Both the position numbers and the translations under genes were made by a program. A stretch of 64,000 nucleotides of DNA from Myxococcota bacterium (GTDB taxonomy: Bacteria > Myxococcota > Kuafuiibacteriia > Kuafuiibacteriales > Kuafuiibacteriaceae). Under the pieces are notes generated by a model, which worked only from the letters and a program-made list of their open reading frames with translations, was not told the DNA's origin and did not search any database. The DNA lies in assembly GCA_039024635.1 (NCBI GenBank), contig JBCCQA010000001.1, forward strand, positions 206,484 to 270,483. Direction: 5' to 3'. Of the stretch, positions 1 to 64,000 are shown in pieces. Positions within the stretch are counted from its first letter, which is position 1. Each line of letters begins with the position of its first letter.

Positions 1-385
1 CGCGGGCTTCTTTGGCATCTACCCGCCGGGCTTCGTGGCTCAGGTGGTGGCCTTCGCCTTCGGCTTGGCGGCCTCGAGCTTCTTCCCCGCCATCATCTTG
101 GGCATCTTCTACAAGCGGATGAACCGTGAAGGCGCTCTGGCCGGCATGGTCACCGGCATAAGCTTCACGGCCATCTACATCATCTACTTCAAGTTCCTCG
201 GAGGGACTTCGGACCAGTGGCTCTTCGGCATTTCGCCGGAGGGCATCGGAACACTCGGCATGATCATCAACTTCATCGTGGCCCTCGTGGTGTCGAACAT
301 GACGCCGCCGCCGCCCGACGAAGTTCAGCAGATCGTCGAGGACATTCGCGTGCCCAAGGGGGCTGGTGCTGCCAGTGCTCACTAG
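1..385 (+). CDS. C-terminal fragment of a sodium:solute symporter (cation/acetate symporter ActP-like); the gene starts upstream of the window
   Basis: The frame is open from the window edge. Hydrophobic TM segments (VVAFAFGLAASSFFPAIILGIFYKRM...GMVTGISFTAIYIIYF) and a C-terminal tail ending ...GAGAASAH resemble the C-terminus of SSS-family ActP. Confidence 0.55.
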   Translation, partial: AGFFGIYPPGFVAQVVAFAFGLAASSFFPAIILGIFYKRMNREGALAGMVTGISFTAIYIIYFKFLGGTSDQWLFGISPEGIGTLGMIINFIVALVVSNMTPPPPDEVQQIVEDIRVPKGAGAASAH

Positions 386-415
386 AGCGGCGAGATAGAA
401 AAGGGAGAGATAGAG

Positions 416-1765
416 ATGAAGCTACTGAAGCGAGCCGCCTTGGTTGCGGTCATGACTTGTTTTGCCATGCCGGCCTTTGCCCAGGGCTCGGACATCTATG
501 GCAAAGGTATGAGGATCGACCTCGGGGACGACAAAGAGAAGACCAGATACATCCGCTTCATTACCTGGGTTCAGGCCTGGGCGAGAGGGCAAGAGGTAGG
601 TGCGCCTTCACCTGGCGTGGACAACGTCTCTCAGGGTGACATCCTGATCCGCCGCGCCCGACTGCTGACCTACAGCCAGCTCACCAAGGACATCCTGGTG
701 ATGTTTCACGCCGGCATCAACAACATGAACTTCACCAACTTCCGAAATGACGGGAGCAACGGTGACTTCTACGTTCACGATGCTTGGGCCGAGTACACGC
801 CGATTCGAAGCGACATACTCGAGCTCAGCACCGGCATGGGCCTCCACTACTGGAACGGGCCCGTTCGTCAGTCGAGTGCGTCGACCCTCAACTTCCTCAC
901 CCTCGATGCACCCATCAGCAACTGGCCGCTCATCGAGGTTCAGGATCAGTTCGCCCGTCAGCTTGGTTTCTACATCAAAGGCAAGGCCCTCAGTAAGCTC
1001 ATCGACTACCGGATGGCGATCAATCGACCTCTGAACAGTAGCAACGCTCTCGATGGTGTCGGTGCGCCGGGGCCGGGCCAGGCCGCCTTCAACGCTGGCC
1101 AGCCGAGCAACTGGGGCACGCAGGGCTACGTGAACGTCCAGCTGTTCGACAAGGAGTCCAACTTGCTCCCCTACTTCGTGGGCACTTACCTCGGGAAGAA
1201 GCGCGTCTTCAACATCGGTGCCGGCTGGAACCATCAGAAGAACGTCTCCAGCAGCATCAACGTCGACGGCGATACCGACACCCACGATCTCAACATCTTC
1301 GGTGGTGACGTCTTCTTCGATTCGCCCCTCGGGCCTGGTGCCCTCACCCTCTACACCTCGGTGTATTACGCGGACTTCGGTCCCAACATCGTCCGGAACA
1401 TCGGCATCTCCAGCGTCTTCGGGACCGGCTTCCCGACGACCGGTACCGGGCTGGTGGCCGTACTGGAGACGGGCTACGCCTTCTCGGCTGGACCCCTTTC
1501 TCTGACCGAGGAGTCCATGATTCAGCCCTACTACCGAATCCAGCTCGGGGTGTTCGACGCCTTCGACGACGTGAGCCCGGTGGTCGAGGCCGGCTTCAAC
1601 TATTTCCTCCACGGCCACCATGCGAAGTTCACCCTTCACTGGAGAGCCCGACCCGTTCACACGGGATCGGCCACGATCTTTGAGGGCGGCGAGTTCATCA
1701 CTACGGGCGGTAGCTTGGAGGGCTTCCTCAACGAAGTCATCGCGCAGGTGCAGGTGTACCTGTAG
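416..1765 (+). CDS. Secreted outer-membrane beta-barrel protein, possibly a porin
   Basis: The N-terminal signal peptide is MKLLKRAALVAVMTCFAMPAFAQG. The 449-aa product has alternating amphipathic Gly/Tyr/Asn-rich stretches typical of OM beta-barrels. An RBS-like GGAGAGA sits upstream. Confidence 0.45.
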   Translation: MKLLKRAALVAVMTCFAMPAFAQGSDIYGKGMRIDLGDDKEKTRYIRFITWVQAWARGQEVGAPSPGVDNVSQGDILIRRARLLTYSQLTKDILVMFHAGINNMNFTNFRNDGSNGDFYVHDAWAEYTPIRSDILELSTGMGLHYWNGPVRQSSASTLNFLTLDAPISNWPLIEVQDQFARQLGFYIKGKALSKLIDYRMAINRPLNSSNALDGVGAPGPGQAAFNAGQPSNWGTQGYVNVQLFDKESNLLPYFVGTYLGKKRVFNIGAGWNHQKNVSSSINVDGDTDTHDLNIFGGDVFFDSPLGPGALTLYTSVYYADFGPNIVRNIGISSVFGTGFPTTGTGLVAVLETGYAFSAGPLSLTEESMIQPYYRIQLGVFDAFDDVSPVVEAGFNYFLHGHHAKFTLHWRARPVHTGSATIFEGGEFITTGGSLEGFLNEVIAQVQVYL

Positions 1766-2273
1766 CACCTGGAATCGTACTTGAGGGCGGGGTCAGCGCC
1801 TCGCCCTCTGGCACCTTCCAATCGACCAGCAGCTGGTCGATCGCTCGCCAGCCGCCCTTCCACCAAACTTGACGTAGGTTCTTCCGTGTTCGAGCGGGCA
1901 AGGTGCCCATGCCGACGCCGATGGCCACCCAGCGCCCGCCGTAGGGGACCAAGAACAGCAGCACCTCCTCGCCCACTTGATAGTCGTACAGTCCGTCGGC
2001 CCAGGTTCGAAGACCTTCGGCTTCGCCCCCGGCCCGCTGCACGAGGATGGGCCCCCGGTGCTCGCCCTTCAGAATCTGAATAGGCTTTAGGGTAATCTCG
2101 GAGACCACCCCTGAGCGCTCGGCCGGGCGCCAGCTTCGGACCGATGCGACCTGCGCCAAGGCGACGAGGCGGCTGCCGTCGAAGCGCTGTTGAAGGTCCA
2201 GGGGCTGGACGGTGGTCGCCGCTGCAGGGCAGGTGAGAGCCATCGCGAGACAGGAAAAAGACAGGATGCGCAC
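1737..2273 (-). CDS. Hypothetical secreted protein
   Basis: A GTG start gives a signal-peptide-like N-terminus (VRILSFSCLAMALTCPAAA). It is divergent from the 5'-nucleotidase gene and has no recognisable domain. Its 3' end overlaps the convergent porin gene by 29 nt. Confidence 0.3.
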   Translation of the reverse strand: MRILSFSCLAMALTCPAAATTVQPLDLQQRFDGSRLVALAQVASVRSWRPAERSGVVSEITLKPIQILKGEHRGPILVQRAGGEAEGLRTWADGLYDYQVGEEVLLFLVPYGGRWVAIGVGMGTLPARTRKNLRQVWWKGGWRAIDQLLVDWKVPEGEALTPPSSTIPGATGTPAPAR

Positions 2274-2297
2274 GCACCGCCATGATATCCCTTTCTG

Positions 2298-3875
2298 GTG
2301 CGGCGCGCCTTCCCGCTCCTGCTGCTCCTGTCCTGTGCGCACGGCTCCCCCCCGACCGAGGGCACGACCCAGCTGGAACTCCTTTCATTCAACGACTTCC
2401 ACGGACGGCTCTTTTCTGACGCATCGGGCCAAGGCGGGGCGGCCGCCATGGCCGCGGCCATCAAGCGGATGAGAACCGACGCGTCGCTCCTGGTCTCGGC
2501 CGGTGACCTCGTCGGGGCCAGCCCCTTGGTCTCGAGCCATTTCCACGACGAGCCCACCATCCAGGTCATGAACGAAATCGGTCTCGACATGCTCGGGGTG
2601 GGGAACCACGAGTTCGACGAGGGCCTGGCCGAACTCCTTCGGCTGCAGCGAGGTGGGGCGCACCCGAGCCTGGAAGGGACCAAGCGCGGCTTTGGCGGAA
2701 GCCAGTTCCGCTACCTGAGCACCAACACGCTCGACGCCGAGGGTGAACTCGTGTTCGAGCCCTACCACATCGTCGACGTCGACGGTGTCCAGGTCGCTTT
2801 TCTAGCCGCCACCCTCGAGGGCACGAAGGATATCGTCCCGCCGGTTCTGGGCGACGTGGAGTTCCTCGACGAAGCGGACTCCATCACACAGTGGGTCGAC
2901 GTCCTCAAGGAGCGGGGCGTCGAGGCCTTCGTTGTACTCCTCCACGAAGGCGGCTGGCACGAAGGGGGACCAAACGAATGCGACCGCCTTTACGGACCCG
3001 TCGTCGACGTCGTAGACCGGCTTCCTCAGGAGATTGACGTGGTCCTGGCTGCACACACCCAGCAGACCTTCGTGTGTCCTAGAGAGGACCTACTGCTGGC
3101 GAGCGGCGGCGGCTACGGCCGATGGATCACGCGGGTAAAGCTCGAACTCTCGAAGGCGACGGGAGACGTCGTGTCCGCCCGGGCCGAGAACGTTCCGGTT
3201 CTGGCCAAAGACGGCGAAGACCCGCGGGTGGCGGCCATCGTCCAGAGCTACGCCGAGCGGGTCGAACCCATCGCCGCCCGAGGCGTAGGGCTCATTGCCG
3301 CACCCATCCGACGAGATCCCATCCGCACGGGCGAGTCTCCTTTGGGTTCGGTCATCGCCGATGCTCAACGAGCCGCAACCAAGGCCGACCTCGCCTTCAT
3401 GAATCTGGGTGGTATCCGAGACGACCTCGGTTTGGAGAAGGACGCCGTGACTTACGGCGACTTGTTCCGCATTCAACCCTTCGACAACCGTCTCGTGACC
3501 AAAGAGTACACCGGCCGAGAGATCCTTCAGATACTGGAGGCCCAGTGGGGCGGGACCAACGAGCACGGGCTCTTCCAGGTCTCCGAGACCTTGACCTACT
3601 GCTACCGACCCAACGGCATGCCAGGGGCGAAGATCGAGGCCGCCTCGGTCAAGGTGCGGGGACGTCAGCTCGAGCCCGACGCCACCTACGTCGTCGCGCT
3701 CAATTCCTACCTGGCCCAAAAGCCGCCCTTCGACCGTGGTCGGGGAGCGGTGGTGCACGGCAAGGACGTGGATGCCTTGGTCGACTACGTCCGGACGCGC
3801 ACGCCTCTGTCGCCGCCGGCGATTGGCCGCATTTGTCGACAGGACGGGAACACGGCACCGGCCGGCCCAGGCTGA
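2298..3875 (+). CDS. 5'-nucleotidase / metallophosphoesterase family lipoprotein (UshA-like)
   Basis: A GTG start is followed by lipoprotein signal MRRAFPLLLLLSC. The metallophosphatase motifs NDFHGRL and GNHEFDEG and a C-terminal 5'-nucleotidase-like substrate-binding domain are present. Confidence 0.8.
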   Translation: MRRAFPLLLLLSCAHGSPPTEGTTQLELLSFNDFHGRLFSDASGQGGAAAMAAAIKRMRTDASLLVSAGDLVGASPLVSSHFHDEPTIQVMNEIGLDMLGVGNHEFDEGLAELLRLQRGGAHPSLEGTKRGFGGSQFRYLSTNTLDAEGELVFEPYHIVDVDGVQVAFLAATLEGTKDIVPPVLGDVEFLDEADSITQWVDVLKERGVEAFVVLLHEGGWHEGGPNECDRLYGPVVDVVDRLPQEIDVVLAAHTQQTFVCPREDLLLASGGGYGRWITRVKLELSKATGDVVSARAENVPVLAKDGEDPRVAAIVQSYAERVEPIAARGVGLIAAPIRRDPIRTGESPLGSVIADAQRAATKADLAFMNLGGIRDDLGLEKDAVTYGDLFRIQPFDNRLVTKEYTGREILQILEAQWGGTNEHGLFQVSETLTYCYRPNGMPGAKIEAASVKVRGRQLEPDATYVVALNSYLAQKPPFDRGRGAVVHGKDVDALVDYVRTRTPLSPPAIGRICRQDGNTAPAGPG

Positions 3876-3881
3876 GTAGCG

Positions 3882-4703
3882 TCAATCCAGGGGAGCAAAG
3901 AGCTCGAACTCCATGGCCCCGGTGTTGCCACCGCTCGTTTCCACGGCGTCGAAGCGAACCTGTCGACCCAGCGCATCGATTTCGAACTCGTAGCGCTGGT
4001 CAGGGTTCGGGGTCGCAAAGGGGCCGAAGCTCTCTCCGCCGATCTGAAGCTCGAAGGAGCGAATGATGGACGTGCCGTCCGTCATCTGCCGACTTTGAAA
4101 GCCCACGCGCTGAATTCGTCGGGGCTGACCGAGGTCCAGCTCGAAGGCCGCCTCGTCACCATCGAAATGGGTGGACCACGCGCTGCGCATATCGCCGTCC
4201 AGGGCCTTATGGAGCCCGAAGCCGCTGTCCAGGTCCTCGCTGGGGCCAAAGTTGCTGGACACCATGGCCACCGTGGTCCCGTGGTCGCGGCTCGCGACGT
4301 TCACGAGGGTGCCAGGTACGAGAGTCGGGGACGCGTCCTCGGGGCGCGTCCGGAAGCTCAGGGTCTCGGAGAGATAAACGAATCCGCTACGGTCCTCGGC
4401 CCGGGCCCGAACGTAATACTCGGTATCCGGGTCGAGGCCGACCAGAGGAACCTCGTGGTCGAACGCATACGGATTGTCGGGGTCCATGTTCGGGTCGAGG
4501 AAAGTCTGGTCGAGGACTGCAGGGCTCAGTCCCAGCTCGGCTTCGCAGCTCGTCTCGAGGGCGGTCGTGAAACGAAGAAAGGCCCCTCGGTCATCCACTT
4601 CTTCTAGGCGAAGGGGTGAGAACATGTCGCCCTGGAAGGGCTCGGCTTCCTCGCCGCAGCCCGTCAGGAGGACGAAGGGAAGCAGCAGTCTACTGACGTG
4701 CAC
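3882..4703 (-). CDS. Lipoprotein with an FN3-like N-terminal region and a C-terminal F5/8 type C (discoidin)-like domain
   Basis: A lipobox LLTGC is present. The DTEYYVRARAED motif resembles an FN3/PAP N-terminal region. C-terminal motifs (LDGDMRSAWSTHFDGDEAAFELDLGQPRRIQRVGF) are typical of discoidin carbohydrate-binding domains. Confidence 0.5.
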   Translation of the reverse strand: MHVSRLLLPFVLLTGCGEEAEPFQGDMFSPLRLEEVDDRGAFLRFTTALETSCEAELGLSPAVLDQTFLDPNMDPDNPYAFDHEVPLVGLDPDTEYYVRARAEDRSGFVYLSETLSFRTRPEDASPTLVPGTLVNVASRDHGTTVAMVSSNFGPSEDLDSGFGLHKALDGDMRSAWSTHFDGDEAAFELDLGQPRRIQRVGFQSRQMTDGTSIIRSFELQIGGESFGPFATPNPDQRYEFEIDALGRQVRFDAVETSGGNTGAMEFELFAPLD

Positions 4704-4745
4704 ATCGTCAGGCTGCCAGCTGGCGGAGCATTCGCCAAGCGTGAG

Positions 4746-5417
4746 TCAAAGATCGGCGACGTTGACCACCCCCATGGAGTTGGCGGTCCGGTGCCGCAAG
4801 GTCCGGGGCGTGCCGTCCTCGGGCCGAACGATCTGGATCGTGGAAATCCCGAGTGAGGAGGCCGCATCCAGCTCCGCTTCGCTGTCGCTCAGAAAGGTGA
4901 CCTCCCGAGGGCCATAGCCCACCTCGGCTAAGATGCGCCCGTAGCTCTCGGGCTCGATCTTCTTCCCCACCGTAGTGTCGAAGTGATGCTTGAAGAGGTC
5001 GGTCAGGTCGCCGACCTCCGAGTACTTGAACATGAGCTTCTGGGCGGCCACCGAGCCTGAGCTGTAGACTCCCAGCGCCAGTCCTGCGTCGCGCCAAGTC
5101 CGGAGCGCGATCGGAGTGTCGGCGTACATGTGGGCCCGGAGGCTTCCGTCTTCGTAGCCCACCCGCCACACCATCCCTTGGAGGGTCTTGAGGGGCGTGG
5201 CCTTCCGGTCTTCGTCCAGCCACTCAAGGAGCTTGTCGATCGCCTTCTCCACGTCATCGTCGACGAGGGCCAGCTGACTCCGCACCAGGCGCTCGTCTGC
5301 GTGGGCCCGGACGTAGTCGGGCAGGCGCTCCCGGCTGTATGGGAAGAGGGTCTTCTTCACGAAGTCGATGGAGGAGGTGGTGCCCTCGATGTCGACCAGG
5401 ACGAATCGGATGGCCAT
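4746..5417 (-). CDS. mtnC: Enolase-phosphatase E1 (methionine salvage, HAD superfamily)
   Basis: The HAD motif I DIEGTT is at the N-terminus, and the length (223 aa) and overall pattern match MtnC/E1 enolase-phosphatase. Confidence 0.75.
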   Translation of the reverse strand: MAIRFVLVDIEGTTSSIDFVKKTLFPYSRERLPDYVRAHADERLVRSQLALVDDDVEKAIDKLLEWLDEDRKATPLKTLQGMVWRVGYEDGSLRAHMYADTPIALRTWRDAGLALGVYSSGSVAAQKLMFKYSEVGDLTDLFKHHFDTTVGKKIEPESYGRILAEVGYGPREVTFLSDSEAELDAASSLGISTIQIVRPEDGTPRTLRHRTANSMGVVNVADL

Positions 5418-5512
5418 CGTACTCAGCCCTACACCGGGGCGCGCCGGCTCCCAAATGACCGAGAGAAAGCCTGCGGAAAAGCTGGTGCATACCGAGCAGC
5501 CCCCCCTAATGG

Positions 5513-7141
5513 GTGCTACGGTTCCGCCGCATGAGCGCCCTTCTATGTGTCGGCCTCGCTCTCGGAAGCGTCGGCTCCGTGAGCTCCTTCCGGGAGGCTC
5601 TGGATGCGGTTCGAGAAGCAGGCCCTCAACGACGTTCGGCCATCGCCTATCTGAACGCCAAAGGCCGCAAGGGACTGTGGGCGCTCAACGGTGCTGCCAA
5701 GAAGGTGGACGGCCCGGAGCAGGTTCGGCTGGTGGCCGCCATGGGCGAGCTGAGTACCGAGGGGGCCGAGTGGGCGCTCCGCTCGGCTTGGCAAGACGAG
5801 GACCCGGATGCCAAGGAGGGGGCGCTTTTAGGCTTCGGGCGACTGGGTGGGGCCCTGGCCGAAGGCGTGCTCATCGAGGCGCTCCAGGGCGATCCCGTCT
5901 ACTTGCAGGTGGCGGCCGAGGCGGCCGCCCAGCAGGCCGAGCCCATGCGTTCGGCATTGATGGAACTCATCCGCGACCCTGCGGACCGGGCGGCCGGCCT
6001 GACCGTCGCCCTGGTGGCGCGGGACCCGGTCTTGACGTCCACCGGATTGACCCTGGGACTCAACGACCAGCGCCCCCAGGTTCAGGTGCTGGCGATTCGG
6101 CTGGCGGCGCAGGCCAAGCGAAGCGGCAGCGCGGCCTCGGTCGCGGGACTCATCGCCTCGCCCCACCCCGAGGTCGCTCGTGCGGCCGTCGAGGCGACGG
6201 CGGCCTTGGGGGCCCGGGGCAGCCGGGACCGGTTGAGTGAGGTTCTGGCCGGGGGCGACCATGATCCCCAGGTAGAAGACCTCGCTTTCGATGCCTTGCG
6301 AAGAGAGAAGGCCTGGGAAGACCTATTTACGGGTCTGGGGCGCCGGCCCGACGGGCCCCAGTACGTGGCTCGCCGCCTTCGAATGGCCGAGCCGGCCGAG
6401 GGGGAAGCAACGGCTTGGGTCGAGGGCCTCGACCGCACTTCAGTTCGGGAGCGCCGGGTGGCCGAGGGGGCTGTGACCGGCCTCGGGTCCCGAGCTCGTC
6501 CTGCCTTGGTGGCCGCCTTGGGGGCCCCTTCCCCATCCCTTCGGCGCCGGGCCCTGGTCGAACTTCGCCGAGGCGAAGATCCCGAGACCTTAGAGCGAGA
6601 GCTGGAAGCCGCCCTTCGGACCGGCGAAGACGAAGTCAGGGCGGGGGCCGCGGGGGCGCTCATCGCCATCGAGGGTCTTCCCGCGGCTTCCGGTCGACTC
6701 GAGCTGCTCCGCGACGAGTCGGGGCGGGTCCAGCGCGCCGCGGCACGGGCACTGGCTCAGCTCCCGAGTGAATCCATGGACGCCCAGCTTTCGGCAATGG
6801 TCCCTGAGCTCTCGGTCGAGGCCCAGAGCGGCCTGCTGGAGGGCGCTCGGGTCCGCAAGGACCCGGCCTTCGTGGAGCTGCTCGCCCAACGCTTGCTCGT
6901 CTCGGAGGATCCCGGTGTGCGGCGCTTGGCCCTGGAGAGCCTTCACCCGGCCCGGACCGAGCCCACGCTTCGCCAGCTCGTGGACCACGTTCGAACGGCA
7001 CCTCTGGACGAGAAGATCCTCGCCATGGAGGCCATCGGCGCCAGCAGCCTTCCCAGCGCGGGCGACCTTCTGGTCAGCCTCGTCACCGACGTCGACCCTG
7101 AAGTCCGCAAGGCAGCCCTCGCCTACGTCGAACGACTATGA
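5513..7141 (+). CDS. HEAT/PBS-lyase-type alpha-helical repeat protein with an N-terminal signal peptide
   Basis: The product is 542 aa, Ala/Leu/Arg-rich, with repeated ~30-aa helical units (e.g. DPxVRxxAxxALxxLG-like). It has no catalytic motifs. Confidence 0.45.
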   Translation: MLRFRRMSALLCVGLALGSVGSVSSFREALDAVREAGPQRRSAIAYLNAKGRKGLWALNGAAKKVDGPEQVRLVAAMGELSTEGAEWALRSAWQDEDPDAKEGALLGFGRLGGALAEGVLIEALQGDPVYLQVAAEAAAQQAEPMRSALMELIRDPADRAAGLTVALVARDPVLTSTGLTLGLNDQRPQVQVLAIRLAAQAKRSGSAASVAGLIASPHPEVARAAVEATAALGARGSRDRLSEVLAGGDHDPQVEDLAFDALRREKAWEDLFTGLGRRPDGPQYVARRLRMAEPAEGEATAWVEGLDRTSVRERRVAEGAVTGLGSRARPALVAALGAPSPSLRRRALVELRRGEDPETLERELEAALRTGEDEVRAGAAGALIAIEGLPAASGRLELLRDESGRVQRAAARALAQLPSESMDAQLSAMVPELSVEAQSGLLEGARVRKDPAFVELLAQRLLVSEDPGVRRLALESLHPARTEPTLRQLVDHVRTAPLDEKILAMEAIGASSLPSAGDLLVSLVTDVDPEVRKAALAYVERL

Positions 7142-7146
7142 GTCTT

Positions 7147-7409
7147 GGGGCCCCGGTCCCGGGCGAAGCCGGGCCCACCCCTCTACGCTCGCTCCCTCCG
7201 ACAAACGCTTCGCGTTTTCCTACGTCCGCTCACTGCGCGCGCAGAGGACCTCTACGCGGTCCCCTGCGCTTTGCGGGTGTTGGGGGCCCGGTCCCGGCGA
7301 AGCCGGGCCCACCCCTCTACGTTCGCTCCCTCCGACAAACGCTTCGCGTTTTCCTACGTCCGCTCACTGCGCGCGCAGAGGACCTCTACGCGGTCCCCTG
7401 CGCTTTGCG
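7147..7409. repeat. Tandem direct repeat, two copies of ~129 bp (7147-7275 and 7281-7409), about 98% identical and separated by 5 bp; each copy carries a GGCCCGG...CCGGGCC hairpin
   Basis: This was read directly from the sequence. Copy 2 differs by one missing G and one C>T. The repeat lies between the convergent HEAT-repeat and VOC genes and overlaps the VOC stop codon. Confidence 0.85.
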
Positions 7410-7850
7410 GCCCCCAGGATACTGAACGAGTTCGATGAGGACCCCTTCTCCGCCATGGGGTGCGGCGTCGTTGCCCTTGGGGTGGATGAAGCAGACGTCG
7501 TGGCCGGCGGCACCTGTGCGGATGCCGCCGGGGGTGAAGCGGACGCCCTGGGCGCTCAGCCACTCGACTGCCTTCGGGAGGTCGTCGACCCAGAGACCGA
7601 TGTGGTTGAGAGGGGGCTGGTCGACCTGAGGCTTCTTGTTCGGATCCAGCGGCGTCATGAGGTCGATTTCGACCTTGGTGTCACCATCTCCGACTTCGAG
7701 AATCAGCTCTCGGACGTTCTCCGTTTCGCTCTCGTAGCGCGAGGACTCGGGGACCCCCAAGAGATCTACCCAAAGGGAACGAAGTCGGTCGAGGTCGGGG
7801 TGACCAACCGCGACCTGCTGAAGGCCGAGGATTCGAAATGGGCGCGCCAT
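7386..7850 (-). CDS. VOC family protein (glyoxalase / bleomycin-resistance / methylmalonyl-CoA epimerase-like fold)
   Basis: An internal start at [20 protein letters not shown] gives a ~154-aa product. The HxG...E metal-binding pattern ([17 protein letters not shown]) is typical of VOC proteins. The last 8 codons lie inside repeat copy 2. Confidence 0.65.
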
Positions 7851-7924
7851 CACGTCGAGGATGACGCCCCTCGGACTGCAACGGAAGCTTGTTCCTCCGC
7901 GGGCATTGTGTTTCTCCCCCTGCG

Positions 7925-9442
7925 ATGCAGGCACGTGGCTTCCAGACGGTGGTGGTTGGCGCCGGGACTGCCGGCGCCGTCGTCGCGAGCCGACTCAGTG
8001 AAGACGGGGGCCAAGAGGTCTTGCTCCTCGAGGCAGGGCCGGACTACGGGCCGACCCGAGCCATCCCCAAGGATCTTGCCGATGGGGCTCGGAACTCGCT
8101 TTTCATGCACGACTGGGGACTGAGACACCGACCGACCAAGTCGCATTTCAAGTTTCGGTACCCGCGAGGTCGCGTCATGGGCGGCTCCTCGGCCGTGAAC
8201 ACCTGCATCGCCCTTCGAGGTCGACCCGAAGACTTCGAAGAGTGGGCGAGCTTCGATCTGCCCGAGTGGCGCTGGGAGCACTGCCTGCCCTACTTCAAGA
8301 AGCTGGAGAAGGACCTCGACTTTGACGACGACTTCCACGGAAAGGATGGGCCTCTTCCCATCCGTCGCCATACACCGGACGAACTCGTTCCCTGGCAGGC
8401 GGGTTTCATGGAAGGCTGCGACAAGCTCGGCCAACCGAAATGCCCCGACCACAACCACCCGAGCGACTACGGGTACGGCCCCCACGCGATGAACAAGATC
8501 GAGGGTCGTCGCATCAACGCGGCCGAGGCCTACCTTCCGGCCAGCGTTCGCGCCCGCCCCAACCTTCGCGTCATGGGCGAAGCTCTGGTCCGTCGCATCC
8601 TCTTCAGAGGACGCAAGGTCGTCGGCCTGGAGTTCGAGCGCTTCGGCAAGATCGAAACCGTGTCCACGGACCGCGTGGTGCTGGCCGCCGGCGCCATCGC
8701 GACACCCGGTCTCCTCCTCCGTTCGGGAGTGGGGCCCAAGCGAGAGCTGGAGCGCCTCGGGGTCGAGCCGGTCGCCGACAACAAGGGTGTAGCCAGCCGT
8801 CTGTTCGATCACCCGGGTTCGGCCCTGATGTTCATCGCTCGACCCGGGATCTCGAAGAAAGAGGACCCCCTCATCCAAACCCTGCTGCGCTTCAAGGCCT
8901 CCGTTGGCGCCCCCTGGGACGACATGCAGGTCCAGCCTGCTTCGACCATGCCCCTAAAGTTCATGGCGGGCTATGGACTCGGCATCCTCGTTCCGCTCTG
9001 TAAGCCACGCAGCGTGGGTTCCATTCATTGGACCTCTGCCGACCCCAAGGCGAAGCCCGTGATTCGGTCACGCTTCTTCGATGATCCTGTGGACCTGGAT
9101 CAGATGGTAGAGGGGCTCCAGATGGGTCTGGAGGTCTACCAGGCCTCGTCGATGCGGGACATGGGATCGCCCTTCCTGCCTCGTCGGAGCAGCTGGACGA
9201 AAGAGGGCCTGGCCGAGCACGCCCGTAAGGTGTGCGACTCCGGATATCACCCCTGCGGGACGGTCCCGATGGGTCCGGAGTCTTGGGCGGCCTGCGATTC
9301 CCATGGTCGAGTTCGAGGCGTGGACGGTTTGGTGGTTGCAGACGCCAGCCTGATGCCCACAATCACCAGCAGCAATACCAACGTCACCATCTTCATGATG
9401 GGCGAACGCATCGCCGATTGGATCAAGGCTGGCGAAGCCTGA
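7925..9442 (+). CDS. GMC family FAD-dependent oxidoreductase (choline dehydrogenase-like)
   Basis: An N-terminal Rossmann motif [19 protein letters not shown], a [11 protein letters not shown] signature and a C-terminal HPCGTVPMG active-site region are all present. Confidence 0.8.
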
Positions 9443-9512
9443 GCTCCGATCATTTAATGACGACGAATCACTGAGGGGCCCACTCTCGGATCCGAACTGC
9501 TAGGCTCGTACG

Positions 9513-12500
9513 GTGCGTCGGGCCCCGCTGCTGTTGTTGAGCCTGGCCGCCTGCACCGGACGATCGGGTCCGACGGGTCTGGCCAGCGACTGCCTGGATG
9601 ATGCGAGCTGTCTTTGCGTGAGCGGCGACGACTGTCCGCCCGGCCTGTCCTGCGTCGACGGTCGCTGTGCTGACCTGAGCCAGGTGACGGGCCCGGCGAG
9701 CTTCGGGACCATCTGCCAGGAGGACGAGGACTGCCGCAGCGGCTTGTGCGCGCCGTCGGGGGACGGAAGCTACGGACGCTGCACCGTGAGCTGCGAGGTC
9801 GGCTGCCCCGGAGGGACGCGCTGCGGCTTCGACGGAACACGCTTTCTCTGCGTTGAAGATCGCTTCAGCCTTTGCCTTCTCTGCCAAGACGACTTGGATT
9901 GCCATCCAGCCGGGACCGATCGCTGCGTAGACGGTCGGTGTGCCCAAGGCTGTCCCGAGGGCGGATGTCCAGAAGGCTACGCGTGCGGCGAGGCTAGCCA
10001 GTGCATCCCCCTCGACGGCGATTGCTCATGTCGGCCCGGGAGCGCAGATCGACAGCAGGCCTGCCGCGATGGGACCGGGGCCTGCTTGGGCAGGCAGACT
10101 TGCGGCGTCGGCGGAGGACTGGGGGCCTGCGACGCGCCCGCCCCTGCAGCCGAAGTCTGTAGCGGCGCGGACGAGGACTGCGACGGCCGGGTCGACGAGG
10201 AGGACCCGGACCTCGACACCGCGCCCGCTCCCGGTTACCCGGCTTGTCAAATCGGGGTTGCGTCGGGCTGCGAGGGGAGCTGGAGCTGTCGCGACGAAGG
10301 CGAAGGCTTTGCCTTCGCCTGCGTGCCGCGAGCCCCCGAGATGGAACGCTGCGACGGCCTCGACAACGACTGTAGCGGGGGCGTGGACGAGCCCTTCCGA
10401 AATCCCGACGGCGTCTACGACCAGCCCGAGCATTGCGGTGGATGTGGCAACGACTGTCGCAGCGTTCTCAGCGATCTCGCCGTAGATGAGATGGGCGAGG
10501 TGCGGACGGACGCCGCTGTCTGTGATCTCGGGGTCTGCCGCCCCTCCGTTTGCCGACCTGGCTTCACGCCCTTTCCCGAGGGGCAGGCAGTGGCCTGCGT
10601 TCCCGCGGCCACGGTGCAGTGCCAGGCTTGTGGCGACGACGACGACTGTCGCTTTGCCGACAACCGCTGTCTGGATCAGGGCGCCCTCGAGGGCGGGGCC
10701 TGCGCCCAGGCCTGCGGAGTCGATGCGCCCTACCCGGGCTGCACCGGCGCCGAAGGTGTTCAGGACTGCTGCCCGGGGGGTTTTCTTTGCACCGGCGGTC
10801 TATGTCGTCCCAGCAGTGGCTCCTGCGGATGCACACAGGACCGTTTGGGCGCCACGCGACCCTGCTTCGTGTCTTTGGGCGATGGCGCCTGTCTGGGGCA
10901 GGAGTTGTGTCAGCTCGGTTCGGGGGGACCCGAGTGGTCGAGCTGCACCGCCGACGAGACTTCGGCCGAGGTTTGCGACGGGGCCGACAACGACTGCGAC
11001 GGCGTGGTGGACGACCCGTTTTTCGACCGCCAGGGCACCGGAACCTACGACGTGGACGCTCACTGCGGCCGCTGCTTCAGCAGCTGCCTAGAGCTGCCCA
11101 ACGCCGATGGCATCTGCGCGGCCGGTCCCGGAGGGCCAAGCTGCGCCATCGACCGCTGTCGGAGCGAACGATTCGTGGGCGCGGCCCTTTGTCGGCTCGA
11201 CACCGATTGTTCGCCGGGCTTTCGCTGCGACAGTCGCCACTTCATGTGCGTGCGGAGTTGCTCGAACGACGGCCAATGCCCGGACGGCGCCTGCGTCGAC
11301 GGACGATGTGGACGCCCCTGCGACGGAGACCTCGACTGTCCTGAAGACGGGATCAGCTGCGTAGATGGAGTCTGCGGGCGTCGCTTCGACTACGTCGACC
11401 TGGATGGGGCGGTCAGCGATGGCTGCGAGTGTCCGGCCGAAGACAACGGCGAGGACCTTCCGGATATCTTCGACGCTTTCCCTGTCGCGGGCGTCCCCAG
11501 CCGAGACGCCAACTGCGACGGTGTGGACGGGGTTGGGGCCCGGGCTCTCTTCGTTTCGGCGGCCTCGGCTTCATCCCGGGGTACCCGCATTGAGCCCTTC
11601 CGGACCCTGGCCGAAGCAATGGCGGCCTTCGACCCGGCTCGCCACGACTACGTACTGGTGGCGGCCGGTACCTACGTGGAGGCCGTTCGTATTACGGCGC
11701 CCATCTCTTTCTACGGAGGCTACGCACCGGACTTTCTGAGCCGCGACGTCGCGAGTTTCCCTTCCACCATCGCCCCCTTGACCGAGCAGTTGACCGGTTC
11801 CGCTTCGCTCGAAGTCGTCGACCCCGACGGTCCGGTCACGGTGGCCGGCTTCATCATCGAGGGCGTAGACCGTGGACGCCGAGCGGGGGCTGGGGGCAAT
11901 GGGGCCAACAGTGAAGCAGTATCGATGGTTCGAGTGGACGGCCGCGTCCGCCTCGTCAACAGCGTCATTCGGGCCGGTCGAGGTCAAGACGGCGGAACGG
12001 GAGTTCGAGGAAGTGAGGGCGCGGGTGGTGTTCGGGGCGGGGATGGCCGAGACGCCCGCGAGTGTGGGACTCCGGGCTGTCAGGCCGAGATCAACCGGGG
12101 GGGTGAAGCGGGAGTGGCGAGCTGCGGCGCCGGTGGTCGCGACGGCGCCGACGCCAATCCTGCTCTCCCCCAACAAGCCTATTCTGGGGCCGGTCTTGAC
12201 GGTCAAGGCGGCGTCAACGCTCGCTACCGCAACAACCTGAACCCCGGATTCGAGGACCTCTGCAAGTACGATTGCATCATCGCCGGCAACCTCGAGGGGG
12301 GAGACGCCCTGGACGGTGACAGCGGCAGTACGGGAACGGGGGGCGCTGGCTGTTCGGATTCTCTGGGGCGCTTCGTGGCCGGCGCCTGGACTCCCGAGGC
12401 AAGCTTTCCCGGTTCCTCTGGGTCGGCTGGCCAAGGCGGCGGCGGGGGAGGCGCCGGGGGCTGCGTCATCAATCAGAACGGCGTGGGCTGCTCGATCGGG

Positions 12501-13007
12501 AATCGAGTGGGGGACCTCGGCGCGTCGGGCGGAGGCGGGGGATCGGGCGGCTGCGGCGGAGAAGGGGGGCGTCGGGGCGGAAGCGGCGGTGCCTCTTTCG
12601 GCATTGTGGTGGATATCTTCCCTTCAGACTCTCCCCCAGTCATCAGGGGCAATCGGATCATCCTGGGGATCGGCGGCGACGGCGGCGACGGCGGCGATGG
12701 AGGCGGGGGCGGCGGTGGTGGCCCTGGCGGCGCGGGCGGTATCGCCCAGTCCCCTTCCTGGTGCGCGGGCTACGGAGGTGCCGGCGGTCGAGGCGGTAGC
12801 GGCGGAAGCGGGGGCGGCGGAGGCGCCGGGTGTGGCGGCTTGGCCTTTGGCCTGGTGGGTCTGGCGGCAGAGGACTTCGCCGCCGACAACGACTTCGTGG
12901 GCCAGGCCCGGGCTGGTCTGGGAGGACGAGGTGGACAATCCGGAAGCGTCGGTACCACCGGCGAGGACGGGGCTGATGGTCTGGCCGGTCCCTGGAGGAA
13001 CCTGTAG
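9513..13007 (+). CDS. Giant secreted lipoprotein: Cys-rich MopE-like repeats, a putative right-handed beta-helix segment and a long Gly-rich C-terminal tract
   Basis: The lipobox is LLLSLAAC. There are three or more copies of C-x-G-x-D-(N/E)-D-C-(D/S)-G-x-(V/I)-D-(E/D) (CSGADEDCDGRVDEE, CDGLDNDCSGGVDE, CDGADNDCDGVVDD). A middle segment (YVLVAAGTYVEAV...) is beta-helix-like. Residues ~660-1160 are GGxGG-rich. Confidence 0.7.
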   Translation: MRRAPLLLLSLAACTGRSGPTGLASDCLDDASCLCVSGDDCPPGLSCVDGRCADLSQVTGPASFGTICQEDEDCRSGLCAPSGDGSYGRCTVSCEVGCPGGTRCGFDGTRFLCVEDRFSLCLLCQDDLDCHPAGTDRCVDGRCAQGCPEGGCPEGYACGEASQCIPLDGDCSCRPGSADRQQACRDGTGACLGRQTCGVGGGLGACDAPAPAAEVCSGADEDCDGRVDEEDPDLDTAPAPGYPACQIGVASGCEGSWSCRDEGEGFAFACVPRAPEMERCDGLDNDCSGGVDEPFRNPDGVYDQPEHCGGCGNDCRSVLSDLAVDEMGEVRTDAAVCDLGVCRPSVCRPGFTPFPEGQAVACVPAATVQCQACGDDDDCRFADNRCLDQGALEGGACAQACGVDAPYPGCTGAEGVQDCCPGGFLCTGGLCRPSSGSCGCTQDRLGATRPCFVSLGDGACLGQELCQLGSGGPEWSSCTADETSAEVCDGADNDCDGVVDDPFFDRQGTGTYDVDAHCGRCFSSCLELPNADGICAAGPGGPSCAIDRCRSERFVGAALCRLDTDCSPGFRCDSRHFMCVRSCSNDGQCPDGACVDGRCGRPCDGDLDCPEDGISCVDGVCGRRFDYVDLDGAVSDGCECPAEDNGEDLPDIFDAFPVAGVPSRDANCDGVDGVGARALFVSAASASSRGTRIEPFRTLAEAMAAFDPARHDYVLVAAGTYVEAVRITAPISFYGGYAPDFLSRDVASFPSTIAPLTEQLTGSASLEVVDPDGPVTVAGFIIEGVDRGRRAGAGGNGANSEAVSMVRVDGRVRLVNSVIRAGRGQDGGTGVRGSEGAGGVRGGDGRDARECGTPGCQAEINRGGEAGVASCGAGGRDGADANPALPQQAYSGAGLDGQGGVNARYRNNLNPGFEDLCKYDCIIAGNLEGGDALDGDSGSTGTGGAGCSDSLGRFVAGAWTPEASFPGSSGSAGQGGGGGGAGGCVINQNGVGCSIGNRVGDLGASGGGGGSGGCGGEGGRRGGSGGASFGIVVDIFPSDSPPVIRGNRIILGIGGDGGDGGDGGGGGGGGPGGAGGIAQSPSWCAGYGGAGGRGGSGGSGGGGGAGCGGLAFGLVGLAAEDFAADNDFVGQARAGLGGRGGQSGSVGTTGEDGADGLAGPWRNL

Positions 13008-15866
13008 ATGACCGGCCATTGGGCATCCTGGGCCGGCTTGGCCTTCGCGCTGGGCTCGACCCTGCTCGCCTGCGGACGCACGCCTCTCGAGGTCGAGCCC
13101 TGCGTGGACGAGGTGTGTCCCTGCGTCTTCGATGAGGACTGTCCGTCCGACGAGTTCGTCTGCATCGACAACCAGTGTGTCCTTCGGGCCGACGTCCGGG
13201 ACTGCCTGGAGCGCGGCGCCAGCGAAGAGGTTTGCAACGGTCGAGACGACGACTGCGATGGCCTCATCGACGACGGCCTGGTGGCTAGGGCCTGCGAAGT
13301 CGAACAGGGGGCGCTCGTCTGTTCGGGCACTGAGCTCTGCGAGGGCGAGCGAGGCTGGGTCTGCGATGCGCCGGCGCCGAGCGAGGAAATTTGCGATGGC
13401 ATCGACAATGACTGTGACGGCGAGGCCGATGAGGGCTTCGTCGACGAGCAAGGCCGCTACAGCCAGGTGGCCCACTGCGGAGGCTGCGGTCGAGACTGCA
13501 CCGCCCTCATTCCCGGAGCGGTCGAGCTGGAGTGCCGAGACGAAGGATCTTGTACGGCTCTCTCTTGCGTCGACGGTCGGGTGCCGGCCCTCGACGGATC
13601 CCAGTGTCTGTTGCGACAGGATGGGCTCTGCGAGGCCTGCGGCGCCGGCAGCGATTGCCCACTTCCGGGAAGCGCCTGCCTGGATCTAGGAGAGGGTGAG
13701 TTCGCCTGCGGTCGCGCTTGTGGTCCGGCCGGTGATCCGGACGGCGACCTCGGCCCCTGCCCCGAAGGCTTCGACTGCATCTCCGGTCAGTGCCGTCCCA
13801 GCTCCGGCACCTGTCGCTGTGGTCCCGGCTCGGAAGGAGCGGTCCGGGCTTGCGCTGTCGACGTATGCGGGGGCTTCGAGGTCTGCGAAGCAGGCCCGAG
13901 CGGCTTCGCCTGGTCGAGCTGTGACATCAGCGCCAACATCGAGACCTGCGACGCTTTGGACAACGACTGCGACGGGAGAGTGGACGAGGACTTTCGGGAC
14001 GACGACGGGCGCTACGTATCGGATCAACACTGCGGAGCCTGTAACTCGGACTGTACGACTCGCTTCACAGTTGAAGACCATGCACTCGGCGCATGCGGCT
14101 TCGACGACGGCCGCCCCGAATGCGTCATCGCAGCGTGCGCCCGAGAGACGGTGGAGGGCGTCGATTTCGAGTTCGTAGACCTGAATGGATTGATCGATGA
14201 TGGCTGTGAGTGTCGTCGACGGGTCGGGGTCCAGGTCGATGCACCCGACGTGTTCGATGCTTTCCCAGACCTGGGGACCGCCTTCGACGACGCGGACTGC
14301 GACGGTGTCGATGGCGATCGAGAGCGTGCCGTTTTCGTGTCGGCTTCGGCACCGGCCGGCGGAGACGGGAGCCAGGGCGCGCCGCTTCGGGACCTGTCGG
14401 CGGGCTTGAGTGCGCTTCGGCAAGGCCAGGGTGACTACGTCTTGGTCGCCGAAGGCGTCTATGATGGTGGTGCTCAGCCTTGGACCCTCAGTGGAGGCGA
14501 CCGACTCTTCGGGGGCTACTCGACCGACTTCTTGCGTCGCGATGTGGTCCGCTTTGCGACCGCTCTCGTGGCGGCCAGCGAAGTGGCGGTGCGCGTCAGT
14601 CCCAGTGACGACGGACGAGTTTTGGACCTGGTGGGTTTTCGCATCCAGGGCGTGGCGTGGTCCGGTGCCGCAGGCCCGGGGGGAGACGGTCGGAACTCGG
14701 TAGCACTCCTCGTAGAGGGTGCGGACGAGAGCTTGCGCGTTGCCAACAACCTCATCGTTGCCGGCCAGGGCGAAGATGGGGCCCGAGGATCGTCGGGCTT
14801 CGACGGGGGGAATGGTCGCTCGGGTCGAGCCGGCATCGACCAGAGTCAACAATTCGCCCCCTGCACAAACGCCTTCACGACAGGGGGACAGGGTGGCCTC
14901 AACGCGAGCTGCGCCGTTGCAAACGGTCGGGACGGTGGTGATGCCGGCTGCCCGAGCTTTGACTTCGGAACCAACCCCGTTCGGGGCGGCCAGGCCGAGT
15001 TCCAGTCTCCAGTAGGTGGAGATGGTCTGGGTGGTTTTCACTGGAGCTACGACGACATAAGCGGTCCAGGCTGCAACCACATCACCGAGTCCGGCTTTCC
15101 TTCGGACTTTCAATCCAACAACGGTCAGGACGGCGCCGATGGGTCCGATGGCGGTCGGGGAAGTGACGGAGAGGGCTGCCGAGGATTGTTCTCAGCCGTC
15201 GAGGTGGGCACCCGACTGCTGGCTCCGACTCGAGGCAGCTCAGGTCGAAGCGGCGACGCCGGTGGAGGCGGCGGTGGCGGTGGAGCTGGCGGCGGAACGG
15301 CGGCCTTCCCCGCCGGCGGATGTCCACGCTTCGACCTTGGAAGTACGGGCGGTGGTGGTGGTGCCGGTGGTTGCGGCGGCGAGCCGGGCGGGGCCGGTGG
15401 GCCAGGCGGTCTGGCTGTCAGCCTAGCTCTCCGCACACCGTCGACGCTCGGGGGGGTGTTTGGGAATCGGCTCCTCCGCGGCGTTGGTGGTGCAGGAGGC
15501 AGCGGCGGCCGAGGCGGTGAAGGCGGTGTCGGAGGGCTGGGCGGAAGCGGTGGCCTGCCGACCTCCTTTGCCGGCTCCACTGGAGGACTGGGAGGCGATG
15601 GCGGAAACGGCGGGCCCGGCGGGACGGGCGGAGGTGGATGTGGAGGCTCCTCCATCGGTCGCCTCATCTTTGGCGACGCGTCTCTGCCTCCGACGGCTCT
15701 GCCGCCGGTCAACGCGGGGGCCGAGCTGGCGGGTCGAGGAGGCAGCGCCGACGCGCCTGAGGGCGAGGGCCAGGACGGCGAGGACTTCGAGCTTCTCCGG
15801 CTCGCCAGCTGTCAGAGCGACGACGACTGCGTGGGAGGCTGTTCCCAGGGCTTCTGTCTCCCCTAG
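13008..15866 (+). CDS. Paralogous giant secreted lipoprotein with the same Cys-rich MopE-like repeat / beta-helix-like / Gly-rich architecture
   Basis: The ATG immediately follows the stop of the preceding gene, and the lipobox is STLLAC. Repeats include CNGRDDDCDGLIDD, CDGIDNDCDGEADEGF and CDALDNDCDGRVDED. A conserved DADCDGVDG...AVFVSAS...DYVLVAEGVY segment matches its neighbour. A Gly-rich tail is followed by a final CQSDDDCVGGCSQGFCLP. Confidence 0.7.
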   Translation: MTGHWASWAGLAFALGSTLLACGRTPLEVEPCVDEVCPCVFDEDCPSDEFVCIDNQCVLRADVRDCLERGASEEVCNGRDDDCDGLIDDGLVARACEVEQGALVCSGTELCEGERGWVCDAPAPSEEICDGIDNDCDGEADEGFVDEQGRYSQVAHCGGCGRDCTALIPGAVELECRDEGSCTALSCVDGRVPALDGSQCLLRQDGLCEACGAGSDCPLPGSACLDLGEGEFACGRACGPAGDPDGDLGPCPEGFDCISGQCRPSSGTCRCGPGSEGAVRACAVDVCGGFEVCEAGPSGFAWSSCDISANIETCDALDNDCDGRVDEDFRDDDGRYVSDQHCGACNSDCTTRFTVEDHALGACGFDDGRPECVIAACARETVEGVDFEFVDLNGLIDDGCECRRRVGVQVDAPDVFDAFPDLGTAFDDADCDGVDGDRERAVFVSASAPAGGDGSQGAPLRDLSAGLSALRQGQGDYVLVAEGVYDGGAQPWTLSGGDRLFGGYSTDFLRRDVVRFATALVAASEVAVRVSPSDDGRVLDLVGFRIQGVAWSGAAGPGGDGRNSVALLVEGADESLRVANNLIVAGQGEDGARGSSGFDGGNGRSGRAGIDQSQQFAPCTNAFTTGGQGGLNASCAVANGRDGGDAGCPSFDFGTNPVRGGQAEFQSPVGGDGLGGFHWSYDDISGPGCNHITESGFPSDFQSNNGQDGADGSDGGRGSDGEGCRGLFSAVEVGTRLLAPTRGSSGRSGDAGGGGGGGGAGGGTAAFPAGGCPRFDLGSTGGGGGAGGCGGEPGGAGGPGGLAVSLALRTPSTLGGVFGNRLLRGVGGAGGSGGRGGEGGVGGLGGSGGLPTSFAGSTGGLGGDGGNGGPGGTGGGGCGGSSIGRLIFGDASLPPTALPPVNAGAELAGRGGSADAPEGEGQDGEDFELLRLASCQSDDDCVGGCSQGFCLP

Positions 15867-15935
15867 CTCTCATATCCGAAGTCTCTCGGCTGGCTTTTCG
15901 TTTCGTCCCTCGCTGAGGCCGTGCAGGCTTGTCCC

Positions 15936-16664
15936 ATGAAGGTCTTGGTGCAGGGCGCATCCCGGGGCATCGGGCTCGAATTCGTCCGGCAGCTCCTGGA
16001 TCGGGGTGAGGAGGTCATCGCCACGGCGAGGGCTCCCGACGCCTCGGATGGTCTAGCTCGGTTGGCGAACCGACGGCTCCGCCTGGAGCGCCTCGATGTG
16101 ACCGAGGAAGCGGATATCGCGCGCGTCGCCCAGGGGGTGGCCGACCGGGAAGGCCGCCTGGACATCCTCCTCAACGTGACGGGGATCCTTCATGGTCCAG
16201 GCATGAGACCCGAGAGAAGGCTCGAGGATCTGAGGCCCGAAAGTCTTCAGAAGGCCTTTGCCGTGAACGCCATCGGCCCCGCGCTCATGGGCAAGCACTT
16301 CCGAGACCTTCTTTGCCATGGCGAGCGAGCCGTCTTCGCCAGCCTCTCGGCCCGCATCGGAAGCATCGCCGACAACGGTCTCGGCGGCTGGTACGCCTAT
16401 CGTGCCTCCAAGGCTGCCCAGAATCAGTTCCTGAGAACCATGGCTCACGAGTTTCGGCGCAAGAGCCCCGAAGCCATCGTGGTTGCGCTCCACCCGGGTA
16501 CCGTCGACACCGAACTGTCCAAGCCCTTTCAGCGCTCGGTTCCGAAGCACGGTCTCTTCACCGTCGAGCGCGCCGCCCAGCAGCTCCTCGAGATCGTCGA
16601 CTCCCTTCGACCCAAGGAGAGTGGGGCCTTCTTCGCCTGGGACCGCCAACCCATCCCTTGGTGA
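15936..16664 (+). CDS. Short-chain dehydrogenase/reductase resembling the CsgA (C-signal) protein of Myxococcus
   Basis: It carries the Rossmann motif MKVLVQGASRGIG and the catalytic YAYRASKAA (YxxxK) motif, with a C-terminus ...ESGAFFAWDRQPIPW. This closely echoes the CsgA C-terminus (...GRFFDYQGTEVPW) and central AYRMSKAALN region as recalled from memory. Confidence 0.7.
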   Translation: MKVLVQGASRGIGLEFVRQLLDRGEEVIATARAPDASDGLARLANRRLRLERLDVTEEADIARVAQGVADREGRLDILLNVTGILHGPGMRPERRLEDLRPESLQKAFAVNAIGPALMGKHFRDLLCHGERAVFASLSARIGSIADNGLGGWYAYRASKAAQNQFLRTMAHEFRRKSPEAIVVALHPGTVDTELSKPFQRSVPKHGLFTVERAAQQLLEIVDSLRPKESGAFFAWDRQPIPW

Positions 16665-16873
16665 CTCCAGTATGGGTCCTCTCGAAGGCACCGTGCAGGG
16701 TCGAAATGTAGAGTAGACCGAGCTACGTCAGGGCGACATCTACGAGGTCTTCGTCGCACCGCGCCCTTGCAGTCGTTGTTCAAGGCCCAAGTCGCTTGAA
16801 TTCGAAGCCTCGGTGAGGCGAGCGACGCCCACGCAAATTGATCTACCCAGCAAATCAAGTCATATGAAGTGGC

Positions 16874-17878
16874 ATGGGGGAGCGCACGATCATCAATGTC
16901 TCGACGGATGGCGGTCCTTGGCTCAGCGGTCGCATGTCGCCTGGTCTACCTACGCGCTTTCTCGCGTTCGGGGCTGTTCCCAAGTCTCCCGTCGAGAAGG
17001 CAATCGGCGTGAAGAGTCTTCTGAAATACAAGGCCAGCTTTGACGCTGCTGTAGCTTCCAAGGCCGAGAAGGCCAGCATTGTCGTCAGTCATTTGCCCAC
17101 GATGTCGGTCAAGGTCGCGCCCTTCCTTCGGGCGCTGTCGCCGCAGAGGCCCACGCATCATCTTGCGTTTTCCTGGAACTTTACGGAGCTTCCAAAAGGA
17201 CTTCGACTTGAAATGTTCAAGTCCGTTGTCGGATTCATAGATGGATTCGTCGTATATTCGACATTTGAGATCGATCTTTACTCCGAATATTTCGGTATCG
17301 ATCGTGAGAAGATTCACTTTCTGCACTGGACGCGGCGATACGTGCATCAGACAGACGAGAATCGGATCGAGGACTACGTCTTGGCCGTTGGTCGAAGCGG
17401 TCGTGACTACGCCACGTTCATGGATGCGATGCGTCTGCTTCCTGGAATCCGAGCCATCGTCGTCGCTTCTAAAGATAACCTACAGGGGCTAGAGATACCC
17501 AAGAATGTAGAGGTGAGAACCGACATTCCTTTCGAGGAGGTTCGTCGGCTTGTGAACTCGGCCCGGATCAGCGTGATCCCGCTGAAGCGGGCCGATGCGC
17601 CACTCGGCCACGGCGCGCTGGTCCTTGGTATGTTCGCCAGGCGACCCATGGTCGTCTCTCGTTCTCCAGCTTTTGATGACTATGTGACAGAAGGCGAGTC
17701 ATGCCTGATGTTTGGGAGCGCCCAAGAGTTGGCTGACTCGGTCGACAAGCTGTGGTCGGATCGCTCGGCCGCGGAAGAGATGGGTCTAAGGGCCTTCGAC
17801 TTTGCGATGGCTCACTGCCGTGAGATTCACGCGGTGGAGTGGTTTGAGAGATACTTGGCCGGACTTCCCACCCAGTGA
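16874..17878 (+). CDS. Glycosyltransferase (GT-B fold, glycos_transf_1-like C-terminal domain) in a low-GC islet
   Basis: The C-terminal half (RISVIPLKRADAPLGHGALVLGMFARRPMVVSRSPAFDDYVTEGESCLMFGSAQELADSV) matches the conserved GT4/GT1 sugar-donor binding region. GC content is ~55% against a ~68% background. Confidence 0.55.
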   Translation: MGERTIINVSTDGGPWLSGRMSPGLPTRFLAFGAVPKSPVEKAIGVKSLLKYKASFDAAVASKAEKASIVVSHLPTMSVKVAPFLRALSPQRPTHHLAFSWNFTELPKGLRLEMFKSVVGFIDGFVVYSTFEIDLYSEYFGIDREKIHFLHWTRRYVHQTDENRIEDYVLAVGRSGRDYATFMDAMRLLPGIRAIVVASKDNLQGLEIPKNVEVRTDIPFEEVRRLVNSARISVIPLKRADAPLGHGALVLGMFARRPMVVSRSPAFDDYVTEGESCLMFGSAQELADSVDKLWSDRSAAEEMGLRAFDFAMAHCREIHAVEWFERYLAGLPTQ

Positions 17879-17881
17879 CCG

Positions 17882-18955
17882 TCAGCTTGGTTTGGCTTCG
17901 GGGACGTAGCGTAGGCCAACCGTGCCGCCGACGGTCAGATCTTCGGTCAGGAAGTTGAGCTGGCCGAAGGCCTTGATGGGCCCGAGGTGGATTTGGACGC
18001 CGGTGATGATCCTGAAGAGGGCCTGGGTCGGCTCGCTTTGGTCATTGGCAGAGATGGAGACTGTTCCGATCTCTTCCTCGTCGAAGCCGCCGCCGTCTGC
18101 GAAGAGCGTGCTGTTGACGTTGCCGCTCAGCTCGGCGCCGCCGAGCTGGACGTCGACGCCGATGCCGCCGTAGAGGCCGAGGAAGTAGGCGATGCGCGCA
18201 CTCGTCGTGACCTCGAATGGAAAGGTGAGGGCGGTCTGTCGAAGTCGCAGCTCGGTTTCGTCCGGGGACGACGATGTGAGCAGACTGACTCCTTCGCCGA
18301 GAGCGGTATTGGTCTCGATGGCGCGCTCGGCTCGGAGGATCATCTCGGAGAACTCGATACCGGTCGTGAAGTCCAGGCCGCCCCAGAGCAAGGTCTTTCG
18401 CCCCAAGGGTTTGAGCAGCTTGAACTGGGAGTGAAAGCCAACGTTGTAGAAGTCACCGTCGTACTCGTCGATGCCCAGCTGGAAGCCGAGCCCGCTCAGG
18501 TACAGCGTCAGCCAGGGAGCGCCCTGCTCGGTGAAGTTGTAGCCCAGCATCAGGCTGGCCTGGGCGCCCACGCCGACAGGGACGGCTCGTTCGAAGTCGG
18601 CGAAGCTTATGGACTGCAAGTCGTCGATGTCGCTGTCGCCGGCGTCGAAGGCTCCGGACACCGCGAGCCCGAAGAGGAACCCCTTGGGTAGACTGGCGTA
18701 GTCGACGCCAATGCCCTTGTTGATCATGTTCTGGGCATTGGCCGAGAGCGTCAGGAACTGCTGGATGTCGGTAAGTCCGTAAAGGGCCCTGATCTGTTCG
18801 TCGATCAGGTTTTGGAGCTCTTCCGAGCTGACGTTGAGCTGGTTGGCAACCTGCTGGGCGCCAGGATTCAGCTGAATCTGGACGCTGGTGGTCTGGGCGA
18901 AGGCCGAAGTGCTTAGGCCGAGGCTCGCGAAGGCGAGAATGAAGCGCCGCATCAC
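17882..18955 (-). CDS. Secreted protein, probably an outer-membrane beta-barrel; function unknown
   Basis: The signal peptide is MMRRFILAFASLGLSTSAFAQ. The Gly/Leu/Thr-rich amphipathic pattern and C-terminal ...VGLRYVPEAKPS resemble OM proteins. No specific family was recognised. Confidence 0.4.
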   Translation of the reverse strand: MMRRFILAFASLGLSTSAFAQTTSVQIQLNPGAQQVANQLNVSSEELQNLIDEQIRALYGLTDIQQFLTLSANAQNMINKGIGVDYASLPKGFLFGLAVSGAFDAGDSDIDDLQSISFADFERAVPVGVGAQASLMLGYNFTEQGAPWLTLYLSGLGFQLGIDEYDGDFYNVGFHSQFKLLKPLGRKTLLWGGLDFTTGIEFSEMILRAERAIETNTALGEGVSLLTSSSPDETELRLRQTALTFPFEVTTSARIAYFLGLYGGIGVDVQLGGAELSGNVNSTLFADGGGFDEEEIGTVSISANDQSEPTQALFRIITGVQIHLGPIKAFGQLNFLTEDLTVGGTVGLRYVPEAKPS

Positions 18956-19032
18956 CTCAATGGTGACCTACTCTTGGCTCGAATTCGATTCTTCGGCCTG
19001 AAGACCGGGTACGACCGCGATCACGACTTCGC

Positions 19033-21252
19033 TCAAGGATCCGGGAGCTCGATCTGGGAGTTTCGGAAGGCGGGAATCCAGCGTTCGACCTCGCCATCCG
19101 GGGTTTCGGCTCTAAGGCTGACGAAGCGGTTGGGCACCGTCCGCTTCAGAGGCGCGCTGCCCTGCGGCTCGCCATCGATGAAGATCTCCCCTCGTGTGGG
19201 CCAGGTCACCTCGAGTTCGACCTCGGTCGCCGGGCTGCGTCGGGGCAGGCTGAGGCGAGGGGTCGCGCCCGGGGACGGGCAGTCCACCACCCAAGCCCCC
19301 CGACCGACTTCCGCCACGAGGAGGGCTGCGCCGCGAAAGGACCAGATCTCGTCCCCATCCGCGTTGGAGCTCCGCTCGGCGCTCCCCGCCACTGGCGAGA
19401 GTTGGACGCCGGCGGGTCGCCGGATCTCGACGGAGCAGGCCGTCTCCTCTTCGACTCGGGTCAGCTCCACCGACACCGTGCCCCGCTGGGGGAGCGGAAT
19501 CTGAGCCGGCACGTAGCCCGGCGCGGCGGCCACCAACTTCGGGAGCTCGGAGCCGGTCATGATGCGAGCCTGCCCGGCGCCGAGAAAGGTTCCGTCCTCC
19601 GAGCTGTAGAGACTGGCGTTCTCCGGCTTTACCTTCACCCAAACGTCCAAAGGCGGGCGCAGCATCTGGACCTCGGCTCGTTCTCGGGTCCGCTCGTCCT
19701 CGGTGGGTTGGGGGCCCAAGAACTCCGAGGCTACGAAGGTCGACAAGCCGGTCAAGAACAGACCGAGCGCGATGTAGAGCGGCGCCCGACTGCTCATCGT
19801 GACGTCGGGCAGCTCTTCGTCCTCTTCGTCCGAAGTCCCCCCGGCCCCTGGGGGAACCGCACCGGGAAGTACGTTTGGGTAGGGACCGGTCGTTGCCGGA
19901 AGAGAGCGGGGCGAAGGGGGGATGGGCTGAGGAAGGGCCGCCGGATACTGGGCGCGTCGTCGCGGCTCTGGGACCGGGCTTCCGCCTGGCGCCAAGGGGC
20001 GCGCGAGCTCGTTTCGGGTCGGGACCCTGACTCCGACGATGGTGCCTTCCGGACCTCCGTCGTTGGGCGCCCCACTGGGTCTGGGCACCAGGCCCGGAAC
20101 GCCGGTCTCCGTCTTGTCGAGCGGCCCGTCGCTCGGCGCCTCGACCCGAGTCTCCGCGTCTTCCGGAGGGCTGGAGCGCTTCACCCGGATCGTCTTCTCG
20201 CTGTCCCTGCCCTGAGGGCTGGGGACGATCTGGGTCTTGGCCGGCGCCACGGTGGCTTGGGTCTTCTCGTCGGGCTGATCCACGACCTCGGGGTCGTCGA
20301 GCGTGTGATCGGCGGTTGTCCAGGGCGTGCTCTCCCGAAGCATCTCTACGTCCAAGCCCGGACCCCGAGTCTCGACGATGGTCTGAGCCGAGGCGATCCG
20401 GGGACGGGAGAGGGTCTTGGAGCGCACGCCCAGCTGACCGGTGGCGTCCTTCTCTTCCAGCCACTCGATGGCCTCCCTGGCGCTTCCGTAGCCTTCGCCC
20501 GCCGGGGGCTTCTGGAAGCGTCGGATCATCTCGACCAGGGGCTCTGGGACCGACTCCAGTCGATGACCGATCTCCTCCAGACAGCGGCCGAGTCGGAACA
20601 GGTCCCCCTCGGGTCGGGCCAGAGGGCCCTCGGGTCGGATTTCAGGCCGAGCAAAGCGGGGGGGCGTCATCTCGTCGTCGCTCCACCGGGGGTCGACCAC
20701 GATGGGAAAGCCCATGAGGTGCACACCCCGTTCACCCTGGGTGGCGATCAAGGCTTCGCTGAGAAGTGGGTCACGACGTTTCTTCTCGTGCCGCCGGACG
20801 AGGCGCTCCAAGAGATCGTGGGCTAGGATCACGAGCTCGTCCGCTGCTTCGAGTTCGGGGCCGGAGGCGGCCAAGAGCGCCGCATCGGCTTCCCAAGGTA
20901 GGGCCCAGTACAGGGCGCTGCCGCCTTGGGCTCGCTCGCTCACCCCGTGATCAAGAAGCTCGGCATCGGGGTCGGGGGTCGACGCCGCCGTCAGCTGCTG
21001 GACGGACTGGGTGAACTTGACCCGGGCCTCGTCCTCGTGGGGCCGAGCGGGTCGCAGGTCGACGACTTGGAGCAGGGCCCGTGTCTTGCCCTGCTCGGCC
21101 TCATACAGATCGACCCCGGGTGCCCTAAGAAGGCGCCGGAGAACGCTCCACGGCCCCACCGACTCCAGCTCGGCGGCGCTGCCCATGGATCTCGGCGCGG
21201 GGATCAGGACGTCCCGGTCCGGTCCGGCAGGGCCCTTGGGATCGTCGGCCAC
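19033..21252 (-). CDS. Membrane-anchored protein-kinase-like protein (predicted pseudokinase) with a Pro-rich linker, one TM helix and a C-terminal extracytoplasmic domain
   Basis: The N-terminal ~270 aa are kinase-fold-like but lack the VAIK Lys, the HRDLKPxN and DFG motifs (PPRFARPEI replaces APE). A TM helix APLYIALGLFLTGLSTFVASEFL sits near residue 470. Confidence 0.4.
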   Translation of the reverse strand: MADDPKGPAGPDRDVLIPAPRSMGSAAELESVGPWSVLRRLLRAPGVDLYEAEQGKTRALLQVVDLRPARPHEDEARVKFTQSVQQLTAASTPDPDAELLDHGVSERAQGGSALYWALPWEADAALLAASGPELEAADELVILAHDLLERLVRRHEKKRRDPLLSEALIATQGERGVHLMGFPIVVDPRWSDDEMTPPRFARPEIRPEGPLARPEGDLFRLGRCLEEIGHRLESVPEPLVEMIRRFQKPPAGEGYGSAREAIEWLEEKDATGQLGVRSKTLSRPRIASAQTIVETRGPGLDVEMLRESTPWTTADHTLDDPEVVDQPDEKTQATVAPAKTQIVPSPQGRDSEKTIRVKRSSPPEDAETRVEAPSDGPLDKTETGVPGLVPRPSGAPNDGGPEGTIVGVRVPTRNELARPLAPGGSPVPEPRRRAQYPAALPQPIPPSPRSLPATTGPYPNVLPGAVPPGAGGTSDEEDEELPDVTMSSRAPLYIALGLFLTGLSTFVASEFLGPQPTEDERTRERAEVQMLRPPLDVWVKVKPENASLYSSEDGTFLGAGQARIMTGSELPKLVAAAPGYVPAQIPLPQRGTVSVELTRVEEETACSVEIRRPAGVQLSPVAGSAERSSNADGDEIWSFRGAALLVAEVGRGAWVVDCPSPGATPRLSLPRRSPATEVELEVTWPTRGEIFIDGEPQGSAPLKRTVPNRFVSLRAETPDGEVERWIPAFRNSQIELPDP

Positions 21253-21283
21253 CGATGGGCATTCTCACGTTTTCACGGCACCA

Positions 21284-23374
21284 TCAAAGGGAAGAGCCGC
21301 TCCGCGCCTCGGACAGGGCCCGAAGAAGATCCCGGAGTTCGGGGCTCTGTTCGATGTTCTCGAGGCCCAAACGAAGGCGCCGCGACCAATTCGGGCGCTC
21401 GTCCCGGGTCCCGGGCACGTTCTGCGGTTCCGGCTCCAGCCACAGGTCTTCGAGGTTGAGCAGCAGGAGGGGCGCCGAGCTGCGGGCGAGGCGCATGGCG
21501 AGCTCCACCCACACGTCCAAGGGCGCCTCCAGCGGGCGACCTTCGCCCAGGGCCGTCCGGAGCGCATCGACCCGTTGGTTTCGAAGCGAGTGCTCGTGTG
21601 AAGCCTCTTCGGCCGTCGCCACTCCCCGCTCGACCCGCTCCTCGATGTCGCCGTGGGACCAGAAGCCCATGAAAGTGGGAGTGTCGTGGGTGTTGACGCT
21701 CGCCGCGGCGTGCTCGGGAATGGGCCGCAAGGCGGCGTTGGGGTTGGGCTCCATCTCGAACTGAGCCACGTACATTCGCTGGGCCCGGTGGCGGGCCATC
21801 CGCTCTCGAACCGCAGGAGGGACCGTCCCCAGATCTTCGCCGACGACGCGACAGCGGTGGCGCTGGCTCTCGACGCAGACGATCGCCCAAAGCTCGTCCT
21901 CTCGGTAGCGGAGGTAGGTGCCACCCTTGGCGCCGAGGCTCCACGGGACGCCGAAGATGCGATGAAGGCCCATGACGTGGTCGATGCGAAGGGTCGAGGC
22001 GATCTCGGCCTGGCGCCTCATCACTTCGATCAGGTAGGCGTAGCCGCTTTCTCGAAGCCGTCGGGGATGAAAGGGCCGAAAGCCCCAGTCCTGACCTTCA
22101 GGAGCCAGTGCATCGGGTGGCGCACCTGACGAGATGCCGTGAACGAAGACGTGTTGGTCCGCCCAGGCATCGTAGCCGTCGGGATGTACGCCCAGGGGAA
22201 GGTCGAGATACAGCCCCCCTCCGACCGAGGCCAAAGGCTCACCTAGTTGGCGAAGCTGCTCGTCGAGTCGGAACTGCACATAGAGGTGCTGCCGGACCCT
22301 AGCCTCGTCATCGACCTTCAAGGTGCTGCCGCGTCGCTCGTGGAGCGGCCATTGATGCCAGACCTGTCTCCTCTCCAAGGTGGCGGCGCGGAACCGGGCG
22401 TAGTCCCACGCCCGAGTCCGGCCCTCGGCCCAGGTCTCGATGGCGGCCGCGGTCGAGCTGTCCCAGGCCGCGCGAGCGAAGGCGGAGAGAATGGGCTCGA
22501 TGAGCTGATAGGCCCGGGCGTGGTCTACGTGGCTCCGCTCCCGAAGACGGGCGGCCTCTCTTCGGAAGGCTGGGTCTTCGAGCATCCGCGCCAGCTCGGG
22601 CGCCTGGGCTTCGGGGAGCCGTTCCAGGTCCAAGAACAGCTCGTTCCAGAACAGCCGGGAGGCAGGGACGTAGGGGCTGGGTTCGACGGGGTGGTCGAGG
22701 AAGGTGGAGAGGAGAGGCAGGGTGGCGACCAGATGCCCGCCCGCATCGGCGACTTGCTGGGCGAGGCGTCTCAAGTGGCCAAAGTCGCCCACGCCGCGGT
22801 CGCCCTCGGCCCGAAGGGCGTAGGTGGGCGCGAACACCCCCCAGCATCGTTCGCCCTCGGGGGCGTGGGTGGTGGCCGGAGCCACGATCAGGGTCCCGAG
22901 CGCCTCCAGCCTCCCCAGACTCAGGGTGAGGCGGTGGTAGCCGAGAGCCAGCCGGGGCAGGTCGACCTCGAGCCGAAGCCAAGTCCGTCCTTCGTGGTCG
23001 GAATGGTCGGCTACGCGAGCGTCCTGGAGCTGGCCCTCGACGATGTGCACATCCTGCTCCCCCTCGATGCGGAGCCGGAAGGGTCCGGTGGCCGCGGAGG
23101 AGAGGACCTGCAAGAAGGCTTTCGAAGTACCCCCCTCCCAAACCACCTGAACCGGCTCCAGGACGCGATTCAGCTGTACCCAGGCCTCGAAGCGCAGGGC
23201 CTCCTCGGCCTCTTCGGGGCCGCTCAAGGGGGCGCCAAGTAGCTGAAGGACGTGGAGCAAGTGCCCGTCCTCAGCGGCGTGCCATCGGCCCTCGATGTCG
23301 TGGTACCCAGTTTCGACCCCGTGAAGGGCCGCCAAGGCCTCCAGCCGTTCCCGCATGCCTGGGGATTGACGCAT
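21284..23374 (-). CDS. malQ: 4-alpha-glucanotransferase (amylomaltase, GH77)
   Basis: GH77 signatures include GGLYLDLPLGVHPDGYDAW, IDHVMGLHRIFGVPW, HDTPTFMGFW and CVVGEDLGTVP. The start is taken at internal MRQSPGMRER, because the longer ORF N-terminus is low-complexity. Confidence 0.85.
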   Translation of the reverse strand: MRQSPGMRERLEALAALHGVETGYHDIEGRWHAAEDGHLLHVLQLLGAPLSGPEEAEEALRFEAWVQLNRVLEPVQVVWEGGTSKAFLQVLSSAATGPFRLRIEGEQDVHIVEGQLQDARVADHSDHEGRTWLRLEVDLPRLALGYHRLTLSLGRLEALGTLIVAPATTHAPEGERCWGVFAPTYALRAEGDRGVGDFGHLRRLAQQVADAGGHLVATLPLLSTFLDHPVEPSPYVPASRLFWNELFLDLERLPEAQAPELARMLEDPAFRREAARLRERSHVDHARAYQLIEPILSAFARAAWDSSTAAAIETWAEGRTRAWDYARFRAATLERRQVWHQWPLHERRGSTLKVDDEARVRQHLYVQFRLDEQLRQLGEPLASVGGGLYLDLPLGVHPDGYDAWADQHVFVHGISSGAPPDALAPEGQDWGFRPFHPRRLRESGYAYLIEVMRRQAEIASTLRIDHVMGLHRIFGVPWSLGAKGGTYLRYREDELWAIVCVESQRHRCRVVGEDLGTVPPAVRERMARHRAQRMYVAQFEMEPNPNAALRPIPEHAAASVNTHDTPTFMGFWSHGDIEERVERGVATAEEASHEHSLRNQRVDALRTALGEGRPLEAPLDVWVELAMRLARSSAPLLLLNLEDLWLEPEPQNVPGTRDERPNWSRRLRLGLENIEQSPELRDLLRALSEARSGSSL

Positions 23375-23444
23375 TGCGAACCGAGAACCGCCACGGTTTT
23401 TTTGTTGAGACCGAAGCCCCCGGATGATTCCCAGCAGAAGATCG

Positions 23445-26132
23445 ATGAGCGACGCGAACGAGAACCAGGTCACCGCCTTGGAGGTGCAGGACTGGACCGA
23501 ATCATTGGGCGACGCGGTGGCGCTCCGAGGCCACGAACGAGCGGGCCAGCTCATCCAGGCGATGGGCGACTACGCCCAGAGGCGGGGGCTCCCGGTTCCC
23601 AGCCTGGCCAACCTGCCCTACGTCAACACGCTCTCGGCCCAACGGGACCCGAGCTACCCCGGTGATCTGGAGCTGGAGGAGCGCATCAAGAACATCCTCC
23701 GCTGGAACGCCATGGCCATGGTCGTCCAGGGCAACAAACGCAACGACGGAATCGGGGGCCACATCGCCACCTACGCCTCGGTGGCCAACATTTTCGAGAC
23801 CGGCTTCTTTCACGTGTTCCGAGGGCCGGAGCATCCGAGCGGAGGGGACCATCTCTACATCCAAGGCCACGCCTCCCCCGGCATCTACGCCCGGGCCTTT
23901 CTGGAGGGACGAATCTCGGCCGAGCTTCTTCGGAACTTCCGATTGGAGCTGGCGGAAGGGGGCGGCCTATCGTCCTATCCCCACCCGTGGCTGATGCCCG
24001 AGTTTTGGCAGTACCCGACCGTCTCGATGGGTCTTGGGCCCATCATGTCGGCCTACCAGGCACGCTTCTTTCAGTATCTGCGTCGTCGCGGCTTCGGGGA
24101 GAAGGCCGCGGGCACGGTCTATGCCTTCCTGGGCGATGGCGAGATGGACGAACCCGAGTCGACCGGCGTGGTCAACTTCGCCGCCCGGGAAGGGCTGGGC
24201 AACCTGTGCTGGATCGTCAACTGTAACCTCCAACGGCTAGATGGACCGGTGCGCGGCAACGCCAAGGTCGTGCAAGAATTGGAGCGGAACTTCCGGGGTG
24301 CAGGCTGGAACGTCATCAAGGTTTTGTGGGGTTCGGATTGGGACCCTATCTTCGCCCAGGACGAAGAGGGCCTGCTCGCTGCCCGACTCACCAACCTCCT
24401 AGACGGAGAGTGGCAGAAGTGTCGGGTCGAAGGTGGCGGCTACATGCGGGAGAAGATCTTCGGCGCCGACCCCAAGCTGGCGGCCATGGTTGCCCATCTA
24501 TCGGACGATGAACTTCTGTCCCTCCCCACCGGCGGTCACGACCCGGTGAAGATGTACGCGGCCTACAAGGCGGCGGAAGCCGAAACTGAGCGGCCGACCG
24601 TCATCCTGGCCAAGACCATCAAGGGCTTCGGCATGGGCTCGGCGGGAGAGGGTCTGAACATCACCCACCAGCAGAAAAAGCTGACTCCGGAACAGGTCGA
24701 GTACTTCCGACAGCGCTTCGAGGTTCCGGTCACGGACGAGATCGCCGAAAGGGTGGGCTTCTTCCATCCGGGTGAGGAGTCCGAAGAAGTTCGCTACATG
24801 AAGGAGCGGCGCCAGGCCCTCAGCGGATGGCTGCCCCAGCGCCGAACCAAGTCTTCTGTTCGACTACAGATTCCAGGGGACGAGATTATCGACGAGTTCC
24901 TGGACGGCAGCGATAGAGCGGCCAGCACCACGGCCGCCTTCGTGCGGGTCTTGGCCAAGCTTCTTCGAGACAAGGAGCTGGGTCGTCGCATCGTCCCCAT
25001 CATCCCAGACGAGGCACGGACCTTTGGCATGGACGGTCTCTTCCGTCAGATCGGCATCTACTCCAAGATGGGCCAGCTCTATGAGCCCGTCGACGCCGGT
25101 GGACTGCTCTACTATCGCGAGTCGGCCGATGGTCAGCTCTTGGAGGAGGGCATCACCGAGGCGGGTGCCATGAGCTCCTTCATCGCCGCCTCCACCTCCT
25201 ACTCCAGCGTCGATGAACCCATGATTCCCTTCTATGTATTCTACTCGATGTTTGGGTTTCAGCGCATCGGGGATCTGGCGTGGGCGGCTGGCGATAGTCG
25301 AGCGCGTGGTTTCCTGGTCGGGGGCACGGCGGGACGAACGACGCTGAACGGCGAGGGGCTTCAGCACGAAGACGGTCACAGCCACGTGCTCGCCTCGACC
25401 GTCCCCAATCTGAAGGCCTACGACCTTACCTTCGCCTCCGAAATTGCGATCGTCGTGCAGGACGGATTGCGAAGAATGTTGGTCGAAGATGAGGACGTCT
25501 TCTACTACATGACGGTCGAGAACGAGGCCTATCCCCAGCTGCCTCTCCCTGACCGGGGCGAGAACGGCGTGCGAGAAGGCGTCATCAAGGGGATGTACAA
25601 GCTGCGACCGGCTCCGAGGAGTCGCAAGAAGAAGAGGCCGGTGGCCCAGCTCCTGGGCTCGGGGGCCATCATGGGCGGCGTGCTCGAAGCCCAGCGGATC
25701 CTGGCCGAAGACTACGACATAGCGGCCGAGGTCTGGTCGGTCACGAGCTACACCGAGCTTCGAAAGCAGGCCCTGGACGTCGAACGTCGCAACCTTCTTC
25801 GACCGACCGAGACGCCGGAGCTCTCCTACGTGGGCCAATGCCTCGGGCCCGATTCGGGCGTGGTCGTTGCGTCCTCGGACTACATGAAGATCCTGGCCGA
25901 CGGGATTCGCCCCTGGGTTCAGGTACCCATGGTGGCCCTAGGAACGGATGGCTTCGGCCGCAGCGAGACCCGTGAAGCACTTCGTCGCTTCTTCGAAGTG
26001 GATGCAGCTCACGTCGCCTGGTCGACCTTGGTCGCCCTGTATCGTAAGGGGGACATCGAGGCGAAGACGCTCAGCAAGGCGCAGTCCGCGCTCGGCATCG
26101 ACCCCGACAAGATGAATCCGATGCGCTCCTGA
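23445..26132 (+). CDS. aceE: Pyruvate dehydrogenase E1 component (homodimeric type)
   Basis: The N-terminus MSDANENQVTALEVQDWTESL and the YINT-like, GHIATYAS, GDGEMDEPES and FLGDG regions align with AceE. Length is 895 aa. Confidence 0.9.
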   Translation: MSDANENQVTALEVQDWTESLGDAVALRGHERAGQLIQAMGDYAQRRGLPVPSLANLPYVNTLSAQRDPSYPGDLELEERIKNILRWNAMAMVVQGNKRNDGIGGHIATYASVANIFETGFFHVFRGPEHPSGGDHLYIQGHASPGIYARAFLEGRISAELLRNFRLELAEGGGLSSYPHPWLMPEFWQYPTVSMGLGPIMSAYQARFFQYLRRRGFGEKAAGTVYAFLGDGEMDEPESTGVVNFAAREGLGNLCWIVNCNLQRLDGPVRGNAKVVQELERNFRGAGWNVIKVLWGSDWDPIFAQDEEGLLAARLTNLLDGEWQKCRVEGGGYMREKIFGADPKLAAMVAHLSDDELLSLPTGGHDPVKMYAAYKAAEAETERPTVILAKTIKGFGMGSAGEGLNITHQQKKLTPEQVEYFRQRFEVPVTDEIAERVGFFHPGEESEEVRYMKERRQALSGWLPQRRTKSSVRLQIPGDEIIDEFLDGSDRAASTTAAFVRVLAKLLRDKELGRRIVPIIPDEARTFGMDGLFRQIGIYSKMGQLYEPVDAGGLLYYRESADGQLLEEGITEAGAMSSFIAASTSYSSVDEPMIPFYVFYSMFGFQRIGDLAWAAGDSRARGFLVGGTAGRTTLNGEGLQHEDGHSHVLASTVPNLKAYDLTFASEIAIVVQDGLRRMLVEDEDVFYYMTVENEAYPQLPLPDRGENGVREGVIKGMYKLRPAPRSRKKKRPVAQLLGSGAIMGGVLEAQRILAEDYDIAAEVWSVTSYTELRKQALDVERRNLLRPTETPELSYVGQCLGPDSGVVVASSDYMKILADGIRPWVQVPMVALGTDGFGRSETREALRRFFEVDAAHVAWSTLVALYRKGDIEAKTLSKAQSALGIDPDKMNPMRS

Positions 26133-26158
26133 GCCGCGGACAAGAGACGAGAGAGAAC

Positions 26159-27664
26159 ATGGCCATCGAATTCAAGCTTCCCGAGCTCGGCGAGGGCGTC
26201 GAGTCTGCCGACATCGTCAACGTCCTCGTTCGGGAAGGCGACCAGATAGAGGAGGGGCAGTCCGTCCTGGAGGTGGAGTCGGACAAGGCGACGGTAGAGG
26301 TCCCTTCCCAAGTGGCTGGAGTGGTGGAGAAGCTCCACGTCACGAGCGGTGACTCGGTATCCCCCGGTCAGCTCATCCTGACGCTTTCAGCTGGCGCTGC
26401 CGATGCCCCTGCGCCGCCTCCTCCTCCATCCAACGGCGCTTCCGACAAGGTGTTCAGCATTCCGGACATCGGCGAGGGCGTCGAGTCGGCCGACGTGGTC
26501 AACGTCCTGGTCTCGGTCGGAGAAGAGGTCGAAGCGGGTCAGTCCGTCATCGAAGTGGAGTCCGACAAGGCTACGGTGGAGGTTCCCAGCGACGTGGGAG
26601 GGAAAGTGGTCGAGGTCCTGGTATCGGCCGGCGACAGCGTTACCGTCGGACAAGCCATCCTGCGTTTTGAGGGCGGCGATCGGCCTGCGCTTACGCCCGT
26701 CCCTGCTGCTGCGCCCGCCATCGAATCCAGCCCTTCGACTCGGGCCGCGGAGTCGGTCCAGATTGCGGACCGACGGGTGCCGCCTGGCCGAGCGGTCTTT
26801 GCTGCACCTTCGGTTCGGATGTTTGCGCGTCAACAAGGCGTGGACATCCGGAGCGTGCCCGGCACCGGTCCTGGGGGTCGGATCAGCAAGGACGACGTGC
26901 AGAGCTACTTGGACCAGTCTGCACGCCCCACTCCGATGCCGAGCTCCGGCCCGGCTCCGACCCCTGTCGCCGTTCCTCCGCCGAGCCTCGAAGACCGGGT
27001 CGAGAAGCTCCCCAACGTCAGAAGAATCATCGCCGAGCGCCTGACCCAGGCCTGGCAGACCATACCCCATGTCGTTCTCTATCGAGAGGCGGACGTCACC
27101 GAGCTGGAGGCGATGCGAAAGGCCTTCAAGCAAGCCGCGCCCGAAGGGGCCCGGCTCACCATGACCTCCATCTTGGTGAAGGTGTGTGGCAGAGTCCTCC
27201 AGGAGTTCCCGAAGGTGAACGCCTCCATCGATCTGGAGAAGCAGCAGATCGTGTACCATGGCCGGGTCAACGTCGGCTTCGCCACCGACACGGATCGGGG
27301 CCTGTTGGTTCCGGTCATCCAAGATGTACCGAGCAAGAGTCACGTCCAGGTGGCCGACGAGATCTCCGCTTTGGCCGGCAAGGCCCGGGACGGCAAGCTG
27401 TCCCGCGAAGAGATGAGCGGCGGCACCTTCTCGGTCAGCAACCTGGGTGGTCTGGGCATCGGCCACTTCACACCCATCATCAATCCGCCTGAGGTGGCCA
27501 TTCTCGGCGTTGGGCGCGCAAAGACCAATGCCGACGGACGTCTGATGATGCCGCTGTCCCTTTCGACGGACCACCGTATGCTCGACGGCGCCGATGGCGC
27601 CCGATTCTTCGACGCGCTGATCAAGGTGCTCCAGGATCCGGCACGGCTGCTCTTCGCATTCTGA
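26159..27664 (+). CDS. aceF: Dihydrolipoamide acetyltransferase E2 with two lipoyl domains
   Basis: Two lipoyl-lysine motifs (LEVESDKATVEVPS and IEVESDKATVEVPS) are followed by a subunit-binding domain and a catalytic domain containing DHRMLDGA. Confidence 0.9.
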   Translation: MAIEFKLPELGEGVESADIVNVLVREGDQIEEGQSVLEVESDKATVEVPSQVAGVVEKLHVTSGDSVSPGQLILTLSAGAADAPAPPPPPSNGASDKVFSIPDIGEGVESADVVNVLVSVGEEVEAGQSVIEVESDKATVEVPSDVGGKVVEVLVSAGDSVTVGQAILRFEGGDRPALTPVPAAAPAIESSPSTRAAESVQIADRRVPPGRAVFAAPSVRMFARQQGVDIRSVPGTGPGGRISKDDVQSYLDQSARPTPMPSSGPAPTPVAVPPPSLEDRVEKLPNVRRIIAERLTQAWQTIPHVVLYREADVTELEAMRKAFKQAAPEGARLTMTSILVKVCGRVLQEFPKVNASIDLEKQQIVYHGRVNVGFATDTDRGLLVPVIQDVPSKSHVQVADEISALAGKARDGKLSREEMSGGTFSVSNLGGLGIGHFTPIINPPEVAILGVGRAKTNADGRLMMPLSLSTDHRMLDGADGARFFDALIKVLQDPARLLFAF

Positions 27665-27665
27665 A

Positions 27666-29186
27666 TCAGCCGTCGTCCGACATGGCCTGAGGGCCACAGG
27701 TGGGAAGGCGGTCGACGCTTCGGACCAGAAAGAGTCCAGCTTCCCGGCCGTCACCGGGCTCCAAGAAAGCCCAGCGGTCGGCCCAAGGACTCACTGCGTC
27801 CCACTGGGAGCGTCCGAGGTCCGCCACTGGGCAGACCGATTGGGCGTCCACCCGCTCTGCGATCAGGCCGCCTTGATTGAAGAGCGGGCGCCCCCCCAAG
27901 CTCAGCTGGCGGTCCACTTCGTCCAGGAAAGGCCAGCTTGGTGGCTCCGGAAGGGCGACGAACAAACCCGACTCGTAGACGAAACTAGGGCCGCGCTCCC
28001 GGAGCAGGTAGGTTCGCCCTTCGATCTGGCGAAGGGCGCCTCCCGGAATGCTGCGTGGCTCCACCGTGAACCCACCCTCGAGGAAACGCACCAAGAGTCC
28101 GTCTTCGCCCCAGCTCCGAACCAGGATGCGGTCGTCTTCCAAGCGCGACAGTCGGACCGGGTTGGGCTCGGCGTAGGGAAGCTCGATCACGGCTAGGCTC
28201 TCCAGTCTTTCGTCGACATCTCCCAAGAGACGAAGACGCCGCACACGCCCTTCACCCTGAACCTCCTGCGGGGGGTCGGTCGGGGTGGCCTCCTCGTCCA
28301 CTACCAGAAGAGCGAGTGCCGCTCCGGCTTGGGACCAGCCCAGGCCTCGAATGGCCTGGACGCCCTGAAGCAGGGCTTCGTCGATGATCCTCGCCGTCCG
28401 CAGGCCCGGATTGAAGCGGGCTCTTTGTCCTGGGCCCCAGAGTGTGGCGCCTTGGCCGTCGGTCGTGCCCTCGAGAAATGGAAGCTCGTCCGAGTCCGCA
28501 CGAAGAGTGGTCGCCATACCGGGGCCATCCAGTGCGACGTCGTGAACTTGCCCGCCCACGATGCGCAAGACCTCTTCCGTGATGGTCACGGTGGAGCCTC
28601 CGACCAAAACGTCGACCTCCCGCTCCTGCTCGTCGACCAGGGCCCGAAGCACCAGGGCCTGTCGGCCGACCGGCAGGATGCGAGCGAATGCCACTTCATC
28701 GCTACGCTCACCTCCGACGAGCAGTCGGTTTTCGATCTCGACCCCCCGGGTCGAGCCGGGGCAGAAGCTCTCGACGTCGAGGGGAAGGCGCCGAAGCACG
28801 TTCTCGATCTCGGGACCTAGCGTGGTTTCGGTCCAGTCGCCCTTGCTGAGGGTGTAGCTGCGGGCGGACTCCGGTAGCAGAGGCCTGTCCGTTGGCTCCT
28901 GATTCAGAGTCTGGCGACCGGGTGAAAGGGCGAGCTCGGAAAGTGGACAAGAGAAGACGAGCCAGCCGAAGGAGGGAACGCGGTCGGTGGTGAAGGACGC
29001 GCGGGTGGGCGCGGGTTGTCCAGGACCGAGGGCGAAAGCAAAGACCGCAGGCTCGTTGCCCCCCTGGATGAGCAGACCCGAGCGCCCGTTCTCGGTTGGA
29101 AGGGGCGGAAGCGCGGTGACGGCTCCACAGCTCCAAAAGAAAACACTCGCGAGACCGATGAAGAGCAGCCGATGCGTCCAGGTCAC
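27666..29186 (-). CDS. Hypothetical secreted protein (~507 aa)
   Basis: A GTG start at 29186 overlaps the upstream stop codon (GTGA). The N-terminus LVTWTHRLLFIGLASVFFWSCG is a signal/lipoprotein-like peptide. No family was recognised. Confidence 0.35.
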   Translation of the reverse strand: MTWTHRLLFIGLASVFFWSCGAVTALPPLPTENGRSGLLIQGGNEPAVFAFALGPGQPAPTRASFTTDRVPSFGWLVFSCPLSELALSPGRQTLNQEPTDRPLLPESARSYTLSKGDWTETTLGPEIENVLRRLPLDVESFCPGSTRGVEIENRLLVGGERSDEVAFARILPVGRQALVLRALVDEQEREVDVLVGGSTVTITEEVLRIVGGQVHDVALDGPGMATTLRADSDELPFLEGTTDGQGATLWGPGQRARFNPGLRTARIIDEALLQGVQAIRGLGWSQAGAALALLVVDEEATPTDPPQEVQGEGRVRRLRLLGDVDERLESLAVIELPYAEPNPVRLSRLEDDRILVRSWGEDGLLVRFLEGGFTVEPRSIPGGALRQIEGRTYLLRERGPSFVYESGLFVALPEPPSWPFLDEVDRQLSLGGRPLFNQGGLIAERVDAQSVCPVADLGRSQWDAVSPWADRWAFLEPGDGREAGLFLVRSVDRLPTCGPQAMSDDG

Positions 29187-29542
29187 AAGGGTTTGTAGAC
29201 TCCCATGACGACCGCGACCAGACCCAGTCCGACCACAGTCGTGTACCACATGCCGGCAGCCTCCGCCTTGCGCTTGATGGCGACCGTTATGCCACCAAGG
29301 ACTAGCCAGACGACGAGTTTGGCAATGACCCAGCCCGGAAGCCCCAGCTCCCCGCCCTTGGCCAGCATTCCGAACCCGGCTACGAGCACCACCAAGAGGC
29401 CAGTGCCGTGACCTGCCACCAGCATGGCCCGACCACTCTTGCCGCCCAGCTTGGCCTGGATGATGACGCCACCCAGGGACAGGAACAGCAAGATCATCCC
29501 CAGCAGGTGCAGAAAGCGGTAGGTCTGGTAGCTCATGTCCAT
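29183..29542 (-). CDS. Small integral membrane protein (four predicted TM segments; SirB2/DUF-like)
   Basis: The 119-aa product is very hydrophobic (LLGMILLFLSLGGVIIQ..., LLVVLVAGFGMLA..., LVVWLVLGGITVAI..., VVGLGLVAVVMGV). Confidence 0.45.
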   Translation of the reverse strand: MDMSYQTYRFLHLLGMILLFLSLGGVIIQAKLGGKSGRAMLVAGHGTGLLVVLVAGFGMLAKGGELGLPGWVIAKLVVWLVLGGITVAIKRKAEAAGMWYTTVVGLGLVAVVMGVYKPL

Positions 29543-29589
29543 TCTCCTTCCTCCGAGGAAGAAGCGGGAGTCAAAACAAAGGCAACCGC

Positions 29590-30849
29590 TCAGGTCCGCT
29601 CCAGCAGGCGGTCGATGCGGCGGACCAGGACTTCCGGATTGAAGGGCTTCTTGACGAAATCGTCGGCGCCGAGCTGAAAGGCCTCCATCACTGTTTCGTC
29701 CTGGTGGCTCGAGGACAGGATGATCCGCTTGGTCGGATGACCGGCCCTGCGGAGCTGGCGCAAGATATCGAGGCCCGAAAAGAAGGGCATGTTGATGTCG
29801 AGGATCAGCAGGTCATAGCTACGCTCGGCAAGCAGCGCCGTGGCTTCTCGCCCGTCTTGGGCCTCGATCATCTTGAAGCCGTGACGGCCCAGATGGTGAC
29901 TCAGGATTCGACGGATGACGTGGTCGTCTTCCGCCACCAAAACCGTTCGTTCCTTGGTCTTTACGGAGAGGTCCTGGCTGATCCGAGTGGTGCCCATCAG
30001 GCGGGCGAAGAGCCGACGGAGCTGCGCATCGGGCACGGGCAGCTCCAGGGCGGTGCCTTCTTCGGTCACCAGTCGCCGGGCCTGACCGTCCCGATGAACT
30101 CTGACCCTAGGTGTCCCGTTGCGGGTGAGGATGTGTTGGTTAGGATGGTCGTCGAAGGCCCCGTCGATGATGAGGAGGTCCGGAAGCACGAGGTGCCAGA
30201 CCGTCATGAGCTCGGGGATGCTGTCGAAGCTCTGCACCTGGTAGCCCGCATCGCTGAGCGGCGCAGCGAGAATGTCCCGCATGCGGTGGTCAGGACTGGC
30301 CATGAAGATGCGGAGGGTTCCCGGGTCGACGTCCTCGTGATCCAAGGGTCCGGTCGGGGTCTCGTGCAGTGGCGGTTCTCGCTGAGCCCGGGAAAGGTCT
30401 TCGGCGTAGCGCCGAATGACGTCGCTCTGTGTCAGGATGCCGACCAGTCGCTCCTTGTCCACCACGGGCAGGGCCCCCACCCGGCAGCTCAGCATTACTG
30501 CGATGGCGTTCATGAGGGGTGAGCGCGCGCCGATGGTCAGCGGATCTCGGGTCATGATGTCGGCGATTCGGGTTTGGCGGGCGAACTCGTCGAAGTAGCT
30601 GCGGGACCGGGTCCGGTCGGGAAGAGCAGCTTTGAGGTCTCTATCCGAGACGATTCCCACCAGCTTGCCGTGGTCATCCACGACAGGCAGGTGTCGAAAA
30701 CGCTCCTGAACCATGAGGTCGAGAGCGTCCAAGAGCGGGGTCTCCATCGCCACCGCGCTGGGCGAAGGCGTCATCAGCTCTTGGACTTCGAGCACGTGAT
30801 CAAAGTCTCCCGAGTCGGACTTGAGGGGCAAGTGCATGCGTCCTGTCAT
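29590..30849 (-). CDS. CBS-pair domain protein fused to two receiver (REC) domains
   Basis: Two N-terminal CBS motifs are present (VVDDHGKLVGIVSDRDL, LPVVDKERLVGILTQSDV). A central REC-like segment includes DLLIIDGAF, and a canonical C-terminal REC carries VLVAEDD, DLLILDINMP and QLGADDFVKKP. Confidence 0.7.
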   Translation of the reverse strand: MTGRMHLPLKSDSGDFDHVLEVQELMTPSPSAVAMETPLLDALDLMVQERFRHLPVVDDHGKLVGIVSDRDLKAALPDRTRSRSYFDEFARQTRIADIMTRDPLTIGARSPLMNAIAVMLSCRVGALPVVDKERLVGILTQSDVIRRYAEDLSRAQREPPLHETPTGPLDHEDVDPGTLRIFMASPDHRMRDILAAPLSDAGYQVQSFDSIPELMTVWHLVLPDLLIIDGAFDDHPNQHILTRNGTPRVRVHRDGQARRLVTEEGTALELPVPDAQLRRLFARLMGTTRISQDLSVKTKERTVLVAEDDHVIRRILSHHLGRHGFKMIEAQDGREATALLAERSYDLLILDINMPFFSGLDILRQLRRAGHPTKRIILSSSHQDETVMEAFQLGADDFVKKPFNPEVLVRRIDRLLERT

Positions 30850-30894
30850 CGGACGCCTGTGACCAGTGTCGAGTCCTCGGCGCAGGAATCGCGG

Positions 30895-31914
30895 TCAGGC
30901 GTAGCGTCGCCGGATGTTCGGGAGCAGGTACTCGCTGAAGGCGCGATCGAGGTCATGGGCCGGCGAAAGCCCCCAGTCTCGTCGCGCCCGATCGTCGTCG
31001 ACCTGACCTGGCCAGCTGTCGATGATCTGCTGCCGCTTGGCGTCAGGTGCGAAGCTGATGTCGGCGGCCGGCATCGCATGGCGGACCAGGTCAGCAAGCT
31101 CGAGAGCGGTCGGTGAGAAGGCGGAGATGTTGTAGACCTCGGTGCTCAGCCTCTCCCGAGGGGCCTCCATGAGCCTCAGGAGCGCGTCGATGGCGTCGGG
31201 CATGGCCATGAATGGAATGCGGGCATCCTCCCTGACGAAGCAGGCGTAGGGCTCCTTCTTGGCCGCTGCGTGGAGCATCTCGGGGGCGTAGTCGCTCGTG
31301 CCGCCATGGGGCACGGTGAAGGCGCTGATGAGTCCCGGAAAGCGAATGGAGCGGAAGTCCACCCCGGCCAGCTCGGGTTCGGCCGACAGCTGTCGGTAAT
31401 GGTGGGCGTAATAGCGACCCAAGTGCTCACAGTACAGCTTGTTGCAGCCGTACATGGTGGTGGGCATCAGGTGGGCATCTTCGGGCACCCGGCCCACAGC
31501 CTCCTTGGTCGCTCGGTCGGGAAGTCCGTACACCGCGATCGAGCTTGGAAAGAGAAAGCGGACCGGAGCGCCGTGCCATCGAGATTGCTCCACCGCCAGC
31601 TTGAGGAGGTTGAGGGTCCCCTTGACGTTCACCTCGTGGGCCGTTTCTGGCGTGAACTCGGCGCGAGTGGAAAGCAAGGCCGCCAGGTGAAAGATGGCGT
31701 GGATCTCGAACTCGCTGACGAGTCGGTCGAGGAGCCTTTGATCGAGAACGTCACCCACGATGCGGGCGTGACAGCGAGAGGCTACGGGCTCGGCGAGCTC
31801 CCGGATGTCCAAACCGAGCAGATCGTACTCCGACTTGTCGGACATTCGTTCGATGAGACCCGTACCCATCTCGCCGCCGGCGCCGGTGACGAGCACGGCC
31901 TTGCGACGCGCCAT
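30895..31914 (-). CDS. NAD-dependent epimerase/dehydratase family protein (L-threonine 3-dehydrogenase-like extended SDR)
   Basis: It has the Rossmann motif VLVTGAGGEMGTGL, the catalytic YGCNK (YxxxK) motif and a length of 339 aa. Confidence 0.65.
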   Translation of the reverse strand: MARRKAVLVTGAGGEMGTGLIERMSDKSEYDLLGLDIRELAEPVASRCHARIVGDVLDQRLLDRLVSEFEIHAIFHLAALLSTRAEFTPETAHEVNVKGTLNLLKLAVEQSRWHGAPVRFLFPSSIAVYGLPDRATKEAVGRVPEDAHLMPTTMYGCNKLYCEHLGRYYAHHYRQLSAEPELAGVDFRSIRFPGLISAFTVPHGGTSDYAPEMLHAAAKKEPYACFVREDARIPFMAMPDAIDALLRLMEAPRERLSTEVYNISAFSPTALELADLVRHAMPAADISFAPDAKRQQIIDSWPGQVDDDRARRDWGLSPAHDLDRAFSEYLLPNIRRRYA

Positions 31915-32012
31915 CCGGTGCCTGTGGACTCGCCGGCCTCGTCCGTCAAGCGCCGCAACGAAGTCGCTTTGTCCTTGGGCCTGCGAGGGGTGGACCCGAC
32001 CATCCCGAGTCG

Positions 32013-33506
32013 ATGGAGGCGCCGACCGAACGGTACGACGTCATCGTTGTGGGCGCGGGCTTCGGTGGCCTTGGCGCGGCCCTGACCGCGGCGGAACGAG
32101 GAGCCCGGGTTCTGCTTCTGGAGTCCTTGAACTACCCCGGTGGCTGCGCTTCCACGTTTCAGCGCTCTGGCTATGCCTTCGAAGCCGGCGCGACGCTGTT
32201 CTCTGGCTTTGGGCCAGGTCAGCTCTTCCACGACTGGATGGAGCGGCACGGCATGAGCGTCAGCATCGATTTCATGGATCCGGTCGTCCATTTTCGGACG
32301 CCGAGTTGGTCGTTGGACGTCAGCCGCAACCGGACCGACTTCTTCCGGTCTTTGGCCAGCTTGCCCGACACTCCGATGGAGTCCATCGTCCAGCTGGAGA
32401 GGGCCCAACGGCAGGTCGCGGACGTTCTGTGGGAGCTCTTGGACAATCCCGATGAGCTCCCGCCCATGAAGCCCAGCGCCCTGCTTGCTCATCTGCGGCG
32501 TTCGCCTCGCTACCTGATGCTCCTTCCCTATCTCGGTCGAAGCTTGGGCGCTTGCCTACAGGCGTGGGGCGTGCCCGAGACATCGGGCCTCCGGACCTAT
32601 CTCAACGCCCTGTGCCAGATCACCATTCAGTGCTCGGCCGAAGAAGCCGAGTCGACCTTCGCCCTCGGCACCATGGACTACTATTTCCGGGGGACCGGGC
32701 ACGTGCGAGGCGGGATCGGTCGGCTGGCCTGGGCCTTCGTCGAGACCATTCAGGGACTCGGCCAAGACGTGCTGCTCGCTCATCGCGTGAAATGCATACG
32801 TCGAGAGGAAGGGGAGTGGGTCGTCGAGGCTCGAGGTCGCCGCTTCCGCGGCGCGAAGCTGTTGGCCAACCTGTTGCCCGCCGACCTGGAACGACTTCGA
32901 AACGACGTGCCCGACACGCGGATGGAGGCGCTTCAACAGCGCGTCGAAGCGGGCTGGGGAGCGGCCATGCTCTACTGGGTCGTCGAGCCCCCTCCTTCTT
33001 CGAGCGAGGGGGGGCCTCGCCACTACGAGCTCGTCCAGGACGAGGCGCTTCCCCTGACCGATGGGAACCATCTCTTCGTATCGATCAGCGGGGAAGAAGA
33101 CGAAGGCCGAGCGCCTGAGGGGCTTCGAACTGTCACCACCTCCACCCACGTCCACATGGCTCGGCTCCAGGAGGAGGGAGGCCGCTATGTGGCCGAGGTT
33201 CAAGAGCGGATGCGACAGGGCTTGGGCGCCCTTCTTCCGGATTGGTGGCAGCGACGACGATTCGAGATGACGGCTTCGCCTCGGACCTTCCAGCGCTTCA
33301 CGGGGCGCAGCCAAGGCTTCGTCGGCGGGATTCCCCGACGCCGCAGCCTCCAGCACTACTCGGGCGTGTTCCCGAGACCGGTCGAAGACGGGCTCTACCT
33401 GGTCGGTGACTCGGTCTTCCCGGGGCAGAGCACCTTGGCCACCGCCATCGGCGGCCGTCGGACGGCCCGGGCGGCACTCTCCAAGGCCTGGCTCTTCAGT
33501 CGCTGA
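32013..33506 (+). CDS. FAD/NAD(P)-dependent oxidoreductase (phytoene desaturase CrtI / amine oxidase-like)
   Basis: The N-terminal dinucleotide motif YDVIVVGAGFGGLGAALTAAERGARVLLLE and a C-terminal GDSVFPGQSTLATAIGG motif are typical of the CrtI/NAD(P)-binding superfamily. Confidence 0.7.
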   Translation: MEAPTERYDVIVVGAGFGGLGAALTAAERGARVLLLESLNYPGGCASTFQRSGYAFEAGATLFSGFGPGQLFHDWMERHGMSVSIDFMDPVVHFRTPSWSLDVSRNRTDFFRSLASLPDTPMESIVQLERAQRQVADVLWELLDNPDELPPMKPSALLAHLRRSPRYLMLLPYLGRSLGACLQAWGVPETSGLRTYLNALCQITIQCSAEEAESTFALGTMDYYFRGTGHVRGGIGRLAWAFVETIQGLGQDVLLAHRVKCIRREEGEWVVEARGRRFRGAKLLANLLPADLERLRNDVPDTRMEALQQRVEAGWGAAMLYWVVEPPPSSSEGGPRHYELVQDEALPLTDGNHLFVSISGEEDEGRAPEGLRTVTTSTHVHMARLQEEGGRYVAEVQERMRQGLGALLPDWWQRRRFEMTASPRTFQRFTGRSQGFVGGIPRRRSLQHYSGVFPRPVEDGLYLVGDSVFPGQSTLATAIGGRRTARAALSKAWLFSR

Positions 33507-33518
33507 GAGCTGGTGTCC

Positions 33519-33956
33519 TCAGGACACTGGAGGCCTGCTCAGGCACCACAACATCAGGCCGCTCCGCAGGGTCCAGCTCAGGGTTCGAAGCCAATTTCCG
33601 GCCACGAGCTCAGTGTGGGCTCTGGGGTCGAAGGCGCCGGCCAAGAGGCCGTGCCGGGGGATGCTGTGAAAGAAGGTCACGGCCCAGATCAGACTCACCA
33701 GAGCCAGACCCAGCCAGGCAGCCCAGCCGGCGAGGGGGCGTGGCGGCTGAACGGCGAAGAGGGCCGCCGTTCCCGCCTCCATGCACATGAGGGGCAAGAC
33801 GATCCAAGTGATCAGCCGGGTGTGGGCCTCGTGATAACTCGCGAAGGCTTCGGGCCCCACCTGCGCAAAGAGTGGGTAGTGAACGACCTGGACCATCCAG
33901 ATCACGCCCGTCATGGCGAAGGTCGCGAAGACGTGAGCCAGAAGGAGGGGAGGCAT
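33519..33956 (-). CDS. Small polytopic membrane protein (DUF1772 / anthrone-oxygenase-like)
   Basis: The 145-aa product is the C-terminal frame of a longer artefactual ORF. It has four hydrophobic helices, and its ATG overlaps the upstream SDR stop (TGATG). Confidence 0.4.
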   Translation of the reverse strand: MPPLLLAHVFATFAMTGVIWMVQVVHYPLFAQVGPEAFASYHEAHTRLITWIVLPLMCMEAGTAALFAVQPPRPLAGWAAWLGLALVSLIWAVTFFHSIPRHGLLAGAFDPRAHTELVAGNWLRTLSWTLRSGLMLWCLSRPPVS

Positions 33957-34705
33957 CACTTCTGAACTTTCAGGGTGGACAGGCCGCCGTCCACCCCGAA
34001 GATCTGACCGCTCACCCAGCTCTGGCTGGGTTGAAGCAGCCAGTCGATCATCGAAGCGACGTCGTCCGCCGTCCCCAGGCGCTGCAGAGGATGCATGGTC
34101 AGGGAGGCGTTGCGAGACATCTCGTTGCTCGTGATGGACTCGGCGAGCTTGGTCTCCACGAGTCCTGGCGCCACTACGTTGAAGCGGACGCCGTAGCGGC
34201 TGTAGGTAGCCGCGGCCGAAAGCGCCAGTCCCTGCACACCGGCCTTCGCGGCCGAGATGCTCTCGTGATTGGGCAAACCCACTCGGGCCGCCGCGCTCGA
34301 CAGGAGCACCACCGAGCCTCCGGTCTTGCGAAGGACTTTGGCCGCCCCGCGAACGGTGCCGAATGCCGAGAAGAGATTCGTTCGTAGGACCTCTTCGAAC
34401 TCTTCGTCTTTTGTCATGTGGGCCGCCTTGAGCATGATCGAGCCCACCAGATTCACGACGCCGTCCAGACCATCGTGACGCCTCGCCGCCGCCTGCACCC
34501 CCGCTTCGACCGCACTCGGGTCCCGCGCGTCGAAGATGATGGGTGCAGCGTCGAAGCGCTGACCGGCCTGCCGGAGACGCTCTCCGTCCCGGCCCGCCAA
34601 GAGCACCCGGTGGCCGCCCGCCTGTAGTCGAGCCGCTAGGGCCTGGCCGATGTCGCCCCCCCCGCCGATGAGGAGGTACCGACCTGCTTCTGATTTTGAC
34701 ATGGA
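33956..34705 (-). CDS. Short-chain dehydrogenase/reductase (classical SDR)
   Basis: The start is at MSKSEAGRYLLIGGGGDIGQALA (Rossmann). The catalytic SAAKAGVQGL (YxxxK-like with S...K) and the NVVAPGLVET region are present. Confidence 0.75.
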   Translation of the reverse strand, partial: SMSKSEAGRYLLIGGGGDIGQALAARLQAGGHRVLLAGRDGERLRQAGQRFDAAPIIFDARDPSAVEAGVQAAARRHDGLDGVVNLVGSIMLKAAHMTKDEEFEEVLRTNLFSAFGTVRGAAKVLRKTGGSVVLLSSAAARVGLPNHESISAAKAGVQGLALSAAATYSRYGVRFNVVAPGLVETKLAESITSNEMSRNASLTMHPLQRLGTADDVASMIDWLLQPSQSWVSGQIFGVDGGLSTLKVQK

Positions 34706-35044
34706 CAAAGCCTGGACGGGGTCGGCGGCCGCTCCAAGTCCTTTCGCCCTCGGACGTCTGCCCTCGCCTAGTGTACCGATCACAGAGTTCAGATCGCTTC
34801 CCGCCGGCCCTCGACACCCTGCCGGCCCAGCGGCCTACGGCCGCCCTTTCGGGCTTCTCAGTCCCTGGGGCCCACCCAACTCCCCCCGAAGCTGGTCCAC
34901 CAGGACGGCCGATGACTCGACGGGAAGCTGATCGAACTTCATGACCGGCACCCTAGGATGGGAAGAAGACCCGTCAAATCTCTGATGAGAGGAACTGAAA
35001 AGGGTGGGGACGCCATTGGCCTGCCTCTTGAACAGACCTGGACC

Positions 35045-35644
35045 ATGCGTCGTGCCGAACTCCTGTGCCTGTTCCTCTTGGCCTGTGCCAGCGAGCCGAG
35101 TGGTGGGCTGAATGGCGCGCGCTCAGGCGTGGATCTGGGAGCGGGCCCCGACGCCGGTTTCGTTCTGAGTGGAGACCTGGGGACGCAGACGGACCTTGGA
35201 TCGACGTCGGACGTGGGTTCTTCGGAGTGCACAGGCCTCGACCTCGATGCCTGCGAAGACCGAGCCGATTGCCAGGTTCATGGATGTAACGGCTGCGATG
35301 GGCCTCTGTTCGAGATCTGCATCGAGGTGGGCGACCGTCCCCCCCTGCCTTGCCCGCTCTTGCCCTGCTTTCAGGACCCTTGCCAGGTCATCCTCGAGCC
35401 GGAGGCCTGCTTGGACGCTTCGTGCACCCCCTTTCATCTAATGGTCCCGTGTGACTGCGGCCTCAGCCCCGACTGTTTGTGCCCCGAGTTCTTGGGGTGC
35501 TCGTCCCAGCAACCACTCTGCGACGGCGCAATGTGCGACCTCGATGCACCGCCCTGCCCAGAGGGCATGGTCCCGGTGGTGGCCGACGGCTGCTACGACG
35601 GTCGCTGCGTCCCCCCGCAAGCCTGCCCGTCTGACGCGGGCTAG
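35045..35644 (+). CDS. Cys-rich secreted lipoprotein
   Basis: The lipobox is LFLLAC. About 24 Cys occur in ~180 mature residues in CxxC / CDC patterns. No family was assigned. Confidence 0.4.
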   Translation: MRRAELLCLFLLACASEPSGGLNGARSGVDLGAGPDAGFVLSGDLGTQTDLGSTSDVGSSECTGLDLDACEDRADCQVHGCNGCDGPLFEICIEVGDRPPLPCPLLPCFQDPCQVILEPEACLDASCTPFHLMVPCDCGLSPDCLCPEFLGCSSQQPLCDGAMCDLDAPPCPEGMVPVVADGCYDGRCVPPQACPSDAG

Positions 35645-35652
35645 CTCGCACA

Positions 35653-37578
35653 CTAGGGGCGGCTGCTGGTATCGGTCTGGAGCTTCTTCAAGGATCGGTC
35701 CAGAGCGTCCTCAGTGGGCGGATCCAGACCGTCTTCTGGAGCTTCGCCTTCGTCGGTCTCGGATTGAGAGGGCTTGGTCTCGTTTTGAGAAGGACCCGCA
35801 GACGTTGGATCCGTCGTAACTGTTGAGTCCTCTTCGGGTGTCTCGTTTTGAGGTGAAGAGGCTTCGCTCGGTGCGGTCACTGGCTCGTTTTGAGCCGCTT
35901 GATCGGCGGCTCCGGCCTCTTCCTTCTCATTTCGAGCGGATCCGTCTCGTTTTGGGATCTCTGCGCCCAGGCGGGCGACGGTCGCCATGAGCTCGGCCTG
36001 GATTCGGCGCATCGCTGCCGGATCTGCCCCTGTGGGGTCTCGGTACCAGGCCCCCCAGCGGAAGGCGGCCCGCCTCGCCTGGGCTTCGACATCGGACCAA
36101 GCGACCTCTTGGGCGGTGATCTCGGCCGTGAGGGCCTGGTCCAGAGACTCGAAGAGGGCCCGGCTATCGGTCGTCCCCTCGGTCGACGGAGGAGGCTGGG
36201 AGGGTGGCTTGTCGATTCGGTCAGCGGTTGGGGTAGTTTTGGCGTTGGGGTCGGGCGGGTCCGTCGCTGCTGCCGCGGCCTTTGGCCTGGGTTTCGGCTT
36301 GGGTGCAGGCTTTGGCTGGGCCCGCTCTGCCTTGGGCTTCTTGGGTGGCTCGCCTTCGAGAGCGGAGGCCTGGCTCCCGTTCACGGGCTCGACCTTTGGA
36401 CCCGGCAAGACCCGGTCCCAGCCAAAGCGCAGCGCGAGCACGGTGGCCAGCACGACGGCGCCACTCGCCCACCACCAAGTCGCGCCCGCGGATGGTCGAG
36501 CGGGGGGGCTCGGCGCCTTCGGAACCTCGATCTCGTTCGGCTCCCCGAAAGTGAGCTCGGGACCGTCGTCAGCATCCGAGAATTGAAGGGGCGACTGACG
36601 ATCGACCCGGGTGTCTCGGCTCGAACTGGGTCCGAGGTCGAGACTGCGTCCCAACAGGCCGGTTTCGTCGATGGCGCGCATCAAGGCCAGAGCGTTGGGG
36701 AGACGCCGCTTGGGGTCCTTCTCCAGCAGCCTCATCACGATGGGCGTCAGGCCACCGTACTCCAAAAGGGGACGACTAGGCTCGCTGCTCACGTGCTGGT
36801 GGGCGAGCTCCCTTACGTCACCTCGAAAGGGGACCTCGCCAGTCAGAAGCAGATACATGAGGACGCCCAGGGCGTAGAGATCGGCCGTCGCCTTCACCTC
36901 GCCCCCGGTGATCTGCTCGGGGGACATGTAGGCCGGGGTTCCGAAGAACATCCCTTCTTGGGTCAGCTGCGTGTGCTGGCCCGGGTCGGGCTCCATGATG
37001 CCCACCAAGCCGAAGTCCAAGATCTTGATCTGCTCCCCGTCCTTACCGGGGTCGGGCACCAGCATGATGTTCTGGGGCTTCAGGTCTCGGTGCACGAAGC
37101 CCTTTCGATGGGCGATGGCGAGTCCCGATGCGATCTGAAGGGTCCACTCGGCTACTGTTCCGGGAGGAATCGGGCCCCGCTCCCGGGAACGGGTCCACAG
37201 GGACTCACCCTCTAGGAGCTCCATGACCATGTATGGGACACCGTGCTCGGTGCTCCCGAAGTCGCTGACGGCGACGATGTTGGGGTGGTTCAGTCGGCTC
37301 AGTACCTTCGCCTCCCGGTGGAAGCGTTTGGCCAGCATCTGGTCCGAAGCCATCTGGCCGTGAAGCGCCTTGAAGGCGAAGTGCTTCTCGAGCCGGGTGT
37401 GAAGGGCCCGGTAGACCATCGCCATGCCCCCGGACCCGATGACGTCTACGATTCGGTATCGGTCGATGAGTCGGTCGATGAGGGGAAGAGGGTCAAGTGT
37501 GCCGAGGGGCGTACCGTCTAGCCCGCAGAACTCCTGGGACCTCGTATAGGTGGAGCCACAGAGGGAGCAGACCAGCAC
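35653..37578 (-). CDS. Serine/threonine protein kinase (Hanks-type) with N-terminal zinc-ribbon, TM anchor and Pro/Ala-rich C-terminal region
   Basis: The kinase motifs GSGGMAMVY, AFKAL (VAIK equivalent), HRDLKPQNIML, DFGLV and TPAYMSPEQ are all present, preceded by an N-terminal CSLCG...C zinc ribbon. Confidence 0.9.
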   Translation of the reverse strand: MLVCSLCGSTYTRSQEFCGLDGTPLGTLDPLPLIDRLIDRYRIVDVIGSGGMAMVYRALHTRLEKHFAFKALHGQMASDQMLAKRFHREAKVLSRLNHPNIVAVSDFGSTEHGVPYMVMELLEGESLWTRSRERGPIPPGTVAEWTLQIASGLAIAHRKGFVHRDLKPQNIMLVPDPGKDGEQIKILDFGLVGIMEPDPGQHTQLTQEGMFFGTPAYMSPEQITGGEVKATADLYALGVLMYLLLTGEVPFRGDVRELAHQHVSSEPSRPLLEYGGLTPIVMRLLEKDPKRRLPNALALMRAIDETGLLGRSLDLGPSSSRDTRVDRQSPLQFSDADDGPELTFGEPNEIEVPKAPSPPARPSAGATWWWASGAVVLATVLALRFGWDRVLPGPKVEPVNGSQASALEGEPPKKPKAERAQPKPAPKPKPRPKAAAAATDPPDPNAKTTPTADRIDKPPSQPPPSTEGTTDSRALFESLDQALTAEITAQEVAWSDVEAQARRAAFRWGAWYRDPTGADPAAMRRIQAELMATVARLGAEIPKRDGSARNEKEEAGAADQAAQNEPVTAPSEASSPQNETPEEDSTVTTDPTSAGPSQNETKPSQSETDEGEAPEDGLDPPTEDALDRSLKKLQTDTSSRP

Positions 37579-37624
37579 CTGGGGAGGGGTAGCACAGCAT
37601 CTTCGGTGAAGTGCAGCCTGGAGA

Positions 37625-38827
37625 TCACTCCTCCGAGGACGTCATGTCCGTCACGATCTCGGGGCAGGCCTCCAGAGTGCGATGAACCGGACAGCGATCT
37701 GCGATCTCCCGCAGCCGCGCTCTTTGGGCCTCGTCCAGTGGACCTTGGATCCGAAGCTGACGGTGAAGCCTTTCGACCCGTCCGCTCTGGCCCTCGGCGT
37801 CCTCTTGGTGACTTCGCTCGTGCCGGAGAAGGACGTCGACTTCCTCCAAGGGCCAGGCTTTCCGCTTGGCGTACATCCGAAGGGTCATCGAGGTGCAGGT
37901 GCCGAGGGCGGCGAGCAAGAATTCGTAGGGCGTGATGCCGCTGTCGTCGCCGCCCAAAGACTTGGGCTCGTCGCCTCGGAGTACGTGTCGTCGGGCCTGG
38001 ACGCGCTGCGCCAGCTTGGGGAGGGCGCTCACCCGAACGAGGCCTTCGTCTTCGTCCTGCGAACGTCGCTCCGGCAAGAAGCGGCTCGCCCAAGCTGAGA
38101 CCACGTCGGCCACATACTGGGAGTCCCGAGGCCGCGTCAGAAGGTGATCCGCGTCGTCGAGACTGATGAAGGACTTGGGATGGGTCGCGGCCTCGAAGAT
38201 CTTCCGGGCCTCGTCGACCCCTACCAATTCGTCGGTCGGCGCGTGAAGGACGAGAAGAGGGCGACGAATCCGGCGGATCTGGGCCTCCAGGCGCTGGTCC
38301 TGAAGGTCGTCCACGAACTGTTTCTTGATGGTGAAGCGTCGACCGGCCAGGTCGACTTCGGCCTCTCCGCGGGCGTTGATCTCGTCCAGGCCGTCCCGAA
38401 GGAGATGGGTCACGTGGCCGGGGCTTGCCGGCGCGGCGATGGTGACGACGGCCTTCACGGTCTTCAGCTCGGGCGCGGCGGCCAGGACGGCCGCCCCACC
38501 CAGGGAGTGACCGATCAGGAGATCGACTTCTTTGCTCGCTTCGTTGAGGGCCCGAGCCGCAACGAGAAGGTCTTGGACGTTGGAGCTGAAGTTCTCGTTG
38601 GCGAAGTCGCCCTCGGAGTTCCCCAGACCCGTGAAGTCGAAGCGCAGGACGCCAATCCCCCGGTCGACCAGGGCCCGGCTGACCCGGGTTGCGGCCGCGA
38701 TGTCCTTCGAGCATGTGAAGCAGTGGGCGAACAGTGCGTAGCCCCGACAGTCGTCGTAGGGCTCTTCGAGGCGGCCCGACAGCGTCTCGCCACGGCCGTT
38801 CTCGAAGCTGAACTGAGATTGGAGCAT
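37625..38827 (-). CDS. Bifunctional alpha/beta-hydrolase / OsmC-Ohr family protein
   Basis: The start is taken at MLQSQFSF. The nucleophile elbow GHSLGG and catalytic D/H lie in the N-terminal half. The C-terminal ~130 aa contain the OsmC-like motif with two Cys (GTCTSMT...DRCPVHRTL). Confidence 0.7.
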   Translation of the reverse strand: MLQSQFSFENGRGETLSGRLEEPYDDCRGYALFAHCFTCSKDIAAATRVSRALVDRGIGVLRFDFTGLGNSEGDFANENFSSNVQDLLVAARALNEASKEVDLLIGHSLGGAAVLAAAPELKTVKAVVTIAAPASPGHVTHLLRDGLDEINARGEAEVDLAGRRFTIKKQFVDDLQDQRLEAQIRRIRRPLLVLHAPTDELVGVDEARKIFEAATHPKSFISLDDADHLLTRPRDSQYVADVVSAWASRFLPERRSQDEDEGLVRVSALPKLAQRVQARRHVLRGDEPKSLGGDDSGITPYEFLLAALGTCTSMTLRMYAKRKAWPLEEVDVLLRHERSHQEDAEGQSGRVERLHRQLRIQGPLDEAQRARLREIADRCPVHRTLEACPEIVTDMTSSEE

Positions 38828-38874
38828 CCGCGGATGCTGCCCTCGTGCCCCCCCAGGGTCGAGAACCGGACTGC

Positions 38875-40026
38875 TCAATTCAGATGGCGACGAAGTAGTT
38901 CTTTGGCTTCCTGGGCGGCGGGGCTGCCGGGGGCGTGGTCCAAGACCGCCATCAGATGCTGATAGGCCGCTGTGGATTGGCCCTCCTCCATCCTCATCTT
39001 GGCTAGGGCGAGGAAGATCTCGGCCATGGCGCTGGGGTCGGTTTGATTCTCGGCCAAGGTTTGACGCAAGAGCGCCATGGCCGAAGCCCGTTGTCCTAGC
39101 TCGTTCATCCATTCGGCCAGCTGGGTGATCTCGCGCAGGCGGAGTGCCCGGAGTCGCCCCGGACCGGCATTCAGTGCCGCGGCCACCGCCTCTCCCCGTC
39201 GACCTTGCTCTAGTCCGTCCCTGACTTGTTCGAGCGCGTCTTGCGACCCTGCTTCGGGCGCGCCAGCTGGGGTCCGGAACACGGGTCGCGGGGTTTCGGC
39301 GGAGGGCTTTCGACGACGGCCGCCCCAGCCCATCCGCTCGGCGGCAAAGGCGATGGCCAGGCCGCCAAAGAAGCCGCCGATGTGGGCCCCATAGGCCACG
39401 CCGGTCTGGGCCCCGAAGAGGACCGGGATGAAGTTGTCCAAGACGAGATAGATGCCCAGAACCACTCGAGCCGGGATCAGGAGCACGTCGAAGAAGAAGG
39501 GAAAGAGGAGAACGAAGACCTTCACTCGGTTGCGTGGAAAAAGGAGAAAGTAAAAGCCGAGCACGCCACTGATGGCGCCTGAGGCACCGACCATGGGCAC
39601 CATCGAGTTGCCGGCGAAGAGGGCGAAGGTGAGGGTCGCTGCCACGCCGGTGGCGATGTAGCTCAGCAGGTAGCGGAGGCGGCCCAGGTAGTGCTCGACG
39701 TTGTCGCCATAGATCCAGAGGAAGAGCATGTTCCCGGCCAGGTGGCCGAAGCCGCCGTGGAGGAACATCGAGCTGAAGAGATCGCCCAGGGAGGGCGCAG
39801 CGGGCTTGAAGCCGTTGTTGAAGATGAAGAGGTCGTAGGCACTCTTGGGGCGCTGACCCAGGGCCTGGAGGTATTCCCGGAAACCCTCCATGTCGGCCCG
39901 GGCGCCTTGGTTGGCCAGGGGAAGAGTCACGAGCACGAACACCCCCACGTTGAGGGCGAGAAGCGCGTGGTTCACCCAGGGTTTGAAGTTCGGAGGGTTC
40001 GGCGTGTCACCGACCGGGAGGAACAC
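38875..40026 (-). CDS. Rhomboid family intramembrane serine protease with a C-terminal soluble helical (TPR-like) extension
   Basis: The rhomboid catalytic motifs GASGAISGVLG (Ser) and AHIGGFFGG (His) are present. There are six TM segments and a C-terminal ~130-aa Ala/Leu-rich domain. Confidence 0.8.
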   Translation of the reverse strand: MFLPVGDTPNPPNFKPWVNHALLALNVGVFVLVTLPLANQGARADMEGFREYLQALGQRPKSAYDLFIFNNGFKPAAPSLGDLFSSMFLHGGFGHLAGNMLFLWIYGDNVEHYLGRLRYLLSYIATGVAATLTFALFAGNSMVPMVGASGAISGVLGFYFLLFPRNRVKVFVLLFPFFFDVLLIPARVVLGIYLVLDNFIPVLFGAQTGVAYGAHIGGFFGGLAIAFAAERMGWGGRRRKPSAETPRPVFRTPAGAPEAGSQDALEQVRDGLEQGRRGEAVAAALNAGPGRLRALRLREITQLAEWMNELGQRASAMALLRQTLAENQTDPSAMAEIFLALAKMRMEEGQSTAAYQHLMAVLDHAPGSPAAQEAKELLRRHLN

Positions 40027-40123
40027 ACCCTAGGGTCGGTGGGCTCAGCCAGGCGGTCAAAGGAAAGTGGCCGAGCGCTGGCCGGAGGCGCCCGATCCTG
40101 TCGAGAGCCGCCAGCAAGCGGGG

Positions 40124-40363
40124 TCATTCGCACTCGGAAGGGAAAGTTTGGATGGCCGCTTCGATGGAGGCTCGGGCGTCTCGATAGGCGTCCAGCTGGG
40201 CGTCACAGAAGTCATCGTTGCCCGTGATTTCGATGAGCGTGGTGAACCCGGCTTCTCTGAGGGCATCGTTGCAGTCTGCCAGCGTATCGCAGCCGCCGCC
40301 GCAGGCCGTGAGGCCCACCGAGCTGGCGAAGAGAAGGGTCAGGGTGAGAGCAAGTTGCTTCAT
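40124..40363 (-). CDS. Small Cys-containing lipoprotein (~80 aa)
   Basis: The internal start MKQLALTLTLLFASSVGLTACGGGC has a lipobox. Six Cys occur in the mature peptide. Confidence 0.35.
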   Translation of the reverse strand: MKQLALTLTLLFASSVGLTACGGGCDTLADCNDALREAGFTTLIEITGNDDFCDAQLDAYRDARASIEAAIQTFPSECE

Positions 40364-40509
40364 AGAGCTCCGGGTTAGCGCGGCTGTGACCGCAGATGAA
40401 GTGCGCTCATGCGACAATTTCCGGAGTAGGCCGCCGAGCCGGGCCTCGACTGTCCTCCACGCCAGTGGGCCTCCGCTGAGAAAGCTCGATCGAGGGCCGG
40501 CCTAAAACA

Positions 40510-40722
40510 CTAGTCCAGGCAGGCCTCGGGGATGTTGGGGCCGACCTGGAAGGTTCTGCGGGACAGCTCACACTGTTCACCGTCGTTGTTGGGAGGAATG
40601 TCGCAGAACGCGGCATCGAAGCCTTCCCGGTCGCTTGTGAAGGCCTCGCAGCACTCCTGAAGTCTGTCGCAACGGTTGTCGCAGCTCGCCAGACCGAGGA
40701 CGAAAAGGAAGGCGTAGCGCAC
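40510..40722 (-). CDS. Small Cys-rich lipoprotein (~70 aa), a possible paralog of the neighbouring small lipoprotein
   Basis: A GTG start gives VRYAFLFVLGLASCDNRCD.... The mature peptide has 7 Cys, with a similar spacing of Cys and acidic residues to the 40124-40363 product. Confidence 0.3.
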   Translation of the reverse strand: MRYAFLFVLGLASCDNRCDRLQECCEAFTSDREGFDAAFCDIPPNNDGEQCELSRRTFQVGPNIPEACLD

Positions 40723-40813
40723 CCCACGGCTCTGCAACGGGTGCCGCCCGCATGCAACGGGGAAGCGTGGGTGGATGGCCGCGCCGGGCCGGAGCCCGAC
40801 GCGGAGAGCGAGG

Positions 40814-41146
40814 TCATCCGACCCGGACTTCAATGCGTCGGGGCTGTTGGGCGGCCGGCTTCGGCAGCTCCAGCCTGAGGACTCCATGCTCCAGCTTGGC
40901 CACGATGGTCTCGGCGTCGACCGCCTCCGGATCCACGCGGAACCGACGGCGAAGCCTAAGGGTCTCGCCTCCAAGATGTCGACGACCCTCGATGGTCAGC
41001 TCATCGTCTTTAAGAGATACCGCGAGCGCCTCCCGAGTCACCCCCGGCAGGTCGGCGAGGATCAGGGTCCCCCGCTCGTTTTCGAGCAGGTCGACGGGAA
41101 AGCTGCCGAAGGCTTCGACCGTCTCGCTCTTTCTTCCTTCGCTCAT
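40814..41146 (-). CDS. Hsp20/alpha-crystallin family small heat-shock protein
   Basis: The 110-aa product carries the alpha-crystallin-domain motifs (LILADLPGV...L.V...DDELTI.G...VAKLEHGVLRLELPK). Its ATG overlaps the stop of the upstream Hsp20 (ATGA). Confidence 0.75.
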   Translation of the reverse strand: MSEGRKSETVEAFGSFPVDLLENERGTLILADLPGVTREALAVSLKDDELTIEGRRHLGGETLRLRRRFRVDPEAVDAETIVAKLEHGVLRLELPKPAAQQPRRIEVRVG

Positions 41147-41598
41147 GACTTCTCTTCCTTTCCGCTTCGGACCGCGACAGGGATGCTGCGCCGCGAGGGC
41201 GCTCGCTTGGGCAGCTGCAGGGTCAGAACACCGTCGGCGAACTGCGCCTCGATGCCCTCTCGGTCGATCTCGGCGCCAAGACGCCAGCTTCGCTCGAAGC
41301 TCGGAGCGAGCCGCTCTCGTCGCCGGACCTGATAGCCCTCCGGCGTTTGGGGCGTTTGGGGCGTTCGATGGGCCGAGACGCTCAAACGATCGTCTCGGAC
41401 TTCGACCTTCACGTGCTCCGGTGCCAGGCCCGGAATGTCGACCGAGATCTCGATCTGCTCGTCTCGATCGTCCACGTGAATGCGGGGTCCACGCCCGCTC
41501 TCCGTGAAGCCGCCGAAGAACGCCTCTGGCGTGCTCATGAACCCATTCATCAGGGCGAACGGGTCCAGCAGGCCCGAGGGCCTCTTCGTCAAAATCAT
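41143..41598 (-). CDS. Hsp20/alpha-crystallin family small heat-shock protein
   Basis: The 151-aa product carries the motifs IEISVDIPGLAPEHVKVEV.DDRLSV and AQFADGVLTLQLPK. It is divergent from groES. Confidence 0.8.
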   Translation of the reverse strand: MILTKRPSGLLDPFALMNGFMSTPEAFFGGFTESGRGPRIHVDDRDEQIEISVDIPGLAPEHVKVEVRDDRLSVSAHRTPQTPQTPEGYQVRRRERLAPSFERSWRLGAEIDREGIEAQFADGVLTLQLPKRAPSRRSIPVAVRSGKEEKS

Positions 41599-41905
41599 GC
41601 AAACCTCCTGCCGGCCGTTCCATTGAGTGGCGTTGACATGCCGACGACCGACGAAGGCAGTCTAGCCACCCACCCGGGGCGTCAAGTGAGCGCCCGGATT
41701 TCTCGGCCCCAAACACCTGGAAAGGGAGTCCGGGAAAGACCTGATTGTCGATTTTCGTCCAAGCTACGCTTGACGGCTCGGCTGCCGTGACTAAGTGTCC
41801 GCGCGCGACCTGGCAGCCACACCAGCGTGGTGGCTAAGGTCAGAGAAAAGAAGCAATGATTCCGGTCGCTTAGTCGGCCGTCTCATCTGAGAGGTAACAG
41901 AGAAA

Positions 41906-42196
41906 ATGGCAAAGTTCCGTCCACTCCACGACCGTCTCCTCGTCAAGCGCGTCGAAGCCGAGGAAAAGTCCAAGGGAGGCATCATCATTCCCGACTCCGC
42001 CAAGGAGAAGCCCATCGAGGGCGAAGTCATCGCCGTGGGCAACGGCAAGATCCTGGAGGATGGCAAGTCCCGTCCCCTCGAGATCAAGGTCGGCGAGAAG
42101 ATCCTGTTCGGCAAGTACAGCGGGACCGAGATCAAGATCGAAGGCGACGAGCACATCATCCTGCGCGAGGACGAAGTCCTCGGCGTGCTCGAATAG
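41906..42196 (+). CDS. groES: Co-chaperonin GroES
   Basis: The 96-aa product [36 protein letters not shown]... is canonical GroES. An RBS GAGAGG lies upstream. Confidence 0.97.
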
Positions 42197-43879
<1,683 letters not shown>

Positions 43880-43925
43880 TCCACGCCTGAGCCCCGGGCC
43901 GTTCCTTCGTGGGCGGCCCCTCGTC

Positions 43926-43970
43926 GAAGCCCTCCCTCGGCCTGCCGAGCGGAGGGCTTCGTCGTTTCGC
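43926..43970 (+). terminator. Rho-independent terminator candidate downstream of groEL
   Basis: A perfect 10-bp stem GAAGCCCTCC...GGAGGGCTTC encloses a 15-nt palindromic loop and is followed by GTCGTTTCG. Confidence 0.55.
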
Positions 43971-44118
43971 CCCAACCGTTCACTCGATGCACCATTGAGG
44001 GATTTCGGGGTCGATTTAATGGACGATGCTCAAGAACTGGGCGGGTTATTCCTGGCGATGAGGGCCTGTACCTGGAGGTCGCTACCCACCGGGGCCCCTC
44101 TCGCTTAGCTTTGATCCC

Positions 44119-45495
44119 ATGAGGGTAGAAGCCGCATTCGACGCCTTGCCCTTTGCCTGCTGCGCCTTCACTCCGCCCGACGATCGTATCCAGTGGTTCA
44201 ACCTCGGTTGGACGGTCCACTTCGATTACGACGAAGACGAGCTCGTCCGTCGTCCCTTCCACGAGCTGGTGGTCGAGGCTGACCGGTTGGCCTGGCAACA
44301 TCACCTGGCCTATCTCTCCCTCTCGACCGCGAAGTTCGCCCAGTTCGAGCTCCAGCTGAGCTCGAGGCGCCATGCACCCATGCGCTTCGAGTTCGAAGGG
44401 ATGCGGGTGGAGGAGAGGGTAGTCCTCATGGGCCGAAGCCGACTCCCGACCGCAGAGCGGCGTCTCCGAGAGATGAGGCTCGCCGCCGTCGCCTATCAGG
44501 GGAGTCGCCGTGCCCTCGTCGTCGTGGACGCCAAGACCCGCCGCATCGAGGGCATGAACGAACAGGCCCGGAAGCTCCTCGCCCCGGTGGTCGGCTTCGT
44601 GCGGGGTTCGAATTTGGATGCCCACTTTCCTCGCTCCCTCGCTCTCATCGAAGGCAGCGCTCAAACGGTGCGGCTCAAGACCGGAGCAGGCGCGGACCTC
44701 GACCTTCGGGTCCTGGTCGGTCGTCGAGAAGGGGGCCTGATGACGCTGACTCTGGAAGAAGGCGAAGCCCAATCGGCCGAGCTCATGCCGGTCGATGAGG
44801 TGGCCATGAGCTGCCATGACCTTCGGACACCTTTGACCTCGGTCGTCGCCTCGCTCAGCCTACTCAAGAACTCGCCGCAGCTCGATCCTGCCTTCTTGGA
44901 GCTTCTGGAGGTGGCCGAACGAGGAGCCCAATCGATGGAGGGCTTGCTGGAACGACTCATGCGCTCGACTGGTCTCATCGACGGCCAGTCGAGGATGCGA
45001 ATCGACGAGGTCGACCTCGGCCAGCTGACCCGCGAGGTCGTGAGCCTGCAGGCGCTTCGTGCCGACGAGCTTGGGGTTCCGGTCAAGGTTCGGATGGACG
45101 CTCAGCTGGGTCCGGTCCGAGGGGATGGCGTGGAACTGTCCCGCGTTCTGGGCAACCTCCTCAGCAACGCCCTTCGCTTCTCGACCCGGGGCTCTTCGAT
45201 CGAGATCGACGTGGCCGCAGCGGGACTGGGCAGCTGGCTGCGCATCGAGGTCTGCGATCGGGGTCCCGGCGTGCCCGCCAGCTTTCGGCGTCAGCTCTTC
45301 GAGAAAGGTGCCTCCACCAGCTTGGGGTCCGCTCGAGGACAAAGCGGTCTGGGCCTATTCTTGAGTCGAGAGATCGCGCGACGTCACGGCGGAGAGCTGC
45401 GATACGAGAACCGACCTGGAGGCGGAGCCCGCTTCATCTTGGAGCTGCCGGGGTCGGCGAACGACGCAGGAGGCGCTCGTCATGGAATCGTCTGA
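44119..45495 (+). CDS. Cytoplasmic PAS-domain sensor histidine kinase
   Basis: Motifs present: HisKA H-box MSCHDLRTPLTSV, N-box LGNLLSNALRFS, and the G-boxes DRGPGVP and GLGLFLSREIARRHGG. There are no TM segments. Confidence 0.85.
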   Translation: MRVEAAFDALPFACCAFTPPDDRIQWFNLGWTVHFDYDEDELVRRPFHELVVEADRLAWQHHLAYLSLSTAKFAQFELQLSSRRHAPMRFEFEGMRVEERVVLMGRSRLPTAERRLREMRLAAVAYQGSRRALVVVDAKTRRIEGMNEQARKLLAPVVGFVRGSNLDAHFPRSLALIEGSAQTVRLKTGAGADLDLRVLVGRREGGLMTLTLEEGEAQSAELMPVDEVAMSCHDLRTPLTSVVASLSLLKNSPQLDPAFLELLEVAERGAQSMEGLLERLMRSTGLIDGQSRMRIDEVDLGQLTREVVSLQALRADELGVPVKVRMDAQLGPVRGDGVELSRVLGNLLSNALRFSTRGSSIEIDVAAAGLGSWLRIEVCDRGPGVPASFRRQLFEKGASTSLGSARGQSGLGLFLSREIARRHGGELRYENRPGGGARFILELPGSANDAGGARHGIV

Positions 45496-45949
45496 AGCCA
45501 GGCTCTGGATCATCGACGACGCCGAGGATGACCTCCAGGTCTTCCGTCGTTTCCTACGGAAGCACGAGAGGCTTTGCACCCCTTCTTTCATCGAGTCCGG
45601 TGTCCAGGCCATGGAGCTCCTCGAGCAGGGTGATGTTCCGGACCTCATCATTCTGGACCTTCGCATGACGCCGGTGGGCGGCCTTCAGATCCTCCGTGCG
45701 GTTCGCGAGAAGTACGGGGGACTCGTGCCCGTCATCATGGTGTCAGGCGGCGCCGAAGGGCGAGAGGTCCTGGAGGCCTATGACCTAGGAGCCAATGCCT
45801 TCATCGAGAAGCCCTCCCACCACGCCGAGTTTGTCGAACTCTTGGCTTCGACTCTGGGCTTCTGGCTCCGCCACGCCCTGAGGCCGAGCGGGGCGTTCGC
45901 TTCCGGCGAGCTCGATGCCCGCCCGGCTCTGGTCCGTCGCAGCAGCTGA
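45482..45949 (+). CDS. Single-domain response regulator (REC only)
   Basis: It starts 14 nt inside the histidine-kinase gene. Motifs are LWIIDDAEDD, DLIILDLRM and LGANAFIEKP. The last ~30 residues extend beyond the domain and overlap the convergent gene. Confidence 0.75.
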   Translation: MESSEARLWIIDDAEDDLQVFRRFLRKHERLCTPSFIESGVQAMELLEQGDVPDLIILDLRMTPVGGLQILRAVREKYGGLVPVIMVSGGAEGREVLEAYDLGANAFIEKPSHHAEFVELLASTLGFWLRHALRPSGAFASGELDARPALVRRSS

Positions 45950-47659
45950 AGTCTGGCTCGGGTCAAGCACGTCTCCCGCTGCTGAGGACTGGGTGCGCGT
46001 GACCACGATCAGGATGGTGTGCCAACGGGCGCCCAACGGGCGGAAGATGATGAGATCGACTTCGGCGGCAAGGGCGGAAGTACTGAGGAGTTCCGGGTCG
46101 GGGACCCAGCGCTCCAGATCGTGGACTTCTTGGGCAATCACTCCGACGGCCTGACCGGGACGACGCCGTGTGCCCTGGCGGATGTAGTCTCGGACCAGAG
46201 CTTGGACGCCCACCTCCTGACGAATCACGCGCTCCGCCATCGACTTGTTGCCCACGAGCTCGATGGGCTGAAGCGGCTCCAGACCGCGGGCGCTTCGCTC
46301 TCGGTCCAAAATCTCCATCGCTCGGGCTCGATATGCCTCGGCGTCCTCGGGCTCGAAGCCCTGGTAGCTTGAGATCAGGAGGCCCAAGACCCCGGACGAT
46401 GGATCTCCGCCCAGTCCAAAGGCTACGCGGTCGGCCTCGGGTGACATCAGCAGGCGGCGACTGCTGGGTTCCTCGAGCAGGGCGCTCAGGACGGCGACTG
46501 TGCTGGTGCTCCAGGGCAGCACGCGTGACGTGAAGTCGGCGTTCAAGATGGGCCCCGAGACCTGATATCCCGCGACTACGCCCCGCATGATGGTCTCCAG
46601 CACCTCGGCGTCGCCGCCTTCCTGTTCCTCGAAGAAGCGCGGGGTCACGGACTTGTTGAAGGCGCTCTGGGAGGACTGGAGCTCGAGCGGAGGGAGGTCC
46701 GCTCGCTTGCGTGCTTCGTTGATGGCGTCCGTCAGGGCCTGCGGCGTAGGACCTCCATCGGAATCCGTAGGTCGCAGGATCTCGGGGCCCAGCCTCTCGT
46801 TCCGGCTGAAGGCCAGGCTCAGATCCAGGTCGGCCAAGATCCTCCCTTGGGGGGCGCTCGATAGATTGAATCGAAGCTCAAGATCGTTCTTGTCGACGGG
46901 ACACACGACCCGGAATCGCGGGAGCGAGAGCTCAGGGTCGGATGTGCAGTCTCGGTAGCCTAAGGGCCCATGGGTTACCGAGGCGATCACGATGTCGACC
47001 GGCCCTTGAAGGCGACCCGCGACGGTCAGCTCGGTCTCTTCGAGCTGGGCCGTCTCGACCAGGGCCGAAACGCCCCCCCAGGCCAGGACAAGATACAGCT
47101 GCGCCTCGGCTTCATGGACGCCGTAGCCGAGCTCGAGGCGACCGTTCTCTTGGAGCTCGTCCAGGCCTTCCTCGAAAATGCGCGCCGTCACCGCCCCGAC
47201 CCGCTCGACGCTCAGTTCCGGGGCATTCTCCAGGACCCAATACCGATGGTTCAGGTGGGAGGCCGTGGTGCCGCACACTGGGCCGACACGCTGAAGGACG
47301 TGAAGGGGCGGGGGGCCCTGGGCCTCCGCCAGGTAGCCGGCGACCTTCTCGGCCGCACAGACCATCGCCCGCGTATAGAGCCAGTCGGGGGCGCGCCGCC
47401 GATCGAAACTGGGCTGCAGCTCTTCGGGAGGAGGGAGGGTCTGCACGCTCGTGAACCCTGGACCTTCGAGTTCGAAGCGCTTCAGGGTTGGTCTGTCGGC
47501 GAAGGAACGGGTCGCGGAAGCCGTGTCGGTTTGGAAGGCCCGCAGCGAAGCTGGGCTCGGAAAGGCCGGGGTGCGAGGCTGAGGGGCGGCGACCGTAGTG
47601 CAGGCGGCGGTCGCAAGAGCAGCCATCCATGGCGGGAGCCGAAGCATATCCTCCTCCAT
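45785..47659 (-). CDS. Large secreted lipoprotein with a C-terminal CAP/SCP-like region
   Basis: The signal peptide with lipobox is MLRLPPWMAALATAAC. The segment ALTDAINEARKRADLPPLELQSSQSAFNK... resembles CAP-domain proteins. The rest is unassigned. Confidence 0.4.
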   Translation of the reverse strand: MEEDMLRLPPWMAALATAACTTVAAPQPRTPAFPSPASLRAFQTDTASATRSFADRPTLKRFELEGPGFTSVQTLPPPEELQPSFDRRRAPDWLYTRAMVCAAEKVAGYLAEAQGPPPLHVLQRVGPVCGTTASHLNHRYWVLENAPELSVERVGAVTARIFEEGLDELQENGRLELGYGVHEAEAQLYLVLAWGGVSALVETAQLEETELTVAGRLQGPVDIVIASVTHGPLGYRDCTSDPELSLPRFRVVCPVDKNDLELRFNLSSAPQGRILADLDLSLAFSRNERLGPEILRPTDSDGGPTPQALTDAINEARKRADLPPLELQSSQSAFNKSVTPRFFEEQEGGDAEVLETIMRGVVAGYQVSGPILNADFTSRVLPWSTSTVAVLSALLEEPSSRRLLMSPEADRVAFGLGGDPSSGVLGLLISSYQGFEPEDAEAYRARAMEILDRERSARGLEPLQPIELVGNKSMAERVIRQEVGVQALVRDYIRQGTRRRPGQAVGVIAQEVHDLERWVPDPELLSTSALAAEVDLIIFRPLGARWHTILIVVTRTQSSAAGDVLDPSQTSAAATDQSRAGIELAGSERPARPQGVAEPEAQSRSQEFDKLGVVGGLLDEGIGS

Positions 47660-47679
47660 AGCCCTTACGCCCGACGAGG

Positions 47680-49065
47680 TCAGCCGGACGGGGCGGGTCG
47701 AAACACCCGGTCCATTCCGTCCGGCGGCATCAGTCGGAGGAGGCCCTCTCGAAGCTCGACTTTGTAGCGGGTCTCGGGCGAGACCCGGAGTTCGAACTCG
47801 CCCTCGGCCATGGGCACGATGCGGATGGTCTGGTCCACCATGAGGCCTTGGTCGAGGGCTTCGAAGCGAAGACGGTCAGTCGTGAGTCGAAGGCGGGCTC
47901 CGCGGGAGCGGATCGCGACCGCCCTGGCGGCGGGCCATTTCGCCTCGCCGGCGTACTCTGGGAACACGGTCACGCCGCCGGGCGCGCCCCGCCACGGGCC
48001 GAGCAGGCCGGCGAGTGGATCCCGCGGCGCCAAAAGGAACGTCAAACCGGCCGCCGCTCCGGCTAGGAGCGCACCAGAGCCGACGAGCAGGGCCCGTCTC
48101 GCCGCGGGGGGAGGAGGCTGGTCTTGGGCTACTTGAAGCCGGGTCCGTACCACGTCGACGAGTCCGGGCGACGGAGGGTCGGGCGGCGGCGCCTCCCAAG
48201 ATTCCAAGAGCTCGTCGGCGTCGTGGGGACGGTCCCCGGGCTTGGGCTGCAAGAGTCGCTGAAGCCAAGGCGGACCATCGCCGTTTCGCGCGGCTTCCAT
48301 CCGCGCCGCTTCCAAGGGCTCGCCGTGTTCGAGCGCCACCGCCAGAGCGCCAAGGCTATATAGGTCTCCCGCGGGCTGCCAGGCGAGGGGCTGGTCGAGG
48401 GCCTCCGGAGGAAGGCACAGGCGCTCCGACTCGGTCATGCCCTGGCTCAGTTCGGGCTCGAACCAGCCCACGTCCACCAGGCGGGCCTGGCCGCCTTTAG
48501 TCAGGGCGACGGTCCACGGGTTCACGCCCATGTAGGCGACGCCTCGGCGGTGGAAGGGGACGAGGCTTCGCAGGATATCCTGCACGATGGACTCCAGAGC
48601 CCCATCGCGGAAACGCTCCCCCTGTTGGAGTAGCTCCCCGAGGCGGGCGCCCGCTTCGTACTCGAGGATGGCATAGCTGGTCCCGTTGAACATGGGTTTG
48701 GCCCGAAGGCCGACCAGACCCTCTCCCTGCAGGGCCGCCATTCGATCGCAGCGGAGCAGAAAGCCCCGAAGTCCTCGTCCCCAGCGGGCCTGGTCTTCGG
48801 GCGCTACGACGAGCCGGCCCTCTTCCTCTCGGGTGGCGAGGCCGAGGGGCGCGTACTCTCGGATGCTCACCAAGCTCTCGGTCTGCTGGTCGACGCCGAA
48901 ATGGGAGAAGCCGAGGGGGTCCCGTCGGCGCAGCGCAGCCACCAGGTAGCGGCCCTGGAGCAAGGTGCCCGACTCCAGGGGGCCGGGCAGACAGCGAGGA
49001 CAAGGGCCAGGGGCCCTGGAGGCCCCGCAGTCCCGACAGACCGAAGGCGAGTCAGCGTCGGTCAC
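47680..49065 (-). CDS. Zinc-ribbon + kinase-fold pseudokinase with TM anchor
   Basis: An N-terminal CRDCG...CPRC zinc ribbon precedes a kinase-like core with degenerate motifs (LVSIREY lacks the VAIK Lys; HRRGVAYMGVNPWTV replaces HRDLKPxN; DVGWF replaces DFG; GDLYSLG is retained). A TM helix LLVGSGALLAGAAAGLTFLL is present. Confidence 0.5.
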   Translation of the reverse strand: MTDADSPSVCRDCGASRAPGPCPRCLPGPLESGTLLQGRYLVAALRRRDPLGFSHFGVDQQTESLVSIREYAPLGLATREEEGRLVVAPEDQARWGRGLRGFLLRCDRMAALQGEGLVGLRAKPMFNGTSYAILEYEAGARLGELLQQGERFRDGALESIVQDILRSLVPFHRRGVAYMGVNPWTVALTKGGQARLVDVGWFEPELSQGMTESERLCLPPEALDQPLAWQPAGDLYSLGALAVALEHGEPLEAARMEAARNGDGPPWLQRLLQPKPGDRPHDADELLESWEAPPPDPPSPGLVDVVRTRLQVAQDQPPPPAARRALLVGSGALLAGAAAGLTFLLAPRDPLAGLLGPWRGAPGGVTVFPEYAGEAKWPAARAVAIRSRGARLRLTTDRLRFEALDQGLMVDQTIRIVPMAEGEFELRVSPETRYKVELREGLLRLMPPDGMDRVFRPAPSG

Positions 49066-49257
49066 GCCCGGGTCATCGGATCCTCAGGCCCATGGCGCAA
49101 GCAGAAGAGCCTTCGCCTCGCGAGAGCGGTCCCGGCTCCTTCGCATGGGGATGGTAAACGATGATCCTTGGGCAATGGCCGGCGGTCCCCGGGCGCCCTT
49201 CGGAGACGGGCCGATGGCGAAGTCGCGCGAGGCTCGGCTGTGCTACGGGGCTGGGTG

Positions 49258-51024
49258 ATGTCGGGTCCGGATGTCCATCACCGCTGGCGAGGGCTGCGCA
49301 CCCTGGGCGGTGGGCTCGCCCTCCTCGCCGCGCTCATGCTCCTGCACGGCGGGTGGCTAGCCAGCTACTGGGCGAACTCGGCCCGGGACGGCTACTACAC
49401 CGACGACGTCCGCAACCTCCTGGGCTTCTTCGTCTACCAGACGCCGGAGGCGTTCCGCCAAGACGACGTGGTCGGCGCCTACTCTCGGGCTCAGTCTCCC
49501 TTTCTCCACTGGGCGCTGGTCGCGGCCTTCGCCAAGATGGGCCTTCTTCGGGAGCTCACCCAGTTCGGCCCCCCGGTGCTGTGGGTGCTCACGAGCCTGC
49601 TCGCCGCTCGGGTGGGGGCCGCGCTCGGGCGGTGGCCCGGTGCCCTCCTCGCCGCCACCCTGGTGCTTTGCGTACCCATCTACCCGGAGCGGATCTCCGG
49701 ACTGTTGTCCCGGGCTCTGTGCTTCCCCGCCGTATTCTGGTTCGCCCATGGACTGGTGCGCGACCGGCCCCGGGAGGCCGGGGCGGCCGTCATCGTACTC
49801 GCTGGCTTCTATCCGACGGTTGCGGCGGCCCTTGGTTTCGGCTTCGCTGGATGGCGGCTCTTCGCCACGAGCTCGGAGCCTCTGCGACACCGCGTCCGAA
49901 CGGTGGCCATCGTGGGGGGGCTGTCCGTTTTGCTCCTCGTTCCCACCGTGGTTCGGCTGGCCGAGTTCGGTGAGACCACCTCGCCCGCTGATTGGGGCCA
50001 GTACCCGGAGGCCGGTCCAGGGGGGATCTTGGGCCCGAACAACCTCTATCCCTGGCGAAGCGTGCTCCATGAGCTGAACAGCGTCCAGAGCCGCCTCTTC
50101 GACGACGGACCGTGGCTCGAGGGTCCTCGCCAGACTCTGGGCGGCCCGCTGTTCGAAGACACGATCTTCTACCTGGCCTTCGGCCTCCTTGGGCTCAGTG
50201 CCCGCCGCAATCCCCGGGCCCGACGCTTCCTTCTGCTCGGAGCGGCCGCGCTCTTCGGCCACTGGGTGACCCGACTCTTCTATCCCTGGATGTACGTTCC
50301 GACCCGTTCTCTCACCTATGTGTGGCCGCCCTTCTTTCTTCTGGCCGTAGTGTGTGGCGCGACCGAACTCAGCCGTCGGCTCAACGTCGGCTTACGCAGG
50401 ATCGGCAGCTGGGCGGCGGCCAGAGACCTCTTCCCGTCTCCTCGACCCATGTACCGACATGGTCCCTGGGTGCTTCGTTGGACCGTATTCGGCTTCGTCT
50501 TGGCCGCCATGTCGGGCCCCGGCGACGCCCGGGCCGGCTTCGTGTTTCAGCGACCCGAAGAGGACCTCGCACTGGGGCGCTTCGTCGCAGCCCTGCCTCC
50601 GTCCACCCTGGTGGCCGGCTTGCCGAGCGACGACATGAGCAACTTGGCGTGGATCAGCGGACGGCAAGCCTTCATGACGGGCGAGATGCACATTCCTCAC
50701 CACAAGGGCTACTTGGAGCAGCTTCGGCCGAGGCTGTACGCTTTCTTCGACGCCTATCTCGCGCACGAGCCCGGTCGCATCATCGCCTTCGCCGAGACTT
50801 ATGGCGTGACCCACTTTCTCGTCGACGACCGCCACTTCGATGAGGAGCCTTTCGGCTACATGCGCCCCTTCGGCGCCCGTGTTCGATCCCGCTATCGCCA
50901 AAGCCGAAGAAGGGGTGGATTCGCGCTGGCGCGGCTCGGCCCCAAAGCGACCGTGGCTCAGCATGGCGACGTGCGCATCGTCTCGGTGGAGAAGCTTCGC
51001 GCCGTTTTGAACGAGGCGCCCTAG
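49258..51024 (+). CDS. Polytopic integral membrane protein of unknown function (possible ArnT/PMT-like glycosyltransferase fold)
   Basis: The start is taken at MSGPDVHH. At least 10 hydrophobic helices are followed by a ~170-aa C-terminal soluble domain. No motif was recognised. Confidence 0.4.
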   Translation: MSGPDVHHRWRGLRTLGGGLALLAALMLLHGGWLASYWANSARDGYYTDDVRNLLGFFVYQTPEAFRQDDVVGAYSRAQSPFLHWALVAAFAKMGLLRELTQFGPPVLWVLTSLLAARVGAALGRWPGALLAATLVLCVPIYPERISGLLSRALCFPAVFWFAHGLVRDRPREAGAAVIVLAGFYPTVAAALGFGFAGWRLFATSSEPLRHRVRTVAIVGGLSVLLLVPTVVRLAEFGETTSPADWGQYPEAGPGGILGPNNLYPWRSVLHELNSVQSRLFDDGPWLEGPRQTLGGPLFEDTIFYLAFGLLGLSARRNPRARRFLLLGAAALFGHWVTRLFYPWMYVPTRSLTYVWPPFFLLAVVCGATELSRRLNVGLRRIGSWAAARDLFPSPRPMYRHGPWVLRWTVFGFVLAAMSGPGDARAGFVFQRPEEDLALGRFVAALPPSTLVAGLPSDDMSNLAWISGRQAFMTGEMHIPHHKGYLEQLRPRLYAFFDAYLAHEPGRIIAFAETYGVTHFLVDDRHFDEEPFGYMRPFGARVRSRYRQSRRRGGFALARLGPKATVAQHGDVRIVSVEKLRAVLNEAP

Positions 51025-51115
51025 TTCGATGGGCGCTTCTCCTGGCCTTGGGCCTGGATACCGGAGAGCCTCCGCCGGTCAGGCTCCGCCAGACGGCGGA
51101 TCCAAGACCCAATGG

Positions 51116-52543
51116 ATGGAAGGGGCTCCAGGCGACCCGATGAACCAAGCCTCTTTCAGCGAAGCTGCCCCGAGCGAAGACGTGCCCGGTCTTGGCTCGG
51201 TCGCCGTTTGGGCGGTGGTGGCGGTTCAGTTCGCACCGACCTTCATGTTCTCGGGAGTCGCGGTGATCTTGCCCCATCTGGGGGCGGAGCTGGGCGCGGG
51301 CTCCGTGGCGCTGGGTTTGGTCGAGACCCTCTTCTTGGGCGGCAGCCTTTCGATGCTCCTGCCCGCTGGCTTGTTGGCCGACGCCTGGGACAAGCGAAGC
51401 TTGTTCAAGTTGGGATTGAGCGGCTTCGCCCTCACCTCCCTCGCCGTGGCGATGTCCAGCTCCATGCCCGTCATCCTCGGGATTCGTCTCCTCCAGGGCG
51501 TGTGCGCCGCGACCTGTGCCGCCACCGGTCCGGGCATGCTGACGGAGCTGGTCCCGTCCCATCAGCGGGGGCGGGCCTTTGGAGCTTCGATCGCCTCCAC
51601 CTATCTGGGGCTGGCCTTCGGGCCCGTTTGTGCCGGTCTGATCGTCCAGAGTCTGGGGTGGCGCGCGGTGTTCACCATCGGTGGGCTGGTGCTCTTCGTG
51701 GGTCTGGCTCTGGTGCAGCTCTTCTTGCGCTCAGGCCTCCCTCCGCTCCTTCGTCGACCCCCTCTGGACGGGGTCGCGCTGAGCGGCGGCGCTGTCCTCA
51801 GCCTCGTCCTCGGAACGGCCGAGGTGAACACGATCTTCGGGCCCGGTCTCCTCGGCTTGGGCGTTCTCCTGGTCGGCCTGTTCGTGCGGCGACAGCTGTT
51901 AAGCGAGCGCCCTCTCCTCGACCTGGGCAGCATCATCGGCAACTTGGCCCTCCGGGACGCGCTGCTCATTCAGGTGATGCTGTACCTGCACGCCTTCGCG
52001 TCGGTCTTCATGCTGAGCCTCTACCTGCAGCAGGTGCTCGGGGCGCCGCCCCGTGATGCGGGCTTCGTCTTAGCGGGCGGGACCGCCTTCATGGCGGTCA
52101 TGGCCCCCCTCTCGGGCGGGCTCGCCGACCGCTTCGGACCCCTCCGCGTGGCCGCGGTCGGCGTCGCTTTCGTCCTGCTCAGCGCCGGCCTGGGCGCGGT
52201 GCTTCGACCGGCCTGGGGGCTTTGGGGGCCTTTGGCCATCATGGGTGGCCACGGCGCAGGCTTTGGGATGTTCAGCTCCTCGAACATGACGACCATCATG
52301 GGGGCGGTGCAGCCCGGCCAGTCGGGCAGGGCGGGCTCTTGGGCGGCGATGGCGCGCTCCATCGGGATGCTCGGGGGGATGCTGCTGACCTCGCTCTCGA
52401 TCTCGCTCGCCTTGGGCAAAGCAGGGGTCGAGGCCGCGCCCGAGGCTTTCCTCGGAGCCATGCACGGAGCCTATGGAACGATCTGCGTCGGGCTCTTCGT
52501 AGCCGCCTTGGTCTCGGTCCGGCGCATCCTGCGCCCAAGCTGA
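51116..52543 (+). CDS. MFS transporter (DHA-like)
   Basis: There are twelve to fourteen TM helices and the MFS signatures GxLaDrxGrr-like (LLADAWDKRSLFKLGL) and GPxxGG (FGPVCAGLIVQ). The start is chosen at MEGAPGDPMNQ. Confidence 0.75.
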   Translation: MEGAPGDPMNQASFSEAAPSEDVPGLGSVAVWAVVAVQFAPTFMFSGVAVILPHLGAELGAGSVALGLVETLFLGGSLSMLLPAGLLADAWDKRSLFKLGLSGFALTSLAVAMSSSMPVILGIRLLQGVCAATCAATGPGMLTELVPSHQRGRAFGASIASTYLGLAFGPVCAGLIVQSLGWRAVFTIGGLVLFVGLALVQLFLRSGLPPLLRRPPLDGVALSGGAVLSLVLGTAEVNTIFGPGLLGLGVLLVGLFVRRQLLSERPLLDLGSIIGNLALRDALLIQVMLYLHAFASVFMLSLYLQQVLGAPPRDAGFVLAGGTAFMAVMAPLSGGLADRFGPLRVAAVGVAFVLLSAGLGAVLRPAWGLWGPLAIMGGHGAGFGMFSSSNMTTIMGAVQPGQSGRAGSWAAMARSIGMLGGMLLTSLSISLALGKAGVEAAPEAFLGAMHGAYGTICVGLFVAALVSVRRILRPS

Positions 52544-52547
52544 AAAC

Positions 52548-52590
52548 AATAAAGCCCGCGAGCGCCCAAGAGCGCCGCGGGGCAGTCGGA
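52548..52590 (-). terminator. Rho-independent terminator candidate for the fasciclin gene (minus strand), possibly bidirectional with the MFS gene
   Basis: On the minus strand, CCCGCGGCGC..GCGCTCGCGGG forms an imperfect stem followed by CTTTATTGTTTT. Confidence 0.4.
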
Positions 52591-52604
52591 CATCGCCCCC
52601 GGGC

Positions 52605-53147
52605 TCACTCGGGGAGGAGCACGGTGTCGATGACGTGGATGATGCCGTTGGAGGCCTTGACGTCGGCCTGGGTCACGACGGCGGCGTCGTTGAGGACGAC
52701 CTTGCCGTCGCGAACGGCCACGCTGACTTTGTTGCCGCTGAGGGTCGAGGCGCTGGACAGGTCCATGACCTGCTTGGCGGGGACCTTACCTTCGACGACG
52801 TGGTAGGTGAGGATTCCGACGAGCTGGTCCTTGTTCTCGGGCTTGAGCAGGCTGTCCAGGGTGCCGGCGGGCAGCTTCTCGAAGGCGGCGTCGGTGGGGG
52901 CAAAGACCGTGAAGGGTCCGGGGCCCTTGAGCGCGCCGACCAGACCGCCGGCCTTGAGGGCCGCGGCCAAGGTGTTGAAGCCCGCGCCGACGGCCACGTC
53001 GACGATGTCGCCGCCGGCGGCGGCCGGAGCCGAGGCGGCAGGCTGGGAAGCGGGGGCCGAGCCGCCGCCGGGGCCTTCATCGGAACTCTTGTTGCCGGCG
53101 CAGCCGACGAGGAAAGCGGTGAGGGTGAGTGCAGTCTTGAACTTCAT
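52605..53147 (-). CDS. Fasciclin (FAS1) domain lipoprotein
   Basis: The lipobox is [21 protein letters not shown]1 motifs are [21 protein letters not shown] and [13 protein letters not shown]. Confidence 0.85.
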
Positions 53148-53206
53148 GTGAGACGTTTCCTGGGCCTCCCGGAGGGTCTCCCCGGGAGGCACCGGAGCCG
53201 CCTAGC

Positions 53207-54121
53207 TCACATGTTGCCGACGTTGAAGCAGAACCCGTTGGACTGCTCTCCATCGACGTCGAGCACCATGACCGCGAAAACATCCTCCATCATGGAGGCC
53301 CGGCAGAGGCTGAAGACGACGTTGAATTCGTTGTTTCCGAGGTCGGCCACCGAGGGGTGGCTGGGGGTGCCCACCCCGTTCGAGAAAACGAAGCGCTCTG
53401 CATCCATACCCGGGTCGGAACCCCGAATCTGCCGGATACCCTGGCTGTTGATGGCGGTTGGCAGGCCGTCCTCGCTGTAGACGGTGGCCTGGAAGCTAAG
53501 GGCGTTGGCGGCGGTGCAGTTCGACTCGTCTCCCTCGAGATCTGCGTTGCCCAAGAAACCGACATTCGTGATGACGGGACCGCCGGGCTCTCGAGCCTCT
53601 CCCCAAACCAGAGTGGGTGCACAGCCGGAGCTGACGTCGTCGGCCGCTACGCACATGTCGAAGTCCGGGTTGTCGGGGTCGTCCTGACAGAGATCACCGG
53701 TGGGCGCACAGTCCGTGACCGAGTTGCAGCTTGGTACGACGCAGCTCATGTCCGCGCAGACCTCACCGAAATTGCAGTCGGTTGCGTCCGTGCAGTCGCC
53801 AGTCATCGAGTCGGGTACGCACTGGCCATTGTCGCAGATCTCGCCCCCACCACAGTCGCTGGCGTCTGTGCAGCCGCCGCCGCCGTTCCCGCTTGCGCAG
53901 ATGCCGACCGACGTGTCGCAAGTGCCGCCCACCGCCATGCATTCCTCGTCGGTCGTGCATGTGGTTTCGCCCTCGTCCACGCAGAAGCCGGCCGGACTGC
54001 AGATCTCGGTGGCCCCGCACTCGGTGAAGTCGGTGCAAGGGGTCAGCTCGGGATCCTCGTCGCCGCAGCCGATCATTGGAATCAGACAGATCGCGCCCAG
54101 CGCGAAGGGGATTCTCGTCAT
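53207..54121 (-). CDS. Cys-rich secreted lipoprotein (TDxxDC-type repeats) with a C-terminal globular domain
   Basis: The lipobox is MTRIPFALGAICLIPMIGCG. Repeats include CTDFTEC, CTTDEEC, CTDASDCGGGEIC and CTDATDCNFGEVC. The longer 545-aa ORF upstream is low-complexity and was rejected. Confidence 0.45.
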   Translation of the reverse strand: MTRIPFALGAICLIPMIGCGDEDPELTPCTDFTECGATEICSPAGFCVDEGETTCTTDEECMAVGGTCDTSVGICASGNGGGGCTDASDCGGGEICDNGQCVPDSMTGDCTDATDCNFGEVCADMSCVVPSCNSVTDCAPTGDLCQDDPDNPDFDMCVAADDVSSGCAPTLVWGEAREPGGPVITNVGFLGNADLEGDESNCTAANALSFQATVYSEDGLPTAINSQGIRQIRGSDPGMDAERFVFSNGVGTPSHPSVADLGNNEFNVVFSLCRASMMEDVFAVMVLDVDGEQSNGFCFNVGNM

Positions 54122-54240
54122 GACCGGCGACTTAGCTCCGCTCCGCATCCACCGCAAGGGGCGTCGATCGAGGGTGCGCGCCCTCTCATTCGACGGCGCA
54201 GCGGGCGGAAAGGTCGAAATCCTGCCTCTACCTTCGGCCC

Positions 54241-54753
54241 CTAGTACTGGGCCTCTTCCTTGATCTCTTCCAGGCGGCGCCGGATGTCGGTCCGGAGTTC
54301 GCGACGGAGTTTCGCTTCCGCATTTCGTCGCCGCTCCACGCCCGTCTCGGGCACGAAAGGGGGCACCGAAACAGAGTCGCGGCCCGACTTGGCCACCATG
54401 GTGAAGTAGCAGGTCACGGCGTGGGTCGAGCGCCGAGTCTTCACGTCCTCGGTGACGACCTTGATTCCGATCTCCATGCTTGACCGACCCGTGTAGTTCA
54501 CGGCGGCCAAGAAAGTCACGAGGTCCCCGACGTGGATCGGCTGCCGGAACTCGACCTGGTCTACGGAAACTGTGACCACGTAGCGCCCCGAGTACCGGGA
54601 GGCGCAGGCGTAGGCGACTTCGTCCAGCATCTTGAGGAGTGCGCCGCCGTGGACGTTGCCCGAGAAGTTGGCCTTGTCCGGCGTCATGAGCACCGTCATG
54701 GTCAGCTCCTTGGCCGGGATCGGGTTGGTGAAATCGCTCACTCGTTCTCCCAT
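54241..54753 (-). CDS. Acyl-CoA thioesterase (hotdog fold, YciA-like)
   Basis: The NFSGNVHGGALLKMLDEVAYACA motif is typical of YciA/acyl-CoA thioester hydrolases. Confidence 0.8.
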   Translation of the reverse strand: MGERVSDFTNPIPAKELTMTVLMTPDKANFSGNVHGGALLKMLDEVAYACASRYSGRYVVTVSVDQVEFRQPIHVGDLVTFLAAVNYTGRSSMEIGIKVVTEDVKTRRSTHAVTCYFTMVAKSGRDSVSVPPFVPETGVERRRNAEAKLRRELRTDIRRRLEEIKEEAQY

Positions 54754-55021
54754 GCGGGCGCGAGGTCGAAACCGTCCAGGACCAAGCCCGACCGCTCACT
54801 CGCACGCTTGACCAAGTCCTCCGCCGAGGCGTCCACCGAAGCAAGGCTCGTCGGGAACAAGTGGATCAAACGGGCGCCGTCGACCGCGAAGGATCGCCCG
54901 TCGACGTGATGTCAGTGCTTCGTCCTGGCCCAGGCCGGGGTAGGGTCCAAAGCACACGGCCGTCGAGCTGAAGTCGACGGCGCGCTCTCCTCTTTGAAGT
55001 CCAGCGACAAGGGAGGGGATG

Positions 55022-56521
55022 TCACGCGCCTTCTTGGTCTATGGGCTCCCAACCTCGAGCCCGCTTCAACGCCTCGCTCCATCGCCCTCGAAGGCGTCGC
55101 GCTTCTTCCGCCTTCATGAGGGGCTCGAAGCTACGGTCGACGGCGAAGTTGGCGCGTACATCGTCCAGATCTCTCCAAAAGCCCACCGCGAGCCCGGCCA
55201 GGTAGGCTGCGCCGAGGGCCGTGGTCTCGATGACCTTTGGACGTACGACGGGCACTTGGAGGATGTCGGACTGAAACTGCATCAGGAGATCGTTGGCGGC
55301 GGCTCCACCGTCGACCCGAAGTTCGGTCAACTCGGTGGAGGCGTCGGCCTTCATGGCTTCGGCTACGTCGGCCACCTGATAGGCGATACCTTCCAGGGCG
55401 GCGCGAGCGACATGGGCTTTGGTCGTGCCGCGGGTCATGCCGACCATGAGTCCTCGGGCATACTGGTCCCAGTGCGGTGCGCCCAGTCCCGCGAAGGCGG
55501 GGACCAGATAGACACCGCCATTGTCCTCCACCGAAGCCGCCAGATCCTCCACTTCGTGGGACGAGGCAAAGAGGCCCAGCCCGTCCCGTAGCCACTGAAC
55601 GACTGCGCCTCCGATGAACACGCTCCCTTCCAGCGCATAGGTCCGCTGGTCCTCCGCCCTGCGCCACCCCGCCGTGGACAGCAGCCGATGGTTCGAAGGT
55701 CGAGGGCGCTCGCCCACGTTCATGAGAAGGAAGCAGCCCGTGCCGTAGGTGTTCTTGGCGGCGCCGACTTCGAAGCAGGTCTGTCCGAACAGCGCTGCCT
55801 GCTGGTCCCCGCCGATTCCGGCGATCGGGAGGGCCTGACCGAAGAGCCCGGAGTTGGTCTCGCCCACGATCTCCGAAGAGCCCCTCACTTCGGGGAGAAG
55901 GGCGGCGGGAATATCGAGCCTGTCGAGCAGCCAGGGATCCCAAGCGTCTTCGGACAGATTGAAGAGCATGGTTCGAGACGCGTTGCTGACGTCGGTCACG
56001 TGCACCCGTCCGCCGGTTAGCTTCCAGATGAGCCAAGAGTCGATGGTGCCAAAGGCCAGGTGCCCGGCCTCGGCGTCGGCGCGGGCTCCAGGCACCTGGT
56101 CCAGGAGCCATCGGATCTTCGATGCCGAGAAGTAGGCGTCGATGACGAGGCCGGTTCGGCGCTGAACTTCGGGCTGAAGCCCCTCGGCGCGAAGCCCATC
56201 GCAGAAGCCCGCCGTCCGGCGGTCCTGCCAAACGATGGCGTTGTGAATCGGACGTCCGCTGCGACGGTCCCAGATCAGCGTCGTCTCCCGCTGGTTGGTG
56301 ATGCCCAAGGCGCGAACGTCCTGAACGCCGTCCATGACCTCCTGGGCCACGGCGAGCTGGCTGGCCCAGATGGCCTCTGGGTCGTGTTCGACCCAGCCGG
56401 GTTGGGGAAACAGCTGCTCGAACTCACGCTGGGCCGTCTTCACGGCCAGCCCGGCCCGGTCGAAGAGGATGGCCCGACTGCTCGTGGTTCCCTGGTCGAG
56501 GGCGAGGATGGTCCCGCTCAT
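55022..56521 (-). CDS. glpK: Glycerol kinase
   Basis: The N-terminus [17 protein letters not shown], plus GWVEHDP, GAIFGLTRGT-like and [18 protein letters not shown] regions, are canonical GlpK. Length is 499 aa. Confidence 0.95.
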
Positions 56522-56647
56522 GGCGGGAGGCTAGCGCGGGGGGCCTACCCTTGAAACAGCCTCCGAGGGCGGCGTCTCCACGCTGCCATCGCCTCCGAAG
56601 GGACTCGTCCCAAACATGAGCGGCAAAGGGACCGCGGAGGACTGGGC

Positions 56648-57208
56648 TCAGTCTGCGGCAGAGGCAGCGTCTTTGGCCGCCGTTTGGACCTTGGCCGGCG
56701 CCGTTCTCGTCTGAGGCGCGCGGTCTTTGAAGTCCAAGGAAGCCGAGTTGATGCAGTAGCGAAGACCCGTGGGGGCCGGGCCGTCGCGGAACACGTGGCC
56801 CAAGTGGCCGCCGCAGTGGCTGCAGCGGACCTCGGTGCGGGTCATGCCGTAGCTGTGGTCCCGTAGCCGTTCTATGGCTTCGGACTTCAAGGGCTGGAAG
56901 AAGCTGGGCCAGCCGGTCCCGCTGTCGAATTTGGTCTTCGATGAGAATAGAGCTTGGCCGCAGCCGCCGCACACATAGGTGCCATCGGCGTGGTGATCGT
57001 GGAACTCGCCCGTGAATGCGCGCTCCGTTCCGGACTCTCGCAGGATCCGGAACTCGAGGTCCGAAAGCTGCTTCCGCCACTCGGCTTCGCTCTTCTCGAG
57101 GGCATAGGGTCCACCCTTAGGGTGCTCGCCTGGTTTGGCGAGAGCGGTGCAGGCCGCGGCCAGCCCGGCCAGGGTCAAGACGACGAAGGCGATCTTCATG
57201 ACACTCAT
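56648..57208 (-). CDS. msrB: Peptide-methionine (R)-S-oxide reductase MsrB with signal peptide
   Basis: The SelR motifs [11 protein letters not shown]...[17 protein letters not shown] (zinc Cys4 + catalytic Cys) are present, preceded by an N-terminal signal peptide. Confidence 0.9.
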
Positions 57209-57277
57209 CTAACGGCTCCGGTAAGGAGAGGTTACCCAAGCCTTGCCTCCCTGACCGCCAGAAACGATGGTTCGGCC

Positions 57278-58735
57278 GTGCGGTGGATCTCGCTCATGGG
57301 GCTGCTCACCGGCTGCAGCGCCGGGCTGGAGCCCGACGAGGCCCATGGCCCCCGACCCGCGCCTGCCCCCGTCGTCGCGCCCAGCGACCCAGGTCCATCG
57401 GCCGCTCGGCCCCACCCACCTCCCCCGGCGCGTATCGGTCGCTTGAGCCGGCAGGAGCTCGATGCCGCTGCGCGATCCTGGCTCGGAACGCTGCCCAACG
57501 ATTGGCCAGCTCTGCCCGTCGAATCCACCGACACCGGCTTTTCGACCGGAATGGGGCGATCCACGGTGGGCGAGGCCGAGGCCGTCGCGCTGGAGCGAAG
57601 GGCGCGCCTGATGGCGGAGGCCCTGGCTCCCTCGACCTGTGACGCCGACTGCGTTCGGAGCGCGGGCCGCCGAGCCTATCGTCGCATGCTCGAGGAGGTC
57701 GAGGTGCAGAGGCTGGTGGGCCTGCAAGGGACCCATGGTTCGCGGGCGGTGTTCGAAGCGCTGTTTCAGTCTCCCTACTTCCTGTTCCATGTAGAGCTCC
57801 CGGGCGCGGACGGCCGGCTCGACGATCACACGCGCGCGGCCGCGCTGGCCTTGGCGCTGTGGGGCGCGCCGCCGGACGACGCGCTCTCTGCTGCCGCCGA
57901 TGCTGGGACGCTCGACATGGCCTCCGAGATTCGACGCCTCCAGTCCGACCCTCGCTACCGGACCCACCTACGGCGCTTCGCCTGGGAGTGGCTCGGTCTG
58001 GACCGGCTTCAGCAGGCCGTCCGAGACCCCCTTCGTCATCCCGACTACGACCTCGCTGAGCTTGCATCCGAGGCCGAGGCTTGGTTGGCCACCTGGGCCC
58101 AAAAACCCGGCCTGCAGGCCCTCCTCACCGGTGACTGGGACCTTCCCGAGGATGGGCCCCGGGCCGGCATCCTCACCCACCCCGCTTTTCTTTCCACCTT
58201 TGCCAACGCCGAAGCGACTTCGCCCACTCGGCGCGGGATCGCGATCATGGAACGCCTCCTATGCGAAGAGGTCCGGGTCCCGCTCCCAGGTGAAGTGGAC
58301 ATGAGTTTGCCGCCCCCGGTCGCCGGTTTGACCACCCGCGCCCGCTTCGAAGCCTTGGCCAAGGACCCGCTCTGCAACAGCTGCCACGCCCGCTTCGATC
58401 CGATGGGCTTCGCCCTCGAAGCCTTCGACGAAGTCGGGGCCTGGCGCACCGAAGAGAACGGCGTCCCCATCGATTCTTCCGGTGCCCTGCTCTACGGCGG
58501 CGTGGAAGAACCGGTGGCAGGTGCGGTCGAGCTGGCCGAAGCCATCGCCGAGTCGACCGCGGCCCGGCGCTGCTTCGTCGAGAAGACTTTCCGTTGGTTT
58601 CTGCGTCGGACCCCTCGACCCATCGAAACACCCTTGCTCGACCAATGGGCGGAGGAGCTCGCCGAAGGGCGCGACCTCGACGGGCTGGTCTTTTCGATGC
58701 TGAGCCATCCGCTGCAGCAGGTGCGGGCCCCATGA
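57278..58735 (+). CDS. DUF1592/DUF1588-like protein (PSD-type partner of a DUF1552 protein); putative lipoprotein
   Basis: The GTG start gives VRWISLMGLLTGC (lipobox). The C-terminal CNSCHARFDPMGFALEAFDEVGAWRTEENG motif is characteristic of the DUF1588/1592 family. The call is from memory. Confidence 0.5.
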   Translation: MRWISLMGLLTGCSAGLEPDEAHGPRPAPAPVVAPSDPGPSAARPHPPPPARIGRLSRQELDAAARSWLGTLPNDWPALPVESTDTGFSTGMGRSTVGEAEAVALERRARLMAEALAPSTCDADCVRSAGRRAYRRMLEEVEVQRLVGLQGTHGSRAVFEALFQSPYFLFHVELPGADGRLDDHTRAAALALALWGAPPDDALSAAADAGTLDMASEIRRLQSDPRYRTHLRRFAWEWLGLDRLQQAVRDPLRHPDYDLAELASEAEAWLATWAQKPGLQALLTGDWDLPEDGPRAGILTHPAFLSTFANAEATSPTRRGIAIMERLLCEEVRVPLPGEVDMSLPPPVAGLTTRARFEALAKDPLCNSCHARFDPMGFALEAFDEVGAWRTEENGVPIDSSGALLYGGVEEPVAGAVELAEAIAESTAARRCFVEKTFRWFLRRTPRPIETPLLDQWAEELAEGRDLDGLVFSMLSHPLQQVRAP

Positions 58736-60180
58736 GCCTCCAGTTCGGACGCCGCCGGTTCCTGGGAGGAGCGGCGGGGCTTCTTGGGAGCACGCTGCTC
58801 CACCGCGCCCTACGGGCAGAAGAGCAGGGCGCACCTCGGAGGCTAGTGGTGCTCTTCACGCCCAACGGCACCCTGCGGGAGGAGTTCTGGCCCCGAGGTC
58901 CCTTCTCTCGGCCCGAAGAGGGGCTGGTGGCTGCACCCTCTTCACCTCGGGCCTGGCGCGACTTCGAGCTGGCGCCTTTGATGGCGCCTCTCGCGGCCCA
59001 TCGAAACGAAACCCAAATCGTTTGGGGACCTGGCTTGCCCCCTGACCAGTTCGTCGGCGGTGATCTGCCCGACGGGACGGAGCACGATCGGCTGGTCAAT
59101 GACGATGCGTACCGCGCGCTCAACATCACCGACCACAAGAACTACATCCTCCTCACGGGGAGGCTTCCCGCCGAAGTCGAGCTCGGCATGGGCCCGTCCA
59201 TCGACCAGCTCGTCGCAGATCGGATCGGGAGCGAGACCCTCCGCCAGTCCCTCGTCCTGTCCGGCACCCCCTACTTCGCCAATCGAAGAGGCTACGTGAG
59301 CTTCGGGACCGATGGGGCGCCCATCCCCGCCATCGTCGATCCCATCGACGCCCATCAGTTCGTGTTCGGGGACTGGACGGGAGGCGAGCCGGTCCTGGAG
59401 TCCTTGCAACGTCGACGCAGCGTCCTCGACCACGTCGCTTCGGACATCGGCGCCCTGCGGTCCCGGCTCCCCGCTGCGCAACGGGACAAGCTGGAGGCGC
59501 ATCTGGGAAGCATTCGACGGCTGGAGTCGAGCCTGGAGCAGCTCGCCCTGGCCAAGGGGGCCTGTACGCCGGGCACGCCCGGATCAGGGGTGGGCTACAT
59601 CGAAGCGAACGAGGCCCACTTGGAGCTGATTGCGAGCAGCTTTGCCTGTGACTTGAGCCGCGTTGCATGTCTGCAGTTCGCGATGAGTGGCGCGGACGGC
59701 GTCCAGGTGGACTGGTTAGAGGGCTTCGACGTGGTCGGGGCCCACGGTCTGGCCCATCAGAGCGCGGCCTTGGACCTGCCCGAGGGCATCGACGAGGCTG
59801 AAGCCTCCGCCTTGGTCGAGAGTCGTCGTGCCCAGTGGCGGGCCTTGAGTCTTCAGCACGCAGAGATGATCTCGGCCTTTCTTGAGCGCCTAAAGGGCAT
59901 TCCGGACGTGGACGGGCGGAGCGTCTTCGACAACACCCTCGTCCTCTGGATCCAGGAGATGGAGGAAGGCGATCATTGGGACCGCTCCCAGCTCCCCATC
60001 GTGCTCTTCGGATCTGGAGGTGAGGTCTTCGAGACGGGTCAGGTGTTGAGGACCGACAACCGCACCCCCTACAACGATCTCTTGCTCACCATCGCCCGCG
60101 GCTTTGGGGTTCAGGCCGAGCGCTTTGGAGATCCGCGATTCGGCACCGGCGAAGACATGGCCGAGCTGCTGCGGGCCTGA
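58732..60180 (+). CDS. DUF1552-like protein with twin-arginine (Tat) signal
   Basis: The ATG overlaps the upstream stop (ATGA). The Tat motif is MSLQFGRRRFLGGAAGLLGS. The family is typically paired with DUF1592 proteins. Confidence 0.55.
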   Translation: MSLQFGRRRFLGGAAGLLGSTLLHRALRAEEQGAPRRLVVLFTPNGTLREEFWPRGPFSRPEEGLVAAPSSPRAWRDFELAPLMAPLAAHRNETQIVWGPGLPPDQFVGGDLPDGTEHDRLVNDDAYRALNITDHKNYILLTGRLPAEVELGMGPSIDQLVADRIGSETLRQSLVLSGTPYFANRRGYVSFGTDGAPIPAIVDPIDAHQFVFGDWTGGEPVLESLQRRRSVLDHVASDIGALRSRLPAAQRDKLEAHLGSIRRLESSLEQLALAKGACTPGTPGSGVGYIEANEAHLELIASSFACDLSRVACLQFAMSGADGVQVDWLEGFDVVGAHGLAHQSAALDLPEGIDEAEASALVESRRAQWRALSLQHAEMISAFLERLKGIPDVDGRSVFDNTLVLWIQEMEEGDHWDRSQLPIVLFGSGGEVFETGQVLRTDNRTPYNDLLLTIARGFGVQAERFGDPRFGTGEDMAELLRA

Positions 60181-60186
60181 TCCCCT

Positions 60187-61416
60187 TCACGCCTCGAACT
60201 CGAAGCCGACATCGCTCTCGTTGAGGCGCTCGACCAGCTCTGTCCCCATGGCGGTGGCTGGGGTTAGGACGCCGCCCGACCCCGGCGTCGCGGGCTGAGC
60301 GGCGAGACAGATCGCCGATTCGGACAGCATGCAGGCGGTGGCGCCGTAGCCCGGATCCCTGCGACCGGTCACGGTGACGCGGGCGAACTCTCGGCCCTCT
60401 CGACGACCCGAGAGCAGGATCTTGAAGAAGCCCGATTCGATGGCCTCCGGACTGGGTCCCTCTCCTGCCGACGGCAAAAACGTCTTCTGCATCAGGGTTC
60501 GAACCGGCGGAAGCGCCATCCCCCCGAGGAAGGCCCCCAGGCCCGCAACGAAAGCCGTGGCCTTGGCTCGACCCGCGAGCCCCGACCCGAAGCGCATTAC
60601 TTCGTCGTACCTGAAGTCGCGTCCGTAGGCCCATCCGGTGAGGGCGTGGCTTCGGCGCACGACCCGGGTGTTCACCGCCGCCATCAGGAAGGGGCCCGTC
60701 CACCATCCGCTGACTTCGTCGTAGGCGGCACCCATCTGATCGCCCCGGTCAGGGCCGCGACGTTCCCCTTCTGGATTCAGCGCGTAGGGGTGGCCGACCC
60801 GCTTCCGAGTCTCGGGGTCACGTACGGCCTCGATCATCATGGCCATGCTCTCCAGGGTTCCGCCACTGAAGCCTCCCTTGCCTCCCAGGAGGATGAACTT
60901 CACGTGCTCGCAGGGCGCTTCGCCTCGGGCCTGAAGGCCATTTTGAAGGACGAAGACGCCAAGGTCGCTCGGGATGGAGTCAAAGCCGCAGGCATGGACG
61001 ATTCGGGCTCCGCTGCTCCGAGCCGCTTCGTGGTGCTGCTCGATCATGTCCCTCATGAAGGCGACCTCTCCGGTCAGGTCGCAGTAGTGGGTCGCCTCCG
61101 CGACGCAGGCTGCGACGAGCTCGGCCCCGTACCGAGCGTAGGGTCCGACCGTCGTAGCCACCGCTCGGGTTTGCTGGGCCATGGTCCGCAGGCTCGAGGG
61201 ATCCTTGGAGTCGGCGACCAGAAGTCCGTCGGGTGGTCGCCCGCTCAAGCCCTTTCGGATACCTGCTAGCTTCTCCTCGCTTCGTCCTGCTATGGCCCAG
61301 CGAAGGGAGGACGGGGCGTTTCGGCTCAGATAGTCGGCGACGAGTCGGCCCGTGAAGCCGGTGGCGCCGAAGACGACCACGTCAAAGGAGCGCTCGGCGC
61401 CAGCAGGGGTGCTCAT
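60187..61416 (-). CDS. Saccharopine dehydrogenase-like NAD(P)-binding oxidoreductase
   Basis: The N-terminus FDVVVFGATGFTGRLVADYL (Rossmann), the length (409 aa) and overall similarity fit the saccharopine dehydrogenase/Sacchrp_dh_NADP family. Confidence 0.8.
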   Translation of the reverse strand: MSTPAGAERSFDVVVFGATGFTGRLVADYLSRNAPSSLRWAIAGRSEEKLAGIRKGLSGRPPDGLLVADSKDPSSLRTMAQQTRAVATTVGPYARYGAELVAACVAEATHYCDLTGEVAFMRDMIEQHHEAARSSGARIVHACGFDSIPSDLGVFVLQNGLQARGEAPCEHVKFILLGGKGGFSGGTLESMAMMIEAVRDPETRKRVGHPYALNPEGERRGPDRGDQMGAAYDEVSGWWTGPFLMAAVNTRVVRRSHALTGWAYGRDFRYDEVMRFGSGLAGRAKATAFVAGLGAFLGGMALPPVRTLMQKTFLPSAGEGPSPEAIESGFFKILLSGRREGREFARVTVTGRRDPGYGATACMLSESAICLAAQPATPGSGGVLTPATAMGTELVERLNESDVGFEFEA

Positions 61417-61465
61417 GGGGGCTCGCTATCTCAGGAGCGGCCCAGGGGACAGGAATGACCCCCAA

Positions 61466-61500
61466 AACGCCAAAAGGCCGCTCGGGGCGGCCTTTTGGAG
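61466..61500. terminator. Perfect hairpin (AAAAGGCCGC-tcggg-GCGGCCTTTT) flanked by A/T runs on both strands; candidate bidirectional terminator
   Basis: The 10-bp perfect stem is read directly. It lies upstream of the saccharopine DH start and downstream of the small zinc-ribbon ORF and GST on the minus strand. Confidence 0.4.
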
Positions 61501-61532
61501 CAGGTCGAGCAGTCTCGCTCGAAACCGAAGCT

Positions 61533-61712
61533 TCAGGAGGGTTGAGCGTCCCGCTTGCTCAGGCATTCCATGCACAGCAACTGCACGCCCGGAGGAGGCT
61601 TAGCCGGCACCCGCTCCTCTTTCCCGCACTCGCTGCAGGTTGCTCGGAAATTGCTGGTCCGGAACTTCACCGAACGTCCACCTCTTCGTCCGCCGCTTCG
61701 CTTTCTCGCCAT
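61533..61712 (-). CDS. Small (59 aa) basic zinc-ribbon protein, not in the supplied ORF track (below its length cutoff)
   Basis: Hand translation gives MARKRSGGRRGGRSVKFRTSNFRATCSECGKEERVPAKPPPGVQLLCMECLSKRDAQPS. It has CxxC-x17-CxxC plus an Arg/Gly-rich N-terminus and lies between GST and the hairpin terminator. Confidence 0.35.
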   Translation of the reverse strand: MARKRSGGRRGGRSVKFRTSNFRATCSECGKEERVPAKPPPGVQLLCMECLSKRDAQPS

Positions 61713-61942
61713 TCTGTCTGCCTATCTCCTTCGTACTCTGTGTTGCGCCACACCACCGGGCGGCGTCAGATGACGCCTGGGAAGCCCCGCTTGTTCCAGG
61801 TTCGTCCAAACTGGCGAAAAACCCGGTGTGGGAGCACCTCGCTCAGAGCCGCGAGGCAGTCCGGAACGCGCGTAAAGTAGTCACGCACGCAACAAAGTCA
61901 AGCGGAGAGCTGCGGGATCGCTTCGGACGAAAGTTCACTCGC

Positions 61943-62512
61943 TCAACGATCGGCTGGCGGCATGGTTTCGACGAAGGAAGGGCGTTGGGCCAAGCGACTG
62001 AATAGATCGGCAAGCTCGCCCCTTTGCTCACGCCAGAGCACCTCCGGCAGTCGAAAGTCGATGTATCCGAGGGCACAGCCAAAGGCGAGGGCACCAACGG
62101 AGATGGGCGTTTCCACAGAAAAGATCGGACGGGTCTGGAGGCTTCGTACGATCTTCAGGGTCTGACGCTCGATCCAGTCTTCGCTTCGGGTCTGCACGGG
62201 GCGACGACGCTCCATCACGATGGCGACCCCTGCGTCCATGATCCCGTCAGCCTCGGCCTCCAGGACGCGATCCTCGAGGGTGCGACGCCCGTCCTCCCCC
62301 TGCCCGAGGTGCTGAACGATGACCCGGCTGTCCACGATGGAGCGCAGGCCGTCCAGCAAACAGGGAACCCTGCCAAGTGGATGGGCTTCGAGCAGCCGGG
62401 AATCGTCCTCCAGGGGAGAGACTGGGGTCTCGGTCAGGACCAGGCCCCGCTCCCGGGCGAAGACCCGAACCTTCCGGGCGAAGGGCGAGGTCGGCGTCAT
62501 GAGCAGCTCCAT
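61943..62512 (-). CDS. Glutathione S-transferase family protein
   Basis: The N-terminal thioredoxin-like GST region (LLMTPTSPFARKVRVFARERGL...LGRVPCLLDG) is followed by a C-terminal helical domain. Length is 189 aa. Confidence 0.7.
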   Translation of the reverse strand: MELLMTPTSPFARKVRVFARERGLVLTETPVSPLEDDSRLLEAHPLGRVPCLLDGLRSIVDSRVIVQHLGQGEDGRRTLEDRVLEAEADGIMDAGVAIVMERRRPVQTRSEDWIERQTLKIVRSLQTRPIFSVETPISVGALAFGCALGYIDFRLPEVLWREQRGELADLFSRLAQRPSFVETMPPADR

Positions 62513-62551
62513 GGCGCCTGGCTTAGTGCAGCCGTGGGAAGAAGGACACTC

Positions 62552-62746
62552 TCAGTCGTTGAGGAGCCGCCAAGTCTGCCGCACTCGGGCCAAGAGCGGG
62601 GCCAGGCGCCGGCTCGGACCGAGGGTGGTCGGCACACGGCCGGACAGGGTCGCCCACCAGCTGCCGTCCTCACCTCGGACGATGGTGGCGATCGTGCGGC
62701 CTTCGTCCTCGACGAGGACGGGCTGTTCGACCTGGGCGGTGAGCAT
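62552..62746 (-). CDS. Small hypothetical protein (64 aa), paralog of the adjacent 72-aa ORF
   Basis: The internal start gives MLTAQVEQPVLVEDEGRTIATIVRGEDGSWWATLSGRVPTTLGPSRR.... It shares the DGxWWxTLxGxVxTTLGP core with its neighbour. Confidence 0.35.
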   Translation of the reverse strand: MLTAQVEQPVLVEDEGRTIATIVRGEDGSWWATLSGRVPTTLGPSRRLAPLLARVRQTWRLLND

Positions 62747-62855
62747 CCATGAAGAGCAACGATGGCGGGGAGAGCCTTGATTCCGAAGATGCGAAAATGG
62801 GGTGGATGGCCGGGGGAGACTCACCCTCGGTATGACGAGGCTGTCGTGCCTGGCT

Positions 62856-63074
62856 TCAGTCGTCCAGGGTCTGGAAATCGTCCGAGCTGTAGCGACGGTG
62901 GGCAGCTCGGGCTCGCTCGATGAGGTTGGTCGGGTCGGCGTCCGGGCCCAGGGTCGTCTCGACGGTGCCAATGAGCGTCAGCCACCACTCACCGTCGAAA
63001 CCAGGACGCAGGAAGCCGATCAGCTCTTCGTCATCGAAGATGGGCTTTCCCGTCGGCACCCGGCGAAGAGTCAT
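62856..63074 (-). CDS. Small hypothetical protein (72 aa), paralog of the adjacent 64-aa ORF
   Basis: The product is MTLRRVPTGKPIFDDEELIGFLRPGFDGEWWLTLIGTVETTLGPDADPTNLIERARAAHRRY.... No family was recognised. Confidence 0.4.
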   Translation of the reverse strand: MTLRRVPTGKPIFDDEELIGFLRPGFDGEWWLTLIGTVETTLGPDADPTNLIERARAAHRRYSSDDFQTLDD

Positions 63075-63144
63075 TTGGGTCGGGCCTCCTGGTCAATCCT
63101 GAGCAAAGGGAACCTGGCCTGCTCGCCAATCGCCGTCCCACGCG

Positions 63145-64000
63145 TCAGCATTCGACGAAGGTCACGGCGAGTCCCCCCAGAGCCGTTTCCTTGTACTTCG
63201 CGTGCATGTCGAAGCCGGTTTGGCGCATCGTCGAAATGGCCTGGTCGAGGCTGACCCGGTGGCTGCCGTCGCCCAGCAGGGCGAGCCTAGCCGCGCCGAT
63301 CGCCTTGACGGCCCCGAAGCCGTTTCGCTCGATGCAAGGTACCTGGACCAAGCCGCCGATCGGATCGCAGGTCAGGCCCAAGCTGTGCTCGATGGCGATC
63401 TCGGCAGCGTTCTCAATTTGAGCCGGGCTGCCGCCCATGAGCGCGCATAGCCCGCCCGCGGCCATGGAGGAAGCGGCCCCGACCTCGCCTTGGCAGCCCA
63501 CCTCGGCCCCGGAAATCGAGGCGTTCCGCTTGAAGAGGCTCCCGATGGCGGAGGCGGTGAGAAGGTAGTCCCGGGTGGCCTGCCGTCCCTGGGCCTCGGC
63601 CAACTCGAGCCGGGTGAAGTGGTAACGAAGGACAGCGGGGACAATGCCGGCCGCTCCGTTGGTGGGCGCGGTCACGACCTGCCCACCCGCCGCGTTCTCT
63701 TCGTTTACTGCCATCGCCCACAGATGAACGTAATCCATGTGGGTGACGGGACCCGCCGGGTCCTCGGGCGACCGGTCTTCGAGCCGCCGCATCAAGGTGG
63801 AGGCCCGACGACGAACCTCGAGCCCGCCCGGCAAGATCCCCTCCGTTCTCAGACCTCGGTCGATGCAGTCATTCATGACCTGACCGATTCGGGCCAGACC
63901 CGCATGGAGCTTGGCTTCGCTCCGCACTTCGAGCTCGTTGGCGGCCACCAGCGCTGCGATGCTCAGCCCCGAGTCCTTCGCCTGGGCGAGAAGTTCCGCC
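63145..64000 (-). CDS. sdaA: L-serine dehydratase (Fe-S, single-chain; C-terminal alpha part) - 5' end of the gene lies beyond the window end
   Basis: The C-terminal region matches L-serine ammonia-lyase alpha domain motifs ([41 protein letters not shown]). The ORF remains open to position 64000. Confidence 0.8.

Follow-up and report, generated by a model that had tools for sequence, protein, structure and literature searches.

Among the closest known counterparts of the gene pair described here are surface proteins and enzymes with a right-handed parallel beta-helix, represented by the pectate lyase Pel9A (1ru4), the S. pneumoniae adhesin PfbA (3zpp and 4mr0), the autotransporter UpaB (6bea) and proteins of the DUF1565 / Leptospira LIC10774 type. 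For MopE of Methylococcus capsulatus, a second point of comparison, Helland and colleagues are said to have found in 2008 that the copper site is built from two His and a Trp oxidised to kynurenine. Folded domains of the polyglycine-II (PGII) type are rare and to our knowledge have been solved only in a handful of cases (antifreeze proteins, the phage gp38 tip and a few others), and PGII folding is controversial for the mycobacterial PE_PGRS proteins. The PGRS domains of the latter have been predicted to be PGII sandwiches (PMC9436101, PMC10216338). In M. xanthus, TraA and TraB are a co-transcribed two-gene surface unit with a Cys-rich repeat stalk and a distal recognition domain (PMC13184517). 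These traits are comparable to those of the present pair by analogy only: TraA combines a variable PA14-like domain with a MYXO-CTERM sorting tag, TraB is an OmpA-like partner and not a paralogue, and no sequence relation of either to our pair was seen.

We analysed a window of 64,000 nt from a Myxococcota bacterium (assembly GCA_039024635.1, contig JBCCQA010000001.1, positions 206,484 to 270,483, forward strand), in which two consecutive genes encode very large paralogous proteins. Our main reading, to which we give a probability of roughly one half, is that the two products are anchored in the outer membrane, are probably heteromeric, and each carry a non-enzymatic binding or structural head on a disulfide- and Ca2+-stabilised stalk.

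Layout of the gene pair

The upstream (U-type) paralogue, gene 1, occupies positions 9513..13007 of the + strand (GTG start, TAG stop, 1164 aa), and the downstream (D-type) one, gene 2, positions 13008..15866 of the same strand (ATG start, 952 aa), as read from the ORF list and the translations. The two reading frames had been described as abutting, and both the ORF list and the sequence bear this out: at the junction (12994..13010, + strand) the TAG stop of gene 1 (13005-13007) is followed without spacer by the ATG of gene 2 (13008-13010), and a GGAGGA Shine-Dalgarno sequence (12994-12999) sits within the 3' end of gene 1. Similarly tight junctions were found in other loci, 15 of the 33 resolved being TGATG overlaps and most others falling between -4 and +4 nt. 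A sigma-70 promoter scan returned 0 promoters, and a terminator scan returned two terminator-like sites, both inside gene 1, a count below shuffle expectation. Genes 1 and 2 would form a translationally coupled two-gene operon encoding paralogous lipoproteins.

Family size and conservation of the pair

At a threshold of E <= 1e-30, the family defined by the C-terminal domain of the two proteins comprises 3,856 representatives; the scan of genome contigs used a trimmed 8-sequence alignment. In almost every one of 150 proteins listed, the domain is C-terminal and thus at the far end from the lipid anchor, and a lipobox was found in 53 of the 105 Met-initiated members. Neither Pfam nor NCBIfam holds a model for it; the NCBIfam search gave one match only, below threshold, and the PHROGs search none. 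No description of the family was found in the literature on MopE and Myxococcota lipoproteins or on polyglycine II and beta-helices, so that the original prediction of an uncharacterised protein type stands.

Surveying synteny for tandem pairs, as had been proposed, revealed a U copy together with a D copy at 48 of 50 informative Myxococcota loci. One D copy (P0022), a 952-aa orthologue of gene 2 from another genome, is likewise the second member of a pair. The nearest neighbour of each U copy was another U copy (48/48) and that of each D copy another D copy (48/48), the two types forming separate clades. Judged by these sequence comparisons, the A-B unit is ancient and of fixed order across Myxococcota, and a recent or simple duplication is not supported. 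No neighbouring gene was present in more than 13 of the 48 loci, and a larger multi-gene system was rejected because of this; the "system" that had been proposed was not seen to extend beyond the two genes. The A and B copies have kept their separate identities, their order and their translational coupling from a time before the family radiated, which makes a joint function most likely, plausibly in a heteromer; against a heteromer stand two genomes with a U-type copy only (L017 and L039).

The proteins are paralogous, and one could regard one copy as a pseudogene decaying after duplication, or the pair as a recent lineage-specific duplication without joint function; the upstream copy of locus L002, split into 254 and 818 aa, might be taken as an instance of decay. 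That split is probably an assembly error, because the contig has a coverage of 2.62x. Both ORFs are intact in the window and in the syntenic locus L081, where the gene 1 orthologue (1161 aa, 72% identity, dN/dS 0.14) has no internal stops and the gene 2 orthologue (945 aa, 75% identity) gives a dN/dS of 0.12. Together with the 48 paired loci and the separate clades, this leaves decay or recent duplication next to no probability, and the ancient A-B unit is the reading used below.

Lipoprotein signals and Cys-rich stalks

Lipoprotein signals had been proposed for both proteins, and both have a lipobox of the form [LVI][ASTVI][GAS]-C. The signal peptide of gene 1 (V/M-RRAPLLLLSLAA-C14; 9513..9554, + strand), read from the sequence, ends in the lipobox LSLAA-C14 and leaves a mature N-terminus C-T-G-R-S-G-P; lipoboxes were found again in U copies at other loci. 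That of gene 2 (…GSTLLA-C22; 13008..13073, + strand; sequence and comparison of D copies) has the lipobox STLLA-C22, and its mature N-terminus C-G-R-T is conserved across D copies, most of which read ...AC-GRT.... In M. xanthus, Lys at +2 and Ala at +7 have been reported as sorting signals for the inner membrane and the matrix, respectively (PMC3222651), and the gene 1 signal has neither. By the M. xanthus rules, which may not hold in this lineage, the outer membrane would be the default destination.

The signal peptides are followed by Cys-rich stalks. In gene 1 the stalk spans residues 15-674 (9555..11534, + strand), with support from PF11617, a motif pattern and Cys content (9-16 Cys per 100-aa block), and it additionally carries knots of the C-x-x-D-x-D-C type and a D-G-C-E-C motif. 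The gene 2 stalk (residues 23-434; 13074..14309, + strand; PF11617 and motif pattern) matches gene 1 residues ~199-565 with 34% identity (E 1e-32). MopE-type modules had been claimed for both stalks, and the Pfam check was positive: against a gathering score of 27 bits, PF11617 reached 40.1 (gene 1) and 30.1 bits (gene 2), in three stretches each, the best of which cover only profile positions 14-30 of 30. The pattern C-x-G-x-D-[NDE]-D-C-[DS]-G-x-x-D-[ED] likewise detected three 14-residue motifs per protein on the + strand, at residues 216-229 (nt 10158-10199), 280-293 (10350-10391) and 488-501 (10974-11015) of gene 1 and at residues 76-89 (nt 13233-13274), 129-142 (13392-13433) and 314-327 (13947-13988) of gene 2. 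The likeness to M. capsulatus MopE that was seen lies in this short motif (C-x-G-x-D-N-D-C-D-G-x-V-D-E, three times per protein) and probably extends neither to the MopE protein nor to its copper site.

Scores above the gathering threshold, and the NCBI label "MopE-related protein" of relatives, could suggest that the pair are metal-binding matrix proteins in the MopE sense, which acquire or handle copper through the MopE motifs as functional sites. What is matched is, however, a 30-residue Cys/Asp motif, and the kynurenine and the two His of the M. capsulatus site lie outside it, which counts against copper. The motif is moreover absent from 33 of 58 sampled family members and for this reason does not define the family, whose conserved unit is the C-terminal domain. 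A role in copper handling is thus highly improbable. The D-x-D-x-D-G-x-x-D pattern looks like the Ca2+-binding loop of thrombospondin type 3, a structural role, and we favour stalks whose Asp-rich, MopE- or thrombospondin-type-3-like motifs probably bind Ca2+. Other family members have N-terminal modules of MopE, EGF, cadherin-like or Big type, which are types of extracellular adhesion modules.

A predicted beta-helix at the start of the putative head

The C-terminal ~550 aa of the two paralogues, the putative head, are collinear and 39% identical (E 5e-108 without composition adjustment). Structure prediction, proposed as a check on the beta-helix, did not yield disorder only, the AlphaFold2 models having a pLDDT of 93 and 88.6. 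In these models the head begins as a canonical right-handed parallel beta-helix, which in gene 1 covers residues 675-815 (11535..11957, + strand) and consists of a cap and ~6 rungs; it includes the N-terminal cap pattern FVSA...G...P..T...A and the motifs G-x-Y-x-E and GGY-x-x-DF-x-x-RD. The collinear segment of gene 2 comprises residues 435-580 (14310..14747, + strand; family profile A2, E 2e-59). Blocks quoted earlier from this part of the proteins are present, namely DANCDGVDG...ALFVSAASA...DYVLVAAGTYVEAV in gene 1 and DADCDGVDG...AVFVSASAP...DYVLVAEGVY in gene 2.

The proposal of a beta-helix-like core held at the level of the predicted fold, which superposes with a significant score on solved members of the pectin-lyase-like class (adhesins such as PfbA, UpaB and pertactin were also among the hits), but not at the level of named families. 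Neither window protein matched Beta_helix, DUF1565, NosD, Pectate_lyase_3 or Pectinesterase of Pfam at E <= 1, and named beta-helix families in general gave no significant hits by sequence. A sequence-profile search of the PDB gave a pectinesterase (E 0.0075) and a xylosidase, both below threshold, the remainder being GGGGS-linker artefacts. Compared with solved beta-helix proteins, only about one third of the domain is canonical, and ~350 aa of triplet-glycine sequence have no counterpart.

The pectin-lyase-type fold is common among carbohydrate-active enzymes, and the pair could accordingly be surface-anchored polysaccharide lyases, hydrolases, esterases or epimerases acting on exopolysaccharide or prey glycans, with a catalytic beta-helix and an accessory Gly-rich part. 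The conserved non-Gly columns of the family (among them V61, P75, V96, A97, Y101, E103, L107, Y117, F121, R124, F160 and N197) do include E103 and R124, the only polar and charged ones, but the rest belong chiefly to the hydrophobic core or an Asn-ladder, and no catalytic-type cluster of Asp, Lys and Arg was seen among them. The window proteins matched no enzyme family of Pfam or NCBIfam, a single one of 58 family members gave a Pfam match to DUF1565 (E 0.002), and the canonical rungs number only ~6; the same fold is also found in PfbA, UpaB and pertactin. The "glycan-active enzyme" of the original prediction therefore lacks sequence support, and we consider an enzymatic role rather unlikely. 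A non-enzymatic head, likely an adhesin or a matrix- or ligand-binding device, is the better candidate, and the earlier suggestion of an adhesin or surface protein stays the most plausible one as far as the sequences go.

The triplet-glycine domain

The remainder of the head is rich in Gly. In gene 1 it corresponds to residues 816-1164 (11958..13004, + strand; supported by AlphaFold2 pLDDT, Gly periodicity, dN/dS and Cys co-occurrence) and in gene 2 to residues 581-934 (14748..15809, + strand). In gene 2 it is followed by a C-terminal Cys knot, CQSDDDCVGGCSQGFCLP (15810..15863, + strand), which is specific to D copies: of 42 complete D copies, 39 have a similar C-terminal knot, which U copies lack. 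Three units of the form S-h-x-h-h-h ... N-x-h-x-x-G-x-GG-x-GG plus (GXX/GGX)n make up the gene 1 domain, probably stapled by conserved Cys; in the numbering of the gene 1 C-terminal domain (g1c), GXX runs lie at 202-225, 309-324, 344-353 and 515-536 and GGX runs at 434-452 and 468-486. This region had been taken for a low-complexity GGxGG tail of 300-500 residues. It is indeed rich in Gly (27-47% per 100-residue block over the last ~350 aa of gene 1, 19-41% in gene 2), but it measures ~350-370 aa and amounts to a domain under constraint, well conserved and with a predicted fold. DNA-level tandem repeats are short arrays of at most 61 nt, and a recent microsatellite expansion was rejected as its origin because of this.

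AlphaFold2 is prone to over-confident solenoid-like models on repetitive sequence. The Gly-rich region might hence be a flexible or disordered spacer, or a phase-separating tail, and its model an artefact of the repeats, as the high Gly content, the scarcity of regular secondary structure by DSSP and the want of a solved analogue would allow. Several lines of evidence oppose this. The region is collinear between the paralogues and throughout the family, and head-domain length is narrowly kept (526-560 aa in U copies, 558-598 aa in D copies). dN/dS is 0.11 in the gene 1 triplet-glycine domain and 0.11-0.14 in all regions, and the alignments to the 72-75% identical orthologues have gaps at 3 and 9 positions only. 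Several dozen Gly residues, spaced in strict register, show little or no variation, and conserved hydrophobic strands lie between them. Cys327 and Cys487 (g1c numbering), separated by 160 residues, co-occur with a phi of 0.91 across 286 non-redundant domains, and the trivial DNA repeats argue in the same direction. A disordered region is accordingly very unlikely.

We favour a folded domain, and its geometry can be approached through periodicity. Gly conservation across the family has a period-3 power 55 times the median, a value that none of 2000 shuffles attained, and no period 2. The gene 1 domain is modelled with pLDDT mostly 90-98, yet its DSSP state is largely neither helix nor strand. 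In a Foldseek comparison with solved structures no significant match to a PGII or polyproline-II (PPII) bundle and no solved analogue of the Gly-rich part was found; the best match was the springtail antifreeze protein 7jjv, which is non-significant (E 0.26, TM 0.09-0.20), and the other faint matches were gp38 (6f45), the Pam3 fibre (PPII/PGII) and beta-solenoids. Proteins of the 6f45 and 7jjv kinds, that is, the PGII sandwich of gp38 from phage S16 and T4-like phages and the PPII antifreeze proteins of springtails (snow fleas), are the sole solved structures besides beta-solenoids that faintly match the Gly-rich model, and they have period-3 Gly motifs in common with it; gp38 also has a distal binding-tip role of its own, as proposed here for the head. 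An RTX beta-roll, which would show Ca2+-binding nonapeptides of the form GGxGxDxUx, was rejected, the window proteins having no Pfam HemolysinCabind match and a periodicity of 3, not 9. Because of the Gly periodicity, the DSSP state and the faint fold matches, we infer PGII geometry: the GXX/GGX repeats most likely form PGII-type helices that pack on the remaining beta-rungs and are locked by long-range disulfides.

The domain resembles PGRS in its GGX triplets, the strict register of Gly, a compact AlphaFold model that is neither alpha nor beta, and its putative surface association. In contrast to PE_PGRS proteins, the pair has no PE domain (no Pfam match to PF00934) and no type VII secretion context, and uses a Sec/lipoprotein signal instead; its triplet runs alternate with beta-helix rungs and are predicted to be stapled by conserved disulfides; and the length of the family is tightly kept, whereas PGRS domains are highly polymorphic. 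Membership of PE_PGRS was ruled out by the missing PE match, the lipoprotein N-terminus and the Myxococcota relatives, and the likeness may be one of analogy only.

A further, tentative proposal, which we hold to be possible but doubtful as a whole, is that the C-terminal ~550 aa are an undescribed composite fold in which beta-helix rungs sprout disulfide-stapled PGII helices to give a rigid, Gly-faced surface, which Myxococcota would display on a Ca2+/disulfide stalk as an A-B heteromer, obligate and made by coupled translation. If true, bacteria would have a new class of cell-surface device for recognition or adhesion, numbering thousands of proteins and lacking a family name, and it would be wrong to write off the "low-complexity" Gly-rich tails of their surface proteins as disordered. 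A large, constrained and disulfide-locked family folded as proposed would also be a tractable, non-pathogenic model for PGII-type folding and binding.

Candidate architecture and role

The lipid anchor would place each protein at the outer membrane, followed by the disulfide-rich, probably Ca2+-binding stalk and by the distal C-terminal head, in which the beta-helix comes first and the triplet-glycine domain second; the heads of A and B may pair as a heteromer. As a near-universal, coupled pair of very large putative surface lipoproteins, A and B are candidates for a part in adhesion, matrix organisation, predation or kin contact.

A flat triplet-glycine surface might instead bind a periodic lattice (ice, mineral, cellulose or chitin) in the manner of springtail PPII antifreeze proteins, with which the GXX/GGX periodicity agrees and of which 7jjv, built of nine PPII helices, was the top Foldseek match. 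That match is the non-significant one given above, and lattice binding has very little probability; a cold-specific role in particular is unlikely because family members occur in MAGs from rumen, wastewater and groundwater. An adhesive or ligand-binding head remains our preferred reading.

Relatives of the pair are annotated in the sources as "hypothetical" or "MopE-related", and one family fragment (P0122) bears the NCBI label "PE family protein", which is an annotation artefact. Because such labels mislead, the family merits a Pfam or NCBIfam model of its own.

Results

Two genes for head-to-tail lipoproteins appear in the ORF list, gene 1 at 9513..13007 (+ strand, GTG start, 1164 aa) and gene 2 at 13008..15866 (+ strand, ATG start, 952 aa). 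As claimed in the original prediction, they adjoin without a spacer: the TAG stop of gene 1 (13005-13007, +) directly precedes the ATG of gene 2, and a Shine-Dalgarno sequence, GGAGGA, is read 8 nt before this ATG, within the end of gene 1. The lipoprotein signals and MopE-like modules also proved correct. In both translations, which contain the sequence blocks originally quoted, a lipobox closes a short signal peptide (...SLAA-C14 in gene 1, ...TLLA-C22 in gene 2). The motif C-x-G-x-D-[NDE]-D-C-[DS]-G-x-x-D-[ED] occurs three times in each protein, and the Pfam model PF11617 (Cu-binding_MopE) scores 40.1 bits for gene 1 and 30.1 bits for gene 2, against a gathering score of 27. The expected Gly-rich C-terminal region was found as well, with 27-47% (gene 1) and 19-41% (gene 2) Gly per 100-residue block over the last ~350 residues.

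A bump in GC skew at 12001-16000 of the window (+0.13 to +0.15, versus about 0 to 0.05 in most other intervals) overlaps the Gly-rich coding sequence, with its GGN codons on the + strand, and is thus compositional and not a replication signal. Gene 1 residues 1-199 (9513-10110) hold ~185 additional N-terminal Cys-rich residues with no gene 2 counterpart, the N-terminal alignment beginning at residue 199 of gene 1 and residue 15 of gene 2; several C-x-x-D-x-D-C...C-x-x-G-x-C knots in this part are matched by no Pfam or NCBIfam model.

The Gly-rich region had been taken for a low-complexity tail. BLASTP with default composition adjustment aligned only the Cys-rich N-terminal parts of the two proteins (34% identity, E 1e-32). 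Once this adjustment was switched off, the alignment ran with few gaps over the full length of both C-terminal regions (544 aa in gene 1, 572 aa in gene 2; 39% identity, E 5e-108). The Gly runs alternate with short hydrophobic strands (for example SFGIVVDI and RIILGI in gene 1, LAVSLAL and RLLRGV in gene 2) whose order is shared by the paralogues, unlike in a low-complexity spacer. AlphaFold may be over-confident on repeats, and evolutionary evidence for folding was therefore sought. At the related locus L081, where gene order is as in the window (5'-nucleotidase, HEAT protein, GMC oxidoreductase, the pair, SDR, MalQ, PDH-E1), the orthologues are 72% identical to gene 1 and 75% to gene 2, with gaps at only 3 and 9 positions, respectively, over more than 900 aligned residues each. 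The dN/dS values, approximate as dS is near saturation, are 0.14 for gene 1, 0.12 for gene 2 and 0.11 in the Gly-rich parts, indicating that the latter are under purifying selection. Two ORFs lie between glycosyltransferase and MalQ in the window, at 19033-21252 (-, 739 aa) and 17882-18955 (-, 357 aa), neither with a Pfam match; the 728-aa L081 orthologue of the former has no recorded match, and for that of the latter the record gives PF28316 (Lsa36, a surface-adhesin family of Leptospira).

Family-wide, Gly conservation showed period-3 spectral power 55x the median, a value reached in 0/2000 shuffles, and no period-2 signal; the canonical beta-helix segment lacks the period-3 periodicity. GXX and GGX runs keep a strict register across the family, and the distance from profile start to C-terminus is 526-560 aa in upstream (U) and 558-598 aa in downstream (D) copies at 48 loci. 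Two cysteines within Gly runs, Cys327 and Cys487, are separated by 160 residues; of 286 non-redundant domains, 188 have both, 87 have neither and only 11 have one without the other (phi 0.91). The pairs Cys231-Cys301 and Cys301-Cys464 also co-vary. DNA tandem repeats in the pair are trivial (at most 61 nt), so that no recent repeat expansion is indicated. Together with purifying selection, length conservation, Gly register and Cys co-variation, this contradicts a disordered tail or AlphaFold artefact, which is very unlikely. The triplet-glycine domain is thus constrained and disulfide-linked, and the C-terminal ~550-aa module (head) that contains it starts as a predicted canonical beta-helix. 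The family consensus comprises three units, S-h-x-h-h-h ... N-x-h-x-x-G-x-GG-x-GG followed by (GXX/GGX)n, which can be read as beta-helix rungs, each running on into a long triplet-glycine excursion. Polyglycine-II/polyproline-II (PGII/PPII) helices, such as those of PGRS domains, gp38 and springtail antifreeze proteins (PMC9436101), are marked in sequence by in-register Gly at period 3, and we infer that the triplet-Gly runs form helices of this type. As structural statements alone, a predicted beta-helix and a folded triplet-Gly domain are highly probable.

Scanning species-representative genomes with a non-Gly pattern gave 391 relatives, from which 78 loci were kept, all from MAGs and nearly all labelled Myxococcota, Myxococcales or Deltaproteobacteria (including Polyangia, Sandaracinaceae and Bradymonadales). 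Where at least 4.2 kb flanked the match on each side, two same-strand copies ~3.3 kb apart were found in 48/50 loci; the only true singletons, L017 (a roe-deer omasum MAG) and L039, are U-type. Every U copy had a U copy as nearest neighbour and every D copy a D copy (48/48 each), with mean identities of 0.51 (U-U), 0.49 (D-D) and 0.39 (U-D). Duplication therefore predates diversification of these lineages with gene order kept, and the pair is almost certainly ancient, ordered and conserved. This separation and the dN/dS of 0.12-0.14 against L081 refute a pseudogene or recent duplicate, the chance of which is negligible. At L002, the U copy (9133-12457) is split into ORFs of 254 and 818 aa on a contig of 2.62x coverage, probably an assembly or frameshift error and not a true pseudogene. 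Among 33 resolvable junctions, 15 have a TGATG overlap and most others lie within -4 to +4 nt, which implies translational coupling. No neighbouring gene is common to more than 13/48 pair loci, and the window pair is flanked by unrelated metabolic genes; the two genes are thus the whole unit.

D copies retain a C|GRT lipobox context, and 39 of 42 complete ones a C-terminal Cys knot. U copies end in Phe/Tyr at 40/48 pair loci (e.g. ...VESF, ...IHVY; loci L003-L075), recalling the beta-signal at the C-terminus of outer-membrane proteins. Gene 1 of the window ends in ...WRNL (12990-13004).

With gene 1 residues 621-1164 as query, 550 relatives were found at E <= 1e-5 among the 8000 candidates with the most shared words. 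The closest is 51% identical, and nearly all derive from MAGs assigned to Myxococcota or 'Deltaproteobacteria' and carry the label 'hypothetical' or 'MopE-related'. When 1.84 billion representatives at 50% identity were searched exhaustively with a profile, 22,690 proteins passed E <= 1e-3 and 3,856 passed E <= 1e-30; those listed are 593 to 4,398 aa long, nearly all with the whole domain C-terminal. The anticipated beta-helix/DUF1565 match did not materialize: no Pfam or NCBIfam model covers the domain, and only one of 58 aligned members matches a named beta-helix family (DUF1565, E 0.002). N-terminal modules are of extracellular type (MopE in 25/58 members, also EGF, cadherin-like, Big_6, Big_13 and Ig-like), and a lipobox can be recognised in roughly half of those that begin with Met. 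A copper-binding MopE-like protein is very unlikely: only the short motif is shared, and most members lack it. A literature search found no paper describing the family, which is large, unnamed and of probably novel composite architecture.

Discussion

The pair consists of two co-translated paralogous lipoproteins with a disulfide-rich stalk bearing MopE-type motifs. In M. xanthus, Lys at +2 directs lipoproteins to the inner membrane and Ala at +7 to the matrix (PMC3222651); neither residue is present in either protein, which by these rules would make the outer membrane the default destination of the N-terminal lipid anchor. The many disulfides would fit an extracytoplasmic location. With the anchor N-terminal and the conserved domain C-terminal, the head would be held off the membrane on the stalk, an adhesin- or receptor-like geometry. 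The Asp-rich MopE motif resembles Ca2+-binding thrombospondin-type-3 loops, suggesting a stalk rigidified by Ca2+ and not copper chemistry. Conserved order and coupling suggest that the two proteins act together, probably as a heteromer. A glycan-active enzyme, as once proposed, would accord with the beta-helix fold typical of carbohydrate-active enzymes; nothing at sequence level favours it, with no enzyme-family match and no catalytic cluster in family conservation, and it is improbable. The head would rather be a binding or structural module. Overall, we give a probability of about 0.5 to an outer-membrane lipoprotein pair with Ca2+/disulfide stalks and probably heteromeric binding or structural heads.

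By predicted fold, the first part of the domain belongs with pectin-lyase-like beta-helices, but it qualifies for none of the named beta-helix sequence families. In the way it works, the second part resembles the PGII-type domains of PGRS, gp38 and springtail antifreeze proteins, a likeness that does not imply homology. Unlike these, it alternates with beta-rungs, is stapled by disulfides, keeps its length, sits on lipoproteins and occurs as a conserved A-B pair. Lattice or ice binding is most unlikely, given that the structural match is not significant and that habitats include rumen. The family is real and merits structural and genetic study; no new mechanism is demonstrated.

Some members are unusual. 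Those from ruminant-gut MAGs (L014, L017, L032) come from a habitat unexpected for Myxococcota-like genomes. The 150-aa fragment P0122 (MBP7126951.1; P0070 cluster) is labelled 'PE family protein [Myxococcota bacterium]' at NCBI, which looks like an artefact of PGRS-like Gly-rich composition. Giant members (P0135, 4398 aa; P0138, P0147, P0260) have up to 41 profile-matched stretches of Cys-rich/MopE repeats, and those with a reported full-domain match still carry the beta-helix/triplet-Gly domain at the extreme C-terminus. Asgard-archaeal members (P0083, P0120; Candidatus Sigynarchaeum springense and relatives), for which horizontal transfer or a greater age of the domain may account, lack the Cys-rich stalk and have an N-terminal transmembrane helix in place of the lipobox.

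Follow-up and report, generated by a model that had tools for sequence, protein, structure and literature searches.

The locus considered here raises a simple question: what do two adjacent, apparently coupled genes of a Myxococcota bacterium do, when one encodes an exported protein of the PSD/PSCyt3 type and the other a DUF1552 protein? In the literature searched, the DUF and PSCyt/PSD names yield genomic surveys only and no functional work, in keeping with a preliminary description of this DNA, which had held the pair to have no established function. The PSCyt3/PSD domains were first described in Rhodopirellula baltica. Their pairing with DUF1552 has itself already been noted (He et al. 2017, PMC5615132, Text S1), and the locus is an ordinary member of what is a very large set of such pairs. 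Below, the window is the whole stretch of 64,000 nucleotides that was analysed, and all positions refer to it.

Layout of the locus

The two genes lie on the plus strand, next to a divergently transcribed msrB:

57278..58735, plus strand: gene 1, 485 aa, start GTG at 57278, stop TGA at 58733-58735
58732..60180, plus strand: gene 2, 482 aa, start ATG at 58732
58732..58735, plus strand: ATGA start/stop overlap seen in the window sequence, translational coupling
57209..57277, no strand: 69-bp intergenic stretch separating gene 1 from the divergent msrB (minus), where the promoters of both genes presumably lie

Both open reading frames of the pair described earlier were found, and the overlap is real. 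The 4-bp overlap is also called at the orthologous loci L003 and L005, both orthologues (74-77% identical) keeping it, and the gene 2 ATG is preceded, at a distance of 9-13 nt, by an AGGTG. GC3 is 0.79 for either gene, which resembles the neighbouring genes and is unlike the antisense ORFs. A promoter scan found no sigma-70 consensus in the 69-bp divergent region, therefore its promoter function is only presumptive. A terminator scan found no terminator 3' of gene 2, and neither the Rfam nor the tRNA scan gave a hit in the window.

The N-terminus of gene 1 depends on which start is used. One gene caller begins the protein at ATG 57296, giving 479 aa without a signal; we rejected this start, as it would delete a signal peptide that is conserved in orthologues. 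The GTG at 57278 is supported because the orthologues keep the lipobox Cys, one of them having no internal Met there. This start provides the following features:

57278..57316, plus strand: short lipoprotein signal peptide MRWISLMGLLTG-C13 with lipobox LTGC, the Cys kept in orthologues
57317..57427, plus strand: Pro-rich, low-confidence tether from the lipid anchor to the folded domain, about aa 14-50

The GTG start and lipobox proposed beforehand are favoured by this conservation: the Cys is retained in the orthologues P0030 (LLAAC) and P0031 (LIAGC), and 46 of 69 gene 1 relatives have a Cys in the aligned lipobox column. L-T-G-C13 fits the pattern [LVI][ASTVI][GAS]C. The signal is very short, with 12 residues before Cys13, which is at the lower limit, and the AF2 model has a pLDDT of 45-51 across residues 1-40.

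Gene 1, a predicted monohaem lipoprotein

Gene 1 is predicted to be a PSD/PSCyt3-family lipoprotein and a monohaem c-type cytochrome-like subunit. The Pfam matches (cut-offs in brackets) and the haem motif are as follows:

57644..57796, plus strand: PSD5/DUF1595-like region, aa 123-173, 31.7 bits, below cut-off (34.2)
57818..58129, plus strand: PSD4/DUF1592 domain, aa 181-284, 59.5 bits, above cut-off (23.3)
58160..58456, plus strand: PSCyt3/DUF1588 domain, aa 295-393, 97.1 bits, above cut-off (27)
58373..58387, plus strand: CNSCH, a CXXCH haem c attachment motif (C366, C369, H370), conserved in relatives
58508..58669, plus strand: PSD2/DUF1585 domain, aa 411-464, 28.9 bits, above cut-off (25.8)

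Among the domains named in the preliminary description, DUF1588, DUF1592 and DUF1585 are borne out, DUF1595 stays sub-threshold and PSD3/DUF1587, present in 63 of the 69 relatives, is undetected in gene 1 by Pfam. NCBIfam matches neither protein; a near-identical NCBI entry, 'DUF1588 domain-containing protein [Myxococcota bacterium]', is reported at 100% identity and differs by one residue. PDB sequence profile searches returned nothing meaningful for the gene 1 family or for the DUF1552 family, and the AF2 model of gene 1 has a pLDDT of 90.5; its fold is confidently predicted, without a solved relative.

The stretch CNSCHARFDPMGF is located at 58373-58411. It had been described as the end of gene 1, whereas the CXXCH occupies residues 366-370 of 485, within the DUF1588 match. 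A conserved CXXCH in that domain is one mark of the PSCyt3/PSD family, and gene 1 has it. Haem c requires an invariant His beside the Cys pair, which a plain disulfide does not, and its maturation needs export such as a Sec/lipoprotein signal. Gene 1 has both the CNSCH and the Sec export via its lipoprotein signal that are expected of a c-type cytochrome, and C369 and H370 never vary among its relatives, 68 of 69 of which have C366. Some relatives have added domains, Cytochrome_CBB3 (20/69) or PSCyt1 (13/69), and 21/69 carry a second CXXCH; these amount to fusions to recognised electron carriers. A search of the relatives for a conserved distal haem ligand gave none. The CXXCH seems to behave like a haem site, to which haem is most likely attached.

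Gene 2, a DUF1552 protein with its own conserved residues

Gene 2 is a DUF1552 (HXXSHH) protein with an alkaline-phosphatase (AP)-superfamily fold. Two features are used below:

58732..58818, plus strand: Tat signal peptide, GRRRFLGG, a hydrophobic stretch, then ALRA followed by EE, with a putative cleavage site
59743..59760, plus strand: degenerate family motif HGLAHQ (H338, H342), family pattern H-x-x-[ST]-H-[H]

The match to Pfam PF07586 (HXXSHH/DUF1552) scores 147.4 bits (E 9.4e-43, residues 37-354) against a gathering threshold of 30 bits, confirming the family assigned earlier. The twin-arginine signal proposed with it holds as well: RRRFLGGA lies at 58750-58773, R7 and R8 are at least 90% conserved among 75 DUF1552 homologues, and Pfam TAT_signal is matched in 23 of these. 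Gene 2 departs from the literal H-x-x-S-H-H, having HGLAHQ, and retains both family-invariant His residues. The literal motif is not a strict requirement of the family, because the last His is kept in only 35/75 and S or T at the Ser position in 60/75, while H338 is found in 73/75 and H342 in 75/75. The exchanges of S for A and of the last H for Q are specific to a small clade, and two clade-specific insertions are common only to two other sequence clusters.

The core alpha/beta fold of the AP superfamily is indicated by two methods, in agreement with the sulfatase/phosphatase-like fold suggested beforehand for this partner. This fold, the strongest structural signal, counts towards a different reading of the pair, in which gene 2 would be a hydrolase or transferase without redox chemistry, with a phospho-, sulfo- or similar ester as substrate, and gene 1 would serve as membrane anchor, substrate-binding subunit or chaperone, its CXXCH having a structural role as a disulfide or metal clip. 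The same reading gains from the 2/69 gene 1 relatives that carry CBM_2, a carbohydrate-binding module, from the failure to find a conserved distal haem ligand, and from an hhalign comparison that placed the DUF1552 stretch 'TLVLxGSE...H...LPIVLAGG' on the sulfatase catalytic strand and loop 'TLIFFLSDNG...PLRGGKG'. That said, in this comparison of the DUF1552 profile with a sulfatase from locus L085 only the C-terminal catalytic strand was aligned, at 2.5% probability, which is insufficient, and we rejected the transfer of active-site residues from the sulfatase to gene 2. The C/S-x-P-x-R nucleophile motif of S1 sulfatases is absent from gene 2, the position after strand 1 (Asp-Asp in sulfatases) is P-N-G, with N in only 34/75 homologues, and the sulfatase 'SD' position is Q-E, with E in only 30/75. 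The invariant CXXCH His and the frequent cytochrome c fusions are also hard to explain without haem. We consider the hydrolase or transferase reading unlikely.

In place of the canonical AP-superfamily residues, gene 2 has a conserved His/Asp set, H118, D158, H338, H342 and H416 (H415 in the window), which is invariant or near-invariant among DUF1552 homologues. Going only by their positions in the secondary structure, its four His residues are on the C-terminal side of the core strands, the side that carries the active site in the AP fold.

A closed two-gene unit

The evolutionary conservation of the pair was assessed at 80 genome loci, from a search for gene 1 relatives with an 8-sequence alignment. 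DUF1552 lies immediately downstream on the same strand in 63 loci and immediately upstream in 6, and at locus L008 it overlaps the gene 1 relative in another frame. Pairing is thus seen in 70 of 77 assessable loci, the other 3 of the 80 being cut by contig ends, and the recurrence across genomes that had been expected is confirmed. At L003, the closest orthologue (77% identical), a paa operon lies on one side of the pair and an S-methyltransferase gene on the other; since the surroundings are entirely different, the pair travels as one unit. No neighbour family recurs in more than 3/68 upstream or 2/61 downstream neighbours, so the pair is a closed two-gene unit without a third component. The neighbour census speaks against any operon of more than two genes.

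The same census bears on two further readings. According to the first, gene 2 is a non-catalytic, ligand-binding AP-fold protein, for which the lipid-binding periplasmic domain of PbgA/YejM is a model, and forms with gene 1 a sensing or structural complex of the envelope, possibly a haem sensor. The invariant His/Asp set and the conserved Tat signal point instead to a cofactor-bearing active site, and no signalling gene, such as one for a kinase or a sigma factor, is consistently adjacent, sigma-70 domains occurring in only 2/68 upstream neighbours. We regard a sensing or structural role as quite improbable.

The second would have the pair work with the adjacent secreted MsrB, for instance as the electron source when methionine sulfoxide is repaired in the periplasm. 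The msrB gene (56648-57208, minus strand) encodes an N-terminal hydrophobic signal and is transcribed divergently from gene 1 across the 69-bp gap, a layout also found at the orthologous locus L005. The pair had been said to follow MsrB, but the opposite strand and divergent direction are not an operon-like succession. In addition, the pair at L003 has no msrB nearby, SelR occurs in 1/68 upstream neighbours, which is the window's own locus, and MsrB uses thiol reductants, not cytochromes. The synteny data contradict an MsrB partnership and largely refute it; we give it hardly any weight.

Comparison with known systems

The closest systems are the PSCyt3/PSD and DUF1552 pairs of Planctomycetota and Verrucomicrobiota, which share the Pfam families, the gene adjacency, the CXXCH and the Tat signal on DUF1552. 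The Myxococcota gene 1 is compact (~485 aa); it differs in lacking both PSD3/DUF1587 and the additional cytochrome c domain found at the N-terminus of forms of roughly 800 aa, and its DUF1552 partner differs by the degenerate HGLAHQ and the two clade-specific insertions.

A more distant likeness is to the modules built on DUF1501. The DUF1501 fold is sulfatase-like, and DUF1800 pairs with DUF1501. The modules that combine PSCyt2/PSD1 (DUF1549/DUF1553) with DUF1501 follow the same logic as the gene 1/gene 2 pair; the Pfam families of the DUF1501 modules and of DUF1800 differ from those in the window, and the likeness, judged by sequence alone, is marginal. Gene 1 relatives weakly match DUF1800 (8/69) and PSD1 (1/69), and one DUF1552 member weakly matches DUF1501, which hints at a distant common ancestry. 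In the DUF1501 module, a CXXCH-bearing exported protein adjoins a protein that often has a Tat signal (Kamneva et al. 2012, PMC3542564).

Compared with the AP superfamily (S1 sulfatases, NPPs, PafA, phosphonate monoester hydrolases and phosphoethanolamine transferases), gene 2 has 9-15% identity, and its family has no Pfam or PDB sequence match to the superfamily. It lacks C/S-x-P-x-R, neither of the two examined canonical metal-ligand positions is conserved, and there is a long helical insertion (about residues 218-305 and 355-388).

The Cellvibrio proteins Cbp2D and Cbp2E combine secreted single-CXXCH cytochrome domains with CBM2 and DUF1587, and have been proposed to supply electrons to extracellular enzymes, LPMOs; in the description of Cbp2D there is no mention of a DUF1552 partner (Branch et al. 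2021, PMC8981238). CBM2 is common to these proteins and some gene 1 relatives. The structurally characterised cytochrome domain of Cbp2D, X183, is a different domain from the PSCyt3 of gene 1, and we rejected Cbp2D as a homologue since the sole shared domain is DUF1587, which gene 1 does not have.

Proposed mechanism and significance

The overall interpretation of a DUF1592-like/DUF1552-like pair is supported. We propose that gene 1 and gene 2 would, as a self-contained coupled module, form a two-subunit redox complex outside the cytoplasm, in which a haem subunit serves a catalytic metal centre in the phosphatase-fold partner; we see the chances of this as evenly balanced. The gene 1 product would leave the cytoplasm unfolded through Sec, be lipidated at Cys13 and stay attached by its Pro-rich tether, and its invariant CXXCH would most likely receive one covalent haem c. 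The gene 2 product would fold in the cytoplasm, probably around a metal, before export by Tat, keeping the AP-superfamily scaffold with its own His/Asp set (H118, D158, H338, H342 and H415). The haem subunit could then pass electrons to or from this metal centre, which would act on an extracytoplasmic substrate. What the analysis shows directly is the two genes with their signals, conserved motifs, folds and pairing; haem attachment, metal binding, complex formation, redox coupling and the substrate belong to the proposal.

When public genomes and metagenomes are searched with a profile built from 75 DUF1552 sequences, 32,178 clusters (50% identity) are found, 9,110 of them at E <= 1e-30. Some Planctomycetota and Verrucomicrobiota have many copies. 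The locus brings nothing qualitatively new to the picture of this family; what the analysis does is sharpen testable questions, namely the confidently predicted fold of gene 1 and its CXXCH resembling a haem site, a phosphatase/sulfatase-fold gene 2 without canonical catalytic residues, and the closed two-gene unit. The compact Myxococcota form, without the extra cytochrome, CBM and DUF1587, could be a convenient minimal pair for expression, haem/metal analysis and structure.

It is possible, if doubtful, that in the AP-fold DUF1552 proteins a redox metal centre with His ligands has taken the place of the hydrolytic site, and that this centre is wired to a monohaem cytochrome whose fold is absent from the PDB. 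If the redox reading is true, the pair would represent a new class of periplasmic oxidoreductase with more than 30,000 sequence clusters, spread over soil, freshwater and marine degraders and predators.

Structure of the gene pair

The two-gene finding of the preliminary description is correct, and its first interpretation is supported. The features concerned are as follows:

56648-57208, minus strand: msrB, divergent from gene 1 and 69 bp away
57278 (GTG) to 58733-58735 (TGA), plus strand: gene 1, 485 amino acids, PSD/PSCyt3 family
58373-58411, plus strand: CXXCH-region motif of gene 1, CNSCHARFDPMGF
58732 (ATG) to 60180, plus strand: gene 2, 482 amino acids, DUF1552 family
58750-58773, plus strand: twin-arginine motif of gene 2, RRRFLGGA

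The ATGA overlap is present, with the gene 2 ATG (58732) lying inside the end of gene 1. Both genes have a GC3 of 0.79 and a GC2 of 0.48-0.55, which match the neighbouring genes, unlike the long antisense ORFs typical of the window's 66% G+C DNA. Proteins of 100% identity are reported in NCBI from a Myxococcota MAG ('DUF1588 domain-containing protein' and 'DUF1552 domain-containing protein'); for gene 1, the cluster representative and the window translation disagree at one residue.

Two starts have been called for gene 1, GTG 57278 in NCBI (485 amino acids, with lipobox) and ATG 57296 in a Logan assembly contig (479 amino acids, without signal). The former is the sole plausible start past the divergent msrB, and its lipoprotein signal has merely 12 residues ahead of Cys13. 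The GTG start and the predicted lipoprotein are better supported, because the lipobox Cys is present in both orthologue N-termini, VRWVALTGLLAAC and MVLGVRRFALTVLIAGC, and in 46 of 69 relatives, and because VRWVALTGLLAAC has no Met at the position matching ATG 57296. The shorter form is disfavoured, since only the longer one agrees with the orthologues.

A probable haem motif in gene 1

Pfam assigns to gene 1 the DUF1588 (PSCyt3, 97.1 bits) and DUF1592 (PSD4, 59.5 bits) domains that the preliminary description anticipated, and also DUF1585 (PSD2, 28.9 bits), all exceeding their cut-offs; to gene 2 it assigns the DUF1552 (HXXSHH, 147.4 bits) likewise anticipated. DUF1595 (PSD5) reaches 31.7 bits in gene 1, slightly under its cut-off of 34.2, and NCBIfam has no model for either gene. 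It was in Rhodopirellula baltica that the PSCyt (planctomycete-specific cytochrome) and PSD (planctomycete-specific) domains were defined, according to PMC2754498 and PMC5615132. PSCyt3 always has PSD4 as a partner, and often PSD2, PSD3 and PSD5 (He et al. 2017, PMC5615132).

Gene 1 had been said to end with its characteristic motif; the CXXCH in fact occupies residues 366-370 of 485 and is not terminal. Among 69 aligned relatives (27-69% identical), C369 and H370 are invariant and C366 is found in 68. An invariant His right after the second Cys is needed for haem ligation, not for a simple disulfide, and C366/C369/H370 are a predicted CXXCH haem c attachment motif. One CXXCH occurs in 47 of these relatives and two in 21, the second being inside an extra class I cytochrome c domain (Cytochrome_CBB3 in 20/69, PSCyt1 in 13/69). 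CBM_2 occurs in two relatives; PSD3/DUF1587, found in 63/69, is absent from the window's gene 1. No further His or Met is invariant in the alignment. A His stands six residues ahead of the first Cys in 62/69, where the window has Leu360.

Gene 2 and its conserved histidines

The Tat signal attributed to gene 2 was found; R7 and R8 of RRRFLGGA are at least 90% conserved among 75 homologues, 23 of which match Pfam TAT_signal. Throughout this set D158, H342 and G427 are invariant, and H118, Q159, D233, E265, D307, R310, H338 and D400 are at least 90% conserved, as is a His at the column adjoining window H415. The motif that gives the DUF1552 family its name is in reality H-x-x-[ST]-H, and just 35/75 have a third His; the window's version is HGLAHQ. 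Across a database of 5.8 billion proteins gene 2 exceeds 32% identity only with clusters P0002 (77%) and P0003 (74%), and two insertions common to all three mark a small subclade.

Gene 2 lacks the canonical active-site residues. The C/S-x-P-x-R motif is missing, P-N-G stands where the Asp-Asp after strand 1 would be, and only 30/75 homologues have E at the position of the 'SD(N/H)' loop. When the DUF1552 profile is compared with a real sulfatase (locus L085), the alignment covers only a late strand and its loop, with 'TLVLxGSE..H..LPIVLAGG' matched to 'TLIFFLSDNG..PLRGGKG' at a probability of 2.5%. Judged by their position relative to predicted strands, H118, H338, H342 and H415 would be found at the C-terminal side of the core sheet, the site of catalysis in the alkaline-phosphatase superfamily. 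Less likely rivals to the model given next are a plain hydrolase with gene 1 as an accessory subunit, and a pair that binds a ligand without catalysis, in the manner of PbgA.

The best-supported model is that of a haem subunit with a cofactor-bearing alkaline-phosphatase-fold subunit. The analysis shows how the two genes are built, their signals, the conserved motifs, the folds, the pairing and the cytochrome c domain fusions; from there we infer haem attachment, metal binding, a physical complex, redox coupling and a substrate. Gene 1 would provide a Sec-exported, lipid-anchored subunit with one haem c, and gene 2 a Tat-exported subunit with a cofactor; translational coupling would have them produced in a fixed ratio, and they would act jointly outside the cytoplasm, most likely with electrons passing between the haem and a metal site that has His ligands.

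A parallel module is PSCyt2/PSD1 with DUF1501, for which electron transport with a cofactor-bearing exported enzyme was proposed because of its CXXCH and Tat signals (Kamneva et al. 2012, PMC3542564). We found no functional study of these DUF/PSCyt/PSD families in the full-text literature to mid-2026. Weak DUF1800 matches in 8/69 gene 1 relatives, a PSD1 match in one, and a weak DUF1501 match in one DUF1552 member hint that DUF1800 and PSCyt2/PSD1, two families associated with DUF1501, may belong to modules that are distant cousins of the present one.

Pairing across genomes

One genome per species was scanned, giving at least 600 confirmed matches, of which the best 80 were kept as loci. These are mostly from Myxococcota, with others from Bryobacterales, Verrucomicrobiota, Bdellovibrionales, Chthonomonadaceae and a Cellvibrionales gammaproteobacterium (Agaribacterium).

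Position of the DUF1552 gene at the best 80 of at least 600 matches
Immediately downstream, same strand: 63 loci
Immediately upstream: 6 loci
Overlapping in another frame, counted as paired: 1 locus (L008)
Not adjacent: 7 loci (1.8 kb away in L081)
Cut by a contig end, outside the assessable set: 3 loci

Pairing is thus conserved, as had been proposed, with an adjacent pair in 70 of the 77 assessable loci among these best 80. In roughly half of the loci with DUF1552 downstream the two genes overlap or touch, as read from approximate HMM envelope coordinates, and the exact 4-bp overlap is retained in both orthologous loci, L003 and L005. The window holds just one such pair. Because no family occurs in more than three loci in a nearest-neighbour Pfam census (68 upstream, 61 downstream), the module is a closed two-gene unit.

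Six genomes (L027, L041, L047, L052, L064 and L069) have the opposite order, with the DUF1552 gene ahead of the PSD-family gene. In five of them the reading frame of the PSD-family gene stays open for about 300-500 nt beyond the family match, suggesting an extended C-terminus. Locus L046 has two complete pairs in tandem and a third, weaker DUF1552 match upstream.

The pair had also been described as following a secreted MsrB. The msrB gene does adjoin it and encodes an N-terminal hydrophobic signal (ending ...ALA-KP), but it lies on the minus strand, divergent across the 69 bp. MsrB is a stand-alone protein (SelR domain at residues 48-161), and its signal implies a probable exported methionine-R-sulfoxide reductase needing a periplasmic reductant. 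A functional link between MsrB and the pair is largely excluded by synteny. L005 retains msrB beside the pair, and glycerol kinase too; in L003, the closest orthologue, msrB is missing there and the pair is flanked by a paa operon on one side and a gene for an S-methyltransferase on the other. The adjacency is local, since the census finds SelR only at the window's own locus.

Other genes nearby

Several further genes were seen in the window or its native contig (L001):

52605-53192 (approximate): fasciclin-domain gene, adjoining the next in L001
53207-54121, minus strand: secreted repeat protein rich in Cys, built of tandem 'TD..C..GE.C....C' modules; weak Pfam match to DUF7107 in the native contig
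62552-62746 and 62856-63074, minus strand: small ORFs (64 and 72 amino acids) between GST and L-serine dehydratase genes
L001 16655-21449, right beyond the window end: BshC-like gene, then PIG-L deacetylase, GT4 glycosyltransferase and another PIG-L-domain gene

The small ORFs have no Pfam match; identical lengths called in L005 suggest that they may be real small proteins. The BshC-like cluster is common to L001, L002 and L005, and resembles a set of genes for bacillithiol biosynthesis in this lineage of Myxococcota.

Significance

The window's pair is an unremarkable case, annotated before, of a very large family that comprises 32,178 clusters at 50% identity and is known yet uncharacterised. 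What is of interest is the family, a puzzle of long standing, rather than this locus. The compact Myxococcota pair lacks the DUF1587, CBM and additional cytochrome c domains that many relatives have, and it might be a minimal pair for experiments.
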